49,638 nt of DNA from a virus (lineage: Duplodnaviria > Heunggongvirae > Uroviricota > Caudoviricetes). Below the pieces are notes generated by a model. That model did not search any database. It saw only the letters and a program-made list of their open reading frames with translations, and was not told where the DNA came from. This document shows, one piece after another, positions 1-49,638 of the stretch. Position 1 is the stretch's first letter. Every line of letters begins with the position of its first letter. The stretch is taken from IMG/VR virus record IMGVR_UViG_3300016476_000987. One strand, given 5' to 3'. The translations under genes were made by a program, and so were the position numbers.

Positions 1-236
1 ATTTTGTTTGGATTATCTAGTAAGTTTATGTAATGATACGCAACATGCTTCTCTAGCTCTTCGCTAACAATAGCATGGATTGCGTCTTTAACATACTCTT
101 CGTTACTGTAGTTCCCAGACTTACATTCTTCAAAGGCATCTGCTAGGCTAGCATTTTGAGTAGTTTGACTGAAGGTCTTCCAGAGACCGATCATAAGTAC
201 GTCTACCTTCCAAACACCCATGCCTGTCTTCATCAT
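1..236 (-). CDS. hypothetical protein, 3'-truncated by window edge
   Basis: Own translation MMKTGMGVWKVDVLMIG... stays open to position 1; collinear with neighbours. Confidence 0.5.
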   Translation of the reverse strand, partial: MMKTGMGVWKVDVLMIGLWKTFSQTTQNASLADAFEECKSGNYSNEEYVKDAIHAIVSEELEKHVAYHYINLLDNPNK

Positions 237-261
237 ATAGACATCGCACATTGCTCCATTT

Positions 262-471
262 TTATAAAGTAGTCTCATGTAATAATTTTTTATTATTAAA
301 AAATAAAATGATACAAGAGTATAGATCTGTATTAGGATTATCAAAAGGACCGTTTAGGAACTCTTCATATAAGTCGCATACTAATTCATACTCTTCGTCG
401 TACTCGAGATTGTTTTTCGATACCATATCAATATACATTCTGCCGAATAAATAAAAATCGTAATTGTTCAT
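262..471 (-). CDS. hypothetical protein (acidic)
   Basis: ORF track; A-rich leader; tight minus-strand packing. Confidence 0.7.
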   Translation of the reverse strand: MNNYDFYLFGRMYIDMVSKNNLEYDEEYELVCDLYEEFLNGPFDNPNTDLYSCIILFFNNKKLLHETTL

Positions 472-473
472 AG

Positions 474-647
474 TTATTGTTTTGTGTTAATGTCTTCTTC
501 TACTACTGACTCTGTAATAAAATGAAATCCCCTCTTTTTACATAGTTCTTCAAGAGCAGGAAGACATTCCATATACACTGTCTCATCTGAAAATATTGCT
601 ACTTTTTCACAGTACCAATTCTCCATTTCAAAGTATACTACTACCAT
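474..647 (-). CDS. hypothetical protein, 57 aa (not in ORF track)
   Basis: Own translation MVVVYFEMENWYCEKVAIFSDETVYMECLPALEEL...; fills the gap exactly. Confidence 0.65.
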   Translation of the reverse strand: MVVVYFEMENWYCEKVAIFSDETVYMECLPALEELCKKRGFHFITESVVEEDINTKQ

Positions 648-664
648 TTCTGATTAATTTAATA

Positions 665-874
665 TTAATAATCATCCTCCATATATTCACCTGCGTTAAG
701 GTAATCATAATAGGAATCCTTTCGATATGGATAATTGTTTTCATAACAATCATCACAATAGTATCGAGTCGGTATTCCGTATGCATCATGTCGTAGTTCT
801 ACATAAGCTGTCTCGTCAGCTGTAGTTTTTTGACATCCCTTTCCACTACAATGAATTTCATGATCGTGTCTCAT
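665..874 (-). CDS. hypothetical protein with Cys pairs (CSGKGC, CDDC)
   Basis: ORF track; possible Zn-binding Cys residues. Confidence 0.75.
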   Translation of the reverse strand: MRHDHEIHCSGKGCQKTTADETAYVELRHDAYGIPTRYYCDDCYENNYPYRKDSYYDYLNAGEYMEDDY

Positions 875-885
875 CTATTTTGTTT

Positions 886-1161
886 TTAGTTATTAGGTAA
901 TACTGAAGTCCAATCCTCCCTATCTGATAAATCTACTATATACTTTTCATTAGTGTCCTCATCTATAACATCGTAGATCATCATGTATGCGTCTTCGTTT
1001 TCTACTAGCCATTGAGCGGCTTTAAGAGCTGCATCCTTTGGATTCTTAGCGCTCATATCCTCAAACGTAACTGACACTGTGTACGTCTTAATTTTGGGAG
1101 AGCATTCAGCATCATCAGAGTTATGCTTTCCTCCTTCCATTCCATCAATGTAACTTGCCAT
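886..1161 (-). CDS. hypothetical protein
   Basis: ORF track; A-rich leader. Confidence 0.7.
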   Translation of the reverse strand: MASYIDGMEGGKHNSDDAECSPKIKTYTVSVTFEDMSAKNPKDAALKAAQWLVENEDAYMMIYDVIDEDTNEKYIVDLSDREDWTSVLPNN

Positions 1162-1179
1162 GATTTGTTTTTTTTGTTA

Positions 1180-1452
1180 TTAGATATTAGAAGAAACTCC
1201 TACAACAAGGTAACCGATTTTGTGATGACTGGTCCCAAGATCATTATCCAGCACCACAATATCCTCACCGTCTTCCATTTCAAACACGGATGCAATCTCG
1301 TAACCTTTGTCTTGCCATTCTTTGGCAATGTCTTGTTCTTCAGGACAGAATAATTGGTAGTCCCCTGTTTCAGCATCATCTTCATTTACCTTAACGATGA
1401 GACCCTTCCATCCAAACTCTTCAAAAAATTCTGTCTTTGTGTACTGTTTCAT
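1180..1452 (-). CDS. hypothetical protein
   Basis: ORF track; gene packing. Confidence 0.75.
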   Translation of the reverse strand: MKQYTKTEFFEEFGWKGLIVKVNEDDAETGDYQLFCPEEQDIAKEWQDKGYEIASVFEMEDGEDIVVLDNDLGTSHHKIGYLVVGVSSNI

Positions 1453-1474
1453 TTTGATTAATTTTAATACTGAT

Positions 1475-1726
1475 TTAATTTTTGAACTCTTCCCAAATTG
1501 TATCTTTTAAATTATCAAGAATTGCCTCTCCGATATCATCTGTGTTGATGCAATTAAGGATTTCAAGCTTCTTTTCAAATGTAATTTTTTCTTTGATTTG
1601 ATTGAGGAAATCATCTTCAAATTCATCAATAGCAATGTCTACATCTTTAACTGAAAGTATAAGATCTGTAATGAATCCTCTAGATTTTAATTCTTCTAAA
1701 AGATCTTTGTCGCTGTAATGTTTCAT
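1475..1726 (-). CDS. hypothetical protein
   Basis: ORF track; preceded by the repeated leader TTTCTTTACACTTAATAAAA. Confidence 0.75.
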   Translation of the reverse strand: MKHYSDKDLLEELKSRGFITDLILSVKDVDIAIDEFEDDFLNQIKEKITFEKKLEILNCINTDDIGEAILDNLKDTIWEEFKN

Positions 1727-1731
1727 ATTTG

Positions 1732-2258
1732 TTTTATTAAGTGTAAAGAAACCTAATTATACTGCCTGGGTAAATTTATTTCTGAATTTATTTTTGTACT
1801 CTGATCCTTCTTTGATGCTATCTAATTCAATTAATACGTCCATCACTGCCATCAATCCATTGAATTGGTCTTCCATGAGTTCTTGAGGAGTGTGTGAGTT
1901 ATAATAGAAGTAGTGTATTTTTGTTGCTCTTTCAAAAGCATACTCTACTTTAGCCATTTCTTCCCAAGAATACTCAGTTAATACTTCAAGATCTTTTTCA
2001 CAACTAGCGTTTCTTTTTATAATCTGTTCTCCGTCCGTTGGTGTATAAAAAATACTATTCCAGAAGCTATTATTAACCTCACAATTATATTCAGAGGTCA
2101 CTGATGTTCCCATTGCGTTTGCTACAATATTTCCTACAGCACATGCTTTACAAGTGCCTTTTGCAAGAGTGTCATTCATGAAGGCATTGTAAAGAGCATT
2201 GTACGCTTTTTCAAATCTCGGTGTCATAATTTATTTGTTTTTATTAAGTGTAAAGAAA
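1732..2258 (-). repeat. 20-nt direct repeat TTTCTTTACACTTAATAAAA (minus) at 1732-1751 and 2239-2258, upstream of two consecutive genes
   Basis: Identical 20-mers read directly in both intergenic spacers. Confidence 0.8.
1757..2227 (-). CDS. hypothetical phage protein (KGTCKACAVGN motif)
   Basis: ORF track, 156 aa, CxxC motif. Confidence 0.8.
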   Translation of the reverse strand: MTPRFEKAYNALYNAFMNDTLAKGTCKACAVGNIVANAMGTSVTSEYNCEVNNSFWNSIFYTPTDGEQIIKRNASCEKDLEVLTEYSWEEMAKVEYAFERATKIHYFYYNSHTPQELMEDQFNGLMAVMDVLIELDSIKEGSEYKNKFRNKFTQAV

Positions 2259-2260
2259 TA

Positions 2261-2530
2261 TTAACTCCACGTAAATTTTACTTCAACAGTATCTTTATCA
2301 TAATAGTCTACACAATATCTTGAAGGTGTAGAGCCATAATCAATAGCAACAAATATGTTTGTGGTGCTATCTAGAATGTCTCTCACATCTCTTTGTACCT
2401 CTCTGGGGAGATGAACATAGGCATAAGTTTTACCATCGGTTGCTTTCTTCTCACAAATTTCGATAACCCGTTTTACTTCTGCCTCAACCTTTTCTTTTCT
2501 CCTTTCTTCATTTGTTTTAATCGTAACCAT
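2261..2530 (-). CDS. hypothetical protein (start moved to MVTIK)
   Basis: ORF track 2261-2611; the downstream ATG at 2530 avoids overlap. Confidence 0.7.
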   Translation of the reverse strand: MVTIKTNEERRKEKVEAEVKRVIEICEKKATDGKTYAYVHLPREVQRDVRDILDSTTNIFVAIDYGSTPSRYCVDYYDKDTVEVKFTWS

Positions 2531-2543
2531 ATTATTTATTTTA

Positions 2544-2798
2544 TTATGTTGTAAAAAATAATTCACCTGGCTTCCATACTTTCTCAACTTGAATCTCTTC
2601 AATGGCTGCAATAGTTCCGTTCCTCAATCCATCGGAATAGAACTTTGCAAACACATCTGTTGAGTTGTCTAGTATTTCTAAGATATCCCTGTAATCCACA
2701 CGCTTGCATCCAATGATTGGAATATGAGTATATGCAAATTTTACTGAGGGATACTTGTCTCCAAGGATTTTCCGGTAGTGACCAGCAGGAGGTTTCAT
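2544..2798 (-). CDS. hypothetical protein (start at MKPPAG)
   Basis: ORF track; start chosen to avoid overlap with 2807-3148. Confidence 0.6.
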   Translation of the reverse strand: MKPPAGHYRKILGDKYPSVKFAYTHIPIIGCKRVDYRDILEILDNSTDVFAKFYSDGLRNGTIAAIEEIQVEKVWKPGELFFTT

Positions 2799-2806
2799 AT
2801 TTGATT

Positions 2807-3148
2807 TTATTTTTCTTCGCAAAAGCCAATGGTATATTCGGCACTACTTTCCGTGAATGTCATATTCATACCTTGTTCAATAGCAAGTTCCTCCGCTTCT
2901 TCAATACTTGTCGCCTTGACAATGATTGTGTGACTTGCATAAGATATGCGCTGAACATCTACAACGTATTCTTTGACTTCTTTTTCAATGTCCATCAAAT
3001 AAGCATCCGTTTCACATTCAGGACAACCCTTGAAATATTGGATATCGTGGCTGACATTGTTATCTGATAAATCAGTAAAAAGTTTCAAATCATTTTCATA
3101 CCCTTCCCATCCACAATTGTTGCAACGAACTTCATATTTTTCAATCAT
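2807..3148 (-). CDS. Zn-ribbon-containing hypothetical protein
   Basis: CNNC...CPEC motif pair. Confidence 0.75.
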   Translation of the reverse strand: MIEKYEVRCNNCGWEGYENDLKLFTDLSDNNVSHDIQYFKGCPECETDAYLMDIEKEVKEYVVDVQRISYASHTIIVKATSIEEAEELAIEQGMNMTFTESSAEYTIGFCEEK

Positions 3149-3159
3149 ATTATTTGATT

Positions 3160-3396
3160 TTAGTTTATGACATAATCAATGTTGTCAGCAATGATATCCC
3201 AATTCACACCATAGTTGGCATCAAAGGAGTTTTCAATACTTTCCACAACTTCATTAACTTGTTCATCAGTCAGGGTAATGTTAAATCGTTCAGCTGCTGT
3301 CACTACAACATCCTCTTTGTTCCACAATACTCTGATAAAACCTCTGTTACAAAGTTCTTGAATGAGTAGTTCGGTATCAATTTCTTTTAGGTTCAT
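3160..3396 (-). CDS. hypothetical protein (start MNLKEID)
   Basis: ORF track; leader AAAACAAACAGTT-ATG. Confidence 0.75.
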   Translation of the reverse strand: MNLKEIDTELLIQELCNRGFIRVLWNKEDVVVTAAERFNITLTDEQVNEVVESIENSFDANYGVNWDIIADNIDYVIN

Positions 3397-3447
3397 AACT
3401 GTTTGTTTTAAATTTTTGTAAAGTAAGTAGTCTACAATTTGTAAAAT

Positions 3448-3478
3448 AAAAAGGGGCTGATGTAGAAACACCGCCCCG
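3448..3478 (-). terminator. intrinsic terminator hairpin
   Basis: GGGGC-GG-TGT-TTCT-ACA-TC-AGCCCC followed by TTTTT on the minus strand. Confidence 0.7.
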
Positions 3479-3510
3479 ATTAAACCTAATCACTATGACA
3501 CAAAAGACCA

Positions 3511-3762
3511 TTAATCCCAGACCCTGGATACAGTCCTATCCATGGGATTGAATTCTACTTGATTATAAGACCGGTACTTACCGGCTTCAAATACCATACG
3601 ATCATGCTCATCATGAGTAAGCACTCCAAGACTTGCCAACATGAACGAGATACCCTGACTGTCCTCAGAATATGTAATATTAGACTTGGATGCAAGGATA
3701 TGCTTGTGGCCAATAACTTCTCCTTCTCCGAGGCAGATACTTTTTGCTTTCTTACTTTTCAT
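3511..3762 (-). CDS. small His-motif protein resembling the DUF6745 partner family (GEGExxGHxH...HxEH...G.Y...Q.E..P...RV.D)
   Basis: Motifs LGEGEVIGHKH, LTHDEH, AGKY, QVEFNP, RVWD; family recalled from memory. Confidence 0.7.
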   Translation of the reverse strand: MKSKKAKSICLGEGEVIGHKHILASKSNITYSEDSQGISFMLASLGVLTHDEHDRMVFEAGKYRSYNQVEFNPMDRTVSRVWD

Positions 3763-3789
3763 TTTGTTTGATTTGGTTTGTTAAAGATA

Positions 3790-3990
3790 TTAATTTTCTT
3801 TGTTTATTTCAAGAATAAAAACTCCATTTTCTTCCCACTCTTCTTTTGTTAGCTCATTATTAGTGAGCTCATTCAAACGAGTAACAGCCTCTAGTTCAGA
3901 AGCAAACTCTAACGCATTGTTGGATGAGTCCAACAAGTACTCGTAATCGTTTAAGGAGATACCTTCTTGAAATCTTGCTATTACGTACAC
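3790..3990 (-). CDS. hypothetical protein (GTG start)
   Basis: ORF track. Confidence 0.65.
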   Translation of the reverse strand: MYVIARFQEGISLNDYEYLLDSSNNALEFASELEAVTRLNELTNNELTKEEWEENGVFILEINKEN

Positions 3991-4011
3991 GATATTAAAT
4001 TTAAATTGTTA

Positions 4012-4572
4012 TTACCAAGAAGCCTGATAGTAAAAAGAAAAGCTTACACCTGAAGTATCAATAGACTCTTCGTATTCAGAAATCAAAGCAGTCACTACTT
4101 CAATAGTATTCTCTACGTTTTTCTTGAAGTACTCATCTATATCAGTAGACCCAAAGAAGAACCCATCAGTAGGAGGGAATATGTCGTTGATCTCATCAAC
4201 ACAGTCATACGTCTCGTATTCTACAGGTTCTCCTTTCCAATCCTTAGTAGTGTTTACTACTTTTTGTGAATTGTTTAGTATCTCTTTTACTTGAATAAGA
4301 ACCTCAAGAAGATCTCTTAGATCATTAATACCTACATAAATTTCTTGACAATCATCTTTTCCTCCTCCAAGATTATCTACAAAGTATTTGTGTAGAGCGT
4401 TGAACTTCCTCCAATATGCTACTTCTTCCTCTATAAAACAGATACGCTCAGGCTTTATATCTTTTCTTGGAATTCCTCCTAGAGTAATAGATACCTGGTG
4501 GGCTTGCTCATCAGGAGTGTGTTCCCAAGTCTTAACGTAAGATTTCTTATACAAATACATATCAAGTCCCAT
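4012..4572 (-). CDS. conserved phage hypothetical protein (MGLDMYL...YWRK.N..H...GFFFG...YYQASW family)
   Basis: Motif pattern recognisable as a widespread phage family of unknown function. Confidence 0.85.
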   Translation of the reverse strand: MGLDMYLYKKSYVKTWEHTPDEQAHQVSITLGGIPRKDIKPERICFIEEEVAYWRKFNALHKYFVDNLGGGKDDCQEIYVGINDLRDLLEVLIQVKEILNNSQKVVNTTKDWKGEPVEYETYDCVDEINDIFPPTDGFFFGSTDIDEYFKKNVENTIEVVTALISEYEESIDTSGVSFSFYYQASW

Positions 4573-4648
4573 AACTGTAAATTTAATTTTAATTTGTTAG
4601 ATGTTTTTTAGGGAGCCTCTTTTGATGAGGCCCCCTTTTTTTAAATGA

Positions 4649-4816
4649 TTAGTCTTTACCCAGCACTTCAACAATAAGACCCTGGCAATCTATTTTCCAA
4701 TAGATATCTTGCCACTCTTTGTTAGTGCAAGCGTCTTTAACTTTCTCTCTGTTTTCGTTCCACTCTTTTACGTTTGTGGATTGCTTCATGATTTCAATTG
4801 CTTGTTCTGTTGTCAT
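4649..4816 (-). CDS. hypothetical protein, 55 aa (not in ORF track)
   Basis: Own translation MTTEQAIEIMKQSTNVKEWNENREKVK...; leader AAACCAAAGGTT-ATG. Confidence 0.65.
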   Translation of the reverse strand: MTTEQAIEIMKQSTNVKEWNENREKVKDACTNKEWQDIYWKIDCQGLIVEVLGKD

Positions 4817-4860
4817 AACCTTTGGTTTGTTTGGTGATTAATAAAAAATACATATTTGAA

Positions 4861-5622
4861 TTAGGTCTCTGAATACATCAACTCAAGATATTGATCTTTA
4901 GTTAAGTGATAAGGAGTCACAGTTTTCGAGGTGGGAGATTCTTTCGCTACAATAATATCTCCTTGCCGGTAGATACGCTCAGGATCTGATATGTCTATTC
5001 TAATAGTCCAGGCTATTGCCTGTATAGCATCCGGCTCTGCTTTTATAGAAGAGTTCCACACGGCTCTACTATCTAACAAAGTTGCATCATAAGGAACATA
5101 GATCCAATACTCTCTGTTAGTAGTGGTACACCAACATCTAACAGCCGTAATAATAGCATTCCTAGTTCTAGTAAACTGAGTTACAAAGTGATCAGCACTT
5201 CCAAATAATTTATCCGCAGGGATAGAATACAACTCATATACATCCTCAAACTCATATTCATACGGATCATTGTTCTCATCCCACCTACGTCTACTCTTTT
5301 TGATTATTTGCTTATCTAGAAGAGTAGGTTGTAGACTATTGAATAACTTTACTACCCCAATACAATCAAAGAATACTCTACGCAACTCTATATTATTTTG
5401 TTGCATAGCCTCCTGTACAGTAACCGGATCTATTGAATCCCAAACCTCTCGCATAAACTCAGCTAGCTCTGATAAAAAAGAGCTAGCTTTAATTACCTCT
5501 CTGTTGTAGTCTTCAAAGGTAGGATACTTAGTTTTCCATAACCTTGTGCATAGGTCGAATCCTTCCTGGATGCGGACTCCTGTTATAAAATAACTTGCTG
5601 TTCTAAAATCAAACTTACTCAT
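4861..5622 (-). CDS. DUF6745-like protein with a C-terminal RQGD motif
   Basis: NIELRRVFFDCIG, YELY, VRCWCTTTNREYWIYVP, AIQAIAWT resemble DUF6745 (N.E.RR...CPST.R.Y.L.VP...A..A.AWT); recalled, not searched. Confidence 0.65.
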   Translation of the reverse strand: MSKFDFRTASYFITGVRIQEGFDLCTRLWKTKYPTFEDYNREVIKASSFLSELAEFMREVWDSIDPVTVQEAMQQNNIELRRVFFDCIGVVKLFNSLQPTLLDKQIIKKSRRRWDENNDPYEYEFEDVYELYSIPADKLFGSADHFVTQFTRTRNAIITAVRCWCTTTNREYWIYVPYDATLLDSRAVWNSSIKAEPDAIQAIAWTIRIDISDPERIYRQGDIIVAKESPTSKTVTPYHLTKDQYLELMYSET

Positions 5623-5633
5623 TTTAGTAGGTA

Positions 5634-6317
5634 TTAATCTGTGAATGAAATGCTATACATATTTTCTTCTGACGTTTCACATGTGAATCCAATAGTATTT
5701 ATACGGTACTCCCTCACTCCTTTTTCTTCGTTTACCACAAACTCACTTCTCCTCACACTAGCTTCATCAAGTCTTTCTACAGTATAAAAATCCGGATACT
5801 TATCAGTAAGTTTTTCAATGACCTCTCTATATGTATCTTCAATTTTGGACTGTATCTCTTTTGCAGTATCATTCAATAAATCAAAAAGAAGAGGTCCGTT
5901 TGTAACTAAGAAGTTAATGCGTACATCTTCCAAATCTGCTTCTATATCCATAACATCAAAAGGAACTTCTAACGGGACTTCAATTATCAGAGCAGGGTAT
6001 TCCCCAGGATGTTCTGTTATGTCCTCAACTTTATAATCCGAATATGAATAGTCATCTTGTCCTTCAAAACACTTGGTCTCTCTGTTGTAAACAAGTTCTC
6101 CGTTCACGTTAAAATCTCCTGCAAAAGAACCATATCCAAGATGACCGGCCACTTTATTAACTATCTGTTTTTGTATATCAGTGTAGTTGTAGTAGTCTAC
6201 ATTTTCATCTCCAATATACAAATCAATACATCCTTCGTCATTTCCACCATTAAACTGTATCTTAATTGTTTTATCTTTAGATTGTTCATCTAGATAATTA
6301 AGCATCTCGTTGTTCAT
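5634..6317 (-). CDS. DUF6878-like N-terminal domain protein
   Basis: IQFNGGNDEGCID resembles the F.G.GDSG.I motif; sits next to a DUF6915-like gene. Confidence 0.5.
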   Translation of the reverse strand: MNNEMLNYLDEQSKDKTIKIQFNGGNDEGCIDLYIGDENVDYYNYTDIQKQIVNKVAGHLGYGSFAGDFNVNGELVYNRETKCFEGQDDYSYSDYKVEDITEHPGEYPALIIEVPLEVPFDVMDIEADLEDVRINFLVTNGPLLFDLLNDTAKEIQSKIEDTYREVIEKLTDKYPDFYTVERLDEASVRRSEFVVNEEKGVREYRINTIGFTCETSEENMYSISFTD

Positions 6318-6323
6318 TGTTTG

Positions 6324-6698
6324 TTATTTAGATTGTGCTTCAATAGTTTCTAATTCTCTTTTTACTTTTCTAGATTCGTCAGACTTCATCATCCATACTT
6401 GAGGTTGTAGATTCTGTAACCAATCTTCAACAGTAGGGACCTTACCGCAATCTTCATAGATATGATCGTAGGCAATCTGTCTTACCTCTACCATCTTACC
6501 TTCTGAGTTAGTCACATAATCTCCAAACACTTGCTCTGCCAGGAGCATTCCAAAGGAGTTATGAAGGATAGCTCTGTGTTTGAAGTTAGGCATGTGCCCC
6601 TTCGTCGAATCAAAAAATTTGTGAATATGAATGTAGTCATTGATAGATCCGCCATACTTTTTGACGGAAGACTTTGCATGAATCAGTGGACTTGCCAT
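6324..6698 (-). CDS. DUF6915-like protein (His-rich)
   Basis: PLIHAKSSVKKYGG..DY..IH.FFD.TK...HRAILHN.FG...E..FG...H..ED.G..PT..DW. Confidence 0.75.
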   Translation of the reverse strand: MASPLIHAKSSVKKYGGSINDYIHIHKFFDSTKGHMPNFKHRAILHNSFGMLLAEQVFGDYVTNSEGKMVEVRQIAYDHIYEDCGKVPTVEDWLQNLQPQVWMMKSDESRKVKRELETIEAQSK

Positions 6699-6703
6699 TT
6701 TTT

Positions 6704-6952
6704 TTATTTTAGTTTTTTAGGTCTGTTTTCTTTTACTTTATTATTCTTTGCTGCTTCTACTCCTTGATTGTACCAAAAGAAAGCGGCGTTGTGCATAACC
6801 TCTTTCTCATAGTTTAGTAGAGTTCCACGTAGGTCCTCATAGTAAACACTTTTTATTGATACCTTTACAAGATCTAATATTAGTTTTTGATCATCGGTCT
6901 CTGTTTTTATAGTACTAATCTTTTCTAATAGTGTAACTAATGGACTGCTCAT
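6704..6952 (-). CDS. hypothetical protein (start MSSPL)
   Basis: ORF track; start moved to avoid overlap. Confidence 0.65.
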   Translation of the reverse strand: MSSPLVTLLEKISTIKTETDDQKLILDLVKVSIKSVYYEDLRGTLLNYEKEVMHNAAFFWYNQGVEAAKNNKVKENRPKKLK

Positions 6953-6953
6953 T

Positions 6954-7160
6954 TTAATGGTTTGAGTATGAATGCCATAGTGCAACAGACGCTAGGATTA
7001 ATATCAAGTGACATATCATTATTATATACACAAGATTAAATCTAAGTTGCCGATTATCAAAGTTAGCATTGAAGGCCCAGTCTGTTGCTTCTTCGATAAA
7101 GAAGAAAAACAGTATAGGAATATACCAATACCATCTACTGTCTTTGATTGCTTGTTTCAT
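6954..7160 (-). CDS. small membrane protein (2 hydrophobic segments)
   Basis: WYWYIPILFFFF and LVYIIMICHLILILASVALW. Confidence 0.7.
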   Translation of the reverse strand: MKQAIKDSRWYWYIPILFFFFIEEATDWAFNANFDNRQLRFNLVYIIMICHLILILASVALWHSYSNH

Positions 7161-7699
7161 TGTTTAAGTTTTAATTTTCCATCAACAAATTTTACTTCCC
7201 ATTCTGTTTTGGGTTGAAGAGATTGAGAAAATTTATTTACACCATCTGTAACATCTCCTCTTCTTTCTGTGCCTTCCAAAAAACCCCATGTAAAAGCATC
7301 TAACAAATCCTCCCTTGTGTACTTCCGTTCCTTGTTGTCCTCAAGGGCTTGGTTGTAACCTCTAATGAAAGAACCATTGTGTTTCACTTTGGCTATACAG
7401 TCATTTGCCTTTTTCTCCACATCCACCACACCAAGGAGTTCTTTGACTTCTGATAAAGGAAGAAATTTTACATTACTCCAATCAGGTTTCAAATTAGCAG
7501 TAGTAAAACCATCTACATTCAAAAATCCCAAGGGTTGTGTTGAATGGGTGATTTTTTTTTCACCACCTGTCAAATCACCACCAAAATATTGTACAGGTAC
7601 GAATTTCTTTAGATTTGGGAAACCAATCCAATCACCTTCTTTAATTTCTGAATCATCACAAATAATGTAATGCTCCTCAGATAGTCTTTTCATTTTCAT
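7157..7699 (-). CDS. hypothetical protein, paralog of 14697-15143
   Basis: Shared LSE.HYI..DDS, GVVDVEKKA, GYN..LEDNKERKYTR, TEWEV..VDGKLKLK. Confidence 0.8.
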   Translation of the reverse strand: MKMKRLSEEHYIICDDSEIKEGDWIGFPNLKKFVPVQYFGGDLTGGEKKITHSTQPLGFLNVDGFTTANLKPDWSNVKFLPLSEVKELLGVVDVEKKANDCIAKVKHNGSFIRGYNQALEDNKERKYTREDLLDAFTWGFLEGTERRGDVTDGVNKFSQSLQPKTEWEVKFVDGKLKLKQ

Positions 7700-7703
7700 T
7701 GTA

Positions 7704-8063
7704 TCAGTTTTCTTTTATCATTAATGCAAGTTGTCTATTCTTTGATGTGCTCTGCTCAAATCTTACTTTGTATCCCAATGCCTTTACAATACTCTCGACA
7801 CTTGAGAACCCACAGGCACCGTCTACAATAACTTTATTTTCATATATCCTCATACCATAGTACTCATCTGGATCGAGTTTCTTTATATCATTCTGAAACT
7901 CTTTCTCTATCCAATCACCAAAGACAGTCCCCTGCATATCATAGCCTCCTCCATTACAAGAGGAGACTTTTTTACCGTTGACATAAAGAGAACAGATGTT
8001 GTATCCGTAAGTATACTGTCCCCTGGATACTGACCATTTGAATTCAAGCGTGTAGACTTTCAT
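7704..8063 (-). CDS. hypothetical phage protein (GGGYDMQGT motif)
   Basis: ORF track. Confidence 0.8.
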   Translation of the reverse strand: MKVYTLEFKWSVSRGQYTYGYNICSLYVNGKKVSSCNGGGYDMQGTVFGDWIEKEFQNDIKKLDPDEYYGMRIYENKVIVDGACGFSSVESIVKALGYKVRFEQSTSKNRQLALMIKEN

Positions 8064-8080
8064 TGTTTTGTTTTTGATTT

Positions 8081-9373
8081 TTATAAAAAGAGTCCAAACC
8101 GTTCTTCTTTTTCTGTTAAGAATAGATTGATGAAGTGATTTTGAAATGCTCTAGTAAAGTCTTTCATACCGGTGACAAGATGTTCATTCTCTTCAATGAT
8201 AGTACTTACTATCTCTTTCTTACCCATAGAGAACAAAGTCTCAGACAATAAGATAGTGCCTTCATGTGCCTGTCCAAGTATAGCCTCTCTCTCAAACTTA
8301 ACTACCTTGATAGGAAACTTAACATTGTACTGCGTCTCCTCAAGAAACTTGCATGCTTCTCTAATTAGATATTCCATCTTAGGAGTCTGAGTGACTTCGC
8401 AGAATGCAAGGGTACTGCCATCCTCACTGAGACCATACACTTTCATTTCCGGGATCTGCCGCCTGAGCATCACACCCATAGACGTACTTACCAAGTAGTG
8501 CGGCTTCCTTTGAATAATATCAGAGTAGTAATCTGCTACATCGCTAAGGATGATTGCTCTACCTTTGATAGCTTCTTCCCACTGAGGAGATAAGGAGGTG
8601 CCACAGTATTTCCAATCTATTTGACTCTCCCAATACTCTTGATTGTATGAGCTAGAAATTACCTTCTTGATAATATTGAGATCAGTAACTTTAGCTAAAT
8701 ACCTGGCTACTGTGTAAGCAGCTGAGTACGTACTATCAATAAGTCTGCTCTCATTTATGGTAAAGCTCTTCATGTCATAATGAAAAAGACTCTTAGTCGA
8801 GCCAGCCTTGTATGCTCTGATTCCTCTACGGAATAGAATCATATGCTCATCATTGTTTTTCTGACTAAACAACTTACCCTCAGCAGTTTCATAAAGACAG
8901 TCCTCTCTATCAAAAGTAAAGAGTAGATCCCAACTCTCTACTATCTCTTTGACCTTTGGAGTATGCTCAACGTAGATACGAGTGTACCCTTCTTTTCCGG
9001 AAACATTATCCATAGAGGTAATGATGTTACTACCTCCCTCATCTATGCTATTGGATACAAACTCCCGGATGGCCATCCACTCTTCCCATTGAGGACCCAT
9101 ATCAGTAGTGAGAGAAGTAGCCTCTCCATTGATATAGATCCTGTTGAAACTCTTCCCTCTGAAGTTTACCGGAGCACTGGTGATCTCTATCTCCTGTTCC
9201 CCAGCAAAGATATGGAACGGTACTCCAAGCCTGAGGAGAGTTGCTAGCGCATACTTGTTACCTGATCCAAAGAATCCAATCTTACCTTCTTCGTCTCTCT
9301 TAGTGGATGCACCGATAAGAACCAATGCTTCTGTGTCAAGTACGCCTTTGTTTTCGATCATTAAGTAATTCAT
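8081..9373 (-). CDS. GHKL (Hsp90/MORC-like) ATPase with permuted motif order and a C-terminal EExxH region
   Basis: IENKG, GASTK...IGFFGSGNK, W..W.AIREFVSNSIDE, GYTRI motifs. Confidence 0.75.
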   Translation of the reverse strand: MNYLMIENKGVLDTEALVLIGASTKRDEEGKIGFFGSGNKYALATLLRLGVPFHIFAGEQEIEITSAPVNFRGKSFNRIYINGEATSLTTDMGPQWEEWMAIREFVSNSIDEGGSNIITSMDNVSGKEGYTRIYVEHTPKVKEIVESWDLLFTFDREDCLYETAEGKLFSQKNNDEHMILFRRGIRAYKAGSTKSLFHYDMKSFTINESRLIDSTYSAAYTVARYLAKVTDLNIIKKVISSSYNQEYWESQIDWKYCGTSLSPQWEEAIKGRAIILSDVADYYSDIIQRKPHYLVSTSMGVMLRRQIPEMKVYGLSEDGSTLAFCEVTQTPKMEYLIREACKFLEETQYNVKFPIKVVKFEREAILGQAHEGTILLSETLFSMGKKEIVSTIIEENEHLVTGMKDFTRAFQNHFINLFLTEKEERFGLFL

Positions 9374-9386
9374 AACTGTTTGGTTT

Positions 9387-9587
9387 TTATTTTATTAGCT
9401 CAGTGGAATAATCAATATTCACAGAATAAGTTATATAATAAGGAACATCTTTCATATCATAATGATGAACAACTTTATCTTTTGCTTCTTCTTCCGATTC
9501 TGCTTCTACAATATGATTTCTTTCATAAATGTTGTCCACTCCTTCATAATGTGATTCCTTAATCGTACAATTAACTAAATAAATCAT
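9387..9587 (-). CDS. hypothetical protein
   Basis: ORF track. Confidence 0.7.
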   Translation of the reverse strand: MIYLVNCTIKESHYEGVDNIYERNHIVEAESEEEAKDKVVHHYDMKDVPYYITYSVNIDYSTELIK

Positions 9588-9590
9588 ATC

Positions 9591-9989
9591 TTATTTATTT
9601 TTAAAGATTTCAATTAGTTTACGTAGACAAGCAAGTTCTGCTTCTTCGTAGGTTTTAAAAACATTTCCATAAAAATCTTCAAAATTATTTAGGTTTAATA
9701 TTCTAAAAGAATATGAATGTATTATAGGTATTTTACCGTTATTCCATCCTCTGTCATAAACTTCAGAAGAAAATAAATTATGTTTCTCCCTGAAAAAGCG
9801 GAAACATTGTGAGAATGTTGGTGCTGAGCAACTACTATCATTCAACCAACCACAAGAATTTCTTGTGCGGTCAAAGTTTATGATGTCTTTATATTCTCCA
9901 TCATACCAACCAAAACAAGGTTCATCAAACCCAAGTTGCTTAAGCTCTAATGCTTCAGCGTAAAGAGCAAATTCTTTATCTAAACTCAT
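9591..9989 (-). CDS. Bacteroidota-phage-type hypothetical protein (ALELKQLGFDEPCFG...APTFSQ.FR.FREK)
   Basis: Recognisable motif pattern; ATGA overlap with the upstream gene. Confidence 0.85.
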   Translation of the reverse strand: MSLDKEFALYAEALELKQLGFDEPCFGWYDGEYKDIINFDRTRNSCGWLNDSSCSAPTFSQCFRFFREKHNLFSSEVYDRGWNNGKIPIIHSYSFRILNLNNFEDFYGNVFKTYEEAELACLRKLIEIFKNK

Positions 9990-10342
9990 ATCAAATTGTT
10001 TAATGTGAATTCAATAGCAGCCTCGTACGCTTCTGTTGGGGAGTTGAATCTTTTCTCCATAAACTTTAAAACTTCCTTTATTGCGTCTTGCTTATAATTC
10101 CAATCACATTGTATATAAGGTGTAAATTCTTTAAAAGACTTCATTGCATGAACCCAAATCTGATGCTTCTCATACAACCACATCACTACTTCTGCAATGG
10201 TTGGTGCATAAGGAAATATATCACTTGCATCTCTTTCTAATCTTTCAATACCATTAAAATCAGTATAACGATACTCAGAGTAAATATTTATCTTTTTGTC
10301 TTGTAATAAATTTGCTAATTCTGGACTTACATGTGTATTCAT
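9986..10342 (-). CDS. hypothetical protein, distant paralog of 9591-9989
   Basis: ELA.LL, APT..EV..WL.EKH, F....EA.EA pattern shared. Confidence 0.8.
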   Translation of the reverse strand: MNTHVSPELANLLQDKKINIYSEYRYTDFNGIERLERDASDIFPYAPTIAEVVMWLYEKHQIWVHAMKSFKEFTPYIQCDWNYKQDAIKEVLKFMEKRFNSPTEAYEAAIEFTLNNLI

Positions 10343-10503
10343 ATTATTTCGCTTATTGTAACTTGTATAAAACGAGTTTGTTTCAAAAGATTATTTTTCA
10401 TTCTATTAGCTTTTATTAATGTACTACACTTTTGAAATTTGTAAATAGGTCTCCATTGAGGGTTAGTCCTATCCCATATTATCCAACTTACTAGATATTT
10501 CAT
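10339..10503 (-). CDS. hypothetical basic protein, 54 aa (not in ORF track)
   Basis: Own translation MKYLVSWIIWDRTNPQWRPIYK...; ATGA overlaps at both ends. Confidence 0.7.
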   Translation of the reverse strand: MKYLVSWIIWDRTNPQWRPIYKFQKCSTLIKANRMKNNLLKQTRFIQVTISEII

Positions 10504-10910
10504 ACCTTATACTTTTGAAAGATTTTTTTAAATGTGTTTGTTATTGATTGTTTATCTACAGGACTTCTGTCACTCGTATATGCAGGTTCTCCATCTATAA
10601 AAAATGGTTCGCTTATAGCATCTTCAGCAGCAATTTCAAGTGCTTGTTTTATTACATTAGCTGTGTATTCATTGAGTTGTTCGGGTGTGAATACAAATGC
10701 TTCTTGCAACTTAAACCACAAATCAACATCTGTATAGTATTCAGCAAGTCCGTTAGACGTTGAAAAAAACTTTGTTTCAGGATTAAACCAACCCAAAAAT
10801 AAAATTCCTTTGTATTGAAATAAAACTTCAATTTCAGATCCGTCTTTAGAATTAGGTAATTCATCTTCTACCTTTACAGGTAAATAAACTGTTTGTTTAG
10901 TAGGTGTCAT
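10500..10910 (-). CDS. hypothetical protein (VYLPVKVEDELP motif)
   Basis: ORF track. Confidence 0.75.
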   Translation of the reverse strand: MTPTKQTVYLPVKVEDELPNSKDGSEIEVLFQYKGILFLGWFNPETKFFSTSNGLAEYYTDVDLWFKLQEAFVFTPEQLNEYTANVIKQALEIAAEDAISEPFFIDGEPAYTSDRSPVDKQSITNTFKKIFQKYKV

Positions 10911-10935
10911 ATATCAAAATTTATTAGTTAAGTAA

Positions 10936-11517
10936 TTAAGAAACAACGCTTTCTTTTTCAATCAAATGATTAACAATGTCCTTTGCTTCTTGTAAGCAAT
11001 AATCTTCTCCATAGAATCCCCAGCAACTATCCAAATCCTCTTCGTGATCATGGCCAAGGTTACAAGTAGTAACTTCATATATCCTATATCCATAAACGTC
11101 ACCCCTAATGTATTGGTCATACGTTTCAACTTCACCCTTCAAGTATTCCCCAACTTTTGTTTCATCAATACCTTCTTTCTTCACTTTATCTTTTGATACG
11201 AAAATCCAACCAACTTGTCCACTATCCCAATTACAACTGAAAGGGCCTGTACTGATTGTAATCCCGGAGTGATCATAAAGATACAAAGGGAGGATAGTGT
11301 GTACATTTTCTTGTTTGATAATTGCTTCTTTCATTTTTTCCCATCCTGAGTAATCACCACTATCATAATCATGCTTATCTCCGAGATCATACCTTCGGTG
11401 AAAACATACCATAGTACCCAAGTTATCCCAAGTACGTGGGCTATCCGTATCAGAATCTGGATAGATTTCAATAAGATACTTACCAATCCTTTCTGAGTGT
11501 ACCGCTTCCATTTTCAT
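10936..11517 (-). CDS. conserved phage/mobile-element hypothetical protein (SPR.WDNLG...LPLYLYDHSG...WDSGQVG...DSCWGFYG)
   Basis: Recognisable motif set of a widespread family of unknown function. Confidence 0.85.
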   Translation of the reverse strand: MKMEAVHSERIGKYLIEIYPDSDTDSPRTWDNLGTMVCFHRRYDLGDKHDYDSGDYSGWEKMKEAIIKQENVHTILPLYLYDHSGITISTGPFSCNWDSGQVGWIFVSKDKVKKEGIDETKVGEYLKGEVETYDQYIRGDVYGYRIYEVTTCNLGHDHEEDLDSCWGFYGEDYCLQEAKDIVNHLIEKESVVS

Positions 11518-11528
11518 TTTGTTTGATT

Positions 11529-11819
11529 TTAATAGTAACTGAATGTGAATAAAGAACTGTTGTAGTAATTATCTTGTAGGCATTTGACTATGTGCCATTT
11601 TATATGCATCGGAGGTTCCGTATCATATACTTCTCTATGGGACTCTCCTACTTTATTGATAATAGACAGGAACATCTTCTCTATGATAGGAGGCCTAACA
11701 TCTATTCCTGTATCTATATAATCAATCAAGGGAGCAAGGAGTTCTCTGATACGTTGATCCCCTTCTTCAGTAAACATCTCAAACTTTGCTTTCTGTAATC
11801 TTTCTTGTGCCGGTGTCAT
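11529..11819 (-). CDS. hypothetical protein (start MTPAQ)
   Basis: ORF track; start moved to abut the upstream stop. Confidence 0.7.
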   Translation of the reverse strand: MTPAQERLQKAKFEMFTEEGDQRIRELLAPLIDYIDTGIDVRPPIIEKMFLSIINKVGESHREVYDTEPPMHIKWHIVKCLQDNYYNSSLFTFSYY

Positions 11820-11820
11820 G

Positions 11821-12027
11821 TTATAAGTTATTACTTGCCCAAAGATTAATTGCTTCTTCTTGAGTACAGTCCTGGTTATTGTAGATGTCATTAATCTCTT
11901 CTATAATGTTATCTGCCTCTTCTCCTTGAGCGAAGAACTCTCCGATAGCAATATAAGACAGAGAAGTGTTGATCTCAATATCCTCTCCATAATGACCATC
12001 AAGCCAGGAGGAATCTAATTTACTCAT
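11821..12027 (-). CDS. hypothetical acidic protein
   Basis: ORF track. Confidence 0.7.
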   Translation of the reverse strand: MSKLDSSWLDGHYGEDIEINTSLSYIAIGEFFAQGEEADNIIEEINDIYNNQDCTQEEAINLWASNNL

Positions 12028-12040
12028 AGTAAGTATAGTA

Positions 12041-12325
12041 TTAAAGGTATATAATAATCCTGTTATTTTCTATTGATATCTTAGAGGCAGGGAATTCAAG
12101 TTTCATTCCCTTGGGGATAGATGTAGTAGATACTGCCGGGCTCTTCTTAGTTTTTCTAGGCAAGCCCATACTGTTTCTGATCTTATATGCTTTCATCATT
12201 ACAGTCCCTTTAGACCTTTTAAATTTCTTACACAAAGTAGTAGCTACTTCAGTAATACTTTTTCCTTCCAACAACATCTTTTTGATCTCAGCCTCTTCTG
12301 CTTGAGAATAAAACTTGATAGCCAT
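12041..12325 (-). CDS. helix-turn-helix (Myb/GcrA-like) DNA-binding protein
   Basis: FYSQAEEAEIKKMLLEGKSITEVATTL...RSKGTV..KAYKI. Confidence 0.6.
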   Translation of the reverse strand: MAIKFYSQAEEAEIKKMLLEGKSITEVATTLCKKFKRSKGTVMMKAYKIRNSMGLPRKTKKSPAVSTTSIPKGMKLEFPASKISIENNRIIIYL

Positions 12326-12345
12326 AGTGATTAAATTTACGGGGG

Positions 12346-12891
12346 TTAAGATATTTTAGCAATGGATACCATAGACGATGTATCAAAGTACGCAGCGACT
12401 ATGTAAGTAGAGAAAGTAGTCTTTATAACTGAATGCGGGACAGGAAGATTCACATTGTCAATAGACTTTATCTTTTCTTTTCTAGTAGAGAAAAATCTAT
12501 TGATAGTTTCTGATATCCCTAAAGGTCGAGTAGAAAAGGTCATGACAAATCTTTGCGACTTAAATTTTATCGCATGCTCATGTAAGGATATAACTGAGCC
12601 ACAATAGTCTAGATCATACACAGAATCAGATTTAAGATCTGCATTGAGTATGTCTCCAAACCTGTAGTGAATAGGAAGTTTAGTTTTAATTTTAGATAGT
12701 TGGGATATCATAACTTCCTGATTGTTTTCCCATATCTCTATCTTTGAATAGCCGTTTCTTTTACACCAAGAAAGATATTCGTTGATATCAGGACCGGCTA
12801 ATCCAATGATGCTCTCTTTATTGAAATAACTGAAAAGGAGGTTTCGGACGGCGTGTTTGTTTTTTGCTTCTTTGTAAGTCGGCTTCGTCAT
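12346..12891 (-). CDS. putative class I SAM-dependent methyltransferase-like protein
   Basis: IGLAGP (motif I-like), EIWENN (motif II-like), GDI (motif III-like), YDLDYCG (motif IV-like). Confidence 0.55.
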   Translation of the reverse strand: MTKPTYKEAKNKHAVRNLLFSYFNKESIIGLAGPDINEYLSWCKRNGYSKIEIWENNQEVMISQLSKIKTKLPIHYRFGDILNADLKSDSVYDLDYCGSVISLHEHAIKFKSQRFVMTFSTRPLGISETINRFFSTRKEKIKSIDNVNLPVPHSVIKTTFSTYIVAAYFDTSSMVSIAKIS

Positions 12892-13003
12892 AGTTGTAAT
12901 CGTTATAGTTTGCTTTGAATACAAGATACATAAGAATCAAAGCGGTAAATAATCCGGCAACCATACCGCTCAAAAATATAAAGAACTTAATCTCGCCAAT
13001 CAT
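12818..13003 (-). CDS. possible small membrane protein (overlaps downstream gene)
   Basis: N-terminal hydrophobic helix; 74-nt overlap weakens the call. Confidence 0.4.
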   Translation of the reverse strand: MIGEIKFFIFLSGMVAGLFTALILMYLVFKANYNDYNYDEADLQRSKKQTRRPKPPFQLFQ

Positions 13004-13340
13004 AGTACGGGGGTGTTTGTTTGTTAGTAATTAGGACAGGAGAAATTGCAGCAATTAAGATCCAATCGCCATCCCATTCTGCGCCTGAAATAGTCAAGCG
13101 ATTGCGATTTTTGCGGATCAAAACGAGGGGTAGAGCCTGGAGCCTATCGAAGGTAGTACGAGTCCACCAACCTGCGGTAGTAACAAACAGATCATTGTCG
13201 GCTGTGCAAACTGCAATTCTATTTCCAAACAGATACAGGTGAGCGTTTCCTCTTTTATCTACCTTAACTTCCGTATTGCTTTTACAAAAGTTCTTTCTTT
13301 CTCTAAGGGCTCTTGCTGCTTCTATGCTTATTTTTTTCAT
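12987..13340 (-). CDS. hypothetical phage protein (L.GN.IA...AGW.T.TT..RL.AL)
   Basis: ORF track; motif pattern familiar from phage early genes. Confidence 0.8.
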   Translation of the reverse strand: MKKISIEAARALRERKNFCKSNTEVKVDKRGNAHLYLFGNRIAVCTADNDLFVTTAGWWTRTTFDRLQALPLVLIRKNRNRLTISGAEWDGDWILIAAISPVLITNKQTPPYYDWRD

Positions 13341-13612
13341 GATAATCTTTTGATATGTTTTTTAATCCAATAAATCCTTGGTTTAATTTTGCCATAAGGA
13401 AAGAAGTATGCTTCCGGGTTATAACCTTTTACAAAGTTTGTCCAAGAGAAATAGTCTGGACGATTATATCTAATATATTCAAATAAAGTCTTTGCCTCTG
13501 ATTCTGTAATAATGCCTTGTCTATCGAGCGTACCTACCCAATGACACATTCCGGTTTCAAACAAATCTTTGTGTTGTAACATTACCTGTAATAGTTCTTT
13601 AATTGTTCTCAT
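13337..13612 (-). CDS. hypothetical protein
   Basis: ORF track; ATGA-type overlap. Confidence 0.75.
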   Translation of the reverse strand: MRTIKELLQVMLQHKDLFETGMCHWVGTLDRQGIITESEAKTLFEYIRYNRPDYFSWTNFVKGYNPEAYFFPYGKIKPRIYWIKKHIKRLS

Positions 13613-14045
13613 TGTTTTCGTTTTTTGTTTCGTATGATTTAATACAGACTGCTACTCTTTCTATGAACAGGTCTGCCCACTGTCCATCATCCATAGTACC
13701 TATACCCTTTTGATCTCGGTATGAGTCTAGGTAAAATTTTATGTCACTCAGAATAAATTCCGTTCTTATAGCCTCTCTTACGATGTGCTGGGTTAGACTA
13801 TCGAGTTTTGCCATCTCATACATTTTACCATCTATCTCCACATACTCATAGTCATCATCATCATTCCAAGAAGTATAGTATATCAACTCATCATCGTATG
13901 CGGCATCTATACTATTGTACCCTAGAGTGGCTACATACTTCAGAGCATCTTCTTTATACTTAAAGTATAAAACATCGTTCTCTGCATACCAACCCTCGTC
14001 CATTCCTTCTCCTGTAGCGGAACATTGTCTTGCGTAGTAATTCAT
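13599..14045 (-). CDS. hypothetical phage protein (YARQC..TGEGM.EGW...YYT.W)
   Basis: ORF track; familiar phage motif. Confidence 0.8.
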   Translation of the reverse strand: MNYYARQCSATGEGMDEGWYAENDVLYFKYKEDALKYVATLGYNSIDAAYDDELIYYTSWNDDDDYEYVEIDGKMYEMAKLDSLTQHIVREAIRTEFILSDIKFYLDSYRDQKGIGTMDDGQWADLFIERVAVCIKSYETKNENNENN

Positions 14046-14680
14046 GATTTTTTCTTTTTGAATTTTAAAACTTTATATCCCTTACTATTCTCATCTACTA
14101 TCAATTCATAATTCCCTTGAACTATCAGACACTTGAACTCTTCTCCTGGATTTGCTAATCCATCTCCTACGAAAAAAGGTAGCTTTTCGGATAAATAATG
14201 TCCATTGATATGTAATGACAGCTCTAGAGAAAAAGTATAAAGATCGTCACTTTTATACTCAAAGTGCTCCTCTATTTTAGTTCTCCACTCATCACAAATA
14301 CTATTATCCATGATAGCCTCTTTCAAAATATCTTCAGTTAGAGTGTAAGATTCTGCAAAAGGATTGTCTTTTATAATCTCTATAATCTTATTTTTCCAAT
14401 ATGGATTAGCAACTTCAAAAGCCTTTGCTAAGAATTCTTTGCTTGCTGTTAGGTTCTTAAACATATTTGTGTTTTTTGTTTCTACTAAATCAAAATGATC
14501 TTCATGTACTATATATTCATTAGACTCCGTAAGACTCTTCACTATTATATGTCTATTAAAACCGGACCCGTTTCCATATACTTTTGTAACTTTTCCTTTC
14601 CAGCCTACTTGGGTTATACCGTAATGCACAGATGCTTGACTGTTACCTACTACAATGTCTCCAACTTTAAACTTGCTCAT
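14042..14680 (-). CDS. SH3/KOW-like N-terminal domain protein, paralog of 15742-16569
   Basis: MSKFKVGDIVVGN..AS.HYGIT..GWKGKV..VY. Confidence 0.8.
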   Translation of the reverse strand: MSKFKVGDIVVGNSQASVHYGITQVGWKGKVTKVYGNGSGFNRHIIVKSLTESNEYIVHEDHFDLVETKNTNMFKNLTASKEFLAKAFEVANPYWKNKIIEIIKDNPFAESYTLTEDILKEAIMDNSICDEWRTKIEEHFEYKSDDLYTFSLELSLHINGHYLSEKLPFFVGDGLANPGEEFKCLIVQGNYELIVDENSKGYKVLKFKKKKS

Positions 14681-14696
14681 GGTTTTTGGTTTTATT

Positions 14697-15143
14697 TTAT
14701 TTAAGTTTTAGTTTACCATCCACCATCTCTACTTCCCATTCTGTTTTTTTGGGTGTACTGTCATGTCTTGTTAATATCCAAGCGCACTCTACATCAGTTT
14801 CTTTACCCTCTAACCCAGCTTCAAGTACGTCAGCCTTCTTTAGACCTTGTTCAAACGCTTTACACATTAAAGCATGTACTTCATTTCTTGTGTACTTCCG
14901 CTCCTTATTATCTTCAAGACATTCGTTGTAACCTTTTTCATATCCGTTTTGGGAAAGTAAGCAGGTGACTGTTCCTATGGGATTTATTGGATTGACAGAC
15001 TTCGTTGCAAAATCTCTTGCTTTCTTCTCAACATCCACCACACCAATAATTTCTTTGGCTTGTGATGTTGGTATTGTATGCATCGCTTTATTGGAGTCAT
15101 CCACCACTATGTAGTGATCTTCGGATAGTTCTATTAGTTTCAT
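14697..15143 (-). CDS. hypothetical protein, paralog of 7157-7699
   Basis: Shared blocks listed under 7157-7699. Confidence 0.8.
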   Translation of the reverse strand: MKLIELSEDHYIVVDDSNKAMHTIPTSQAKEIIGVVDVEKKARDFATKSVNPINPIGTVTCLLSQNGYEKGYNECLEDNKERKYTRNEVHALMCKAFEQGLKKADVLEAGLEGKETDVECAWILTRHDSTPKKTEWEVEMVDGKLKLK

Positions 15144-15153
15144 TGTTTTGATT

Positions 15154-15552
15154 TTATTGAAAGTCTTCCGGTAAATGTATTTCTACGAACATTTTACTTT
15201 CTATGATATTTATCTTTTCCCATAGAGCAGTGTACTGACTTACTATATTCTGGGAGAGAGCAGCGCCGTTCGGGTATCTCAGTTTAATGGCTTCAAGTGT
15301 CTCTTGCAAAGAATCGGATATGATAGCCCACTCATCCGAAGTAATATCATCTTTCTTATCCTCGTTGGTAATGATTCGTCTGCCCACATTCTGAATCAGT
15401 CTTTGCATCTGGGTCATGGTCTTCACCTGCTCATCTGAATAAGGGAAAGGAAGATCCGAAGACATGATGTGTTCAGTAATGTTGACTGCCTTTTCTTTTA
15501 AGATTGCAGACAGTACCTCTGCTTCTTTGTTTGTCAATTGTAAGTGTACCAT
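15154..15552 (-). CDS. hypothetical protein
   Basis: ORF track. Confidence 0.75.
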   Translation of the reverse strand: MVHLQLTNKEAEVLSAILKEKAVNITEHIMSSDLPFPYSDEQVKTMTQMQRLIQNVGRRIITNEDKKDDITSDEWAIISDSLQETLEAIKLRYPNGAALSQNIVSQYTALWEKINIIESKMFVEIHLPEDFQ

Positions 15553-15555
15553 TGT

Positions 15556-15732
15556 TTACAGGTTTATTATTACTTGAAATAGAATGATGAGTACATACCC
15601 TATGAAGAATCCTATAAGGAAGAGAAGCAAGTAAAGGACTATGAGGGCCAAAACCCTCAATAGTCCTTCGAGTACCTGCGTCAAAACATATAAGATTATC
15701 AGGGCGAATAGTACAAAGAATGCTATTGCCAT
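15556..15732 (-). CDS. very hydrophobic 58-aa membrane protein (not in ORF track)
   Basis: Own translation MAIAFFVLFALIILYVLTQVLEGLLRVLALIVLYLLLFLIGFFIGYVLIILFQVIINL; fills the gap exactly. Confidence 0.7.
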   Translation of the reverse strand: MAIAFFVLFALIILYVLTQVLEGLLRVLALIVLYLLLFLIGFFIGYVLIILFQVIINL

Positions 15733-15741
15733 GTTCTTATG

Positions 15742-16569
15742 TTATTTCTTTTTGAACTTAAGCTTTTTATATTCTCTAAGATCTTCTACAATCAGTTCGT
15801 ACTCTGAGCTTACAAGTAGACAATGATTCCTTTCTTCAACAGGTACCAGCCCATGCCCTATCATAATAGGCCCATCATTAAAATGAGTACGGATAGTATA
15901 TAATATTCCATCTTGGTCCGAATTTTTTCCAAAATTAAAGTAAGGGTTTTGATCATTGTATTTAAATTCTTCTATGATTTTCTTTTTCCAATCGCTACAG
16001 ACACTACACAAAGCCTCATCTATAATACTCTTAGGTACGGGAAGAACTTCTGAGATAGGGTCCAGGGAAAGAATGCTACGAATCTTAGGAGTGTATACAG
16101 AGTGTCCTGATTTGTATGCCTCCATAAGAAACTTTCTTGATCCCTTACAGTACTCCCCTTTCTTATACACAAGATCAAAATGGGTTGGGTCTACTTGAAA
16201 CCCGTCCCTTCCTTCCAAGTCCACTACTTCAATATACTCCTCTTCTACAACTCCCCTAACTTCTCCTACCCATCCTTCACCAGTGATGGCATAGACAGGG
16301 TTTCCTACCAACTTCTTTCCGATTACAAGATCTCCTACTTCAAATACTCCTTTCATTTCTGTTTCTTTTTCTTTTGATTGTTCTACTAAATCAAAGTAAG
16401 GATCATCTAGTGTATAACTAACATGGTGGTCTGAAAGTTCTTTCGCAAGAAACCTTTCATTGCTATACACTTCTACAACTCTCCCTTTCCAACCTTCTTT
16501 GGTTATACCGTAGTGCTTAGATGCTTCTCGGTTACCTACTACAATGTCTCCGATTTTAAACTTGCTCAT
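15742..16569 (-). CDS. protein with two SH3/KOW-like repeats, paralog of 14042-14680
   Basis: FKIGDIVVG...GITKEGWKG.V and FEVGDLVIG...AITGEGWVG.V. Confidence 0.8.
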   Translation of the reverse strand: MSKFKIGDIVVGNREASKHYGITKEGWKGRVVEVYSNERFLAKELSDHHVSYTLDDPYFDLVEQSKEKETEMKGVFEVGDLVIGKKLVGNPVYAITGEGWVGEVRGVVEEEYIEVVDLEGRDGFQVDPTHFDLVYKKGEYCKGSRKFLMEAYKSGHSVYTPKIRSILSLDPISEVLPVPKSIIDEALCSVCSDWKKKIIEEFKYNDQNPYFNFGKNSDQDGILYTIRTHFNDGPIMIGHGLVPVEERNHCLLVSSEYELIVEDLREYKKLKFKKK

Positions 16570-16593
16570 GGTTTTTGTTTTTGATTGTTATGA

Positions 16594-16785
16594 TTATTGA
16601 TTAGAGATGCGGTTATATTGTATGATGCTTACATATCCGATCATTACAAAAGTAACTCCCACAAACAAAAGATAGGAGGGGATTTCTTTTGACATCATCG
16701 CTTTGTCTATACAGATAGACACTACTGCTAGCGCAGCAACATACATGCTAAGGCACAAGGCTAGATAGAATGTTTCTTTTTTCAT
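16594..16785 (-). CDS. small membrane protein (start MKKETF)
   Basis: Two hydrophobic segments; ATGA overlap with the upstream gene. Confidence 0.7.
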   Translation of the reverse strand: MKKETFYLALCLSMYVAALAVVSICIDKAMMSKEIPSYLLFVGVTFVMIGYVSIIQYNRISNQ

Positions 16786-17012
16786 AACGGATAGTCTTTG
16801 AAGATTCTCTTTTTTATTTCTCTGTTTACTGCATTCAATTCTTCCCACTCTGGGGTGTTAGGATGCTGCCATGCAATTAATTCGTTGGCTAGAACTTCCC
16901 ATCTCTTACTCAATTCATCATCGGACATACGTTCTACTGTCTGTTGTATGCCGGTAACAGTTGAAGGAGGGATGAGATCCTTTCTGATAAACAATGCCTT
17001 TCCTCGGCTCAT
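16782..17012 (-). CDS. hypothetical protein
   Basis: ORF track. Confidence 0.75.
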   Translation of the reverse strand: MSRGKALFIRKDLIPPSTVTGIQQTVERMSDDELSKRWEVLANELIAWQHPNTPEWEELNAVNREIKKRIFKDYPL

Positions 17013-17040
17013 ATAATATATGGATTGTTATAAAATAAAT

Positions 17041-17071
17041 CGGGGAGGATGTATAGACATACGCTCTCCCC
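17041..17071 (-). promoter_or_regulatory. intergenic hairpin with TGT-CTAT-ACA apex (terminator-like or 5' hairpin)
   Basis: GGGGAG...TGT CTAT ACA...CTCCCC followed by GATTTATTTT. Confidence 0.55.
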
Positions 17072-17087
17072 TTAACCACCCGAATAA

Positions 17088-17324
17088 TTACAATAAGCGA
17101 CAGCCTCCGTCCTTTCTAATTAGTAAGCGGAACTTAGTTCCTGGGTCTTCCCATACCCCTTTGTTTTCTTTACAGAGTTTGCCCTTGGGAAGAGCATACT
17201 TTGCCTTGGGGAAATAGTAGAGGAAAGATAGTCGGAGACCTTCTCCTTCTAATCTTCTCTGCTCTACAATCTTTTCAAAGGCCAGTACCTGCTCAGGCAC
17301 TCTGATGATCCCTTTGTCTTTCAT
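17088..17324 (-). CDS. hypothetical protein
   Basis: ORF track. Confidence 0.65.
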   Translation of the reverse strand: MKDKGIIRVPEQVLAFEKIVEQRRLEGEGLRLSFLYYFPKAKYALPKGKLCKENKGVWEDPGTKFRLLIRKDGGCRLL

Positions 17325-17345
17325 GACCGATGGATTTGATGGTGA

Positions 17346-17528
17346 TTAATACTTAGCGACTTCCTTGTAGCGTGAGCCACATTTTATCTGTTCGCCCCAC
17401 TCATTGTAACTGTATGGCTTGTCCGGCATAACAGTCCTTACAGTAGGCTTGAAGGGAATAGGCTTTGCTTTCTTTCCTTTCACTAGGCGCACGGCCCTGA
17501 GCATAATAGATAGCGCTGTTCTTTTCAT
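17346..17528 (-). CDS. hypothetical basic protein
   Basis: ORF track; leader AAAAACAAACAGTT-ATG. Confidence 0.7.
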   Translation of the reverse strand: MKRTALSIMLRAVRLVKGKKAKPIPFKPTVRTVMPDKPYSYNEWGEQIKCGSRYKEVAKY

Positions 17529-17577
17529 AACTGTTTGTTTTTAATTAAAGGCAGTCCTTGGTAATACGTTTATTTAA

Positions 17578-17838
17578 TTAATCAAATTTAATTTGCTGTT
17601 TATAAACTTCAAATCCATTAATAGTTATATGGTCATATAGACAATCCCCTGTTTCAGAAGTTATCCAAATATTACCAATAGATAAACCTCTTTCATTTCC
17701 ATAGTTGAAAAATCCACCATAGTTATGTCGGTGGTTCCATAAAAATGAACCCTTTAACTCTATTTCGTGAACATCTTCTTGAATTTTTACTTCTTCAAAA
17801 TTGTTTAACAAGATTTCATTAATTGTTGTCATATTCAT
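17578..17838 (-). CDS. hypothetical protein
   Basis: ORF track. Confidence 0.7.
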   Translation of the reverse strand: MNMTTINEILLNNFEEVKIQEDVHEIELKGSFLWNHRHNYGGFFNYGNERGLSIGNIWITSETGDCLYDHITINGFEVYKQQIKFD

Positions 17839-17865
17839 TTATTTTATTATGTAAAGGTAATACTT

Positions 17866-18054
17866 TTAGTTTTCGATTTTATTAATCCGATAATAATTCA
17901 TATCAGATTTTTTCTGCCATTCTTCAGCAGTTTTTTTGTTCAATGTTCTTCCATGAAGTCTGTCAGGCTTTCTATGACCTTGCAGAAACCCCATAAATGT
18001 TGGCTGATTGAACTCTTTTTCATACAACTCATAAATTGTCACTGTCTTTGGCAT
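17866..18054 (-). CDS. hypothetical protein
   Basis: ORF track. Confidence 0.65.
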   Translation of the reverse strand: MPKTVTIYELYEKEFNQPTFMGFLQGHRKPDRLHGRTLNKKTAEEWQKKSDMNYYRINKIEN

Positions 18055-18072
18055 TTTATTTACTATTAATGG

Positions 18073-18519
18073 TTAAAGAATTCCTTCATCAGAAAATGAC
18101 AGATACGAACGATCCGTCAATATTAAATGATCAAGTAACTTAATATTAAGATATGACAATCCGTTTTTTATACTAGAGGTTACAGTCTTATCTGAATCAC
18201 TAGGAGATGTATTCCCTGATGGATGATTGTGAGCAATAATGACACCCGATGCCAAAGAGTTTACGGCATAACTAGCCACAAGCCTAGCATCTATATGCAC
18301 TCCGTCTATACTCCCCTGTCCAATCTTTGCGTATCCTATAGTATTGTTCGCCCTGTTAAGCAGTAGAAGAAAAGAAGATTCATATATGTCCATGTCATCC
18401 TCATAGAATCTACGAATGAAGTCTGCTGCTTCTTGGGAGGATTTGATTTGAACTTTAGGAAAGTCTGTCTTGATCTTCCTGAGTTTAAACTCCGGGGTGC
18501 AACCTTTGTACTGCTTCAT
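18073..18519 (-). CDS. radC: RadC-like JAB/MPN domain protein
   Basis: E.F.LLLLNRAN..IG...I..G......D.R...A....A..VI.AHNHPSG...PS.SD..VT......L.....LLDHLI. Confidence 0.92.
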   Translation of the reverse strand: MKQYKGCTPEFKLRKIKTDFPKVQIKSSQEAADFIRRFYEDDMDIYESSFLLLLNRANNTIGYAKIGQGSIDGVHIDARLVASYAVNSLASGVIIAHNHPSGNTSPSDSDKTVTSSIKNGLSYLNIKLLDHLILTDRSYLSFSDEGIL

Positions 18520-18755
18520 TTTGTCTCAACTTTTATGGTGAATAGTTTATCAGACAATCCCTTTTCATCAATAATATTTCTGATTTGCTTCGCAATTTCT
18601 TTATGATTATTTGTACTAAAAACTTCTACGCAGTACTTTGCTTTTCCGTAATTTTTTCCATCATATATAGGCCTCCAGTAGGAAGAGATATTATTAGTTA
18701 TCGGTCTAACTTTATTGTCCTTAACTGATACATAGAAAGTTTCTGTGTGTGGCAT
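18516..18755 (-). CDS. hypothetical protein
   Basis: ORF track; ATGA-type overlap. Confidence 0.7.
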   Translation of the reverse strand: MPHTETFYVSVKDNKVRPITNNISSYWRPIYDGKNYGKAKYCVEVFSTNNHKEIAKQIRNIIDEKGLSDKLFTIKVETK

Positions 18756-18779
18756 ATGGTATTTTTTTATAGACAGTAA

Positions 18780-18944
18780 TTATCCCTGAAACCTAATCCT
18801 CCCGAAACTATCAACGAGTTTCCACCTCATGTCATTTTCCCTGCACCAGTCTATGTATGCATGGTACTCCGGATCTAAGGTGCTGTTGAATGTACCGCAA
18901 TACTTTTCTTTTCCGTTTGATAGGATCTTGTAAAACTTGTACAT
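18780..18944 (-). CDS. hypothetical protein, 54 aa (not in ORF track)
   Basis: Own translation MYKFYKILSNGKEKYCGTFNSTLDPEYHAYIDWCREND...; leader AAAACAAACAGTT-ATG. Confidence 0.7.
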   Translation of the reverse strand: MYKFYKILSNGKEKYCGTFNSTLDPEYHAYIDWCRENDMRWKLVDSFGRIRFQG

Positions 18945-18964
18945 AACTGTTTGTTTTAGATGAG

Positions 18965-19034
18965 TAGTCAGGACGGGAATCGAACCCGTATCTCCCAGTT
19001 ACAAGCCGAGGCTCTACCATTGAGCTACCTGACT
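18965..19034 (-). tRNA. tRNA-Thr(UGU), apparently lacking nucleotide 26; no encoded CCA
   Basis: AGTCAGG/CCTGACT acceptor; GCTC/GAGC D-stem; CTCGG/CTGGG stem with CT-TGT-AA loop; ACGGG-TTCGATT-CCCGT T-arm. Confidence 0.8.
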
Positions 19035-19040
19035 AACCGG

Positions 19041-19211
19041 TTATCTTCCTTTGTATGCGTGGAACATCAATGCACTGAATGATAGCAGGAGCATTGAGTA
19101 CATGATCAGGACTGCGCCTGACAGATCATTCATACCTAGGTAGCCAACCATACTAATAGTGTACAGACCACCAATCAGAAACAGGATGCTAAGAATCAGA
19201 TTCTTTTTCAT
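19041..19211 (-). CDS. small 2-TM membrane protein, 56 aa (not in ORF track)
   Basis: Own translation MKKNLILSILFLIGGLYTISMVGYLGMNDLSGAVLIMYSMLLLSFSALMFHAYKGR. Confidence 0.7.
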   Translation of the reverse strand: MKKNLILSILFLIGGLYTISMVGYLGMNDLSGAVLIMYSMLLLSFSALMFHAYKGR

Positions 19212-19296
19212 AAAGATATAAATTTATCCGCACTAAATTATGGATAGGATCGTCCATGTTGTGCGGGTTAACATGTAGATCCAATAGTTTTGTAAT

Positions 19297-19325
19297 AAAA
19301 ACCCCCGCTGTAGACACAGCAGGGG
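19297..19325 (-). terminator. intrinsic terminator
   Basis: CCCCTGC-TGT-GTCT-ACA-GCGGGGG-TTTTT. Confidence 0.8.
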
Positions 19326-19337
19326 ATCCTTAAACCA

Positions 19338-19592
19338 TCAATCAGCACTATCGTATTCCTCCATAGAGGAGAGCATAAAATCAATCTCTATCCCTCTCAT
19401 TATGGATTCAAATACCTTCGAAAGGTTATTACCATAGAGGGTAAACAGAAGATTATCTTCTTTTTTCTCACCTCCAAACACCTTGAGAGTATTGTATTCA
19501 GGATGAGATACCTCTTCCTCGGTCATAATAGTTACTTCCTCACCACACTGTAGGTAGTAATCTTTCAACAGTTCTGCTGGAGTCTTTTCCAT
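19338..19592 (-). CDS. hypothetical acidic protein
   Basis: ORF track. Confidence 0.7.
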   Translation of the reverse strand: MEKTPAELLKDYYLQCGEEVTIMTEEEVSHPEYNTLKVFGGEKKEDNLLFTLYGNNLSKVFESIMRGIEIDFMLSSMEEYDSAD

Positions 19593-19593
19593 G

Positions 19594-19845
19594 TTATTTG
19601 TTTTGCATTTTTAATTTAAGCAATTGAAACTTCAGGTTGACAGTCATATCATATCCCGACAGGTCCTTGTCCAAACTTCCATTAGGTAGGATGGTAGCCA
19701 CAGCACCGAGATCATCTTTCACTTTCATTCCCGGCTTCCTTTCTCCTTTGGCTACTTCAACCTGTAGGGTTCTTATTTCGTACTCGTTGAGTACATACCT
19801 GCCTACTCGGAACTTGGGCGCTTTGATTTTTGTTAGGTTTTCCAT
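19594..19845 (-). CDS. hypothetical protein, paralog of 20235-20492
   Basis: IK.P.F.VG.Y.LN.YE.R.L..EV.KGER.PG.K..D..G.VATIL..G.LD.DL. Confidence 0.8.
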   Translation of the reverse strand: MENLTKIKAPKFRVGRYVLNEYEIRTLQVEVAKGERKPGMKVKDDLGAVATILPNGSLDKDLSGYDMTVNLKFQLLKLKMQNK

Positions 19846-19846
19846 C

Positions 19847-20218
19847 TTAATCTCTTAATTTTTTCATTTCGTTATAGACTTGTTCTACGGTCTCGAATGA
19901 GATGGTTTGACAGCCTACCTCAATCTCATACCCATTATCAATAATAGTGGAGTATTTTCCTACATTAACAGTTTCGTAATTAGTAAAGAACTGGTCTATG
20001 AATTCTTCTACAGAGTACTTCTTGTCTTTTTCGGCTCTACTCTGAGTTATATTTTCACCACCCCAAAATAAGATCGGATACGAAGGATCATACTCTGTTG
20101 TGCCTTCATATACAGGAATCTCTTCTTTTCGAAGAAAGTCGATGACCATTTTCTGGATTAATGGATTGTTGCTGTCCAGTTGAAACTCTTCCTTAGGAAA
20201 TTGCTTTTTCTTTTTCAT
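19847..20218 (-). CDS. hypothetical protein
   Basis: ORF track; VGCQTISFE motif near the C-terminus. Confidence 0.75.
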   Translation of the reverse strand: MKKKKQFPKEEFQLDSNNPLIQKMVIDFLRKEEIPVYEGTTEYDPSYPILFWGGENITQSRAEKDKKYSVEEFIDQFFTNYETVNVGKYSTIIDNGYEIEVGCQTISFETVEQVYNEMKKLRD

Positions 20219-20234
20219 TTTGTTTGGGGTTTTG

Positions 20235-20492
20235 TTAGATTTTGTTATATAGCATTCTTAATTTGAATATCTCAATGTGTTGCTCTCCCTCTAAACCGAA
20301 TCTAGGAAGATCGGTATCTAGGAATCCGTCAGACAAGATGGTGGCAACATTTCCCATCTCGTCTGTTATCTTTATTCCGGGTTCCCTCTCTCCTTTGATT
20401 ACCTCCATGATAAGATTTCTAACCTCGTATATATTGAGGTTGTACTTGCCTACCTTAAACATGGGGACTTTGATCCTTTTTATATTATCCAT
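20235..20492 (-). CDS. hypothetical protein, paralog of 19594-19845
   Basis: Alignment by eye. Confidence 0.8.
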   Translation of the reverse strand: MDNIKRIKVPMFKVGKYNLNIYEVRNLIMEVIKGEREPGIKITDEMGNVATILSDGFLDTDLPRFGLEGEQHIEIFKLRMLYNKI

Positions 20493-20497
20493 GTGTT

Positions 20498-20695
20498 TTA
20501 TTTTTGTGAAAGAATTCCTACAATTAATACTATTAAAAACAAGGCTGCGGAGGCTCTGATTATTATTTCAAGCCATCCCATGGGATATCCTGCCGGTAAT
20601 ACCAGAGACAGGAAGATACATTCTGCAAACCACAGCCCTGCTATGATATACAGTAGGATCTTAATAAACTTTTTCATCTGCTTTGATTTAATCAT
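20498..20695 (-). CDS. small 2-TM membrane protein
   Basis: Two long hydrophobic segments. Confidence 0.7.
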   Translation of the reverse strand: MIKSKQMKKFIKILLYIIAGLWFAECIFLSLVLPAGYPMGWLEIIIRASAALFLIVLIVGILSQK

Positions 20696-21005
20696 TTTTT
20701 ATTTCTGTATAAACTGTTGGATGATTCTCTTTCAAGTACTCATACTTGATATCTCTGAAGTAATCGTAAGTTTTTTCAGAATGGTACTGTGCGTAATCTC
20801 CCTGCTCTTCAGTACAAGGAACCTCAAAACGGATCTCACACTTTTGAGAACTTTGAAAGACTAAATTCTTTCCGCCTTGTGCTACTCCTCTATACTGAAA
20901 CCACATGGGACTCTCACGAACCCCAAATCCTATTAGTTTGTACATAATAGTGTGTGTCTCCAAAGCATTAAGAAAATGCTCTTTAAGGTCTTGTAAAATT
21001 TCCAT
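20688..21005 (-). CDS. hypothetical protein
   Basis: ORF track. Confidence 0.7.
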   Translation of the reverse strand: MEILQDLKEHFLNALETHTIMYKLIGFGVRESPMWFQYRGVAQGGKNLVFQSSQKCEIRFEVPCTEEQGDYAQYHSEKTYDYFRDIKYEYLKENHPTVYTEIKND

Positions 21006-21032
21006 GGCAATTATTATTGATGGTTAAGAAAA

Positions 21033-21344
21033 TTACTTATTTGGATACACTATCCTGTAACTGTTATGTGCAAGGGACAGGTCTACCAAAAACCTTACCT
21101 CTGAAGATATTGAGATAGCGCTATCCCAATAAGTCATATAGAGTTTCTTTTCTGGGTCATGTCTCCCCTCAAATTCTATCGTAATCTTATTGTCCATCTC
21201 CCCTTTTTTGAAATGCCTCTCTACTAAACGTCTAATGTAGTCGTAGGCTTCAGGAACGTCTTCTATCCTGATTTGGGTCATGGCTGTCGCCGTCTCATAC
21301 GTGTACATACAACGTACTTTGTACCCACTGAATACAATGTGCAT
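21033..21344 (-). CDS. hypothetical protein
   Basis: ORF track. Confidence 0.7.
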   Translation of the reverse strand: MHIVFSGYKVRCMYTYETATAMTQIRIEDVPEAYDYIRRLVERHFKKGEMDNKITIEFEGRHDPEKKLYMTYWDSAISISSEVRFLVDLSLAHNSYRIVYPNK

Positions 21345-21372
21345 ACCGCTTTATTTTGAAGGTTAACAATAG

Positions 21373-21443
21373 CGATCAGAGTGGGAATCGAACCCACACT
21401 TTCTCCCATATAGAGAGACGGCCTACCATTAGCCGATCTGATC
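21373..21443 (-). tRNA. tRNA or tRNA-like gene with atypical anticodon loop (CU-AUA-UG), identity undetermined
   Basis: GATCAGA/TCTGATC acceptor; GGCT-AATGGTA-GGCC; TCTCT-CTATATG-GGAGA; GTGGG-TTCGATT-CCCAC; G73. Confidence 0.7.
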
Positions 21444-21451
21444 TCCGGGTA

Positions 21452-21673
21452 CTACCAAATCGAGAGGATAGTAGCATCCGGAATGTAGTGCTGGGCATCA
21501 GCAACAAACATGATCTCCGAAGCGAAGGAGATCTTGTACCCTGCCTCCGGAGTGTGCTCATACCTTACCTTAATCTCCTCCTCCGGATCGAGGAACTCAA
21601 GGATGGTGATGATGCCCTCCTCTTTCTTGAGGAGGATCTCCTTTACAAAGGCGTACTCGTTGAACGTAGCCAT
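21452..21673 (-). CDS. hypothetical protein
   Basis: ORF track; leader TTAACCTTCAATAAAACC. Confidence 0.7.
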   Translation of the reverse strand: MATFNEYAFVKEILLKKEEGIITILEFLDPEEEIKVRYEHTPEAGYKISFASEIMFVADAQHYIPDATILSIW

Positions 21674-21702
21674 GTACTTTGGTTTTATTGAAGGTTAAGA
21701 AA

Positions 21703-21888
21703 TTAATCTTCGTTGGCACATTCCTCACAGACCTGTTTTATCACAGATTTGTTTGAGGAATAGATATTAATCCTTGGGTCCCCAAAGCTGTCATCGACCC
21801 TACGTCCGCACTTATCACAAGAGCAGACCATTTTCTTTTTAGGCTCAGGGATCTCGATTTTCCCGATAACCTTGATAGGCTGTGCCAT
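21703..21888 (-). CDS. small Zn-finger protein
   Basis: CSCDKC...CEEC. Confidence 0.7.
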   Translation of the reverse strand: MAQPIKVIGKIEIPEPKKKMVCSCDKCGRRVDDSFGDPRINIYSSNKSVIKQVCEECANED

Positions 21889-21930
21889 AGTTTTAATCCT
21901 TGTTATGGTGGATGATAGAATACAATAGAA

Positions 21931-21958
21931 AAAGATCCCTATGATGTTCAGGATCTTT
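21931..21958 (-). terminator. terminator-like hairpin
   Basis: AAAGATCC...GGATCTTT then TTCT. Confidence 0.5.
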
Positions 21959-22048
21959 GATGAGAGGGTGTACCTGTATGGTACAATTCACTGGTCGCAG
22001 AGAGTGCAACCGGGATTTTTATCCCCTCTCTAAGGGGCAGGAGTCCTA

Positions 22049-22540
22049 TTACTTATAGTACTGGGGGAACTCCTTTGAAGGAGTCAGTTCTACGCTGGCT
22101 GGAACTTCGTTCCAGAACCAGAATTCTGATGACTGGTTCGGGTACTCCCACACGGAGTTGTACCCGATGTTGATGATGGAGTCGTAATAACGACCCCGGT
22201 TTTCATACAGCCTATGCCGTATGTTATAAAGATACCGGCGGCGCACCAGCCCCCACAATAATCCCCTCCTCTGCAAGGGAGTAAGTTTGGGGACTACATA
22301 ATCCAAAATCTCCTGTATCAACAGGATTTCCTTTCTCACTTCGGCATGTCTTTCTGCCTTTTCAGAAGGCAAATGGTTCCTTGACCACTCTCTGTAGTCC
22401 TCCACATACTTCTCGTATGCGAAGTCTACGATTTCCTCTACTGTCGGGATAGAAGCAGCGAATACATCGCTCTTCCTTCCTGTGAATTCAAAGTTTACCC
22501 AAGAAGGGATTACGCTGGTAGAGGCCATTACATTTTTCAT
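22049..22540 (-). CDS. hypothetical protein
   Basis: ORF track, 163 aa. Confidence 0.7.
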   Translation of the reverse strand: MKNVMASTSVIPSWVNFEFTGRKSDVFAASIPTVEEIVDFAYEKYVEDYREWSRNHLPSEKAERHAEVRKEILLIQEILDYVVPKLTPLQRRGLLWGLVRRRYLYNIRHRLYENRGRYYDSIINIGYNSVWEYPNQSSEFWFWNEVPASVELTPSKEFPQYYK

Positions 22541-22647
22541 AACAAGTGATTGATAGTTTTACGTCCGTGTGAGTTTAATAATTAGACAACTTCGAGGCAC
22601 ACAGACTTAACCTCGTAGTCATCCTGTTAATCCTTGTTATGGTGGAG

Positions 22648-22711
22648 TGATCATTGTAGGCATCGAACCTACCAAGAGAGATAAACTCCCTTGTTCCACA
22701 ATTAATGATCA
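22648..22711 (-). ncRNA. tRNA-like element (8-bp acceptor plus T-arm; reduced D and anticodon arms)
   Basis: TGATCATT/AATGATCA; GTAGG-TTCGATG-CCTAC; CAAGGGAG-TTTAT-CTCTCTTG hairpin. Confidence 0.6.
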
Positions 22712-22717
22712 TTATAG

Positions 22718-22756
22718 AAAAAAGCCCCCGAGATATTAATAATAATCCCAGGGGCT
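22718..22756 (-). terminator. intrinsic terminator
   Basis: AGCCCCTGGGAT...ATCTCGGGGGCT-TTTTT. Confidence 0.75.
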
Positions 22757-22765
22757 ATAGAGATA

Positions 22766-23185
22766 TTAAGGCCAGTAGGAGGTTACTTCCTTTTCAGGAA
22801 ACAAAGCCTGTAACTTTTGCTTCAGGCTCTCTACTGCTTCCGCTGCCCCATTAGGGTAACGGACGATCAGATTTATCTCCGAAGAGGTAAAGATTACATC
22901 CATTGAGGCAGGAAAACTATCCGTGAACACTACAATGTTGTAGCATTGTCCGCTCAGACGGCGGGTTACTATTTCCTGCGCAAACTCCTCTCTACAGAGT
23001 TCCTCCGCCTGAATAAGACGGGGATCTGCTTCTTTCATGGAGCGAATCGTTTTTACCATGGCTGAAAATGCTTCTGAAAAAGTTCTCATAACAAAAGGTT
23101 TTTGATGGTTTTTACCTGTGAAATAATTAGTTAAGACAACTCGGAGGCACACAGGCAATACCTCTTTGCTGCCATTAAGAAACAA
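22766..23185 (-). CDS. hypothetical protein (start uncertain, possibly MRTFSEA)
   Basis: ORF track; the N-terminal part overlaps the repeated leader block. Confidence 0.6.
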   Translation of the reverse strand: MFLNGSKEVLPVCLRVVLTNYFTGKNHQKPFVMRTFSEAFSAMVKTIRSMKEADPRLIQAEELCREEFAQEIVTRRLSGQCYNIVVFTDSFPASMDVIFTSSEINLIVRYPNGAAEAVESLKQKLQALFPEKEVTSYWP

Positions 23186-23250
23186 ATATCCTTAATCCTT
23201 GTTATGGTGGAGAAAATACTGACTAACGTGCTACCCATTATAGATAGCAT

Positions 23251-23280
23251 AAAAAACCCCCACTGTATAGACAATGAGGG
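23251..23280 (-). terminator. intrinsic terminator
   Basis: CCCTCAT-TGT-CTAT-ACA-GTGGGGG-TTTTT. Confidence 0.75.
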
Positions 23281-23293
23281 AAGAAGATATAAA

Positions 23294-23309
23294 TGTTCCA
23301 CGTGAAACA
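23294..23309. promoter_or_regulatory. parS: parS centromere-like site 1 (TGTTCCACGTGAAACA)
   Basis: Exact match to the chromosomal parS consensus TGTTNCACGTGAAACA. Confidence 0.85.
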
Positions 23310-23451
23310 TATAACGTGTGGAAGTATTATTGCAAGGTGAGTCATTAGAGGTAGGGAGGTACCTGCTAAAAACCACCATACAACATTATTTTCACGACAC
23401 AAAACTTATTTTTTCACACCCAATCGCTTGAATGTGAATAAGTTATGCGAA

Positions 23452-23467
23452 CGTTCCACGTGGAACA
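23452..23467. promoter_or_regulatory. parS: parS site 2 (CGTTCCACGTGGAACA)
   Basis: 16-bp parS palindrome variant. Confidence 0.8.
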
Positions 23468-23477
23468 TTTTATCAAG

Positions 23478-23541
23478 GAGACGCTCCCGGAATCGAACCG
23501 GGACGGATTTTACTCCGTGGGAGACCCGCTCCCAACGCCTC
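23478..23541 (-). ncRNA. tRNA-like perfect four-helix junction
   Basis: GAGGCGTT/AGCGTCTC; GGGAG-CGGGT-CTCCC; ACGGA-GTAAAA-TCCGT; CCCGG-TTCGATT-CCGGG, with no linker nucleotides. Confidence 0.65.
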
Positions 23542-23559
23542 TTAGTCGTATAGAGATTT

Positions 23560-24295
23560 TCTTTTTTTCCCATATGCGAAGGCACTACGACATACCTAAC
23601 GCATTGCGTCTATTACTTGCCCAAGGACAGCGGACGCTACGCACCATAGAGATGGCACTAATAGAGTGTCAATTCACTCGGACCCGCTTCTCGGTAATTT
23701 TAAGGTAAACCTTCAACTCCCAAATTACCAAACACGTGAAGGGAGTTTTGTACTTGCCACAGAACATACAAGACCCAGTACTCCGAAGAGACAGATCAAG
23801 CAGACAGCCTGTGGGTACACAGGTGGGCTTCCGATGCTTTGAAGACACTACTTACCTATTTGCACTTTTCTGTTTATTAAGCCTATGCCATCACGCACTA
23901 GCGTTTACGCAGTACTCATGCAGACAGATAGAGTTTTACGTTCTCTGACCCACGGGGCTCATCACAAGCCTTTGTACCCGAGTGTGGATAGTGGGCGGAG
24001 TGCTTCGACTCTTCTACGCATCTGATATGTCAGCCTTATATTTTATACCTCATACGTGCCTCCCTTTCGGTCGTTGCTCTACGGGCATCGCAGGGTTACA
24101 GATGAACGCATTCGCATCTGTTATCCGTCATTGACGGTTACAGTCCCAAGGCTTACAAGGGGACTGCCGACTTGATACACACATCACATGTGTACGCTAT
24201 CGGATTAATAAGTAGGCAGGTGCATTACTCATGGGGGGTATGAATGTTCCACGTGGAACACTCAGGGACTAAGCCTTGCTAGTGTCTGCCTAAAA
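23560..24295 (-). ncRNA. candidate large structured ncRNA (~700 nt), boundaries approximate
   Basis: No credible CDS; visibly GC-richer; many hairpins with cUUCGg and GAAA loops on the minus strand; long-range complementary blocks. Confidence 0.45.
24245..24260. promoter_or_regulatory. parS: parS site 3 (TGTTCCACGTGGAACA, perfect palindrome)
   Basis: Read directly. Confidence 0.85.
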
Positions 24296-24359
24296 AGATC
24301 TGTTAGTGTCCTCCCTTGCCATCGAAGGTACCGGCCATCACACCGGAGGGAGGGAAGGA

Positions 24360-24560
24360 TCACTTCCCGAAAAAGTCTTTGTGCTCCTCGAAAAAGTCTT
24401 TGTTCGCTTCCCGAAATCTTTTGATACCCTCTTGGAGTTTTACCTCCTCCTCCTCCATCATTTCCTTATCCCTCTCCCACACCCCCGTGGCTTTAGGGTA
24501 AAAAGCGAGGAGTAGTCCGATTTCTAATAACCATTCGTGCTCCTTTTTCAGATCCTTCAT
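24360..24560 (-). CDS. hypothetical charged protein
   Basis: ORF track; leader AAAACAAAGGTT-ATG. Confidence 0.7.
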   Translation of the reverse strand: MKDLKKEHEWLLEIGLLLAFYPKATGVWERDKEMMEEEEVKLQEGIKRFREANKDFFEEHKDFFGK

Positions 24561-24659
24561 AACCTTTGTTTTATTTGATGAGTCCCCACATCGGCATCGA
24601 AGCCCACGACTATTTCATCGTGTGGGGGGATATATTGGTTGGCGTTCATGTCAGGTTGG

Positions 24660-25229
24660 TTACGCTTTCAGGGCTTTCTTAGCCTTGTTCTCCAACTTGC
24701 GGATTTCCTTATAGGACTCCATCAGTTGGAGTTCCTTATCAGACCATACCCGCTGAACGGAGTCACGCTTCCGGAGATTAGTCAAGAACGTGGCTTTCTT
24801 TATCATCTCAATGGACAGGGCAGAAATATCTGCGTCGTCCAATTTGGTAGTCTTGTCGCCGTACAGGTTACATTCTTTACCCCACTGCTGAGTGAGGGAA
24901 GAATCCATGGCAGACAGGGTAGCACAAATCACGGTTGCTTCTTTCGGGAAAAAACTATCCCACTCCCACGGTTTACACTTCAGCATCTTTTCAGACACTT
25001 TGAAGCCGTTGATACGGAAGGCAATCTTACCCTTAAACTGAGACAAGTCAACCGAGCGAAGGTAGGACAGAAGAAAGTTGACTGCCTGTCCGAGGCTTTT
25101 AGGCTCGACCATAACAGGATTTCCTTCCTTGTCAATTTTTACGCCATGCGTCAATTCACCTTCGATGGCGGACACTTTCACACTTGCATCAGTGCACTCG
25201 ATACGATACTTAAGGACGATCTTTGTCAT
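24660..25229 (-). CDS. hypothetical Lys-rich protein (start MTKIVLK); first gene of the leftward array
   Basis: ORF track 24660-25331; ATG at 25229 has an A-rich leader and leaves parS site 4 upstream. Confidence 0.7.
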   Translation of the reverse strand: MTKIVLKYRIECTDASVKVSAIEGELTHGVKIDKEGNPVMVEPKSLGQAVNFLLSYLRSVDLSQFKGKIAFRINGFKVSEKMLKCKPWEWDSFFPKEATVICATLSAMDSSLTQQWGKECNLYGDKTTKLDDADISALSIEMIKKATFLTNLRKRDSVQRVWSDKELQLMESYKEIRKLENKAKKALKA

Positions 25230-25259
25230 GTTATTAGGTTTTTTACTTTTGCCCGCATA

Positions 25260-25275
25260 CGTTCCACGTGGAACA
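25260..25275. promoter_or_regulatory. parS: parS site 4 (CGTTCCACGTGGAACA), followed by a degenerate copy at 25276-25291
   Basis: Read directly. Confidence 0.8.
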
Positions 25276-25404
25276 TTTTTAACGTGAAACGGAAACGGGC
25301 GGATGAAAAAATGCCCAAACATGAACGCCATACCAATATATCAAAGACCCTTGGTAGGGATACCTGCCCGCGTCACCGGCTGATATTCATTCCCTCCAAC
25401 ACTA

Positions 25405-25412
25405 CAAAGGTA
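25405..25412 (-). promoter_or_regulatory. Bacteroidota-type -7 element TACCTTTG
   Basis: TAnnTTTG match upstream of the leftward array; no clear -33 TTTG. Confidence 0.4.
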
Positions 25413-25763
25413 CGCTTTCAACCTGTTAAAAATACCACCTTATTTTGGCTAACACGTTTTAGCAAAATGGCAGGACTAGCAGGTAGCCTTTCATATACGC
25501 CCCAATTTTGGAAAAACTTTAATATATACATATATACGGTATCGTTCCTTTTCATTGGCAAGGTATGGAAATAAAAATCCCCTCTTCGGTGATATTGAAG
25601 AAGGGATCCGTGGCGCATTCCCAGGCTGTTCTAGGCGTTGTTTTGTACTCGGTAAGGTATTCGTATTACCAGGCCCCTCCGGGGGCTAAAATCGGCTGTT
25701 TTAGGTGTGTAGCTTTTTGCATATTTATATGTGCTATCCCCAATTAAAAATTTTAGAAAAATC

Positions 25764-26963
25764 TTAATAATAAGGAGCTAGTACCTCAATTCCGTTGATC
25801 TCTATGAAAGCAGTATCCGGGTTTACTTCGTAGGTGTCTTTGTCCATGTCAAAAGACATTTTTAGATCCTTCTTATGCTTAGCGTTTATCCGGATAACAT
25901 CAGAATCCTTATCAGGCTTTTGTATGTCTATCTCTATGCTACTCCTGTCTATGTCCTCTATTACCTCATTATCGTAGGCAACTCCCAGGATATCTACCAT
26001 TAGCCCTTTAGCTCTTTCTTTGATGATGTTCTCTCCTCTCGGTGCTCTTGGATTTAGCGGTTTGGAGTATTGGCTGCTTGCTATCTCATCATCCCAGAAA
26101 ACCTCCAGGTTTTGTATTTTACTTCTCAAGTCTTGTTTGACTTGTGGTTTTTGTTTTCTAAAAGACTTAACGGTCATTCCTTTTCTTAAAGAAGGACTTA
26201 CCTCTTTTTCTACCCATTTTCTAGGAGATCCTGATATTCCTCCTCTAGGCAGCGTTTCTTTTTCTTTTCCGTCTTCTTCGGAATCTCTTTTGTTTCTACG
26301 CACAATGTCTTTTGCAGTGCTTCTTGCAGCTGTTAGGTCGTTAAGAGAGCCTAATGTTTTATCTTTTTCAACAGTCCTAACGCCTCTCGTATACATACTA
26401 GGAGAGTAGTTGGCTCCCTCTTTAGGAGTCCACAGAATATATTTTGTGTCCTTATCTGGACTATACTGAAGATAGGTCTCGCTGCTGATTACCTGGATTG
26501 TGGATTTTCTTAAAAATCTAGTCTGTAGACAGATATACCCTCCAACAGCATCGTCTTTGCTTTTGACAAATACATAATCAGTTATGGATATTATTCTCGG
26601 TTTACTTCTTTCTTCGTCCCCTCCTTTTTCAACTTTGGGTTTGGTAGCCGAAACAGTCGGATTGTAATAGTACTCTACGTCTCTAGGAATCGGTAATCCT
26701 AATAGCACAAATACTTTTTCTACAAATTCAGTAGCGACTTTTATTTGTAGATCTTTTATATCTTTTGGCAGCTCCCCTCTAAGCAAAGCGCTATCATTTC
26801 CAGAGGCTTCTTTTTCTCTAATATCTTTTTTAATAGAAGCCAGGTCGCTAATAACAAATTGATCTGAGTTGGTTATTTTATTAATCTCAGAAAAAAAGGT
26901 ATCTGATACAGCTTTAACTCTGGCCTCTAACAGAGAGCTTAAAAATATTCTGCCTAGTTTCAT
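25764..26963 (-). CDS. hypothetical protein, 399 aa (possibly virion-associated)
   Basis: ORF track; TATTTATA just upstream, as for some structural genes. Confidence 0.75.
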   Translation of the reverse strand: MKLGRIFLSSLLEARVKAVSDTFFSEINKITNSDQFVISDLASIKKDIREKEASGNDSALLRGELPKDIKDLQIKVATEFVEKVFVLLGLPIPRDVEYYYNPTVSATKPKVEKGGDEERSKPRIISITDYVFVKSKDDAVGGYICLQTRFLRKSTIQVISSETYLQYSPDKDTKYILWTPKEGANYSPSMYTRGVRTVEKDKTLGSLNDLTAARSTAKDIVRRNKRDSEEDGKEKETLPRGGISGSPRKWVEKEVSPSLRKGMTVKSFRKQKPQVKQDLRSKIQNLEVFWDDEIASSQYSKPLNPRAPRGENIIKERAKGLMVDILGVAYDNEVIEDIDRSSIEIDIQKPDKDSDVIRINAKHKKDLKMSFDMDKDTYEVNPDTAFIEINGIEVLAPYY

Positions 26964-27000
26964 GTATATAAATATCGAATACTAGCTATCTATTAGATAT

Positions 27001-27351
27001 TTAGTCTGCCATATAGCTGACCGCTAGTCCCTCTTTTAATAGCTCATCATTGACGCAGTTGACGTAATCCTTACCGTAGTAGATTTTAGCTACGGGACGG
27101 CCATATTTGTCTAATTTGTGGCTCTTAAGGAGAATCTTGTCTCCAGGCTTGATCTTGCTCTCTACGTAAGCTTTGGCCTTGTAGGCGGCTTCTTTTACTT
27201 CGGTAATAGAGGAAGACAGTTCCGGTGCATTTACTCCGGCAAATCGACAATTTGCCTTCCAGGACACCCTAAAACCTAAGTCTACGGTTAAATCTATAGT
27301 ATCTCCGTCAACGACCCTGTTGACCGTTGCAAGGTATGTGTATAGCTCCAT
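27001..27351 (-). CDS. thermonuclease (SNase-like) family protein
   Basis: RVVDGDTID..VDLGF...R.AGVNAPE...DKYGR. Confidence 0.92.
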   Translation of the reverse strand: MELYTYLATVNRVVDGDTIDLTVDLGFRVSWKANCRFAGVNAPELSSSITEVKEAAYKAKAYVESKIKPGDKILLKSHKLDKYGRPVAKIYYGKDYVNCVNDELLKEGLAVSYMAD

Positions 27352-27352
27352 A

Positions 27353-27484
27353 TTATCGTCCTTGTCCGTTGTAGTTTTTTTCGGTCCTATCGTGTCTGTT
27401 GAACGATTTTTTAGCTTTTCCGAGCTTTTTCTTTCCGAAAGTGATTTTGTTCTTTTCTCCGGATCCGCCTTTAGGTTTTGCCAT
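27353..27484 (-). CDS. 43-aa Lys/Gly-rich peptide ending YNGQGR (not in ORF track)
   Basis: Own translation MAKPKGGSGEKNKITFGKKKLGKAKKSFNRHDRTEKNYNGQGR; fills the gap exactly. Confidence 0.75.
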   Translation of the reverse strand: MAKPKGGSGEKNKITFGKKKLGKAKKSFNRHDRTEKNYNGQGR

Positions 27485-27486
27485 AA

Positions 27487-27681
27487 TTAGATTATTTTAT
27501 CTGTTTTTAGTTTTGATACTACTTCTTTGATGATTGTGCCGTAATCGTAGTTATTTGGCACTTTTTCTGCCAGTTTTAGAAATAGATCTGCTACTGGGTA
27601 ATTTTCCTGGAGCAGTGAAAGAGTCATCTCAAACTGAGCTACTTGTTTCAATTGCTCTTGAGTCAAAACTGTCTCATTCAT
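27487..27681 (-). CDS. hypothetical protein (PNNYDYG motif)
   Basis: ORF track. Confidence 0.7.
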   Translation of the reverse strand: MNETVLTQEQLKQVAQFEMTLSLLQENYPVADLFLKLAEKVPNNYDYGTIIKEVVSKLKTDKII

Positions 27682-27691
27682 AATATCTGAA

Positions 27692-27952
27692 TTAAGATTT
27701 TATTGCATTTTCATATACTGCTTTAGACTTAGCTCCTACAATCCTGGCTACCTCTACTCCACTCTTTTCTATGATAACGGTAGGTACGCTGGTGATCCCT
27801 TTTTGTGCAGCTAATTCCATATTTTTATCGATATCTACAACCATAAAAGTACCCTCTCCAGAGTACTGATGGGCCAGTTCTTCCATAATAGGCCCTACTA
27901 CTCTACAAGGAGCACACCAAGAGGCAGTAAATCGTATTACTCGTAAACTCAT
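27692..27952 (-). CDS. trxA: thioredoxin
   Basis: FTASWCAPC active site; VDID; SVPT. Confidence 0.95.
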   Translation of the reverse strand: MSLRVIRFTASWCAPCRVVGPIMEELAHQYSGEGTFMVVDIDKNMELAAQKGITSVPTVIIEKSGVEVARIVGAKSKAVYENAIKS

Positions 27953-27970
27953 ATGTTTTATTTTTAAGAT

Positions 27971-28246
27971 TTATTCAGATTCTTGAAAGGATTTAACAGA
28001 ATTCAGCAATTCTTCTAATGCTTTTACATCAGATTTTAGCTCTGGATTCATGATTTCTAGGGATTGTTCTATCTCAATAATCATGGATTCTATGATACTT
28101 TCGTCAAGTTCCGGGTCCGGAACACCGCAAACTTCCGACCAAACCAATAAAATTAAGTTATAAGTAAAGTCTTTTACGTCAGATTCTTCTGATTCTGCGA
28201 TAATTTTATTAATTTTTTGCTGAAAATGCTCTAATTTACTACTCAT
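27971..28246 (-). CDS. hypothetical acidic protein
   Basis: ORF track. Confidence 0.7.
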   Translation of the reverse strand: MSSKLEHFQQKINKIIAESEESDVKDFTYNLILLVWSEVCGVPDPELDESIIESMIIEIEQSLEIMNPELKSDVKALEELLNSVKSFQESE

Positions 28247-28293
28247 TTTTCTATTATTTATATCAAAAATACAACTATTTTATATTAAAAAAA

Positions 28294-28854
28294 CTAAGAA
28301 TTTAATAATAAATCTCTATATTTAGCATAGAATTTCTCTAAAAGTAGATCTTTTAGATGAAAAAAGGACTTTTCTTTGTGTAAATAAGGAGCATCTTTGA
28401 CAATATGAGCTATTCTGTCTACCGGATCAACCTCTATCAATCCAGCATAAGAAGGAATCATTGAAGTAGATAGGAGATTTTTTGGAGTAGCATAAAAGAA
28501 TTTATTAGGCCTTTTATGATTTTCTGTACAGTCTACAGCTTCTAAAAGCTGATGTTTGTCTTTTTTATTAAAATCGTCTTTAAAATCTCCTCTGGAAACT
28601 TTAATCTCAAACTCAAAAGCGTAGTCTAACTCAGTGATTGTGAAGAAGTCACTTTCCCACTCATAGACAAATGAGTTATTCAGCTGATATTTATGACTAA
28701 AGAATTTTAATCGTAGGGATTCTACTATGTCATGAGAAGTTAATTCTTCTGTTTTTGCTGCTGAGATATTTTTTATAGACTTTTTCTTCTTATGACCTGG
28801 CTTTACTATATCTGATTTTTCCAGGGAACTAAAGTCTATTAACGAAAACGACAT
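28294..28854 (-). CDS. MmcB-like PD-(D/E)xK nuclease-fold protein
   Basis: ESDFF...EFEIKVSRGDFKDDF.K...PNKFFYATP...IPSYAGLIEV. Confidence 0.75.
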   Translation of the reverse strand: MSFSLIDFSSLEKSDIVKPGHKKKKSIKNISAAKTEELTSHDIVESLRLKFFSHKYQLNNSFVYEWESDFFTITELDYAFEFEIKVSRGDFKDDFNKKDKHQLLEAVDCTENHKRPNKFFYATPKNLLSTSMIPSYAGLIEVDPVDRIAHIVKDAPYLHKEKSFFHLKDLLLEKFYAKYRDLLLNS

Positions 28855-28865
28855 TTAAAAATAAA

Positions 28866-28897
28866 TTTGGATTATATTATAACTATCTATATTTTTG
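28866..28897 (+). promoter_or_regulatory. canonical Bacteroidota primary-sigma promoter
   Basis: TTTG (28866-28869), 20-nt spacer, TATTTTTG (28890-28897) = TTTG-N19-21-TAnnTTTG. Confidence 0.75.
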
Positions 28898-28914
28898 TTC
28901 TGCGTTTACGCAGA

Positions 28915-28990
28915 TAACTAAGACTAACTGGTACTACTAATAACTAACTATAGCTGACTATAACTAACTTATATCTAACTATCTACTAAT
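28915..28990 (+). repeat. degenerate tandem (C/A)TAACT repeats at the strand-switch intergenic region
   Basis: taacta agactaactg...taactaacta...taactaactt atatctaact. Confidence 0.7.
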
Positions 28991-29006
28991 AAATATATAC
29001 TATAAT

Positions 29007-29204
29007 ATGAAAAATAAAGAACTAGCATTAAAGAAAATGGATCAACTTTCCGGAGCTCTTGTTAATTTTAAAACAGCTGCCTATAGAGGATCTAACGATT
29101 TATCGGAAAGGTACGAACGAGTGATGGAACTCATGGAAGAGCTTCATAACCTCATTCAAATCGAAGAAGAGACTTTCTTAAACAGAGGCTATCAAGGAAT
29201 CTAA
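29007..29204 (+). CDS. hypothetical coiled-coil protein
   Basis: ORF track. Confidence 0.75.
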   Translation: MKNKELALKKMDQLSGALVNFKTAAYRGSNDLSERYERVMELMEELHNLIQIEEETFLNRGYQGI

Positions 29205-29225
29205 ATATTTAAAAATCAAACAGTT

Positions 29226-29942
29226 ATGAGACTTTCAGCGGAACAAATGCATGAGAATTTTGAGAAGCTTACTACTATCATCTCCAGCGAGTTTACCGGA
29301 GAAAGAAAGGATAAGCTTCTAAATCTTCACATGAGTTGGTATGACAGGATTGCTACTGCTCCGGCTTCTATCAAGACCTCTTACTTCAACGCTTTCCCAG
29401 GAGGGTATGTCCTCCACGTACTTGATGTCTGTAAGGCAGCAGCTTTGCTGTATGATGTGTGGACCCAGATGAAAGGGCCTCTTGACTTTACTTGGGAAGA
29501 GTTGGCTTTTGTTGCCATTAACCACGATCTTGGTAAAATCGGATCTGAGACGGAAGATTTGTACATTGAGTGTACTGAAGACTGGATGCTTAGAAAAGGG
29601 ATCAAGTATGTACTGAACCCTAAACTCCAGTATATGAAGGCCTCTGACCGGTCTTTGATGACTCTCAGCAGTAATGGCATCCAAATGACTGATAAGGAGT
29701 ATTTGGCTATAAAGTTGGTAGACGGTCTCTACGAAGACTCTAATAAGGCCTATTTCATGGCTTACAACGAGGATTATGAGTTGAAGACTATGTTACCTCA
29801 TGTACTCCATCAGGCTGATCTTATCAGCTGTAAAGCTGCTAGCAGCGCTACCGCCAATTTAGGAAGTAAACCAGCGCCAAAGAAGGAAGTCGTAGTTTCT
29901 ACAGTAGCAACCAAAACATTTAGTAAATTTTTTAATGAATAA
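29226..29942 (+). CDS. HD-domain phosphohydrolase (YhaM-like HD fold)
   Basis: APAS...NAFPGGYVLHV...NHDLGK...HQAD. Confidence 0.85.
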   Translation: MRLSAEQMHENFEKLTTIISSEFTGERKDKLLNLHMSWYDRIATAPASIKTSYFNAFPGGYVLHVLDVCKAAALLYDVWTQMKGPLDFTWEELAFVAINHDLGKIGSETEDLYIECTEDWMLRKGIKYVLNPKLQYMKASDRSLMTLSSNGIQMTDKEYLAIKLVDGLYEDSNKAYFMAYNEDYELKTMLPHVLHQADLISCKAASSATANLGSKPAPKKEVVVSTVATKTFSKFFNE

Positions 29943-30246
29943 TATGATATATGTAATCTTGGCATCCCTGCTAGTAATAGTGGGGATGTCTTTTGTAATC
30001 TGGAATCTACTAAAGAAAGTAGAAAGGTATGAGGAAGATATTGTACTCAAAGACGAGTTCATATTGAAATTCAAACAGCTAACAGAAGAGGCTCACAGGA
30101 AAATAAAAGAGCTGGACACTATGGGAGCTTTTGAGTCCGATGACGAAGTAGGTAGTTTTTTTAAAAGTTTAAAAAGTATTTCTTTAGGATTAGACGCTTA
30201 TTTTAAAAACTATGTTACAGAAGAAGATAATGCTGACACTAAATAA
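29935..30246 (+). CDS. membrane-anchored coiled-coil protein
   Basis: N-terminal hydrophobic helix; E.DDEVG.FF motif. Confidence 0.75.
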   Translation: MNNMIYVILASLLVIVGMSFVIWNLLKKVERYEEDIVLKDEFILKFKQLTEEAHRKIKELDTMGAFESDDEVGSFFKSLKSISLGLDAYFKNYVTEEDNADTK

Positions 30247-30314
30247 TTTGCTTAATATATTAAAATCAAAATTGGTTATGGCTAGAAAAAATAAAATCCC
30301 ACTTTTAAAATTAT

Positions 30315-31094
30315 ATGCCGAGGAAGAAAAAAGAACAGACGCAGCTGGACCTGGAAGTATACACCAAGTCAGGTAAATTAAGAAGGAGAAAAAAGAAAAC
30401 ATCCAGAGAATATTTTACTCAAGAGACGGAAGATGCTATTGTACGGTATCTAGAGTCCGATCTATTCGTTGAGAGAAACAAGCTATTCAATGAGCACATA
30501 AATTACAGTATTCATAAGTTGGCTGAGAATATCATCCACACCTTCAAGTTTTACTACACTGAGCTAGACAATGTAGAAGATCTAAAACATGAGGTTGTGG
30601 TTTTTTTATTGGAAAAATTCCATAGGTACGATCAAACTCAAGGAAAAGCTTACTCTTTTTTTGGAACCATCGCTAAAAGATATTTAATAGTTTATAATCA
30701 AAATAACTATAAAAAACTAAAGGTAAAAGCAGAGCTAGAAGAAGTTGATGAAGATAAAAGAGTTTTTACTGATTTAGTAAATCAGGAGACTAGTACGGAT
30801 TTGACTTCTTTTATAAACTCCTATGTTAGGTACGTAGAAAAGCATATGGAGACCTTGTTTCCGGCTATACTAGATCAGTCTATAGCAATTGCTGTTATGG
30901 AGATATTCAAAAGGAGAGAATCCTTAGAGGTCTTCAATAAACAGCAATTTTATTTTTATATAAGAGAGATTACCGGACAAAGTACTCCAGCTATTACAAA
31001 AGTGATGAAGGAGTTAAAACGGTGTTATAAGAAGTTGATGAATGAGATGTATATAAAAGGAGAGATAGAAACAGATGTATCGAATATTTATTAA
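30315..31094 (+). CDS. phage RNA polymerase sigma factor (sigma70 region-2-like; T4 gp55-like)
   Basis: YFT...E.AIVRY...N.LFNE.I.....KLAENII...EDLKHEVV.FLLEK..RYD...GKAYSFFGTIAKRYLI. Confidence 0.75.
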   Translation: MPRKKKEQTQLDLEVYTKSGKLRRRKKKTSREYFTQETEDAIVRYLESDLFVERNKLFNEHINYSIHKLAENIIHTFKFYYTELDNVEDLKHEVVVFLLEKFHRYDQTQGKAYSFFGTIAKRYLIVYNQNNYKKLKVKAELEEVDEDKRVFTDLVNQETSTDLTSFINSYVRYVEKHMETLFPAILDQSIAIAVMEIFKRRESLEVFNKQQFYFYIREITGQSTPAITKVMKELKRCYKKLMNEMYIKGEIETDVSNIY

Positions 31095-31105
31095 AAAGCA
31101 TAAAT

Positions 31106-31474
31106 ATGGCGAATTTTGAAGAGGTCGTATTCGGTAGAAAAAAATTTTCTGAGATTCTAAAAGAAATCTACGATAGGTCTGCAAGCAAAGAAAAGCAGAT
31201 TAATGATCTTATTTTACAATTACAAGACTTGATTCAAAACATTGGAGATGCTACTATGATGGTGCCTCTAATTGCCAAATATATGGAGCTCAACATTAAA
31301 AATGACGATGCTTTAATAAAGATGGCAGCCATCATCCAGAACGCTATCAATAAGAGTAAGGACACAGGAGACTCTACTTTGTCTGAAACTGAAAAAGAAG
31401 AACTGCTTAAGCTGGCACAAGAAAGCATGGCAGATAAAATGGTCAACACAAAAAAATCATTACCTGAATCATAA
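31106..31474 (+). CDS. conserved hypothetical protein preceding the baseplate module
   Basis: ORF track; helical. Confidence 0.75.
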   Translation: MANFEEVVFGRKKFSEILKEIYDRSASKEKQINDLILQLQDLIQNIGDATMMVPLIAKYMELNIKNDDALIKMAAIIQNAINKSKDTGDSTLSETEKEELLKLAQESMADKMVNTKKSLPES

Positions 31475-33030
31475 TGGCAGTAGAGATTGGAATTAGGAAT
31501 GGAATTCGCTCTGCCTTCAGAAATTCTGATTCCCTTTTTGGGATAGGAGATTATGGAGGAGATAAGTCTGTCTTTTTTGCTAGAGTATCTTTTGTATTGT
31601 TAGATGATTCTAATAAGGAAAAATTTGATAGATATGGAGGATGGACAGCATTAGGCACCATAGAGTGTGTGCCTTTCGTTAATAACCACAGTGTATCAGA
31701 TACTATAGTAGCTATTCCGGTAACATCCAATTTAAATATCTATCCACTAATAAATGAGATAGTTGTTATTATGGGGGCAATATCTCCGTATGCTCAAGGA
31801 AACGACATGGCATACGACCCCAAGTATTACTATACTCAAGTATTAGCAGCTTGGAATCAACCGGAAACTAACCCTGTACCAAATAATGATTGGAGTAAAG
31901 ATGGAACAGCCTCAGTAACCGGCTTATTTAACCAAACTGGGAAAGTGCCTAAGCTAATAAAAGCTCCTGGGGATATTACGCTAGAGGGAAGATCAGGTAA
32001 TTTCATAAGAATGGGCTCATCCATAAAGGATTTTAGGGGGCCGTTTAAAGGTGCGGATAGAAGTCCGGTACTTACTATTGTAAATAAAACTAGAGAACTA
32101 TCTGATTATAAATTAGGAAATTATGAAGACATAAACTTAGATGGGTCTTCATTATACATGCTTAATGGGCACAATGTTAATTTTATAGCTAGTAGTTTGA
32201 ATTTTGATAGCTACAAAGAAGATGTGACTAGAGATGTAGCACCAGAACAGCCTAGCACTAAAACAGCTTATGTAGAAGCCAGTACTCCCAAAGGAGAGCC
32301 GGAAAAAGTAGTAGATCCTGTAGCGGATACTATTCCGAAACCCAAGCCTGTAGTAAATACAGTAAACCCAGAAAAACAAAATATAAAATCTGTGGTAGCA
32401 GGGGACGACACAGAATTAGAAGATAGGCAATTCCCGGAAGAGTTTTTTGTTCAAAATGAAATTAATGAATTTGTAGATTTAAAAGAATGTTCTGATGTAC
32501 CTGCTGTTGTAGAGAATGACCTCCCATCGAATGAGGCAGATGTACCGGCATCTACTGTTTACACTAACTCTGTAGCAACTACTAATGTAAAATGGGAATT
32601 ACAGGAAGGGAAAACTTGGTGCTATGTTGCAAGCTTAGCTATTCTATTAAAATCTTATAATATAAATACTACACAATCAAATATATACCAAACGTCTGTT
32701 ATCAAAGGAGGTAAGTATGATGGCAACCTAAATTCACAAAAAGCAGCCACAACATATGGGGTTTCTTATATCAGACAAGATCTTCCTGCTGGTAAAACAG
32801 CGTCTTATAATGCAATACTACAAACAATAAAAAATAGAAACGGAAAACCTTTTATATTACAAAGGAAAGGAATTTCTAGTAAAAATCATTTTGTAGTAGT
32901 AGTCGGAGTTAATTCTCAAAATAGAGTAGTAGTATTGGATCCAGGGAAAAAAGAGTATAAAAATGGGACTTATCTTTCTGTAGATAATTTAAAAGATTCT
33001 GGAGGAAGTCTTAGATTTTTTGATAAATAA
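31474..33030 (+). CDS. baseplate hub/gp5-like protein with a C-terminal C39-like cysteine peptidase domain
   Basis: OB-like N-terminus (YPLINEIV), GD..LEGR.GN.IR.GS, Pro/Glu-rich linker, then Q....WC..AS...H.VVV.G...DP. Confidence 0.65.
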   Translation: MAVEIGIRNGIRSAFRNSDSLFGIGDYGGDKSVFFARVSFVLLDDSNKEKFDRYGGWTALGTIECVPFVNNHSVSDTIVAIPVTSNLNIYPLINEIVVIMGAISPYAQGNDMAYDPKYYYTQVLAAWNQPETNPVPNNDWSKDGTASVTGLFNQTGKVPKLIKAPGDITLEGRSGNFIRMGSSIKDFRGPFKGADRSPVLTIVNKTRELSDYKLGNYEDINLDGSSLYMLNGHNVNFIASSLNFDSYKEDVTRDVAPEQPSTKTAYVEASTPKGEPEKVVDPVADTIPKPKPVVNTVNPEKQNIKSVVAGDDTELEDRQFPEEFFVQNEINEFVDLKECSDVPAVVENDLPSNEADVPASTVYTNSVATTNVKWELQEGKTWCYVASLAILLKSYNINTTQSNIYQTSVIKGGKYDGNLNSQKAATTYGVSYIRQDLPAGKTASYNAILQTIKNRNGKPFILQRKGISSKNHFVVVVGVNSQNRVVVLDPGKKEYKNGTYLSVDNLKDSGGSLRFFDK

Positions 33031-33035
33031 AAAAT

Positions 33036-33590
33036 ATGAGTACAGAACCAAATCCTATACCGGCAAATGGAGTATTAAAAAGTAGCGATGACTCTTTTGA
33101 TAAAAAGAAGTCATACACTGATTTTAATTCGTATGATAAGAGTTATGTAATACTAACTTCAGATAGGCTAATATTGAATTCTAAAGAAGATTCTATATTT
33201 CTGACTTCTAAAAGAACTATAGGACTTTCTGCTGTTGAGCAGGTACATATAAACATAGGGCCCTTAGGAAAAAGAGATCCGGAAAAAAACTATTTAGTAG
33301 TTAATTCTCCTAGAATACAATTAGGATTGCCAACCGGAGATAAAGATAAAAATAACGAACCTGTAGCTAAAGCGCATTCAACTATTGATTTTGTTAATAA
33401 AATAATAAAATCTCTAAACGATTTTTGTCAATCTTTGTCCACAGCTACCGGAACAGGAGTCGGTACAGTGGCCCTTCCTCAAATAAATGCAGCAGCTGCT
33501 ACATTAATAACTGCTTTATCTGAGGTAAAAAGAGAGTACGGAAACAGTAGCACCTCTCCTATACCTTCTAAAGTATCAAAAACCCTATAA
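33036..33590 (+). CDS. baseplate spike (gp5 C-terminal beta-helix-like) protein
   Basis: ILTSDRLILNSK.DSI...S...IGLS....IN...NSP.IQLG...EP repeat pattern. Confidence 0.6.
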   Translation: MSTEPNPIPANGVLKSSDDSFDKKKSYTDFNSYDKSYVILTSDRLILNSKEDSIFLTSKRTIGLSAVEQVHINIGPLGKRDPEKNYLVVNSPRIQLGLPTGDKDKNNEPVAKAHSTIDFVNKIIKSLNDFCQSLSTATGTGVGTVALPQINAAAATLITALSEVKREYGNSSTSPIPSKVSKTL

Positions 33591-34501
33591 TGGCAGTATC
33601 TACAGACAAAATATCGTCCATTAGGAACACTATTTCAGAAAAACCTGATCCATTACAGGACTTACAACAGAATGTTACTACAGCTGTAAAAGATCCTTTT
33701 GGATCCGTAATAACTAAAGTAGTCACTAAAATAGGCCAGCTATCAGTAATATTAGAGGGTAAAATAAATGATCTTACTAAGAAAATTATAGAATCAGCAG
33801 ATGCCACGGGGAAAGTGTCTCTTCAAGGAGATACTATTGTAATTATTGTGTCTAGAGAGAATGTTCAGCAAGCGGAACAAATAAAAAAAGATATTGATGT
33901 TAAAATAAAGTCTGTTCAGGCCTTGCTTAATACTTTACAAGTAACCTTGAGTACTCTTCAAACAGTACAAACTGGTATTGATGTACTAAGAGTAGCTTTG
34001 TCTATACAAGAGGTAGCGTTATCATCAAACCCAGTATCTGGACCTGTGTTTCAAGTATTAAAGCAAGGAATAAAATTAATTTTTTTAAAAGACATTATAA
34101 AAGAGTATTCGGTAATACTTAAAAGACAGCTGAAAAAAAGTAACAAGGACGTAGCAAGATTATCTAGCAGGTTTAGAAACTTGCAGATATCTATAAAAAT
34201 TCAAGAAGAAAAGGAGAAAGGAAGTATAATCTCTAATGATGAAGCCGAGAGACTACTAGCCCAGCAATTATTAGATACTGGATCGGATCAAGAAGAGCTG
34301 TCTTCTACTACAGAAAATTATCTATCTCCTAAAAATGTTGAGTATTTACTAAAAGTAGAAAAATACCAGGAGAAACAGCTAATAGGAGTAGCATATGAAA
34401 AAGAATCCGGAATGATTAAGCAGCAGACTTCTCCTAGTTTTTTTTCTACTCCGGAAGAATTATTGTCTGAATTAAAATCCATATTAAATATAAATTCATA
34501 A
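33590..34501 (+). CDS. hypothetical coiled-coil structural protein
   Basis: ORF track; position in the baseplate module. Confidence 0.7.
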   Translation: MAVSTDKISSIRNTISEKPDPLQDLQQNVTTAVKDPFGSVITKVVTKIGQLSVILEGKINDLTKKIIESADATGKVSLQGDTIVIIVSRENVQQAEQIKKDIDVKIKSVQALLNTLQVTLSTLQTVQTGIDVLRVALSIQEVALSSNPVSGPVFQVLKQGIKLIFLKDIIKEYSVILKRQLKKSNKDVARLSSRFRNLQISIKIQEEKEKGSIISNDEAERLLAQQLLDTGSDQEELSSTTENYLSPKNVEYLLKVEKYQEKQLIGVAYEKESGMIKQQTSPSFFSTPEELLSELKSILNINS

Positions 34502-34520
34502 TCCCATATTTATATAAGTC

Positions 34521-34895
34521 ATGACAAAAGAAGAATTATATCTATTTAAGGAGCTGATTAAAGAAACAGTAAAATCAGTAGTAAAAGAGACTCTTAAAGA
34601 AGAACTTAAGAGTAATAAAGATTTAAGAGAAGTAAAGCTACTATTAGCTAAAACTCTAAAAGAAGGAGTATCTAGATCAGCTAATACTACTATAGATGAA
34701 TCTACGAGACAGAAGATAAGAGAATCAGTAGGAGCAGATTTTAAGCTTCCAGAAAGAAAGCCGGTAATATCAATGTCTGCTGAGCAAGCCATGAACATAT
34801 CTCAAAACGGTACTCTTCCTGATTTTGACGCTCCTATCCCCTTAATGAATAAAAGTTCTGTTATTTGGAAAGACTTAAAAGAAAAAGTAAGCTAA
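34521..34895 (+). CDS. hypothetical protein
   Basis: ORF track. Confidence 0.75.
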   Translation: MTKEELYLFKELIKETVKSVVKETLKEELKSNKDLREVKLLLAKTLKEGVSRSANTTIDESTRQKIRESVGADFKLPERKPVISMSAEQAMNISQNGTLPDFDAPIPLMNKSSVIWKDLKEKVS

Positions 34896-34896
34896 A

Positions 34897-35295
34897 ATGC
34901 TTCCAAGAAGGCAATATAGAATAAATACCTTAGATGTAAATAAGAACAGAGGGATAGGGATTTCTATCCCTTTTGATCCTGTTAATATCTTTAAAATAAC
35001 TTACACCACTAAAGATCAGATAAAGAGTAACCTGTTAAACTTTTTACTTACTAACAAAGGAGAGAGAGTTTTTAATCCAAATTTTGGAGCTAATATAAGA
35101 GCATTAGTTTTTGATCAAATGGTTAATCTAGAAGAAACTAGAGAGACTATATCAGACAGTATTGCTCTGTATTTCCCAGAACTGCAAGTAACAGAAGTCT
35201 CTTTTACGCCTAACTATGATACCAATTTATTGCTTATAAAAATAAGCTATATCATAAATACAGAAGCAGATTCTATATCAATACAAATACAATAA
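34897..35295 (+). CDS. baseplate wedge subunit, gp25/GPW family
   Basis: QIKSNLLNFLLTNKGERVFNPNFGANI..LVFD. Confidence 0.9.
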   Translation: MLPRRQYRINTLDVNKNRGIGISIPFDPVNIFKITYTTKDQIKSNLLNFLLTNKGERVFNPNFGANIRALVFDQMVNLEETRETISDSIALYFPELQVTEVSFTPNYDTNLLLIKISYIINTEADSISIQIQ

Positions 35296-37190
35296 TGGCG
35301 CAAAAAGATATAAAATACATCAATAAAGATTTTACAGGATTTAAGAATGCATTAATACAGTATGCAAAAAATTATTTTCCTGAGGTGTATAATGATTTCA
35401 GCGAGGCTTCTCCTGGAAACATGATCATAGAGATGGCTTCTTATGTAGGAGATGTTCTATCTTTTTATTTAGATAAGCAAACTCAAGAAAACTTTTTGCT
35501 ATATGCCCAAGACAAAGACAACCTGATTGCTTTGGCATATGCCTTAGGATACCGGCCTAAAGTGACTTCTACTGCTACGGTCACGTTAGACGTGTATCAA
35601 CAACTCCCAGCAACTATAATAGGAGGAAGCGCATACCCTGACTACAGCTATTGTCTTATTGTAAATAAGGAGGCAAAAGTAAGTAGTACTAGTCGATCTT
35701 CTGTAGTTTTTGTTACAGAGGATGTAGTAGATTTCAGTTTTTCTTCTTCTCAAGATCCTACAGAAGTTAGTATTTACAGTATAAACCAAACTACTAGACA
35801 ACCAGAATACTATCTATTAAAAAAACAAGTTAAAGCGATAGCCGGTACTTTACAGACTTATCAAGTGTCTTTTGGAGATCCGGAGAAATTTTCCACTGTA
35901 GAGTTACCAGACGATAGTGTTATACAAATATTAGAAGTAGTAGATAGTGACGGTAATAATTGGTTTGAGGTCCCTTATTTAGCGCAAAGCACGGTATACA
36001 CTGAAGTAAAGAATAATGAGCTAAATGATCCAACTTTAGCTCAATATTCAGATACTACTCCTTATTTACTTAAATTAAAGAAAGTACCTAGAAGATTTGT
36101 TACTAGATTTAATTCCGATGATAAATTAGTACTGGAGTTTGGTTCCGGAGTGTTAAGCACCCCAGATGAAGAAATTATTCCTAATCCAGACAACGTAGGT
36201 ATAGGGATAGTAGACTCAATAGATAAAATGCAAACTGCATACGATCCATCTAATTTTACTTATACCCAGGATTATGGTTTAGCTCCATCTAATACTACTT
36301 TAACTATAAAATACTTAGTAGGGGGCGGAGCAGAATCAAATGTACCTTCAAATACTATATCTAGAGCTACAGAGGTAATCACTAGTACAGTATCCCTTGT
36401 AGCAACTACTCTTAATCAAAATCTACTGAATTTTGTAAAAAGCACAGTAGCGTTTAACAATCCGGAACCTTCATCGGGAGGAGGTAGCGGAGATACTATA
36501 GAAGATCTTAGATTAAAAACATTAGCTAGTTTCCCAACTCAATTAAGAAACGTAACTAAAGAAGATTTTATCATTAGATCTTTATCTATGCCAGCTAAGT
36601 TTGGAACAGTAGCAAAAGCCTATCTGACTCAAGATATGTCATTTATGGCTCCTGCTCAGAACGTAGATTTTATAACTAATAATCCTCTTTCTTTGAGTTT
36701 GTATGTTCTATCTTATGATGAAAATAAGAGGCTAGTTAATACTAGTTATGGAATAAAACAAAATCTTAAAAATTACGTAAGTCAGTATAAAATAACTACT
36801 GATGCTGTAAGTATAAAAGATGCATACTATATTAACATAGGTTTGAATTTTGATGTAGTGATACTCCCGTCTTATAACAATAGAGAAGTATTAGCTCAAT
36901 GTATTGAAAAATTCAAAGAATACTTTAATATAGACAAATGGCAAATTAATCAGCCTATAGTTTTATCAGAGTTATATAATTTAGTATTATGTAGCGTTAA
37001 AGGAGTTCAAAGTATTTCTAAAATAGAAATTATTAATAAGTCTGGTGTAGCATCTGGGTATTCTCCTTATGCCTATGATATACAAGGCGCTACTAAAAAC
37101 AATATTATATATCCTAGCCTAGATCCTTCTATATTTGAGCTGAGGTATCCAGACAATGATATTTACGGTAGAGCTATAAACTTTTCTTAA
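35295..37190 (+). CDS. baseplate wedge subunit, T4 gp6/baseplate-J-like
   Basis: KDF..FK..LI.YAK.YFP..YNDFSE.SPG...IEMASYVGDVLSFY.D...GGGS.DT.E.LR...Q.R.VT..D. Confidence 0.88.
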   Translation: MAQKDIKYINKDFTGFKNALIQYAKNYFPEVYNDFSEASPGNMIIEMASYVGDVLSFYLDKQTQENFLLYAQDKDNLIALAYALGYRPKVTSTATVTLDVYQQLPATIIGGSAYPDYSYCLIVNKEAKVSSTSRSSVVFVTEDVVDFSFSSSQDPTEVSIYSINQTTRQPEYYLLKKQVKAIAGTLQTYQVSFGDPEKFSTVELPDDSVIQILEVVDSDGNNWFEVPYLAQSTVYTEVKNNELNDPTLAQYSDTTPYLLKLKKVPRRFVTRFNSDDKLVLEFGSGVLSTPDEEIIPNPDNVGIGIVDSIDKMQTAYDPSNFTYTQDYGLAPSNTTLTIKYLVGGGAESNVPSNTISRATEVITSTVSLVATTLNQNLLNFVKSTVAFNNPEPSSGGGSGDTIEDLRLKTLASFPTQLRNVTKEDFIIRSLSMPAKFGTVAKAYLTQDMSFMAPAQNVDFITNNPLSLSLYVLSYDENKRLVNTSYGIKQNLKNYVSQYKITTDAVSIKDAYYINIGLNFDVVILPSYNNREVLAQCIEKFKEYFNIDKWQINQPIVLSELYNLVLCSVKGVQSISKIEIINKSGVASGYSPYAYDIQGATKNNIIYPSLDPSIFELRYPDNDIYGRAINFS

Positions 37191-37201
37191 ATATAACGCA
37201 T

Positions 37202-37741
37202 ATGATCGATAAGTTAACTCTTGATAGAATAGACCTATTACATCCTAAAGTTAGAGACGAGGTAAGACATTTCTATACTCAAGAAATAGTCCCAGCATTG
37301 TCTGGAAAAGCTATTTGTCGGTTTGTATACACTCTAAGAACTTTTGCAGAGCAAGCAGAGATTTATGCCCAAGGAAGGACTAGATTATTTGATTCTAATG
37401 GAAAAAGATTAGGCATAGTGACAAATGCACAGCCAGGGCAAAGTTTTCATAATTATGCTTTAGCTGTAGATATAGTATTGCTAAAAGATACTAATAATGA
37501 CGGTAGATTTGAATCTGCATCTTGGGAAACAGCCATTGATTTTGACAAAGATGGTAAGCCTGATTGGATGGAAGTTGTTTCTGTATTTAAAAAATATGGA
37601 TGGACGTGGGGAGGAGACTGGAGAGGTAAATTGAAAGACGCTCCTCATTTTGAAAAAACTTTTGGATATACTTGGAGGGCTTTAAAAAGTAAACATGACA
37701 AAAAAGAGTTTATACCTAAAACTAATTTTGTAATAATATAA
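37202..37741 (+). CDS. M15 family L-Ala-D-Glu endopeptidase (CwlK/Ply500-like; endolysin or virion lysin)
   Basis: LRT..EQ..IYAQGRT...VTNA..GQS.HNY.LAVD...WGGDW...D.PHFE. Confidence 0.92.
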   Translation: MIDKLTLDRIDLLHPKVRDEVRHFYTQEIVPALSGKAICRFVYTLRTFAEQAEIYAQGRTRLFDSNGKRLGIVTNAQPGQSFHNYALAVDIVLLKDTNNDGRFESASWETAIDFDKDGKPDWMEVVSVFKKYGWTWGGDWRGKLKDAPHFEKTFGYTWRALKSKHDKKEFIPKTNFVII

Positions 37742-37743
37742 TA

Positions 37744-38847
37744 ATGTCAGTATATAAAATTTTTGCAGAGAAAGACGCAACCATATATTCAGACTATGGC
37801 AGTATGAACACTGGCATGGATGCTATTTTAGAATTAACAAAAAATTCTAGTCTGTACTATGAAAGCCAATCTACTGCTGCCAGGATACTAATAAAGTTTT
37901 CTGATGATGACATATCTGACGTAATATCTAAGTATGTAGGTACTAAGGATTTTAAGGCCTATTTAAGGCTATATATGGCAGATGCTAGCGGTCTACCAAC
38001 AGATTACACGATAGAGGCTTTTCCGGTATCAGGAACGTGGGATATGGGTGTTGGGAGATTCGGAGACTCCCCAATAAATAAATCCGGAGTTTCCTGGTTA
38101 TACAGAAATACAGGGGCCACTGTGGCTTGGGAGACGGCATCCTTTAGTGCAAATGTTACTGCGTCTTTTCCTCCGTCTAATTCTGGGGGAGGAGTTTGGT
38201 ATAACAATCTAACAGCTACGCAATCTTTTGGGGTTTATATAAATAAAGACGTTAACATAGACGTAACAAGCATAGTTAAAGCTCATGTATCATCTTCTAT
38301 TCCTAATAACGGGATCATATTAAAAACGTCTGGGTCTTTGGAATTTAATCCGGCATATAACTATGTGCTAAATTATTTTTCCAGAGACACTAATACGGTA
38401 CATCCTCCGGTACTAGAATTAAAATGGGATGATTCTAGCTTCAATGTCCCTACTTCTTCTGCATACACTCCGGTACCAAATCAGGATATAAATGTAACTA
38501 TATCAAATAACAAAGGAGAATTTGCAGATCATGAGATTTATAGATTTAGGTTAAATGTAAGGGAGCAGTTTCCTACCAGGACATTTAGCACATCTTCTCT
38601 ATATACTACTCCAAAATACTTGCCTAGTTCTTCTTATTATGCTATAAAAGATACTAAATCAGATATAAACGTAATAGATTTTGATGAAAATTTTACAAAG
38701 ATAAGCGCTGATTCCCAAGGCAATTATTTTGATATATACATGTATGGTCTAGAACCCCAGAGATACTATAAGATACTTATAAAAACAGTTATAAGTGGAT
38801 CTACTATCATATACGATAACAGATATTTCTTTAAAGTAACAGAATAA
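37744..38847 (+). CDS. structural protein with a DNRLRE/CBM96-like domain
   Basis: DATIY..Y...NTG...L...R.LIKF...L.LY...W..G...VSW...DVT.IV...N.G..L...FS......P.LE..WDD. Confidence 0.6.
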   Translation: MSVYKIFAEKDATIYSDYGSMNTGMDAILELTKNSSLYYESQSTAARILIKFSDDDISDVISKYVGTKDFKAYLRLYMADASGLPTDYTIEAFPVSGTWDMGVGRFGDSPINKSGVSWLYRNTGATVAWETASFSANVTASFPPSNSGGGVWYNNLTATQSFGVYINKDVNIDVTSIVKAHVSSSIPNNGIILKTSGSLEFNPAYNYVLNYFSRDTNTVHPPVLELKWDDSSFNVPTSSAYTPVPNQDINVTISNNKGEFADHEIYRFRLNVREQFPTRTFSTSSLYTTPKYLPSSSYYAIKDTKSDINVIDFDENFTKISADSQGNYFDIYMYGLEPQRYYKILIKTVISGSTIIYDNRYFFKVTE

Positions 38848-39182
38848 TGGCAGAGGTAATAACAGTAGAAAGAAAAATATTTGGAAAAAACTCATTTTCT
38901 AGTGTAGTAGATGTCAAGTTCAATCAGCTAGTTCCATCTGACCCTGCAACAGTATCTCCTCCTTCTACTACTGTAGATAAATTTTTCGAGGACTACACTT
39001 CTTTATTTTATGATATTCCGGCTAGCGGGTCAGCTAATTCACACGAAGAGTTAGTTATAAGGTCTAGTGAATATTTAGGAATAAACTTTGAAGACTTAGA
39101 AGAGGAAATTAGACAATTAAGAGAAGAGAACGTTTCATTGAAAAACCAATTATTTACCCTTTCTAATTCTATATCAGGATGA
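38847..39182 (+). CDS. hypothetical structural-module protein
   Basis: ORF track; C-terminal coiled coil. Confidence 0.75.
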   Translation: MAEVITVERKIFGKNSFSSVVDVKFNQLVPSDPATVSPPSTTVDKFFEDYTSLFYDIPASGSANSHEELVIRSSEYLGINFEDLEEEIRQLREENVSLKNQLFTLSNSISG

Positions 39183-42100
39183 TAGTCTACGAAAAAAAAT
39201 TAGATTTAGCTACCAATACATACGATGTCATAGATCAAGCTTTAATAGCTTCTAGAGACTTTGTTAGAAATTTTGGTTTAACTGAGGATTACGTAGAGGC
39301 TCATGTGTATAACATATCTAGGAGTAGATTGTTATATTCTGATTATAATTTTAAAGGCTATAAGATCCCTGCTACATTAAAAGGAGAAGAGACTACAGTA
39401 ACTAATTATCTACAATTTTTTCCTGGTGCTCTTATTGAAAATATAGGCTACTTAGCCGGGAGATATGTAGTCACTTATAATGTTCTTAGAAAAAAAATAG
39501 TAAACGCATCTGGGAAATCGTTCTTTATAAAAGAGGTATCCCCAGATAGAACAGAGTTACGAGTAGTATCCAATCAGATTTCTGATGTAGAGGTTCAAAG
39601 CGGGGTAGTTAATTTCATACAAGAGTATCAATCATCCAGTTATTATAAAGATTACTTATTAAACTTTGGAGACAACAAATTAGTAAATGCGGTAAATATA
39701 GCTTTAGATACTAATACTACGCCTTTTTCTATATTAGTAAAGTTATATAAGCCATTACCTTCTGAGTTTTCACAAAAGTCTGCTTTTTGGTTTGTAGAAG
39801 AATTAAGTACAGCTGTAAGTTTTGAAGTAGAAGTATCTCCGGATGTATTTCAAATAGAGACTCCTAAACTAAAATCTGCTAATTTTAATATAGAGGTTGA
39901 CTATAAAGCAAACTCTCTTTCTGATTATTATAACAAAAATCAGCTTCTCAGCAACGATTCTTTATTTTCGTATCAACAGCTTATCAATAAACTGTATGAT
40001 CAAAAAATACAAATCAATATTGACTATACTAAGTATGAGGAGTTTGTTCATTTTTCTTCTGCTGCTAGGAGATTAATAAACTTCATAAATAAGGTTAAAA
40101 AAATTGAGGATTATACAGATGATCTAAATATAATAAAACAAACTCCATATTACACTGCTTCTTTTAGCACAAGTCAAAGTGCGTACAAAATTCAGTCTGA
40201 AATAACAGATATAATATCTAATTTTGACGGCTACGAGAATTTTTTGTACTATGAATCTGGTTCTAAGAGTTGGCCTAAATCTGGTAGTGCAAAGCCTTAT
40301 ACTCTATATAGAAGCAATACTATTGAAGCTGTATCTTGGATAGGCAGTTTAGATTATTCTAGTAGATATTATGGAGGCGAAATATACAGCGCATCTTATT
40401 ATGATAACGAAAACCAAAATAATCTAGTATATACTATCCCAGAATACATAAGAATAGAAGAGTCTAACGAAGCTTTTGATAGGTTTGTAGAGATGATGGG
40501 AGAGTATTTTGATAATATATGGATTTACATAAAATCAGTCACAGATCTCTATAAAGCTAATAATAAGCTTAATAAAGGCATATCTAAAGACTTAGTATAC
40601 TATGCTTTAAGGTCTTTAGGAGTTAAATTGTACAATTCTAAGGCAAATGAGGATCTATATCGTTATTTAATAGGCTCTAGCGAATCCGGAAGTTATTCTC
40701 CATTATCAGACGGGTATAGTACATATGTTAGTGCATCCTCTGAAATCACACCTGGACAAGACATACAAAAGGAAGTATTAAAAAGAATCTACCATAATAT
40801 ACCGAGTTTACTAAAAAAGAAAGGTACTGTAGATGGAATAGACGACTTGATATCTATATTTGGGATACCTTATACAGTGCTAGCTCCTACTCAATTTGGA
40901 GGGTCTGATAAGACCAGTCAAACAGTAGAGTATACTTACGATAGATTTTCTTATGCTTATTATAATACTGGATCTTCTTACGTAAAAACATCCTGGGATT
41001 CTTTATATGCTACAGCAATTCCTACTTTTGCGGATTTTGTTCCTGACACCATAGAGTTTAGATTTAAGCCTGATAAAAGATTTTATAGTTATACCTCTTC
41101 TTTATTAGAAGTAGTTCCCAACAGTTCTACAAACAGAAGCTTTGGTATTATAGTAAGGCCTGACACTTCTTTAGGATCTCCTTACAGTAAAGTAGAGTTT
41201 TATCTGAGAGGATCTTCGTTAGTATACAGTTCTAGTATCTCTCTTCCAATATACTACACTGATATAACTGGAGATACTTTATGGTGGAGTGTCATGTTGA
41301 AAAGACAGAACCACAATAGCGGATCTGCTACGTCTGCTAATCAAACGTATGTTTTAACTGTAGCAAACAAAATAGAAGATAGAGTAGGACATCAGGCCTC
41401 CTCTTCAGTACAAGTAAATGGGGCCGCATCATCTTCTTATAATCAATCTTGGTCAAATACAAACCAGTCTTTATATTTAGGAGGATCTAATTTATCTTCT
41501 GATGGCAATTTCTTACCTGCCTACAAGTTTGTAGGTAGTTTTCAAGAATTGAGGTACTGGGGTATTCCGGTATCGCAGTCTACTTTTTTGTATCATGTGC
41601 TGAGCCCGGAATCAATAAGAGGCAACACTAGCGGGTCTTCTTATCAGGATTTGGTAGCAAGGTATCCTTTAGGTAATGATTTGAAAGTCTATGATCATTC
41701 TACAGTAACCCAGGTAGCTTCTACTCACCCTAATCAGAATAATAGAGTATTTTATACTATAGCTGTAAATCAAAGCGCTAGTTTTAATTACGATACAGGA
41801 TCATCTTATAAATATAATATAGAGACTTACGTAACTGATTCTCCGAATTCTGTGTACGCTAATCCTGTAAATCAAAAGGTTAGGATAGTAAATAATCAAA
41901 TTACCGGTAGCGTTTTATCTCATTTTTTAAGATTAGAAGACGAAAGTTCTATATACAGAACCAAAGATCTTCATTTTACTGATATATCCTTTTCTCCTCA
42001 AAACGAAGTCAACAAAGACATTATATCTCAGTACGGAAGTACAATAGATTTAGACCAAGTAATAGGAGATCCTAGAGATTCTTCAAAGACTTCTTATCCG

Positions 42101-42484
42101 GATTTAGTAAAAATAAACAACGAATATTATCAAAAATACAAGAAAAAGTACAATTTCAAAGACTATGTGAGATTGATACAGTTCTATGATAATGCGCTGT
42201 TTAAAATGATCTTGGACTATACTCCTGCAAGAGATAGCGTTACTACAGGGCTGACTATAAAATCTCCCATACTAGAAAGATCAAAAGCAAAATCTCCTCA
42301 AACTTATGGAGATACTACTTTTAATCAAGTTAATTCTGAAATTACTGGATCTAAAATAGAAGGAGACAGTATTTATATAAGTGGAGTTGGAGATGGGAGA
42401 GATTTTTACACTGGAGAATTATCTGGGTCGGAAATAGATGTTCACAAAGTATTTGTAACAAGGAATAGAAATCCATACTTATGA
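39179..42484 (+). CDS. large baseplate wedge protein (gp7/P2 gpI-like KGT motif plus LamG-like domain)
   Basis: LLKKKGTVDGI..LISIFGIP; LYLGGS...F.GSFQELRYW. Confidence 0.7.
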   Translation: MIVYEKKLDLATNTYDVIDQALIASRDFVRNFGLTEDYVEAHVYNISRSRLLYSDYNFKGYKIPATLKGEETTVTNYLQFFPGALIENIGYLAGRYVVTYNVLRKKIVNASGKSFFIKEVSPDRTELRVVSNQISDVEVQSGVVNFIQEYQSSSYYKDYLLNFGDNKLVNAVNIALDTNTTPFSILVKLYKPLPSEFSQKSAFWFVEELSTAVSFEVEVSPDVFQIETPKLKSANFNIEVDYKANSLSDYYNKNQLLSNDSLFSYQQLINKLYDQKIQINIDYTKYEEFVHFSSAARRLINFINKVKKIEDYTDDLNIIKQTPYYTASFSTSQSAYKIQSEITDIISNFDGYENFLYYESGSKSWPKSGSAKPYTLYRSNTIEAVSWIGSLDYSSRYYGGEIYSASYYDNENQNNLVYTIPEYIRIEESNEAFDRFVEMMGEYFDNIWIYIKSVTDLYKANNKLNKGISKDLVYYALRSLGVKLYNSKANEDLYRYLIGSSESGSYSPLSDGYSTYVSASSEITPGQDIQKEVLKRIYHNIPSLLKKKGTVDGIDDLISIFGIPYTVLAPTQFGGSDKTSQTVEYTYDRFSYAYYNTGSSYVKTSWDSLYATAIPTFADFVPDTIEFRFKPDKRFYSYTSSLLEVVPNSSTNRSFGIIVRPDTSLGSPYSKVEFYLRGSSLVYSSSISLPIYYTDITGDTLWWSVMLKRQNHNSGSATSANQTYVLTVANKIEDRVGHQASSSVQVNGAASSSYNQSWSNTNQSLYLGGSNLSSDGNFLPAYKFVGSFQELRYWGIPVSQSTFLYHVLSPESIRGNTSGSSYQDLVARYPLGNDLKVYDHSTVTQVASTHPNQNNRVFYTIAVNQSASFNYDTGSSYKYNIETYVTDSPNSVYANPVNQKVRIVNNQITGSVLSHFLRLEDESSIYRTKDLHFTDISFSPQNEVNKDIISQYGSTIDLDQVIGDPRDSSKTSYPDLVKINNEYYQKYKKKYNFKDYVRLIQFYDNALFKMILDYTPARDSVTTGLTIKSPILERSKAKSPQTYGDTTFNQVNSEITGSKIEGDSIYISGVGDGRDFYTGELSGSEIDVHKVFVTRNRNPYL

Positions 42485-44487
42485 GTATAGATTACCAAAA
42501 GTTTATAAGATCTGATTATAATACAACAATAAACGCAGTTTCATCTAGCGTTGACTCTGTTATTTTTAAAAAGGTTAACCCTTACCAAGGAATACTGGAG
42601 CCGGTTCAAGTACAAGATGGGAAGTATCAGGACCCTGCGTACACCCGTCCTAGATATGATGGAGCAAAGTCTACTAGCGCTAAATACATATTTTATACTC
42701 CGGGAGACACTTCTTATGGTAAAACAGCCGCTATTGATTTTAATACTACAAAATTTGCTTGGGCTAACCCTACAGATCAAAGAAGTTTAGATTTTTTTGA
42801 TAAAACAATCCTAAATTTAAGATATCTAGTAGATGTTACCGGGTCTTTAACAGAATTGTCTAGTAAAAACTATAATTGGTTTGAAATACAGAATACTTTC
42901 AAAAAAGGAGATTCTGCTAGTATATCTTTATTAGACAAGACTAAACCTTCTAATCAAACTGGTTTGGACGGTCCTAAAATAGTACATGAGTCCGGATATA
43001 GATATAGTCCTATAGTTTTTAGAGAACTAAATGAGCCTTTAACATTCTTGTATGATACTCCAAAAGAAACTACCACAGCTAAGCTTGGAGTAAAGTGTGT
43101 AAGCACTCCTTCCTATCTATTCCAGACGGTAGGAAATGTTGATGCTGATTTTACAGACACCGCTCATCCATGGGCCTATTTCAAAATAGACGGAGTAGAC
43201 CAGCCAGGAATTCCTTTTTCTTATAATAGACTTCCTATATCTCAATGGCCTTATAATAATCAACAACCTTTAAATACTAGAGGTCCCTACAAAAGATTTG
43301 ATGGTACTTTCTTTACTAATACAGAACTGGGTCTTGATTTTTCAGCAGACAGAAATGGAGGAAGGTACTTTTATACATTAGATTGGTTTACTCCCGATAA
43401 ATCTGGATCAGCTGATGGAGGATACGTTACCAATGATAGTATAGACAGTATGAGAGTGGTTACTTCTGGGGGGCAGAGATATTCTTATTTTGAGGCTCCT
43501 AGAACTTCAGAGTACTCGGTAAATGTAAATGTGCCTCTTAAAATAACCTACTTAAGAAATGCAGATCCAGGACCTTCAGTTTTAAAAATAGTAGCTATTG
43601 TAGAAAAGCAGACTTTTGGTACTGCTAATTGGGATTATGTCGGAGCATCTACTATAAAAGCTACAAATATACCAAATACCAGTCCTTATGGAGGAATAGG
43701 CATAGATGAAGTAAATAGTTCTTTATTTTTAGATCATGCTCCTATAGGTAATAATCCATATGTAGAGATTAACTGTATTATAAATAATTTGAAAGTATCC
43801 TTAGCTAAAGATGATAGAATAAGAGTTAGGCTTTTTTCTATAGAAGTCATGAACTTTTATTGGCGAACTGAATCTATATACTTTGAAATAGCTGGAGGAG
43901 ATGCTTCTAAAGGGTATTTTGAAGTTTATGATCAAATAGCATCAAATCTAACTTTAGATTTTGATCAGGTTATAAGAGGAACTGATTCTGGGTACTCTAT
44001 GTTTTATAGAACATCTGAAGATACAATAGAGTTTGATTCTAGCGCTTCTCTTCTCTATAACAATAGTACTTTCTTCGCTCCTACTGGAAGTGCTTCTGAT
44101 CCTATAGGATATTATTATAGCGGAGTAGACTCTAAGTTTGTATTTGAGCCCGGCGATATGATAAGATTCGGATCTTACTATTCAATAAACCCTGATTTTT
44201 ATTACATAGATCAGGTAATAAATCCAGAGATTGATTATAGCACTAATCCAGAAACAGTAAGAATACCCTTAAGAATAAAATTGGATAGGTTTATAAATGA
44301 GTCAAAAGTAAATAGTAGAGCTTTTGCTTTTTTTAAGAAAAGAAAAGATGAGACCTGCGTAATAATTAACTATAAAAAACAAGAAGGAATATCTTCTAAT
44401 TTTCTACTTATCCCTTATAATCTATACGGGCCTATAGAAAGAGATACTAGTAATATCATTAGGTCTTTAAGAGATATTATTTTGTAA
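42481..44487 (+). CDS. putative tail/baseplate structural protein
   Basis: 668-aa ORF, beta-rich composition, module context. Confidence 0.7.
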   Translation: MSIDYQKFIRSDYNTTINAVSSSVDSVIFKKVNPYQGILEPVQVQDGKYQDPAYTRPRYDGAKSTSAKYIFYTPGDTSYGKTAAIDFNTTKFAWANPTDQRSLDFFDKTILNLRYLVDVTGSLTELSSKNYNWFEIQNTFKKGDSASISLLDKTKPSNQTGLDGPKIVHESGYRYSPIVFRELNEPLTFLYDTPKETTTAKLGVKCVSTPSYLFQTVGNVDADFTDTAHPWAYFKIDGVDQPGIPFSYNRLPISQWPYNNQQPLNTRGPYKRFDGTFFTNTELGLDFSADRNGGRYFYTLDWFTPDKSGSADGGYVTNDSIDSMRVVTSGGQRYSYFEAPRTSEYSVNVNVPLKITYLRNADPGPSVLKIVAIVEKQTFGTANWDYVGASTIKATNIPNTSPYGGIGIDEVNSSLFLDHAPIGNNPYVEINCIINNLKVSLAKDDRIRVRLFSIEVMNFYWRTESIYFEIAGGDASKGYFEVYDQIASNLTLDFDQVIRGTDSGYSMFYRTSEDTIEFDSSASLLYNNSTFFAPTGSASDPIGYYYSGVDSKFVFEPGDMIRFGSYYSINPDFYYIDQVINPEIDYSTNPETVRIPLRIKLDRFINESKVNSRAFAFFKKRKDETCVIINYKKQEGISSNFLLIPYNLYGPIERDTSNIIRSLRDIIL

Positions 44488-44550
44488 CAAAGACATAAGT
44501 TTTGATATTTATATACAAAATACAGTAGTTAACCTTTAAAAATTAAAAAA

Positions 44551-45207
44551 TTGGGATACTTAAATAATGTTGTAGTCACAGTGGATGCCATTCTTACTAA
44601 AAAAGGCAGAGAACTGTTAGCTAGAAACGATGGGTCTTTTAAAATAACGCAATTCGCTTTAGCTGATGATGAAGTCGATTACACTCTCTATAACCCCAAT
44701 CATCCTTCAGGATCCGCTTTTTATGGAGAAGCTATAGAAAACATGCCTTTATTAGAGGCATTTCCTGATGAAACTCAGGTGATGAAATATAAGTTAGTAA
44801 CTCTTCCCAGGGGAACTAGCAAGCTTCCTGTAATAAACGTAGGCTATAATAATATCACTTTAAAACAAGGAGCTTCTCTCGTAGTCACTCCTCAAACTTT
44901 AAATTATCTGGGGGCTACTAGTACTTTTGAGCCAAATGGGTATATTGTTACAGTAGGAGACGCAAGATTGCTGTCTACTTTTACAGGAACAGGTATACAG
45001 GTAGCTACTACTGGTCTAGCTAACTTAGCTACTACTACCGGTACTCAAATTAGTAAAAGTGTTATAGGAACTTCTTTTACTTTAATAGGAACCACTATAG
45101 ACACATTATTTGGATCTAGTCTGAAAGAATTAAGTACTACTATGACAGTTATGGGTAGAGATTCCGGGGCTAGAATAACTATTCCTTTAACCGTAACAAA
45201 AAAATAA
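44551..45207 (+). CDS. conserved tail/baseplate structural protein (TTG start)
   Basis: VDAILT.KGRELLA...F.ITQFALADDEVDY. Confidence 0.75.
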   Translation: MGYLNNVVVTVDAILTKKGRELLARNDGSFKITQFALADDEVDYTLYNPNHPSGSAFYGEAIENMPLLEAFPDETQVMKYKLVTLPRGTSKLPVINVGYNNITLKQGASLVVTPQTLNYLGATSTFEPNGYIVTVGDARLLSTFTGTGIQVATTGLANLATTTGTQISKSVIGTSFTLIGTTIDTLFGSSLKELSTTMTVMGRDSGARITIPLTVTKK

Positions 45208-45216
45208 TACTAAGTA

Positions 45217-46245
45217 ATGTCATTTATACAGTTTTTACCGGATGATAGTGTGATAAGCTCTGAACTCATTACTGCTCCTATGTGGACAGCTAATGCGTAT
45301 ACTTTAACTGCTTCCTTTTCTTCTAGCACACAAGAATCGTCTACAAGCGGAAAATCCTACTTAAATGTGTACAACTTAGCGTATGATGCCTCAGGATCTG
45401 AGGTTCAATATGCTATAGCGTATGGGCATATTTCAGGCAGTGGCTCAGCTTTATTTAATTCTGCGGTTAATGAAAAAAGCCCCACCAGAGACATATATGG
45501 TCAGTTTAGAAACGTAGCCTACGGAGACGAGGCCGCTGTTTTTAATTTTGGAGGTACTGGTGGCAGATCTAGAGATATTTTTGTAATTACGGTAAATCGG
45601 TCTAAATATAAAGAAAGCATTAATCCGGGTACTTGGGGATTAACTCTAAGTAATGCAGGAAATACTATTTCTTTGACAGATAACAGTAAAGATAGTTCTG
45701 TAGTCAGCTTTATAGGAGGAAATAGAGTGTATAACATTGTTAGTGGTACTTTAGGAAGTAGTTACAACACTTCTTCTGTTCAAACTAATAGTGGTAGTTA
45801 TGGACTATTTTTCCCTGATATGGGGGCTTTTATATTGAATCCAAGAGCGTTAGCATTAGCGTACGCAGACGGAGGGATTTCTCTTTCTATTAATGAAACC
45901 GCAGCGCCTAGTTATACGGCAGGGTATAATATAAACAACTCTACATTATTTAGAGCAATATCAGCAGGACAATATTTCGCAGCGAGAAGTCAAGAGACGA
46001 TTTCCTCTAGGTATTTCTTTGTTAATGTTAAAAGCGGACAGCTGAATTATACTACTAATCCTTCTATTATAGATACGAATGGGAATGTTCTATATTCTAC
46101 TTTAATAGATAATCCTCAGACATTTCCTACCACCATAGGAATGTATAATGAAACTGGAGAGTTATTGGCTGTAGCAAAGCTGAGTAAGCCTCTACCTAAA
46201 GATTTCACAAAGCAGTTGACTTGCAGAGTTAAGCTAGAATTTTAA
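45217..46245 (+). CDS. baseplate/tail-collar-like structural protein
   Basis: C-terminal TTIGMYNETGELLAVAKLSKPLPKD...RVKLEF resembles a fibre-attachment/collar motif. Confidence 0.65.
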   Translation: MSFIQFLPDDSVISSELITAPMWTANAYTLTASFSSSTQESSTSGKSYLNVYNLAYDASGSEVQYAIAYGHISGSGSALFNSAVNEKSPTRDIYGQFRNVAYGDEAAVFNFGGTGGRSRDIFVITVNRSKYKESINPGTWGLTLSNAGNTISLTDNSKDSSVVSFIGGNRVYNIVSGTLGSSYNTSSVQTNSGSYGLFFPDMGAFILNPRALALAYADGGISLSINETAAPSYTAGYNINNSTLFRAISAGQYFAARSQETISSRYFFVNVKSGQLNYTTNPSIIDTNGNVLYSTLIDNPQTFPTTIGMYNETGELLAVAKLSKPLPKDFTKQLTCRVKLEF

Positions 46246-46261
46246 ATCGTTATGAATAGAA

Positions 46262-47650
46262 ATGTCATCATTCAAAAGATTAAATAACGCAGACGTTGTA
46301 TCGCTACCTTACATAGCTAATAAACTGTGGGAGTTCACTTCTTGTGGGCTTAATACTAACGGTATAGCTGTTCTTAGCGGGAAGAAGATGTCAGGAAGTT
46401 TTAATCCTGATACAGAATTTAAATACGGAGGACAGTACGAAAGACTAGTTTACTCTTCGGTAAATCATCTTTTTTATCAAGAGTTTTCTGGTTCTTTTTT
46501 AGATAATCATTCCAATTTAACTTCAAATAACTACGAGAGCGCTTCTATCTACAGAAGGTCCGGTTCTTATGAGAACTATACTCCTATAGGGTATATGTAT
46601 AAGAATTTTCCAACTGGATCCGGACAAGAAATAAAAGTCTTATCTATACCGACATCTCTATATTCAACTAAACTAAATCCTGGATCTTTTATTATATCTG
46701 CTTCTTCTTTTTATTTAGCAGACGATAAAAAAGGAAATATATACGACATATCAGGATCTAATAACATCCACGTAGGTAATATATTTTATCAGCATGGTTT
46801 AGCAGTAATAACAAATCAAAGCTATCAAAATTTATTTCCTGTTCCTCCTTATGCTGCTGATGATTATTATGAGTATAAAAAATCAACAAGCCCTAAGACT
46901 CTATATCCCTTAGCTAACGATAGTGCAAAATATTGGACCGGATTGTCATCCTCTATAGTTTTATCTGGGTCTAATTCTTCTATGTTTACTATAGTAGGAG
47001 ACGGGTCTTTAACTTTTTCAGGGACTACTCCAGGAGAGTATCCTGTTTATTATAAGTATTCTAGTCAATCTCCAGACTCTAGTTGTACTTTGGATTCTAA
47101 TTATGCTAAAATAACTGTAAAAATTAAACAGCCGGTATGTAGTATTGTATTTACAGTAGAAGAGATTGCCGATTGCATTATTGTTGGAGGGTCTGCTATA
47201 GTAGTAACTTCTACTCCTACTCCGACTCAAACACTGACTCCTACTCCTAGTACTACGCCAGGATTGACTAGTACACCGACTCCAACTACGACTACTACTC
47301 CTACTCCGACTAGAACTGGTACCCCCGCTCCTAGTCAAACATCTACACCTACTGTGACATTAACTGCTACTCCTACTTTAACTAAGAGTACTCCTTTAAC
47401 ATTTGAAACATATTCTAATTGTGGATATGGGAATTCTCCCTCTGAGGCATGTGCAGACTTTACTTCTAACCCAAAAAATCTGTATTCTAATTGTTTAGGA
47501 AGCATATCTAATGGATGCACTATATATCCAGTATCTACAGGAAGAGTTGTGCTTACTGGATACGATTATGTATACATAGATGGGATGTTGCGAACAATAA
47601 ATTCTACTAATGGGCAAATAACTGGAATAGCCCCAGTAACCTGTTTATGA
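46262..47650 (+). CDS. structural protein with a Thr/Pro-rich linker and a Cys-rich C-terminal module
   Basis: GNIFYQHGLAVIT region, TPTPT repeats, SPSEAC...C...C. Confidence 0.75.
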   Translation: MSSFKRLNNADVVSLPYIANKLWEFTSCGLNTNGIAVLSGKKMSGSFNPDTEFKYGGQYERLVYSSVNHLFYQEFSGSFLDNHSNLTSNNYESASIYRRSGSYENYTPIGYMYKNFPTGSGQEIKVLSIPTSLYSTKLNPGSFIISASSFYLADDKKGNIYDISGSNNIHVGNIFYQHGLAVITNQSYQNLFPVPPYAADDYYEYKKSTSPKTLYPLANDSAKYWTGLSSSIVLSGSNSSMFTIVGDGSLTFSGTTPGEYPVYYKYSSQSPDSSCTLDSNYAKITVKIKQPVCSIVFTVEEIADCIIVGGSAIVVTSTPTPTQTLTPTPSTTPGLTSTPTPTTTTTPTPTRTGTPAPSQTSTPTVTLTATPTLTKSTPLTFETYSNCGYGNSPSEACADFTSNPKNLYSNCLGSISNGCTIYPVSTGRVVLTGYDYVYIDGMLRTINSTNGQITGIAPVTCL

Positions 47651-48537
47651 AAAAAACTATATTAATAGCATTAAATAACATAGGATCAGACGCAGGGCCT
47701 TTTACAATATCGACAAACGTAGAAGGAATTATTGCAACTGGCGTATCGGCTACTAGTTTAATATCTGGGTATTATACAGAAGTAGCGATTTCTACTACTG
47801 TTGTGTATGTTCAATCTACTGGAGAATGTAGCACAGAAGTTACTTTAATTATAGAGCCAAATCCTACACAAACTACTACTCCTGGACTAACTTCTACAGC
47901 TACTCCTACGGTTTCTGTAACTAGAACTCCTACAAGGACTCCCACTTCCTCAACAACTAGTACAGCTGTCCCAACAAGCACCAGTAATCCCACATCAACG
48001 CCTACTCCTACACAAACCGCTACCGCTTCTCCAGCTATATGGCAGTTAGTAGGCGCATATGATGGAAATACGTCTTGTAATGGAGAAGTAAAGTATACAG
48101 ATTGTAATGGAAACCCTCAAACGATAAATGTTACTGATTTAGAGTATACTTATATATGTGCATATGGGATACCTATATGTACTGATTCCTGTGTAAATAT
48201 AAGTTATTATTCTGCTGGGTCTATAGTTCCTACTGCTACTCCTACTGCTACTCCTGGATTAACTCTTACGCCTACTAGTAGTCCTACTATTAGCTCAACT
48301 GCCACTCCTACCCAAACAGTAACTTCTACACCAACAAACACTTTAACAGGAACGGCTACTCCGACTCCAACTCCTACTTTAACACCAACACAGACAAATA
48401 GTCAGACACCTCTTAGGACGAGAACTCCTACACCTACTCAAACAGTAACTTCTACTCCTACTGCTACTAGGACATTGACCCCTAGTCCGACCAGTACTCC
48501 TACTGAGACATTTATTATTCCTTTTGAGTTTGCATAA
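47647..48537 (+). CDS. Thr/Pro-rich mucin-like protein with Cys-rich modules
   Basis: N-terminal DAGPFTI...QSTGEC module; two long TPT tracts. Confidence 0.75.
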   Translation: MKKTILIALNNIGSDAGPFTISTNVEGIIATGVSATSLISGYYTEVAISTTVVYVQSTGECSTEVTLIIEPNPTQTTTPGLTSTATPTVSVTRTPTRTPTSSTTSTAVPTSTSNPTSTPTPTQTATASPAIWQLVGAYDGNTSCNGEVKYTDCNGNPQTINVTDLEYTYICAYGIPICTDSCVNISYYSAGSIVPTATPTATPGLTLTPTSSPTISSTATPTQTVTSTPTNTLTGTATPTPTPTLTPTQTNSQTPLRTRTPTPTQTVTSTPTATRTLTPSPTSTPTETFIIPFEFA

Positions 48538-48549
48538 AATATTTAAATT

Positions 48550-49638
48550 TTGAAAAAAACAATTATCATATTAATAGAAAGTATAGGGACAGATGCTGGT
48601 CCTTTTACGATATCTAGCGATATTGATGGAATAATTGCTTCTGGTATTTCTTACAGTATGTTAACATCTGGTTTTTATGCCTTGGTGGATGTAGCTACGA
48701 ACATTGTGTATATACAGTCTACTGGAGAATGTAATACTAGTTTAACAGTATCTATAAATCCTAGTCCTACTCTTACTTCTACTCCTATATACACACCTAC
48801 CCCTACTCCTACTCAAACAGTAACATCCACCCCATTACCGACTCTTACAGCTACATGTAATCGACCAAATGGGTTATATCAAATGAATTTTTGGTCTAGC
48901 ATATGTTTAAATGGGGCTTGTACAGAATTTAAAAATACGTATCAACAAGCTTGTGACGCAGCACAATTATATATAGTAACTGATGTAGTTTATTATTATA
49001 TTGGAGTAGTAGGACAATATTATTCTCATACTGTAGGACAGCTTGTGTATTTTGGAGTATCTACTGATTGTTCTTTGATGCCTACAGGATATTATATAAC
49101 AAATTCTGAGTTCGGAGAAGTGACTTATATTCAAGATGGAGTTATAATTTCTATTACAAGATGCGTATTTCCTACTTTAACTCCAACTCAAACTCTAACT
49201 TCTACTAGTACACCTGGACTAACTCCAACTCAGACCTCAACCCAGACAGTAACTCCAACACTAACTGCCACGCAAACAGTAACTGCTACTAGCACTCCTA
49301 CTGTTAGTTTAACTTCTACATCTACACCTACTCAAACAGTGACTGCTACCCCTACTAATACACCTACTCAAACAGTGACTGCTACCCCTACTAATACACC
49401 TACTCAAACTTCAACAAGTAACCCGACTGCTACTCCTACACAGAGTGTGACTTCTACGCCTACTCAAAGTGTTACTACTACTGCTACATCTACTAATACG
49501 CCTACTCAAACAGTAACTTCTACTCCTACTCAAACGGTAACTGCTACTCCTACTCAAACTTTGACACAAAGCGTCACTACAACTCCTACTCAAACAACTA
49601 CCCCGGGAGCTACTCAAACTGCTACTCCTACTCAAACA
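48550..49638 (+). CDS. Thr/Pro-rich paralog of 47647-48537 (TTG start, 3'-truncated; not in ORF track)
   Basis: Own translation MKKTIIILIESIGTDAGPFTISSDIDGIIASG...QSTGEC...; open to the window end. Confidence 0.75.
   Translation, partial: MKKTIIILIESIGTDAGPFTISSDIDGIIASGISYSMLTSGFYALVDVATNIVYIQSTGECNTSLTVSINPSPTLTSTPIYTPTPTPTQTVTSTPLPTLTATCNRPNGLYQMNFWSSICLNGACTEFKNTYQQACDAAQLYIVTDVVYYYIGVVGQYYSHTVGQLVYFGVSTDCSLMPTGYYITNSEFGEVTYIQDGVIISITRCVFPTLTPTQTLTSTSTPGLTPTQTSTQTVTPTLTATQTVTATSTPTVSLTSTSTPTQTVTATPTNTPTQTVTATPTNTPTQTSTSNPTATPTQSVTSTPTQSVTTTATSTNTPTQTVTSTPTQTVTATPTQTLTQSVTTTPTQTTTPGATQTATPTQT
49324..49409 (+). repeat. perfect 36-nt in-frame tandem repeat (~2.4 copies, encoding TPTQTVTATPTN)
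   Basis: ACACCTACTCAAACAGTGACTGCTACCCCTACTAAT x2 plus a partial copy. Confidence 0.85.

Follow-up and report, generated by a model that had tools for sequence, protein, structure and literature searches.

Apparent host-type parS sites cluster at cassette junctions around a conserved non-coding element in a large T4-like phage

Spreading as CTP clamps and recruitment of SMC are established properties of ParB, and ParB-CTP clamps slide off free DNA ends (PMC7333895). Among phages, the closest described case is Bacillus phage phi29, which, according to the summary in PMC2731898, has five parS sites that are used via host Spo0J (Meijer et al. 2005). It provides the only experimental showing of a phage borrowing host ParB, and as a published precedent it lowers the novelty of the locus that we describe here. 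Plasmid and phage par systems usually place parS beside parAB, with a site sequence of their own and no cross-talk with the host; P1- and N15-type cassettes, for example, encode their own ParA and ParB beside a private site sequence. KorB of plasmid RK2 is likewise a ParB-family CTP clamp encoded by the plasmid, and its OB sequence differs from parS. The PeSL cassettes of T4-type phages consist of a promoter plus a stem-loop, without mimicry of a host protein's binding site. To our knowledge, phi29 does not encode a ParB.

The locus lies in IMG/VR record IMGVR_UViG_3300016476_000987, within a stretch of 49,638 nucleotides that was analysed in full and that we call the window. By its sequence, the phage looks like a large, lytic, T4-like freshwater myovirus, represented by a 184-kb contig (ena:ERZ27292626:k141_330835, 183,965 bp), in which the window occupies positions 105,479-155,116 in reverse orientation. 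Its structural genes include T4-type ones (gp25, baseplate wedge, Portal_T4 and terminase), and there is no integrase domain among the Pfam hits of the window. The need for partition in a lytic T4-type myovirus is not obvious, which is a point against such a role.

Four 16-mers in the window resemble the 16-bp palindromic parS consensus TGTTNCACGTGAAACA, with 0, 1, 2 and 2 mismatches. Site 1 (TGTTCCACGTGAAACA, 23294..23309), the last in gene orientation, has no mismatch and is separated by a 142-bp spacer (23310..23451) from site 2 (CGTTCCACGTGGAACA, 23452..23467). Site 3 (24245..24260) is the perfect palindrome TGTTCCACGTGGAACA, and site 4 (25260..25275) is again CGTTCCACGTGGAACA. An extra half-site, CGTGAAAC (25283..25290), sits 7 bp off site 4 within a degenerate copy at 25276-25291. 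Neither the sites nor the spacer are assigned a strand (.). The first-pass annotation had reported four sites and a degenerate copy at 25276, all lying outside coding sequences, and no full site elsewhere in the window. The positions proved exact. A relaxed scan likewise found no further site in the window, nor in ~16 kb of the same phage flanking the window on either side (L145, L146); in all, the scans covered about 65 kb of the phage's DNA, with none outside the cluster. None of the four sites lies in coding sequence. Site 4 had been a doubtful case, as it falls inside an open reading frame called at 24660-25331; in an alignment, the homologues of that frame begin at ATG 25229, which places site 4 upstream of the true start and outside the gene. 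Nor are the sites randomly distributed. The window holds 10 strand-matches where 1.25 are expected, a count reached in 0/100 dinucleotide shuffles, and 11 GTTYCACG half-sites where 1.7 are expected, 9 of the 11 inside the cluster.

The sites are the junctions of exchangeable cassettes, and they bracket every cassette as well as a non-coding element; neither of these features, nor the phi29 precedent, had been noted in the first-pass annotation. Between sites 4 and 3 lies a gene for a 189-aa protein (24660..25229, - strand), whose start codon is 30 nt downstream of site 4, followed by a variable 66-aa ORF (24360..24560, - strand) that is gone from related contigs L001 and L003 and replaced by a 59-aa ORF in L005. 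Sites 3 and 2 adjoin the 5' and 3' ends, respectively, of a conserved 777-nt non-coding element (23468..24244, - strand), a candidate large RNA that ends in a tRNA-like four-way junction (~23478-23541), the 3' junction being seen in the predicted fold. Mean column identity of the element is 92% over relatives in which identity of the neighbouring protein ranges over 54-89%. Rfam (at gathering thresholds and also at E<=1) and ARAGORN gave no match at the sites or the element in 22.9-25.8 kb, and exact words of the element are absent from the viral, genome and metagenome collections. An nhmmer profile of the element detected no homology in relative G074, where Rfam offered nothing credible. The 189-aa and 399-aa proteins have no relatives in viral contigs, and a family alignment found none in metagenome contigs; GenBank phages matched neither 22-27 kb (blastn) nor the 189-aa protein (tblastn). 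We also considered an oriC mimic, with DnaA boxes beside parS. We counted 8 copies of the motif TTWTNCACA where 7.2 are expected, without clustering, and this candidate was rejected.

Absence of the sites from close relatives would have spoken against their importance; instead, each of six related contigs, obtained from other samples, retains parS sites, and site 3 is found in 6/6. The site 1 variant occupies an equal relative position in L003, L006 and L304, and the same three contigs retain the 158-bp spacing from site 2 to site 1. Among the matches listed, contigs from other samples differ at 23282-23291 and beyond 23357, with no difference within site 1. The intergenic block of site 4 is 92-99% conserved and the gene behind it 75-81%. 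The half-site at 25283-25290 is retained in L001-L005, where the sole change is a T/C that the parS consensus permits. In L304, the half-site adjoining site 4 is missing, and an unrelated 194-aa gene takes the place of the 189-aa gene between sites 4 and 3. All five 16-mers of L304 are nonetheless intact though their flanks cannot be aligned. Differences among copies occur only at positions 1/16 and 5/12, matching the pattern of host sites. Judged by these alignments, the sites are maintained as sites regardless of neighbouring sequence. Further afield, Immutovirus, Mel-JY01 and LR756508 have no site, and neither do distant genomes of 209 kb (100% complete), 159 kb (100%) and 156 kb (96%). The number of sites is four here, five in L304 and one in the closer relative G074. 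With distant relatives lacking sites and one closer relative holding only one, the cluster is accessory.

The letters of the sites point to a host group. The exact 16-mer is in use across many phyla, Bacteroidota included, and we infer from sequence that Bacteroidota is the probable host group; the comparison rests on family-level genomes, 61 in all, from the family of Flavobacterium soli (Flavobacteriaceae). At no more than one mismatch, parS occurs in 54/61 of these genomes, with exactly two sites in 38 and at least four in one only; in 60 of the 61 the number falls below that of the phage. The three phage variants are precisely those that the hosts use (TGTTCCACGTGGAACA, ..GAAACA and CGTTCC..). 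In six inspected site pairs, each from a different host genome, the pair brackets one gene of 622-623 aa, 1.9-2.0 kb long, which in the one example scanned is mnmG/gidA (Pfam GIDA, 3e-163). Flavobacteriaceae hosts also carry a ParB gene. At the level of sequence, the earlier suggestion that the phage bears a host-type centromere is supported, also by the comparison with the predicted host's variants that it called for: all three variants are identical to those of Flavobacteriaceae, and the sites are conserved apart from their flanks. On this evidence, the four 16-mers are probably true copies of the host group's chromosomal parS, kept by selection.

It is also rather likely, in our judgement, that host ParB loads onto the phage DNA at these sites. 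No ParB was found in the parts of the phage that were read, which makes host ParB the likeliest user. In the mechanism that we propose, host ParB dimers would nucleate on the phage sites and then shut as CTP clamps, and these clamps would spread across the adjacent early-gene and non-coding region to give a partition complex on phage DNA. The host chromosome would offer about two sites and each phage genome four or five; with more sites per genome, replicating phage DNA could become the cell's chief ParB-loading substrate. The phage DNA would then be coupled to host ParA and SMC, and ParB would meanwhile be stripped from the host origin. The first-pass annotation had raised similar roles as possibilities: hijack of host ParB/SMC, segregation in a carrier state and titration of ParB. 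The repeated sites probably also serve as short homologies for cassette exchange among related phages. Because clamps run off at free ends, it is uncertain whether ParB would build up on linear phage DNA.

What the phage would gain is a weaker part of this proposal. We rank first the positioning and inheritance of unintegrated genomes through host division in a delayed or carrier-state infection, which would resemble phi29, where genome positioning serves spores. Takeover of the host through diversion of ParB and SMC may come second, and a local effect on the non-coding island, insulating or regulating it, third.

Alternatively, the protein that binds the sites may come from the phage itself, as a ParB-like clamp or another palindrome-binding regulator that belongs to the phage's own partition or KorB-like system. 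Site 4, 30 nt before a gene start, has an operator-like position, and ParB-fold proteins are frequent in phages and plasmids (PMC12704722). No ParB_N, ParA, CbiA or related family occurs in the 60 ORFs of the window, ~25 kb either side of the sites, and a profile of 31 chromosomal ParBs had no match in the window or in contig stretches L145, L146, L300 and L305, whose Pfam labels include no ParB or ParA either. On the 184-kb contig this search spans ~85 kb (positions ~76.7-161.8 kb), a reach that leaves this alternative some support. ParB and ParA were likewise not found on the 90-kb contig from a relative whose portal is 84% identical, and no ParB turned up in relatives further removed, three of them represented by complete or near-complete genomes. 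The first-pass annotation's remark that no parA or parB is visible therefore stands for the window and ~85 kb of the contig; with neither gene beside the sites, the locus does not qualify as a plasmid or phage-plasmid parABS cassette. The adjacent 189-aa protein has no Pfam or PHROG match, and its AlphaFold model (pLDDT 73) found nothing in the PDB with Foldseek at E<=0.001, so nothing singles it out as the site-binding protein. The site letters are those of the host family exactly, unlike the private sites of par systems. We therefore regard a phage-encoded binder as unlikely, though it is the strongest of the alternatives to loading of host ParB.

A second alternative is that the palindromes act at the level of RNA or recombination, as processing or closing stems, terminators or cassette joints, and that the match to parS is incidental. 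The copies bracketing the 777-nt element could pair within one transcript, like the flanks of rRNA precursors. Bracketing of every cassette and of the element also suits a role as joints, as does the doubling of site 2 around an additional 116-aa gene cassette in L001 and L304, which brings exactly one additional site copy. A stem or joint need not match a host centromere, however, and by a hand calculation the chance of such a match for a palindrome with 8 free positions is ~1.5e-5. There is no compensatory drift among the copies; variation is limited to the positions at which parS is degenerate. As intrinsic terminators the sites do poorly: the only scores, weak ones, fall on the + strand at sites 2 and 4, whereas the genes run on the - strand, and the palindrome stem has 3 GC pairs. 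On the gene strand, a T-rich stretch follows the palindrome hairpin at site 1 only, which makes the sites poor intrinsic terminators there. Just past site 1 in gene orientation, at 23257..23280 (- strand), a GC-rich hairpin precedes a T-run in the manner of a terminator. A role as cassette joints is equally compatible with sites selected for ParB, as a by-product. We consider an incidental match to parS improbable, and more so than binding by a phage protein.

That the segment is misassembled host chromosomal DNA, or a recent functionless capture, is extremely hard to credit: the GC content of 44% at 22-26 kb against ~34% elsewhere, and short metagenome contigs, foreign to the surrounding phage, that share the 16-mer and match at the sites alone, would suit it, but the same arrangement recurs among phage genes in independent assemblies (Logan, ENA, IMG/VR), words of the stretch occur in sequencing runs from 12 studies (with no RNA runs among the listed runs that contain them), neither mnmG nor another host gene lies between the phage sites, none of 185,579 species genomes contains a 41-mer taken from the element, and the sites persist in L304 despite diverged flanks.

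Loading of host ParB, our preferred reading, may extend beyond this phage. At least 120 contigs in IMG/VR contain the exact site, whereas a control palindrome of matched composition occurs in 3, and this at least 40-fold excess in viral contigs suggests that the phenomenon is general. We raise, as a tentative idea that may well prove wrong, that orphan host-type parS is a widespread, largely unpublished phage strategy, of which this locus would be an extreme form: a modular, multi-site 'centromere island' that loads host ParB and, via it, SMC and ParA, is physically coupled to a large structured RNA locus and doubles as a scaffold for recombination of early-gene cassettes. If host ParB does load here, the locus would be a natural system in which a virus competes for ParB-CTP clamps, ParA and SMC. 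It would shed light on the persistence of large 'lytic' aquatic phages in slow-growing hosts, through a carrier state or pseudolysogeny, and on the draining of ParB as a possible tactic of host takeover. Chromosome segregation in the host phylum appears little studied, and our literature search found no study of Flavobacterium ParB or parS. Deleting the sites would leave every gene intact, so this cluster of four to five sites is a handy test case.

Each of the known systems shares a part of this arrangement. The PeSL cassettes of T4-type phages likewise have short shared junction sequences in a plastic early region in which small cassettes are swapped. The OB sites of RK2 are ParB-type palindromes near promoters and gene starts, from which a spreading clamp can regulate transcription, but a KorB-type protein was not found here. 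Plasmid-prophages (P1 parABS, N15 sopABC and other phage-plasmids) have centromere-like repeats that serve the inheritance of an unintegrated genome; here, in contrast, par genes were not found and the site is the chromosomal one of the host. The chromosomal parS/ParB(Spo0J)-CTP system of Bacteroidota has the same 16-bp variants, which lie between genes on either side of a ~2-kb unit. Over its 2-5 Mb, the host chromosome has about two sites, and it carries a parB gene, whereas the phage has four and no parB was found, and the phage DNA between the sites has no homology to host DNA. The virulent Bacillus phages phi29 and Nf are alike in that parS of the host chromosome is present in several copies on the genome of a virulent-type phage; in their case, the host's ParB homologue is used to move the phage genome. 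The payoff given for phi29 in the summary is spore entrapment, together with Spo0A boxes. Phi29 is a podovirus with a genome of 19 kb and a spore-forming host, and the phage here is a 184-kb T4-like myovirus. We know of no endospores in Bacteroidota, the probable host group, and in a host without spores phi29's explanation would be inapplicable. The sites of phi29 are mapped as separate points along the genome (PMC2731898), whereas here four to five putative ParB-loading sites fall within 2 kb, where cassettes meet on either side of a non-coding element.

The search with TGTTNCACGTGAAACA, allowing up to three mismatches, identified five places in the window, all within 23294-25291. Four are full parS sites, at 23294 (site 1, TGTTCCACGTGAAACA), 23452 (site 2, CGTTCCACGTGGAACA), 24245 (site 3, TGTTCCACGTGGAACA) and 25260 (site 4, CGTTCCACGTGGAACA); the fifth, at 25276, is a half-site. 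The 10 strand-matches compare with 1.25 expected, and none of 100 dinucleotide-preserving shuffles contained as many. A relaxed scan detected no further sites in the rest of the window or in ~16 kb of the same phage past both window ends. Genes around the cluster are all on the minus strand. Because homologues of ORF 24660-25331 start at the ATG at 25229, site 4 is positioned 30 nt upstream of this 189-aa gene and not inside it. The first-pass annotation had described four full sites and a degenerate copy at 25276, all within 2 kb, with no full site elsewhere in the window, and had placed them outside coding sequences with some doubt about site 4. We confirm all details of this account of the cluster.

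The window lies within a 183,965-bp contig. T4-type structural genes are present (gp25, baseplate wedge, Portal_T4 and terminase), and the nearest cultured phage is Flavobacterium phage Immutovirus, with 48% amino-acid identity in the baseplate wedge. Words from the 2-kb stretch were found in runs of 12 studies, most runs having under half of the words; nearly all of these runs are labeled as freshwater, riverine, estuary, lagoon or aquaculture metagenomes. In gene orientation, site 4 is followed by the 189-aa gene, a variable 66-aa ORF, site 3, a 777-nt non-coding element (23468-24244, minus strand), site 2, a 142-bp spacer, site 1 and a terminator-like hairpin. The non-coding element terminates in a tRNA-like four-way junction; neither Rfam nor ARAGORN gave a match for it. 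It is 92% identical among relatives, while the neighbouring protein is only 54-89% identical. Upstream of site 4 is a 530-bp ORF-poor stretch (25230-25763), possibly another non-coding or regulatory element; conservation among relatives is 92-99% over at least the first 190 bp of this stretch, above that of adjacent coding DNA. GC content is 44% at 22-26 kb versus 34-35% overall, and this GC-rich island (22000-26000, 44% vs 34%) contains the parS cluster. At 28.9-29.2 kb, ~3-4 kb beyond the island, the cumulative GC skew reaches a turning point and gene directions diverge. The window has no cluster of DnaA boxes. A 145-aa phage protein with Bac_DnaA_C, the DnaA DNA-binding domain, is encoded ~0.6-1.0 kb before the window start (10763-11200 of L146, a stretch of the same phage).

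The exact palindrome occurs in many phyla, including Bacteroidales, Chitinophagaceae, Flavobacteriales and Flavobacterium soli. In the F. soli family, 54 of 61 genomes have parS (at most one mismatch); exactly two sites are present in 38 of these 54, and four or more in just one. The phage genome, with 4-5 sites, therefore exceeds 60 of the 61 host-family genomes in centromere copies. The host pair, separated by 1.9-2.0 kb, encloses a single 622-623-aa gene in the six different genomes inspected (e.g. 2032 and 3934 in L139, and 2052 and 3964 in L141, both Flavobacteriaceae loci); this gene is mnmG/gidA in the one scanned (Pfam GIDA, 3e-163). Host variants comprise TGTTCCACGTGGAACA, a form ending in GAAACA, and forms in which the first T is C, A or G. 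All three phage variants are among them, which bears out the earlier description of a host-type centromere. ParB is encoded elsewhere in these host-family genomes, on another contig in the three checked.

The phage itself had shown no visible parA or parB gene at first pass, and we detected no ParB_N, ParA or related families among the 60 window ORFs. A full-genome search for ParB had been suggested; neither ParB nor ParA was found within contig positions ~76.7-161.8 kb, covered by the window together with four additional stretches read through their Pfam labels. A profile from 31 chromosomal ParBs had no match in any examined locus of the phage or its relatives, and ParB_N had none in the IMG/VR relative G064, the 90-kb contig G074 or more distant genomes. 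A phage protein encoded outside the scanned stretches could bind the sites instead, though we regard this as unlikely. The best-supported prediction is that host ParB would nucleate on the phage sites and then spread as a CTP clamp; CTP-clamp spreading and SMC recruitment are established ParB behaviours (PMC7333895).

Relatives had been proposed as a check on the cluster. The sites are kept at the same places in five small contigs from other samples, collected via proteins with 54-89% identity to the product of the 189-aa gene, and in a sixth, 37.6-kb contig from another data set; conservation is 92-100% in the intergenic blocks and the non-coding element versus 75-81% in the 189-aa gene. A sharper test is G064 (locus L304; 94% baseplate identity), which retains five sites with all 16-mers intact. 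There, the gene between the first two sites is unrelated to that of the window, the flanks of those sites are unalignable, and homology to the 777-nt element is limited to its 3' half (alignment columns 442-831), the 5' half having been replaced. Changes among all phage copies are confined to positions 1/16 and 5/12, which are also the variable ones in host sites, and an extra 116-aa gene in L304 and one related contig (L001) is accompanied by exactly one extra site copy. Intact 16-mers despite replaced flanks, restricted variation and joint gene and site insertion argue that the sites are selected as such; they lie where exchangeable cassettes meet. The palindromes could conceivably act at the RNA level or purely in recombination, but this is improbable because only protein recognition accounts for a letter-for-letter match to the host centromere without compensatory drift. 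That the cluster is misassembled or contaminating host DNA can be dismissed with near certainty: independent assemblies carry the same arrangement, and the element is missing from all 185,579 species genomes searched.

The site cluster is limited to a close clade. G074 (84% portal identity) has one site, at 6080 within a GC-rich, ORF-free 1.8-kb stretch (5429-7241 of locus L389; 43% GC) that shares no homology with the window's element and gave no credible hit in Rfam; thus, the association of parS with a GC-rich non-coding island recurs with different sequence. Sites are absent from Immutovirus, Mel-JY01, LR756508, and genomes of 209 kb (rated 100% complete), 159 kb (100%) and 156 kb (96%). 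In L303, a related contig, Thy1 (ThyX) and HNH_3 endonuclease genes (1526-3521) are just upstream of a 175-aa early-gene homologue, an arrangement unlike that of the window's phage.

The earlier interpretation stands in part, as to a host-type centromere sequence; for the benefit to the phage, we infer three options. Each phage genome offers 4-5 sites and a host chromosome two, so phage DNA would, as it replicates, capture most ParB loading. Unintegrated genomes might be inherited or positioned in dividing cells during delayed infection, ParB/SMC might be diverted as part of host takeover, or the non-coding island might be locally regulated or insulated. We rank inheritance or positioning first because it is the sole option with an experimentally supported precedent, phage phi29.

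Published work on phi29 describes five parS sites and the use of host Spo0J for spore entrapment (PMC2731898, PMC9437464), and the principle of phage-borne host parS is therefore not new. The exact site TGTTCCACGTGGAACA is found in at least 120 IMG/VR contigs (L147-L266), versus 3 (L306-L308) for the reversed control palindrome ACAAGGTGCACCTTGT. Among the 120 matches listed, 115 have a single site in the stretch examined per contig and no contig exceeds two; a ParB-like ORF is nearby in only 4. A single site is also present in each of five large contigs, two of which are complete genomes. Particular to this phage are the dense cluster of 4-5 sites, its location where cassettes join around a large non-coding element, and its presence in a T4-like Bacteroidota lineage, whose host group does not form spores.

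Follow-up and report, generated by a model that had tools for sequence, protein, structure and literature searches.

Two families of large ornate RNAs known from phages, GOLLD and ROOL, are frequently found close to tRNAs and assemble into nanocages made of RNA alone, the function of which is unknown, and GOLLD combines a conserved 3' region with a variable 5' region (bioRxiv 10.1101/2024.12.08.627333). The candidate RNA described here is located on a 49,638-nucleotide stretch of DNA from a virus of the class Caudoviricetes (IMG/VR record IMGVR_UViG_3300016476_000987), which is referred to as the window. It resembles GOLLD (RF01998) in being large (many GOLLD RNAs exceed 800 nt), ornate and encoded by a phage or prophage, with tRNAs often beside it; however, its conserved motifs are different, a non-decoding tRNA mimic is found on its 3' side and parS sites bracket the locus. 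ROOL (RF03087), for which no protein partner or function is known, is likewise a large phage or prophage RNA, with multiple pseudoknots and a location near tRNA islands, but its architecture differs and no Rfam match connects it to the window. The hosts of ROOL are mostly Firmicutes of the rumen and gut, and those of the window phage probably differ. A third precedent is the Cellulophaga phage phi14:2, with a host of the Flavobacteriia, which produces abundant early long non-coding RNAs of undetermined function that are intergenic, run in the direction of the early genes, exceed the levels of most genes and persist late (Drobysheva et al., bioRxiv 10.1101/2020.03.07.982082). In contrast to the window phage, phi14:2 is crAss-like, and its RNAs come without a described structure or family. 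The likeness to the GOLLD, ROOL and phi14:2 RNAs is one of functional analogy only. With regard to maturation, the stable RNAs of the T4 tRNA cluster (species 1 and 2, or RNA C and D; around 120-140 nt) and the eukaryotic MALAT1/mascRNA are co-transcribed with a tRNA or tRNA-like element, and their ends are cut by RNase P or RNase Z. These RNAs have no sequence relation to that of the window, and serve here as the analogy from which its processing is proposed.

The interval from 23560 to 24295 had been singled out in an earlier note, made from the window alone, as holding no credible coding sequence and as being richer in G+C than its surroundings, and both observations stand. The longest ORF touching the interval encodes 87 aa and runs antisense to every neighbouring gene, with an overlap into the tRNA-like element, and neither this nor any other short ORF of the interval belongs to a Pfam or PHROG family. 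No convincing frame emerges in it when TGA, TAG or TAA is recoded, and across the seven homologous blocks introduced below the longest stop-free stretch in any frame is 72-111 aa. Mismatches between the window and its closest relative, L001, are distributed over the three codon phases as 11/17/13 (p=0.5), i.e., without codon periodicity, and the five indels between them (1, 1, 1, 1 and 2 nt) each break the frame. A protein-coding gene, including one with recoded stops, was therefore rejected on the basis of the missing conserved open frame, the flat mismatch phase and the indels that are not multiples of three. The G+C content of the block is 0.47-0.51, compared with 0.36-0.43 in nearby coding DNA and 0.36 in the whole window, which places it 10-15 points above the phage; in each of the seven lineages the block lies 5-18 points above its own locus, and in five of them 11-14 points above. 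A blastn search of 23400-24400 against 50,697 phage records returned no match.

From the start of the window to about 28.9 kb every gene is on the minus strand, and in this direction the locus consists of a parS site (25260-25275), a gene that we name X, a 66-aa ORF, a G+C-rich stem-loop, a second parS (24245-24260), the ORF-free block, the tRNA-like element (23541-23477), two further parS sites (23452-23467 and 23294-23309) and an intrinsic terminator (23280-23257). Gene X (24660-25229, minus strand) encodes 189 aa from the Met at 25229. The mechanically called ORF starts at 25331 and runs through the parS, and the alignment of the relatives puts the start at 25229 (MTKIVLKY...), some 30 nt downstream of parS 25260-25275, an arrangement that recurs in L037. 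X precedes the RNA block in six of the seven lineages; in the available sequence of L010, the upstream edge of which runs into N, no X is found. Its products form a fast-evolving family of about 190 aa with 15-24% identity between lineages, a weak but significant similarity, and belong to no Pfam or PHROG family. Closer homologs of X (P0120-P0123), at 54-89% identity, are encoded on contigs of 2-5.5 kb from Logan/ENA. The AF2 model of X (pLDDT 85) consists of beta sheets in the N-terminal part and long helices in the C-terminal part, and has no fold match in the PDB. The 66-aa ORF just upstream of the RNA contains a 21-nt tandem duplication (24363-24404; 86% identical). Directly after this ORF lies the G+C-rich stem-loop (24309-24353, minus strand), which, as read from the sequence, could perhaps be either the initial helix of the RNA or a terminator for the ORF; a comparable 8-bp stem occurs in L010 directly before the first shared motif.

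Four chromosomal-type parS palindromes thus fall within 2 kb (at 23294, 23452, 24245 and 25260), compared with an expectation of 0.09. The one at 24245-24260, a perfect 16-mer that occupies the same relative place in L001, is located at the 5' edge of the interval delimited earlier and may lie either inside the transcript or just upstream of it. The 5' boundary of 24295 given in the earlier note takes in this parS, and the first motif shared with a distant relative starts at 24208. On the other side of the block, parS 23452-23467 is found 10 nt downstream of the tRNA-like element and parS 23294-23309 just upstream of the terminator. A parS follows the tRNA-like element directly in the window, L037 and L043 and lies 0.1-0.3 kb further on elsewhere, and in L044 a terminator is located between the position of the tRNA-like element and the parS. 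A pair of parS sites about 125-160 nt apart and then a terminator is found in the window (~160 nt), L010 (~125 nt) and L037, while in L042 a single parS and a terminator come after the block. The terminator of the window (23257-23280, minus strand; a 10-bp stem and a T run) is the sole terminator-like site on the sense strand between 25000 and 22500 and is likely to be where the primary transcript stops. In L010, L037 and L042 the parS sites are followed by homologous terminators, and none was identified after the block in L043. A promoter scan of the region, which does not cover Bacteroidota or phage promoters, identified none. Elsewhere in the early region, a 27-nt stretch is present in three copies that are 85-100% alike (21886-21912, 22620-22646 and 23185-23211), the last of which is placed directly upstream of a minus-strand gene start. 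ARAGORN also calls a tRNA-Tyr with the unusual anticodon AUA at 21372-21443 (minus strand).

Relatives of the locus were fetched by using as anchors a 518-aa structural protein, an SNase-like nuclease and a 186-aa protein. The last of these (28294-28854, minus strand) is 55-93% conserved in the relatives and 33-41% identical to proteins annotated as 'MmcB-like DNA repair protein' in records of crAss-like and Bacteroides phages. Seven lineages were obtained, namely the window, L001, L010, L037, L042, L043 and L044, and all seven contain an ORF-free block at the same place, the upstream gene and the tRNA-like element lying 0.9-1.1 kb apart. The IMG/VR contig L001 shows 82% identity to the window over 23835-23477. 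A profile built from these two sequences recovers a divergent copy in the 2.4-kb gene-free gap of L010 (nhmmer E=2.7e-10), and in L037, L042, L043 and L044 the corresponding place is devoid of ORFs over 0.9-1.1 kb. The proteins flanking the block are 15-40% identical between lineages, and the genes that flank it directly differ between the window and L010. Over the whole block, identity among the seven lineages is 45-56%, which is the level of optimally aligned random sequence (66% between the window and L001). Since whole blocks are random-like, X is only 15-24% identical and flanking genes have been exchanged, the non-coding features that are retained point to selection. The blocks share 53 10-mers versus 4-14 in shuffles; around 35 of the 53 correspond to parS or T-loop words, and the remainder belong to colinear motifs of the RNA.

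The flanking 399-aa and 223-aa proteins have no relatives in IMG/VR, and exact and gapped DNA patterns of the RNA retrieved from IMG/VR and the JGI metagenomes only the L001 contig and its copy L036; six other metagenome matches were discarded as coding or as G+C-rich chance matches. The core pattern found nothing in the GTDB genomes, in which the combination of a T arm followed by a parS returned five unrelated bacterial loci, all without the core, and the SNase-anchored contigs P0011 and P0013-P0015 belong to other types of phage and lack the RNA. L034, a metagenome contig of 1.4 kb that is rich in G+C, matches at 1171-1228 the core pattern together with five further bases of the motif on the CGCUG side, a match that is probably due to chance (nhmmer E=1). 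Three related contigs from ENA and Logan (L013, L039 and L040) end 1-3 kb past the SNase-like gene, just before the expected module of X, RNA and parS, and in L010 and L042 runs of N adjoin the RNA. Such contig ends and N runs may reflect an assembly break at a hypervariable or repeat-rich spot.

The best-defined part of the RNA is a conserved 3' domain (23602-23837, minus strand), supported by the high identity to L001, the profile match in L010 and covariation. It is closed by a covarying helix between ATCGG at ~23836-23832 and CCGA at ~23682-23677, which encloses around 160 nt comprising the hairpins 23832-23792, 23792-23772 (with a UUCG tetraloop) and 23771-23748, the pseudoknot stems S1 and S2 and the start of an invariant motif; an insert domain and the core hairpin are located 3' of this closing helix. 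The alignment of the window, L001 and L010 contains 47 pairs in eight helices, pseudoknot included, the structure having been written from the same three sequences. In it 90.8% of the cells are paired, versus 81.3 +/- 2.1% when partners are shuffled (reached in 0 of 500 shuffles) and 35-47% when they are slid by 1-3 columns, a share that is inflated because the structure derives from the sequences on which it is scored. The sounder measure is the number of pairs in which both partners have changed, 13 versus 4.7 +/- 1.8 in shuffles (again 0/500) and 1-3 in slid alignments. The same pair table (window, L001 and L010) holds 15 G-U cells but only 3 A-C cells, and therefore the minus strand of the window is the one that folds and is the sense strand, in agreement with the gene orientation and the terminator.

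Within this domain, an H-type pseudoknot (23693-23746, minus strand) is formed by S1 (23746-23741 with 23721-23716), in which a C-G pair is replaced by U-A in L010, and S2 (23729-23722 with 23700-23693). Because MAFFT failed to align the 3' strands of S2, its register was set by hand, which is feasible in all seven lineages owing to the position of S2 directly 5' of the 3' strand of S1. With this hand-set register, 52 of the 56 S2 cells pair, versus 35.1 +/- 5.7 when partners are permuted (12/10000); five of the eight positions covary, and position 4 occurs with four pair types. The pseudoknot is followed by a universal core (23606-23689, minus strand) that consists of the motif AAGCGGGUNCG (23689-23679), a lineage-specific insert of 0-43 nt (23678-23638 in the window) and a hairpin (23637-23606) in which a 5-bp outer and a 3-bp inner helix surround the conserved internal-loop strands CGCUG and UAAU. 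In total 19 columns of the core are invariant in seven lineages that are otherwise at random-level similarity, and two further motifs are colinear with it, GA(A/G)CGUAAA near 23945-23933 and GUAnUGGGUC at 23781-23772. The hairpin pairs in 87.5% of its cells over the seven lineages versus 74.8% in shuffles (1/500), with double changes in five of its eight pairs (3/500); to fit L010 it needs a register shift. When the core hairpin is searched for with a covariance model, each of the seven phages gives one match (36-56 bits), a single copy in the window included, and on both strands of 470 kb the next match has E=0.59. The MAFFT alignment of the 3' part that bears the insert was wrong and was kept out of the counts. 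We claim no AGCGG/CCGCU helix around the core insert, since this pairing shows either no change or a mismatch in L001 and L010.

The 5' domain (23933-24208, minus strand) is considerably more variable. It comprises a helix (24203-24199 with 24171-24167) around hairpin A, and the hairpins B (24166-24141), C (24137-24125) and D (24120-24099), which were obtained by folding the window and L010 independently: both yield the same layout of a helix and four hairpins between shared anchors, although the two do not share the stem sequences of A, B and D. This domain rests on the independent folds without a formal count because MAFFT misaligned the window and L010. Motif islands at 24075-24046, 24033-24022, 24011-23998 and 23945-23933 (minus strand) are colinear, variously with L001, L010 and L043, and a further island shared in this half is located at 24208-24200. 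Hairpins with an AUUAAGU loop, which contains the palindrome UUAA, recur once or twice per RNA on unrelated stems (L042 16349-16363; L043 14739-14751 and 14924-14936; L044 18615-18627), and hairpin B of the window carries a longer variant of this loop. An A-rich linker (23542-23601, minus strand), which has low identity and a 15-nt indel relative to L001, connects the core to the tRNA-like element.

The minus-strand hairpins and the two tetraloops listed in the earlier note are all present, and three of its four named hairpins are supported by the comparison of relatives: CAGTCCC/GGGACTG shows covariation, CCGTCA/TGACGG is conserved, and in L010 an unrelated stem takes the place of the ACACAT stem. 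The long-range pairings fared differently. The 9-bp complement between 24270-24278 and 24147-24155, which had been taken as a pseudoknot or switch, is what chance provides, since a 736-nt sequence holds a mean of 0.86 perfect 9-nt complements and at least one in 47% of shuffles, and neither this pairing nor that of AGGCAGACA with TGTCTGCTT is kept in L001 or in the available, 5'-truncated part of L010. Because one 9-nt complement is the chance expectation, the two pairings do not constitute evidence. The idea of a pseudoknot nevertheless survives, with a different pairing from the one proposed, in S1/S2 at 23746-23693. Single-sequence folding of the block is uninformative and not above chance (MFE z -1.66 on the minus and -1.69 on the plus strand for 23560-24295), and it is the conservation and covariation across seven lineages that bear out the notion of a large structured non-coding RNA on the minus strand. 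On these grounds the block very probably is a structured RNA element under selection. That it is instead decayed coding sequence or a functionless spacer, alike in the relatives by recent descent only, is effectively excluded and hardly credible, for although the whole-region MFE is not significant and the scans of IMG/VR and JGI yield few relatives, invariant motifs, covarying helices and a consistent G+C enrichment persist next to proteins that are only 15-40% identical or have been exchanged.

The tRNA-like element (23477-23541, minus strand) consists of a stem resembling that of an acceptor, two short arms and a T arm, the loop of which is canonical. In the window, L001, L037 and L043 its fold is a compact four-way junction; in L044 only the T-arm hairpin is clear, and hairpins resembling a T arm occur close to the 3' end in L010 and L042. 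It is the best-conserved part in the comparison with L001, with an invariant run of 35 nt. Neither ARAGORN nor the Rfam tRNA model calls it as a tRNA, and a canonical tRNA at 23541-23477 was rejected in view of the 6-nt loop of the anticodon-like arm and the missing variable loop. No tmRNA was detected either, by ARAGORN in the window, L001, L005, L006, L010 and L013 or by Rfam, and a tmRNA was rejected because the tRNA-like element closes on itself locally. We propose that the element is the 3' processing signal of the RNA.

Membership in a described family was searched for with Rfam 15, which at the gathering score reports nothing on this stretch and only two ordinary tRNAs elsewhere in the window. 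GOLLD (RF01998) and ROOL (RF03087) have no gathering-score match in any of the seven lineages (the window, L001, L010, L037, L042, L043 and L044), and no match at E<=10 with permissive filters in window 22500-25000 or L043 14400-15620. OLE, RNase P RNA, group I and II introns, 6S, SRP and the other Rfam 15 families were rejected for lack of a covariance-model match; mir-2954 (on the tRNA-like element), NsiR1 and anti-hemB produced spurious matches with E values of 3.5-7.8, far below gathering. In the literature searched, no description of this RNA family was found. Between the two options originally offered, a GOLLD- or ROOL-like RNA or a new class, the negative search for every known family leaves the latter, and we read the element as a new family of large ornate phage RNA that appears to be absent from Rfam 15. 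This reading is based on seven lineages, three of which enter the largest formal test. The proposed family is defined by AAGCGGGUNCG followed by the core hairpin and preceded by S1/S2, within an ORF-free block of 0.9-1.1 kb downstream of X and upstream of parS and a terminator; in most lineages a tRNA-like or T-arm-like element is also found on the 3' side of the block. The window shows all of these features, i.e., AAGCGGGUNCG, the CGCUG/UAAU core hairpin, S1/S2, the block, X, parS, the terminator and the tRNA-like element.

In the model that we propose, transcription would proceed from right to left together with the neighbouring early genes and end at the terminator 23280-23257. The host RNase P and RNase Z would then recognise the tRNA-like element at 23541-23477 and separate the body of the RNA from a parS-bearing 3' tail, so that the 3' end of the RNA would be made at ~23542. 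The resulting RNA of about 0.65 kb, extending on the minus strand from ~24208, an uncertain 5' end, to ~23555, would combine a variable multi-hairpin 5' domain with the conserved 3' domain of closing helix, H-type pseudoknot and invariant internal-loop core. We expect that it would act as a stable particle rather than as a messenger, e.g., by serving as a scaffold or decoy or by assembling into multimers as GOLLD and ROOL do; any specific scaffold or decoy role is speculative. The hairpin loops with the UUAA palindrome are only a lead toward the assembly of a homo-oligomer. A large modular structured non-coding RNA of an uncatalogued family, with transcription and processing as outlined, is probably the best explanation of the locus; that it is one discrete large RNA matured at the tRNA-like element comes close to an even chance.

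The main alternative is that a single early transcript is cut into a string of small RNAs, each with its own fold, instead of yielding one large RNA, which we consider unlikely, although less so than the others. The hairpin modules with the recurring loops AUUAAGU and UCGAAGCG would suit such a string, as would the order of two of these modules, which differs between lineages and counts against a single RNA, as does a weak terminator-like hairpin just before the tRNA-like element of L043. However, no internal sense-strand terminators exist in the window or L037, the covarying long-range helix ties some 160 nt of the 3' domain into one unit, and the 5' and 3' domains occur together and in the same order in all seven lineages.

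A cis-acting role is less likely than such a string. The block could belong to the message of X, or to that of the small ORF upstream, as a long structured 3' UTR, or it could be a cis leader such as a stability element, an attenuator or a riboswitch-like sensor, and it does start directly after the stop codon of X in L037, L043 and L044, with no recognisable promoter in between; moreover, the copy of the 27-nt repeat upstream of the start of the next gene follows the terminator. Nevertheless, this terminator and two parS sites separate the block from the next gene, the 66-aa ORF intervenes between X and the block in the window, and a length of 0.7-1.1 kb is, to our knowledge, far beyond that of bacterial cis-regulators. 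We therefore regard a cis UTR as improbable. A function at the level of DNA, also less likely than the string of small RNAs, appears marginally more improbable still. In this case the locus would be a parS/ParB partition or origin module, the hairpins being cruciforms, protein sites or the primer-transcript region of an origin, as the four chromosomal-type parS within 2 kb, one of them inside the interval first delimited, and the conserved order of RNA block, parS, parS and terminator might suggest. However, compensatory changes with many G-U pairs and a 15:3 strand asymmetry would be needless for sites in a DNA duplex, the topology of the pseudoknot is conserved, the block contains no iterons or direct repeats, and the blocks of L037, L042, L043 and L044, which have a reduced core insert, hold no parS. 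A combination of the preferred RNA with partition, in which the RNA would be part of a phage-borne centromere-like module (parS, X, RNA, parS, parS), e.g., as a particle that self-assembles through the palindromic AUUAAGU-type loops in the way of GOLLD and ROOL, arises within a ParB-loaded zone and together with X organises, protects or segregates the genome in a carrier or pseudolysogenic state, is a long shot.

Large ornate RNAs of the GOLLD, ROOL and OLE type are rare, and even with cryo-EM structures at hand their functions are an open problem. If the RNA of the window represents, as we read it, one more and unrelated family, carried by large freshwater phages, it would be an independent case for comparison. 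Its fixed partnership with X and parS would give handles that GOLLD and ROOL lack, namely the protein X, the host ParB and RNase P. In such phages, ORF-free gaps may themselves be genes, and would be worth annotating as such.
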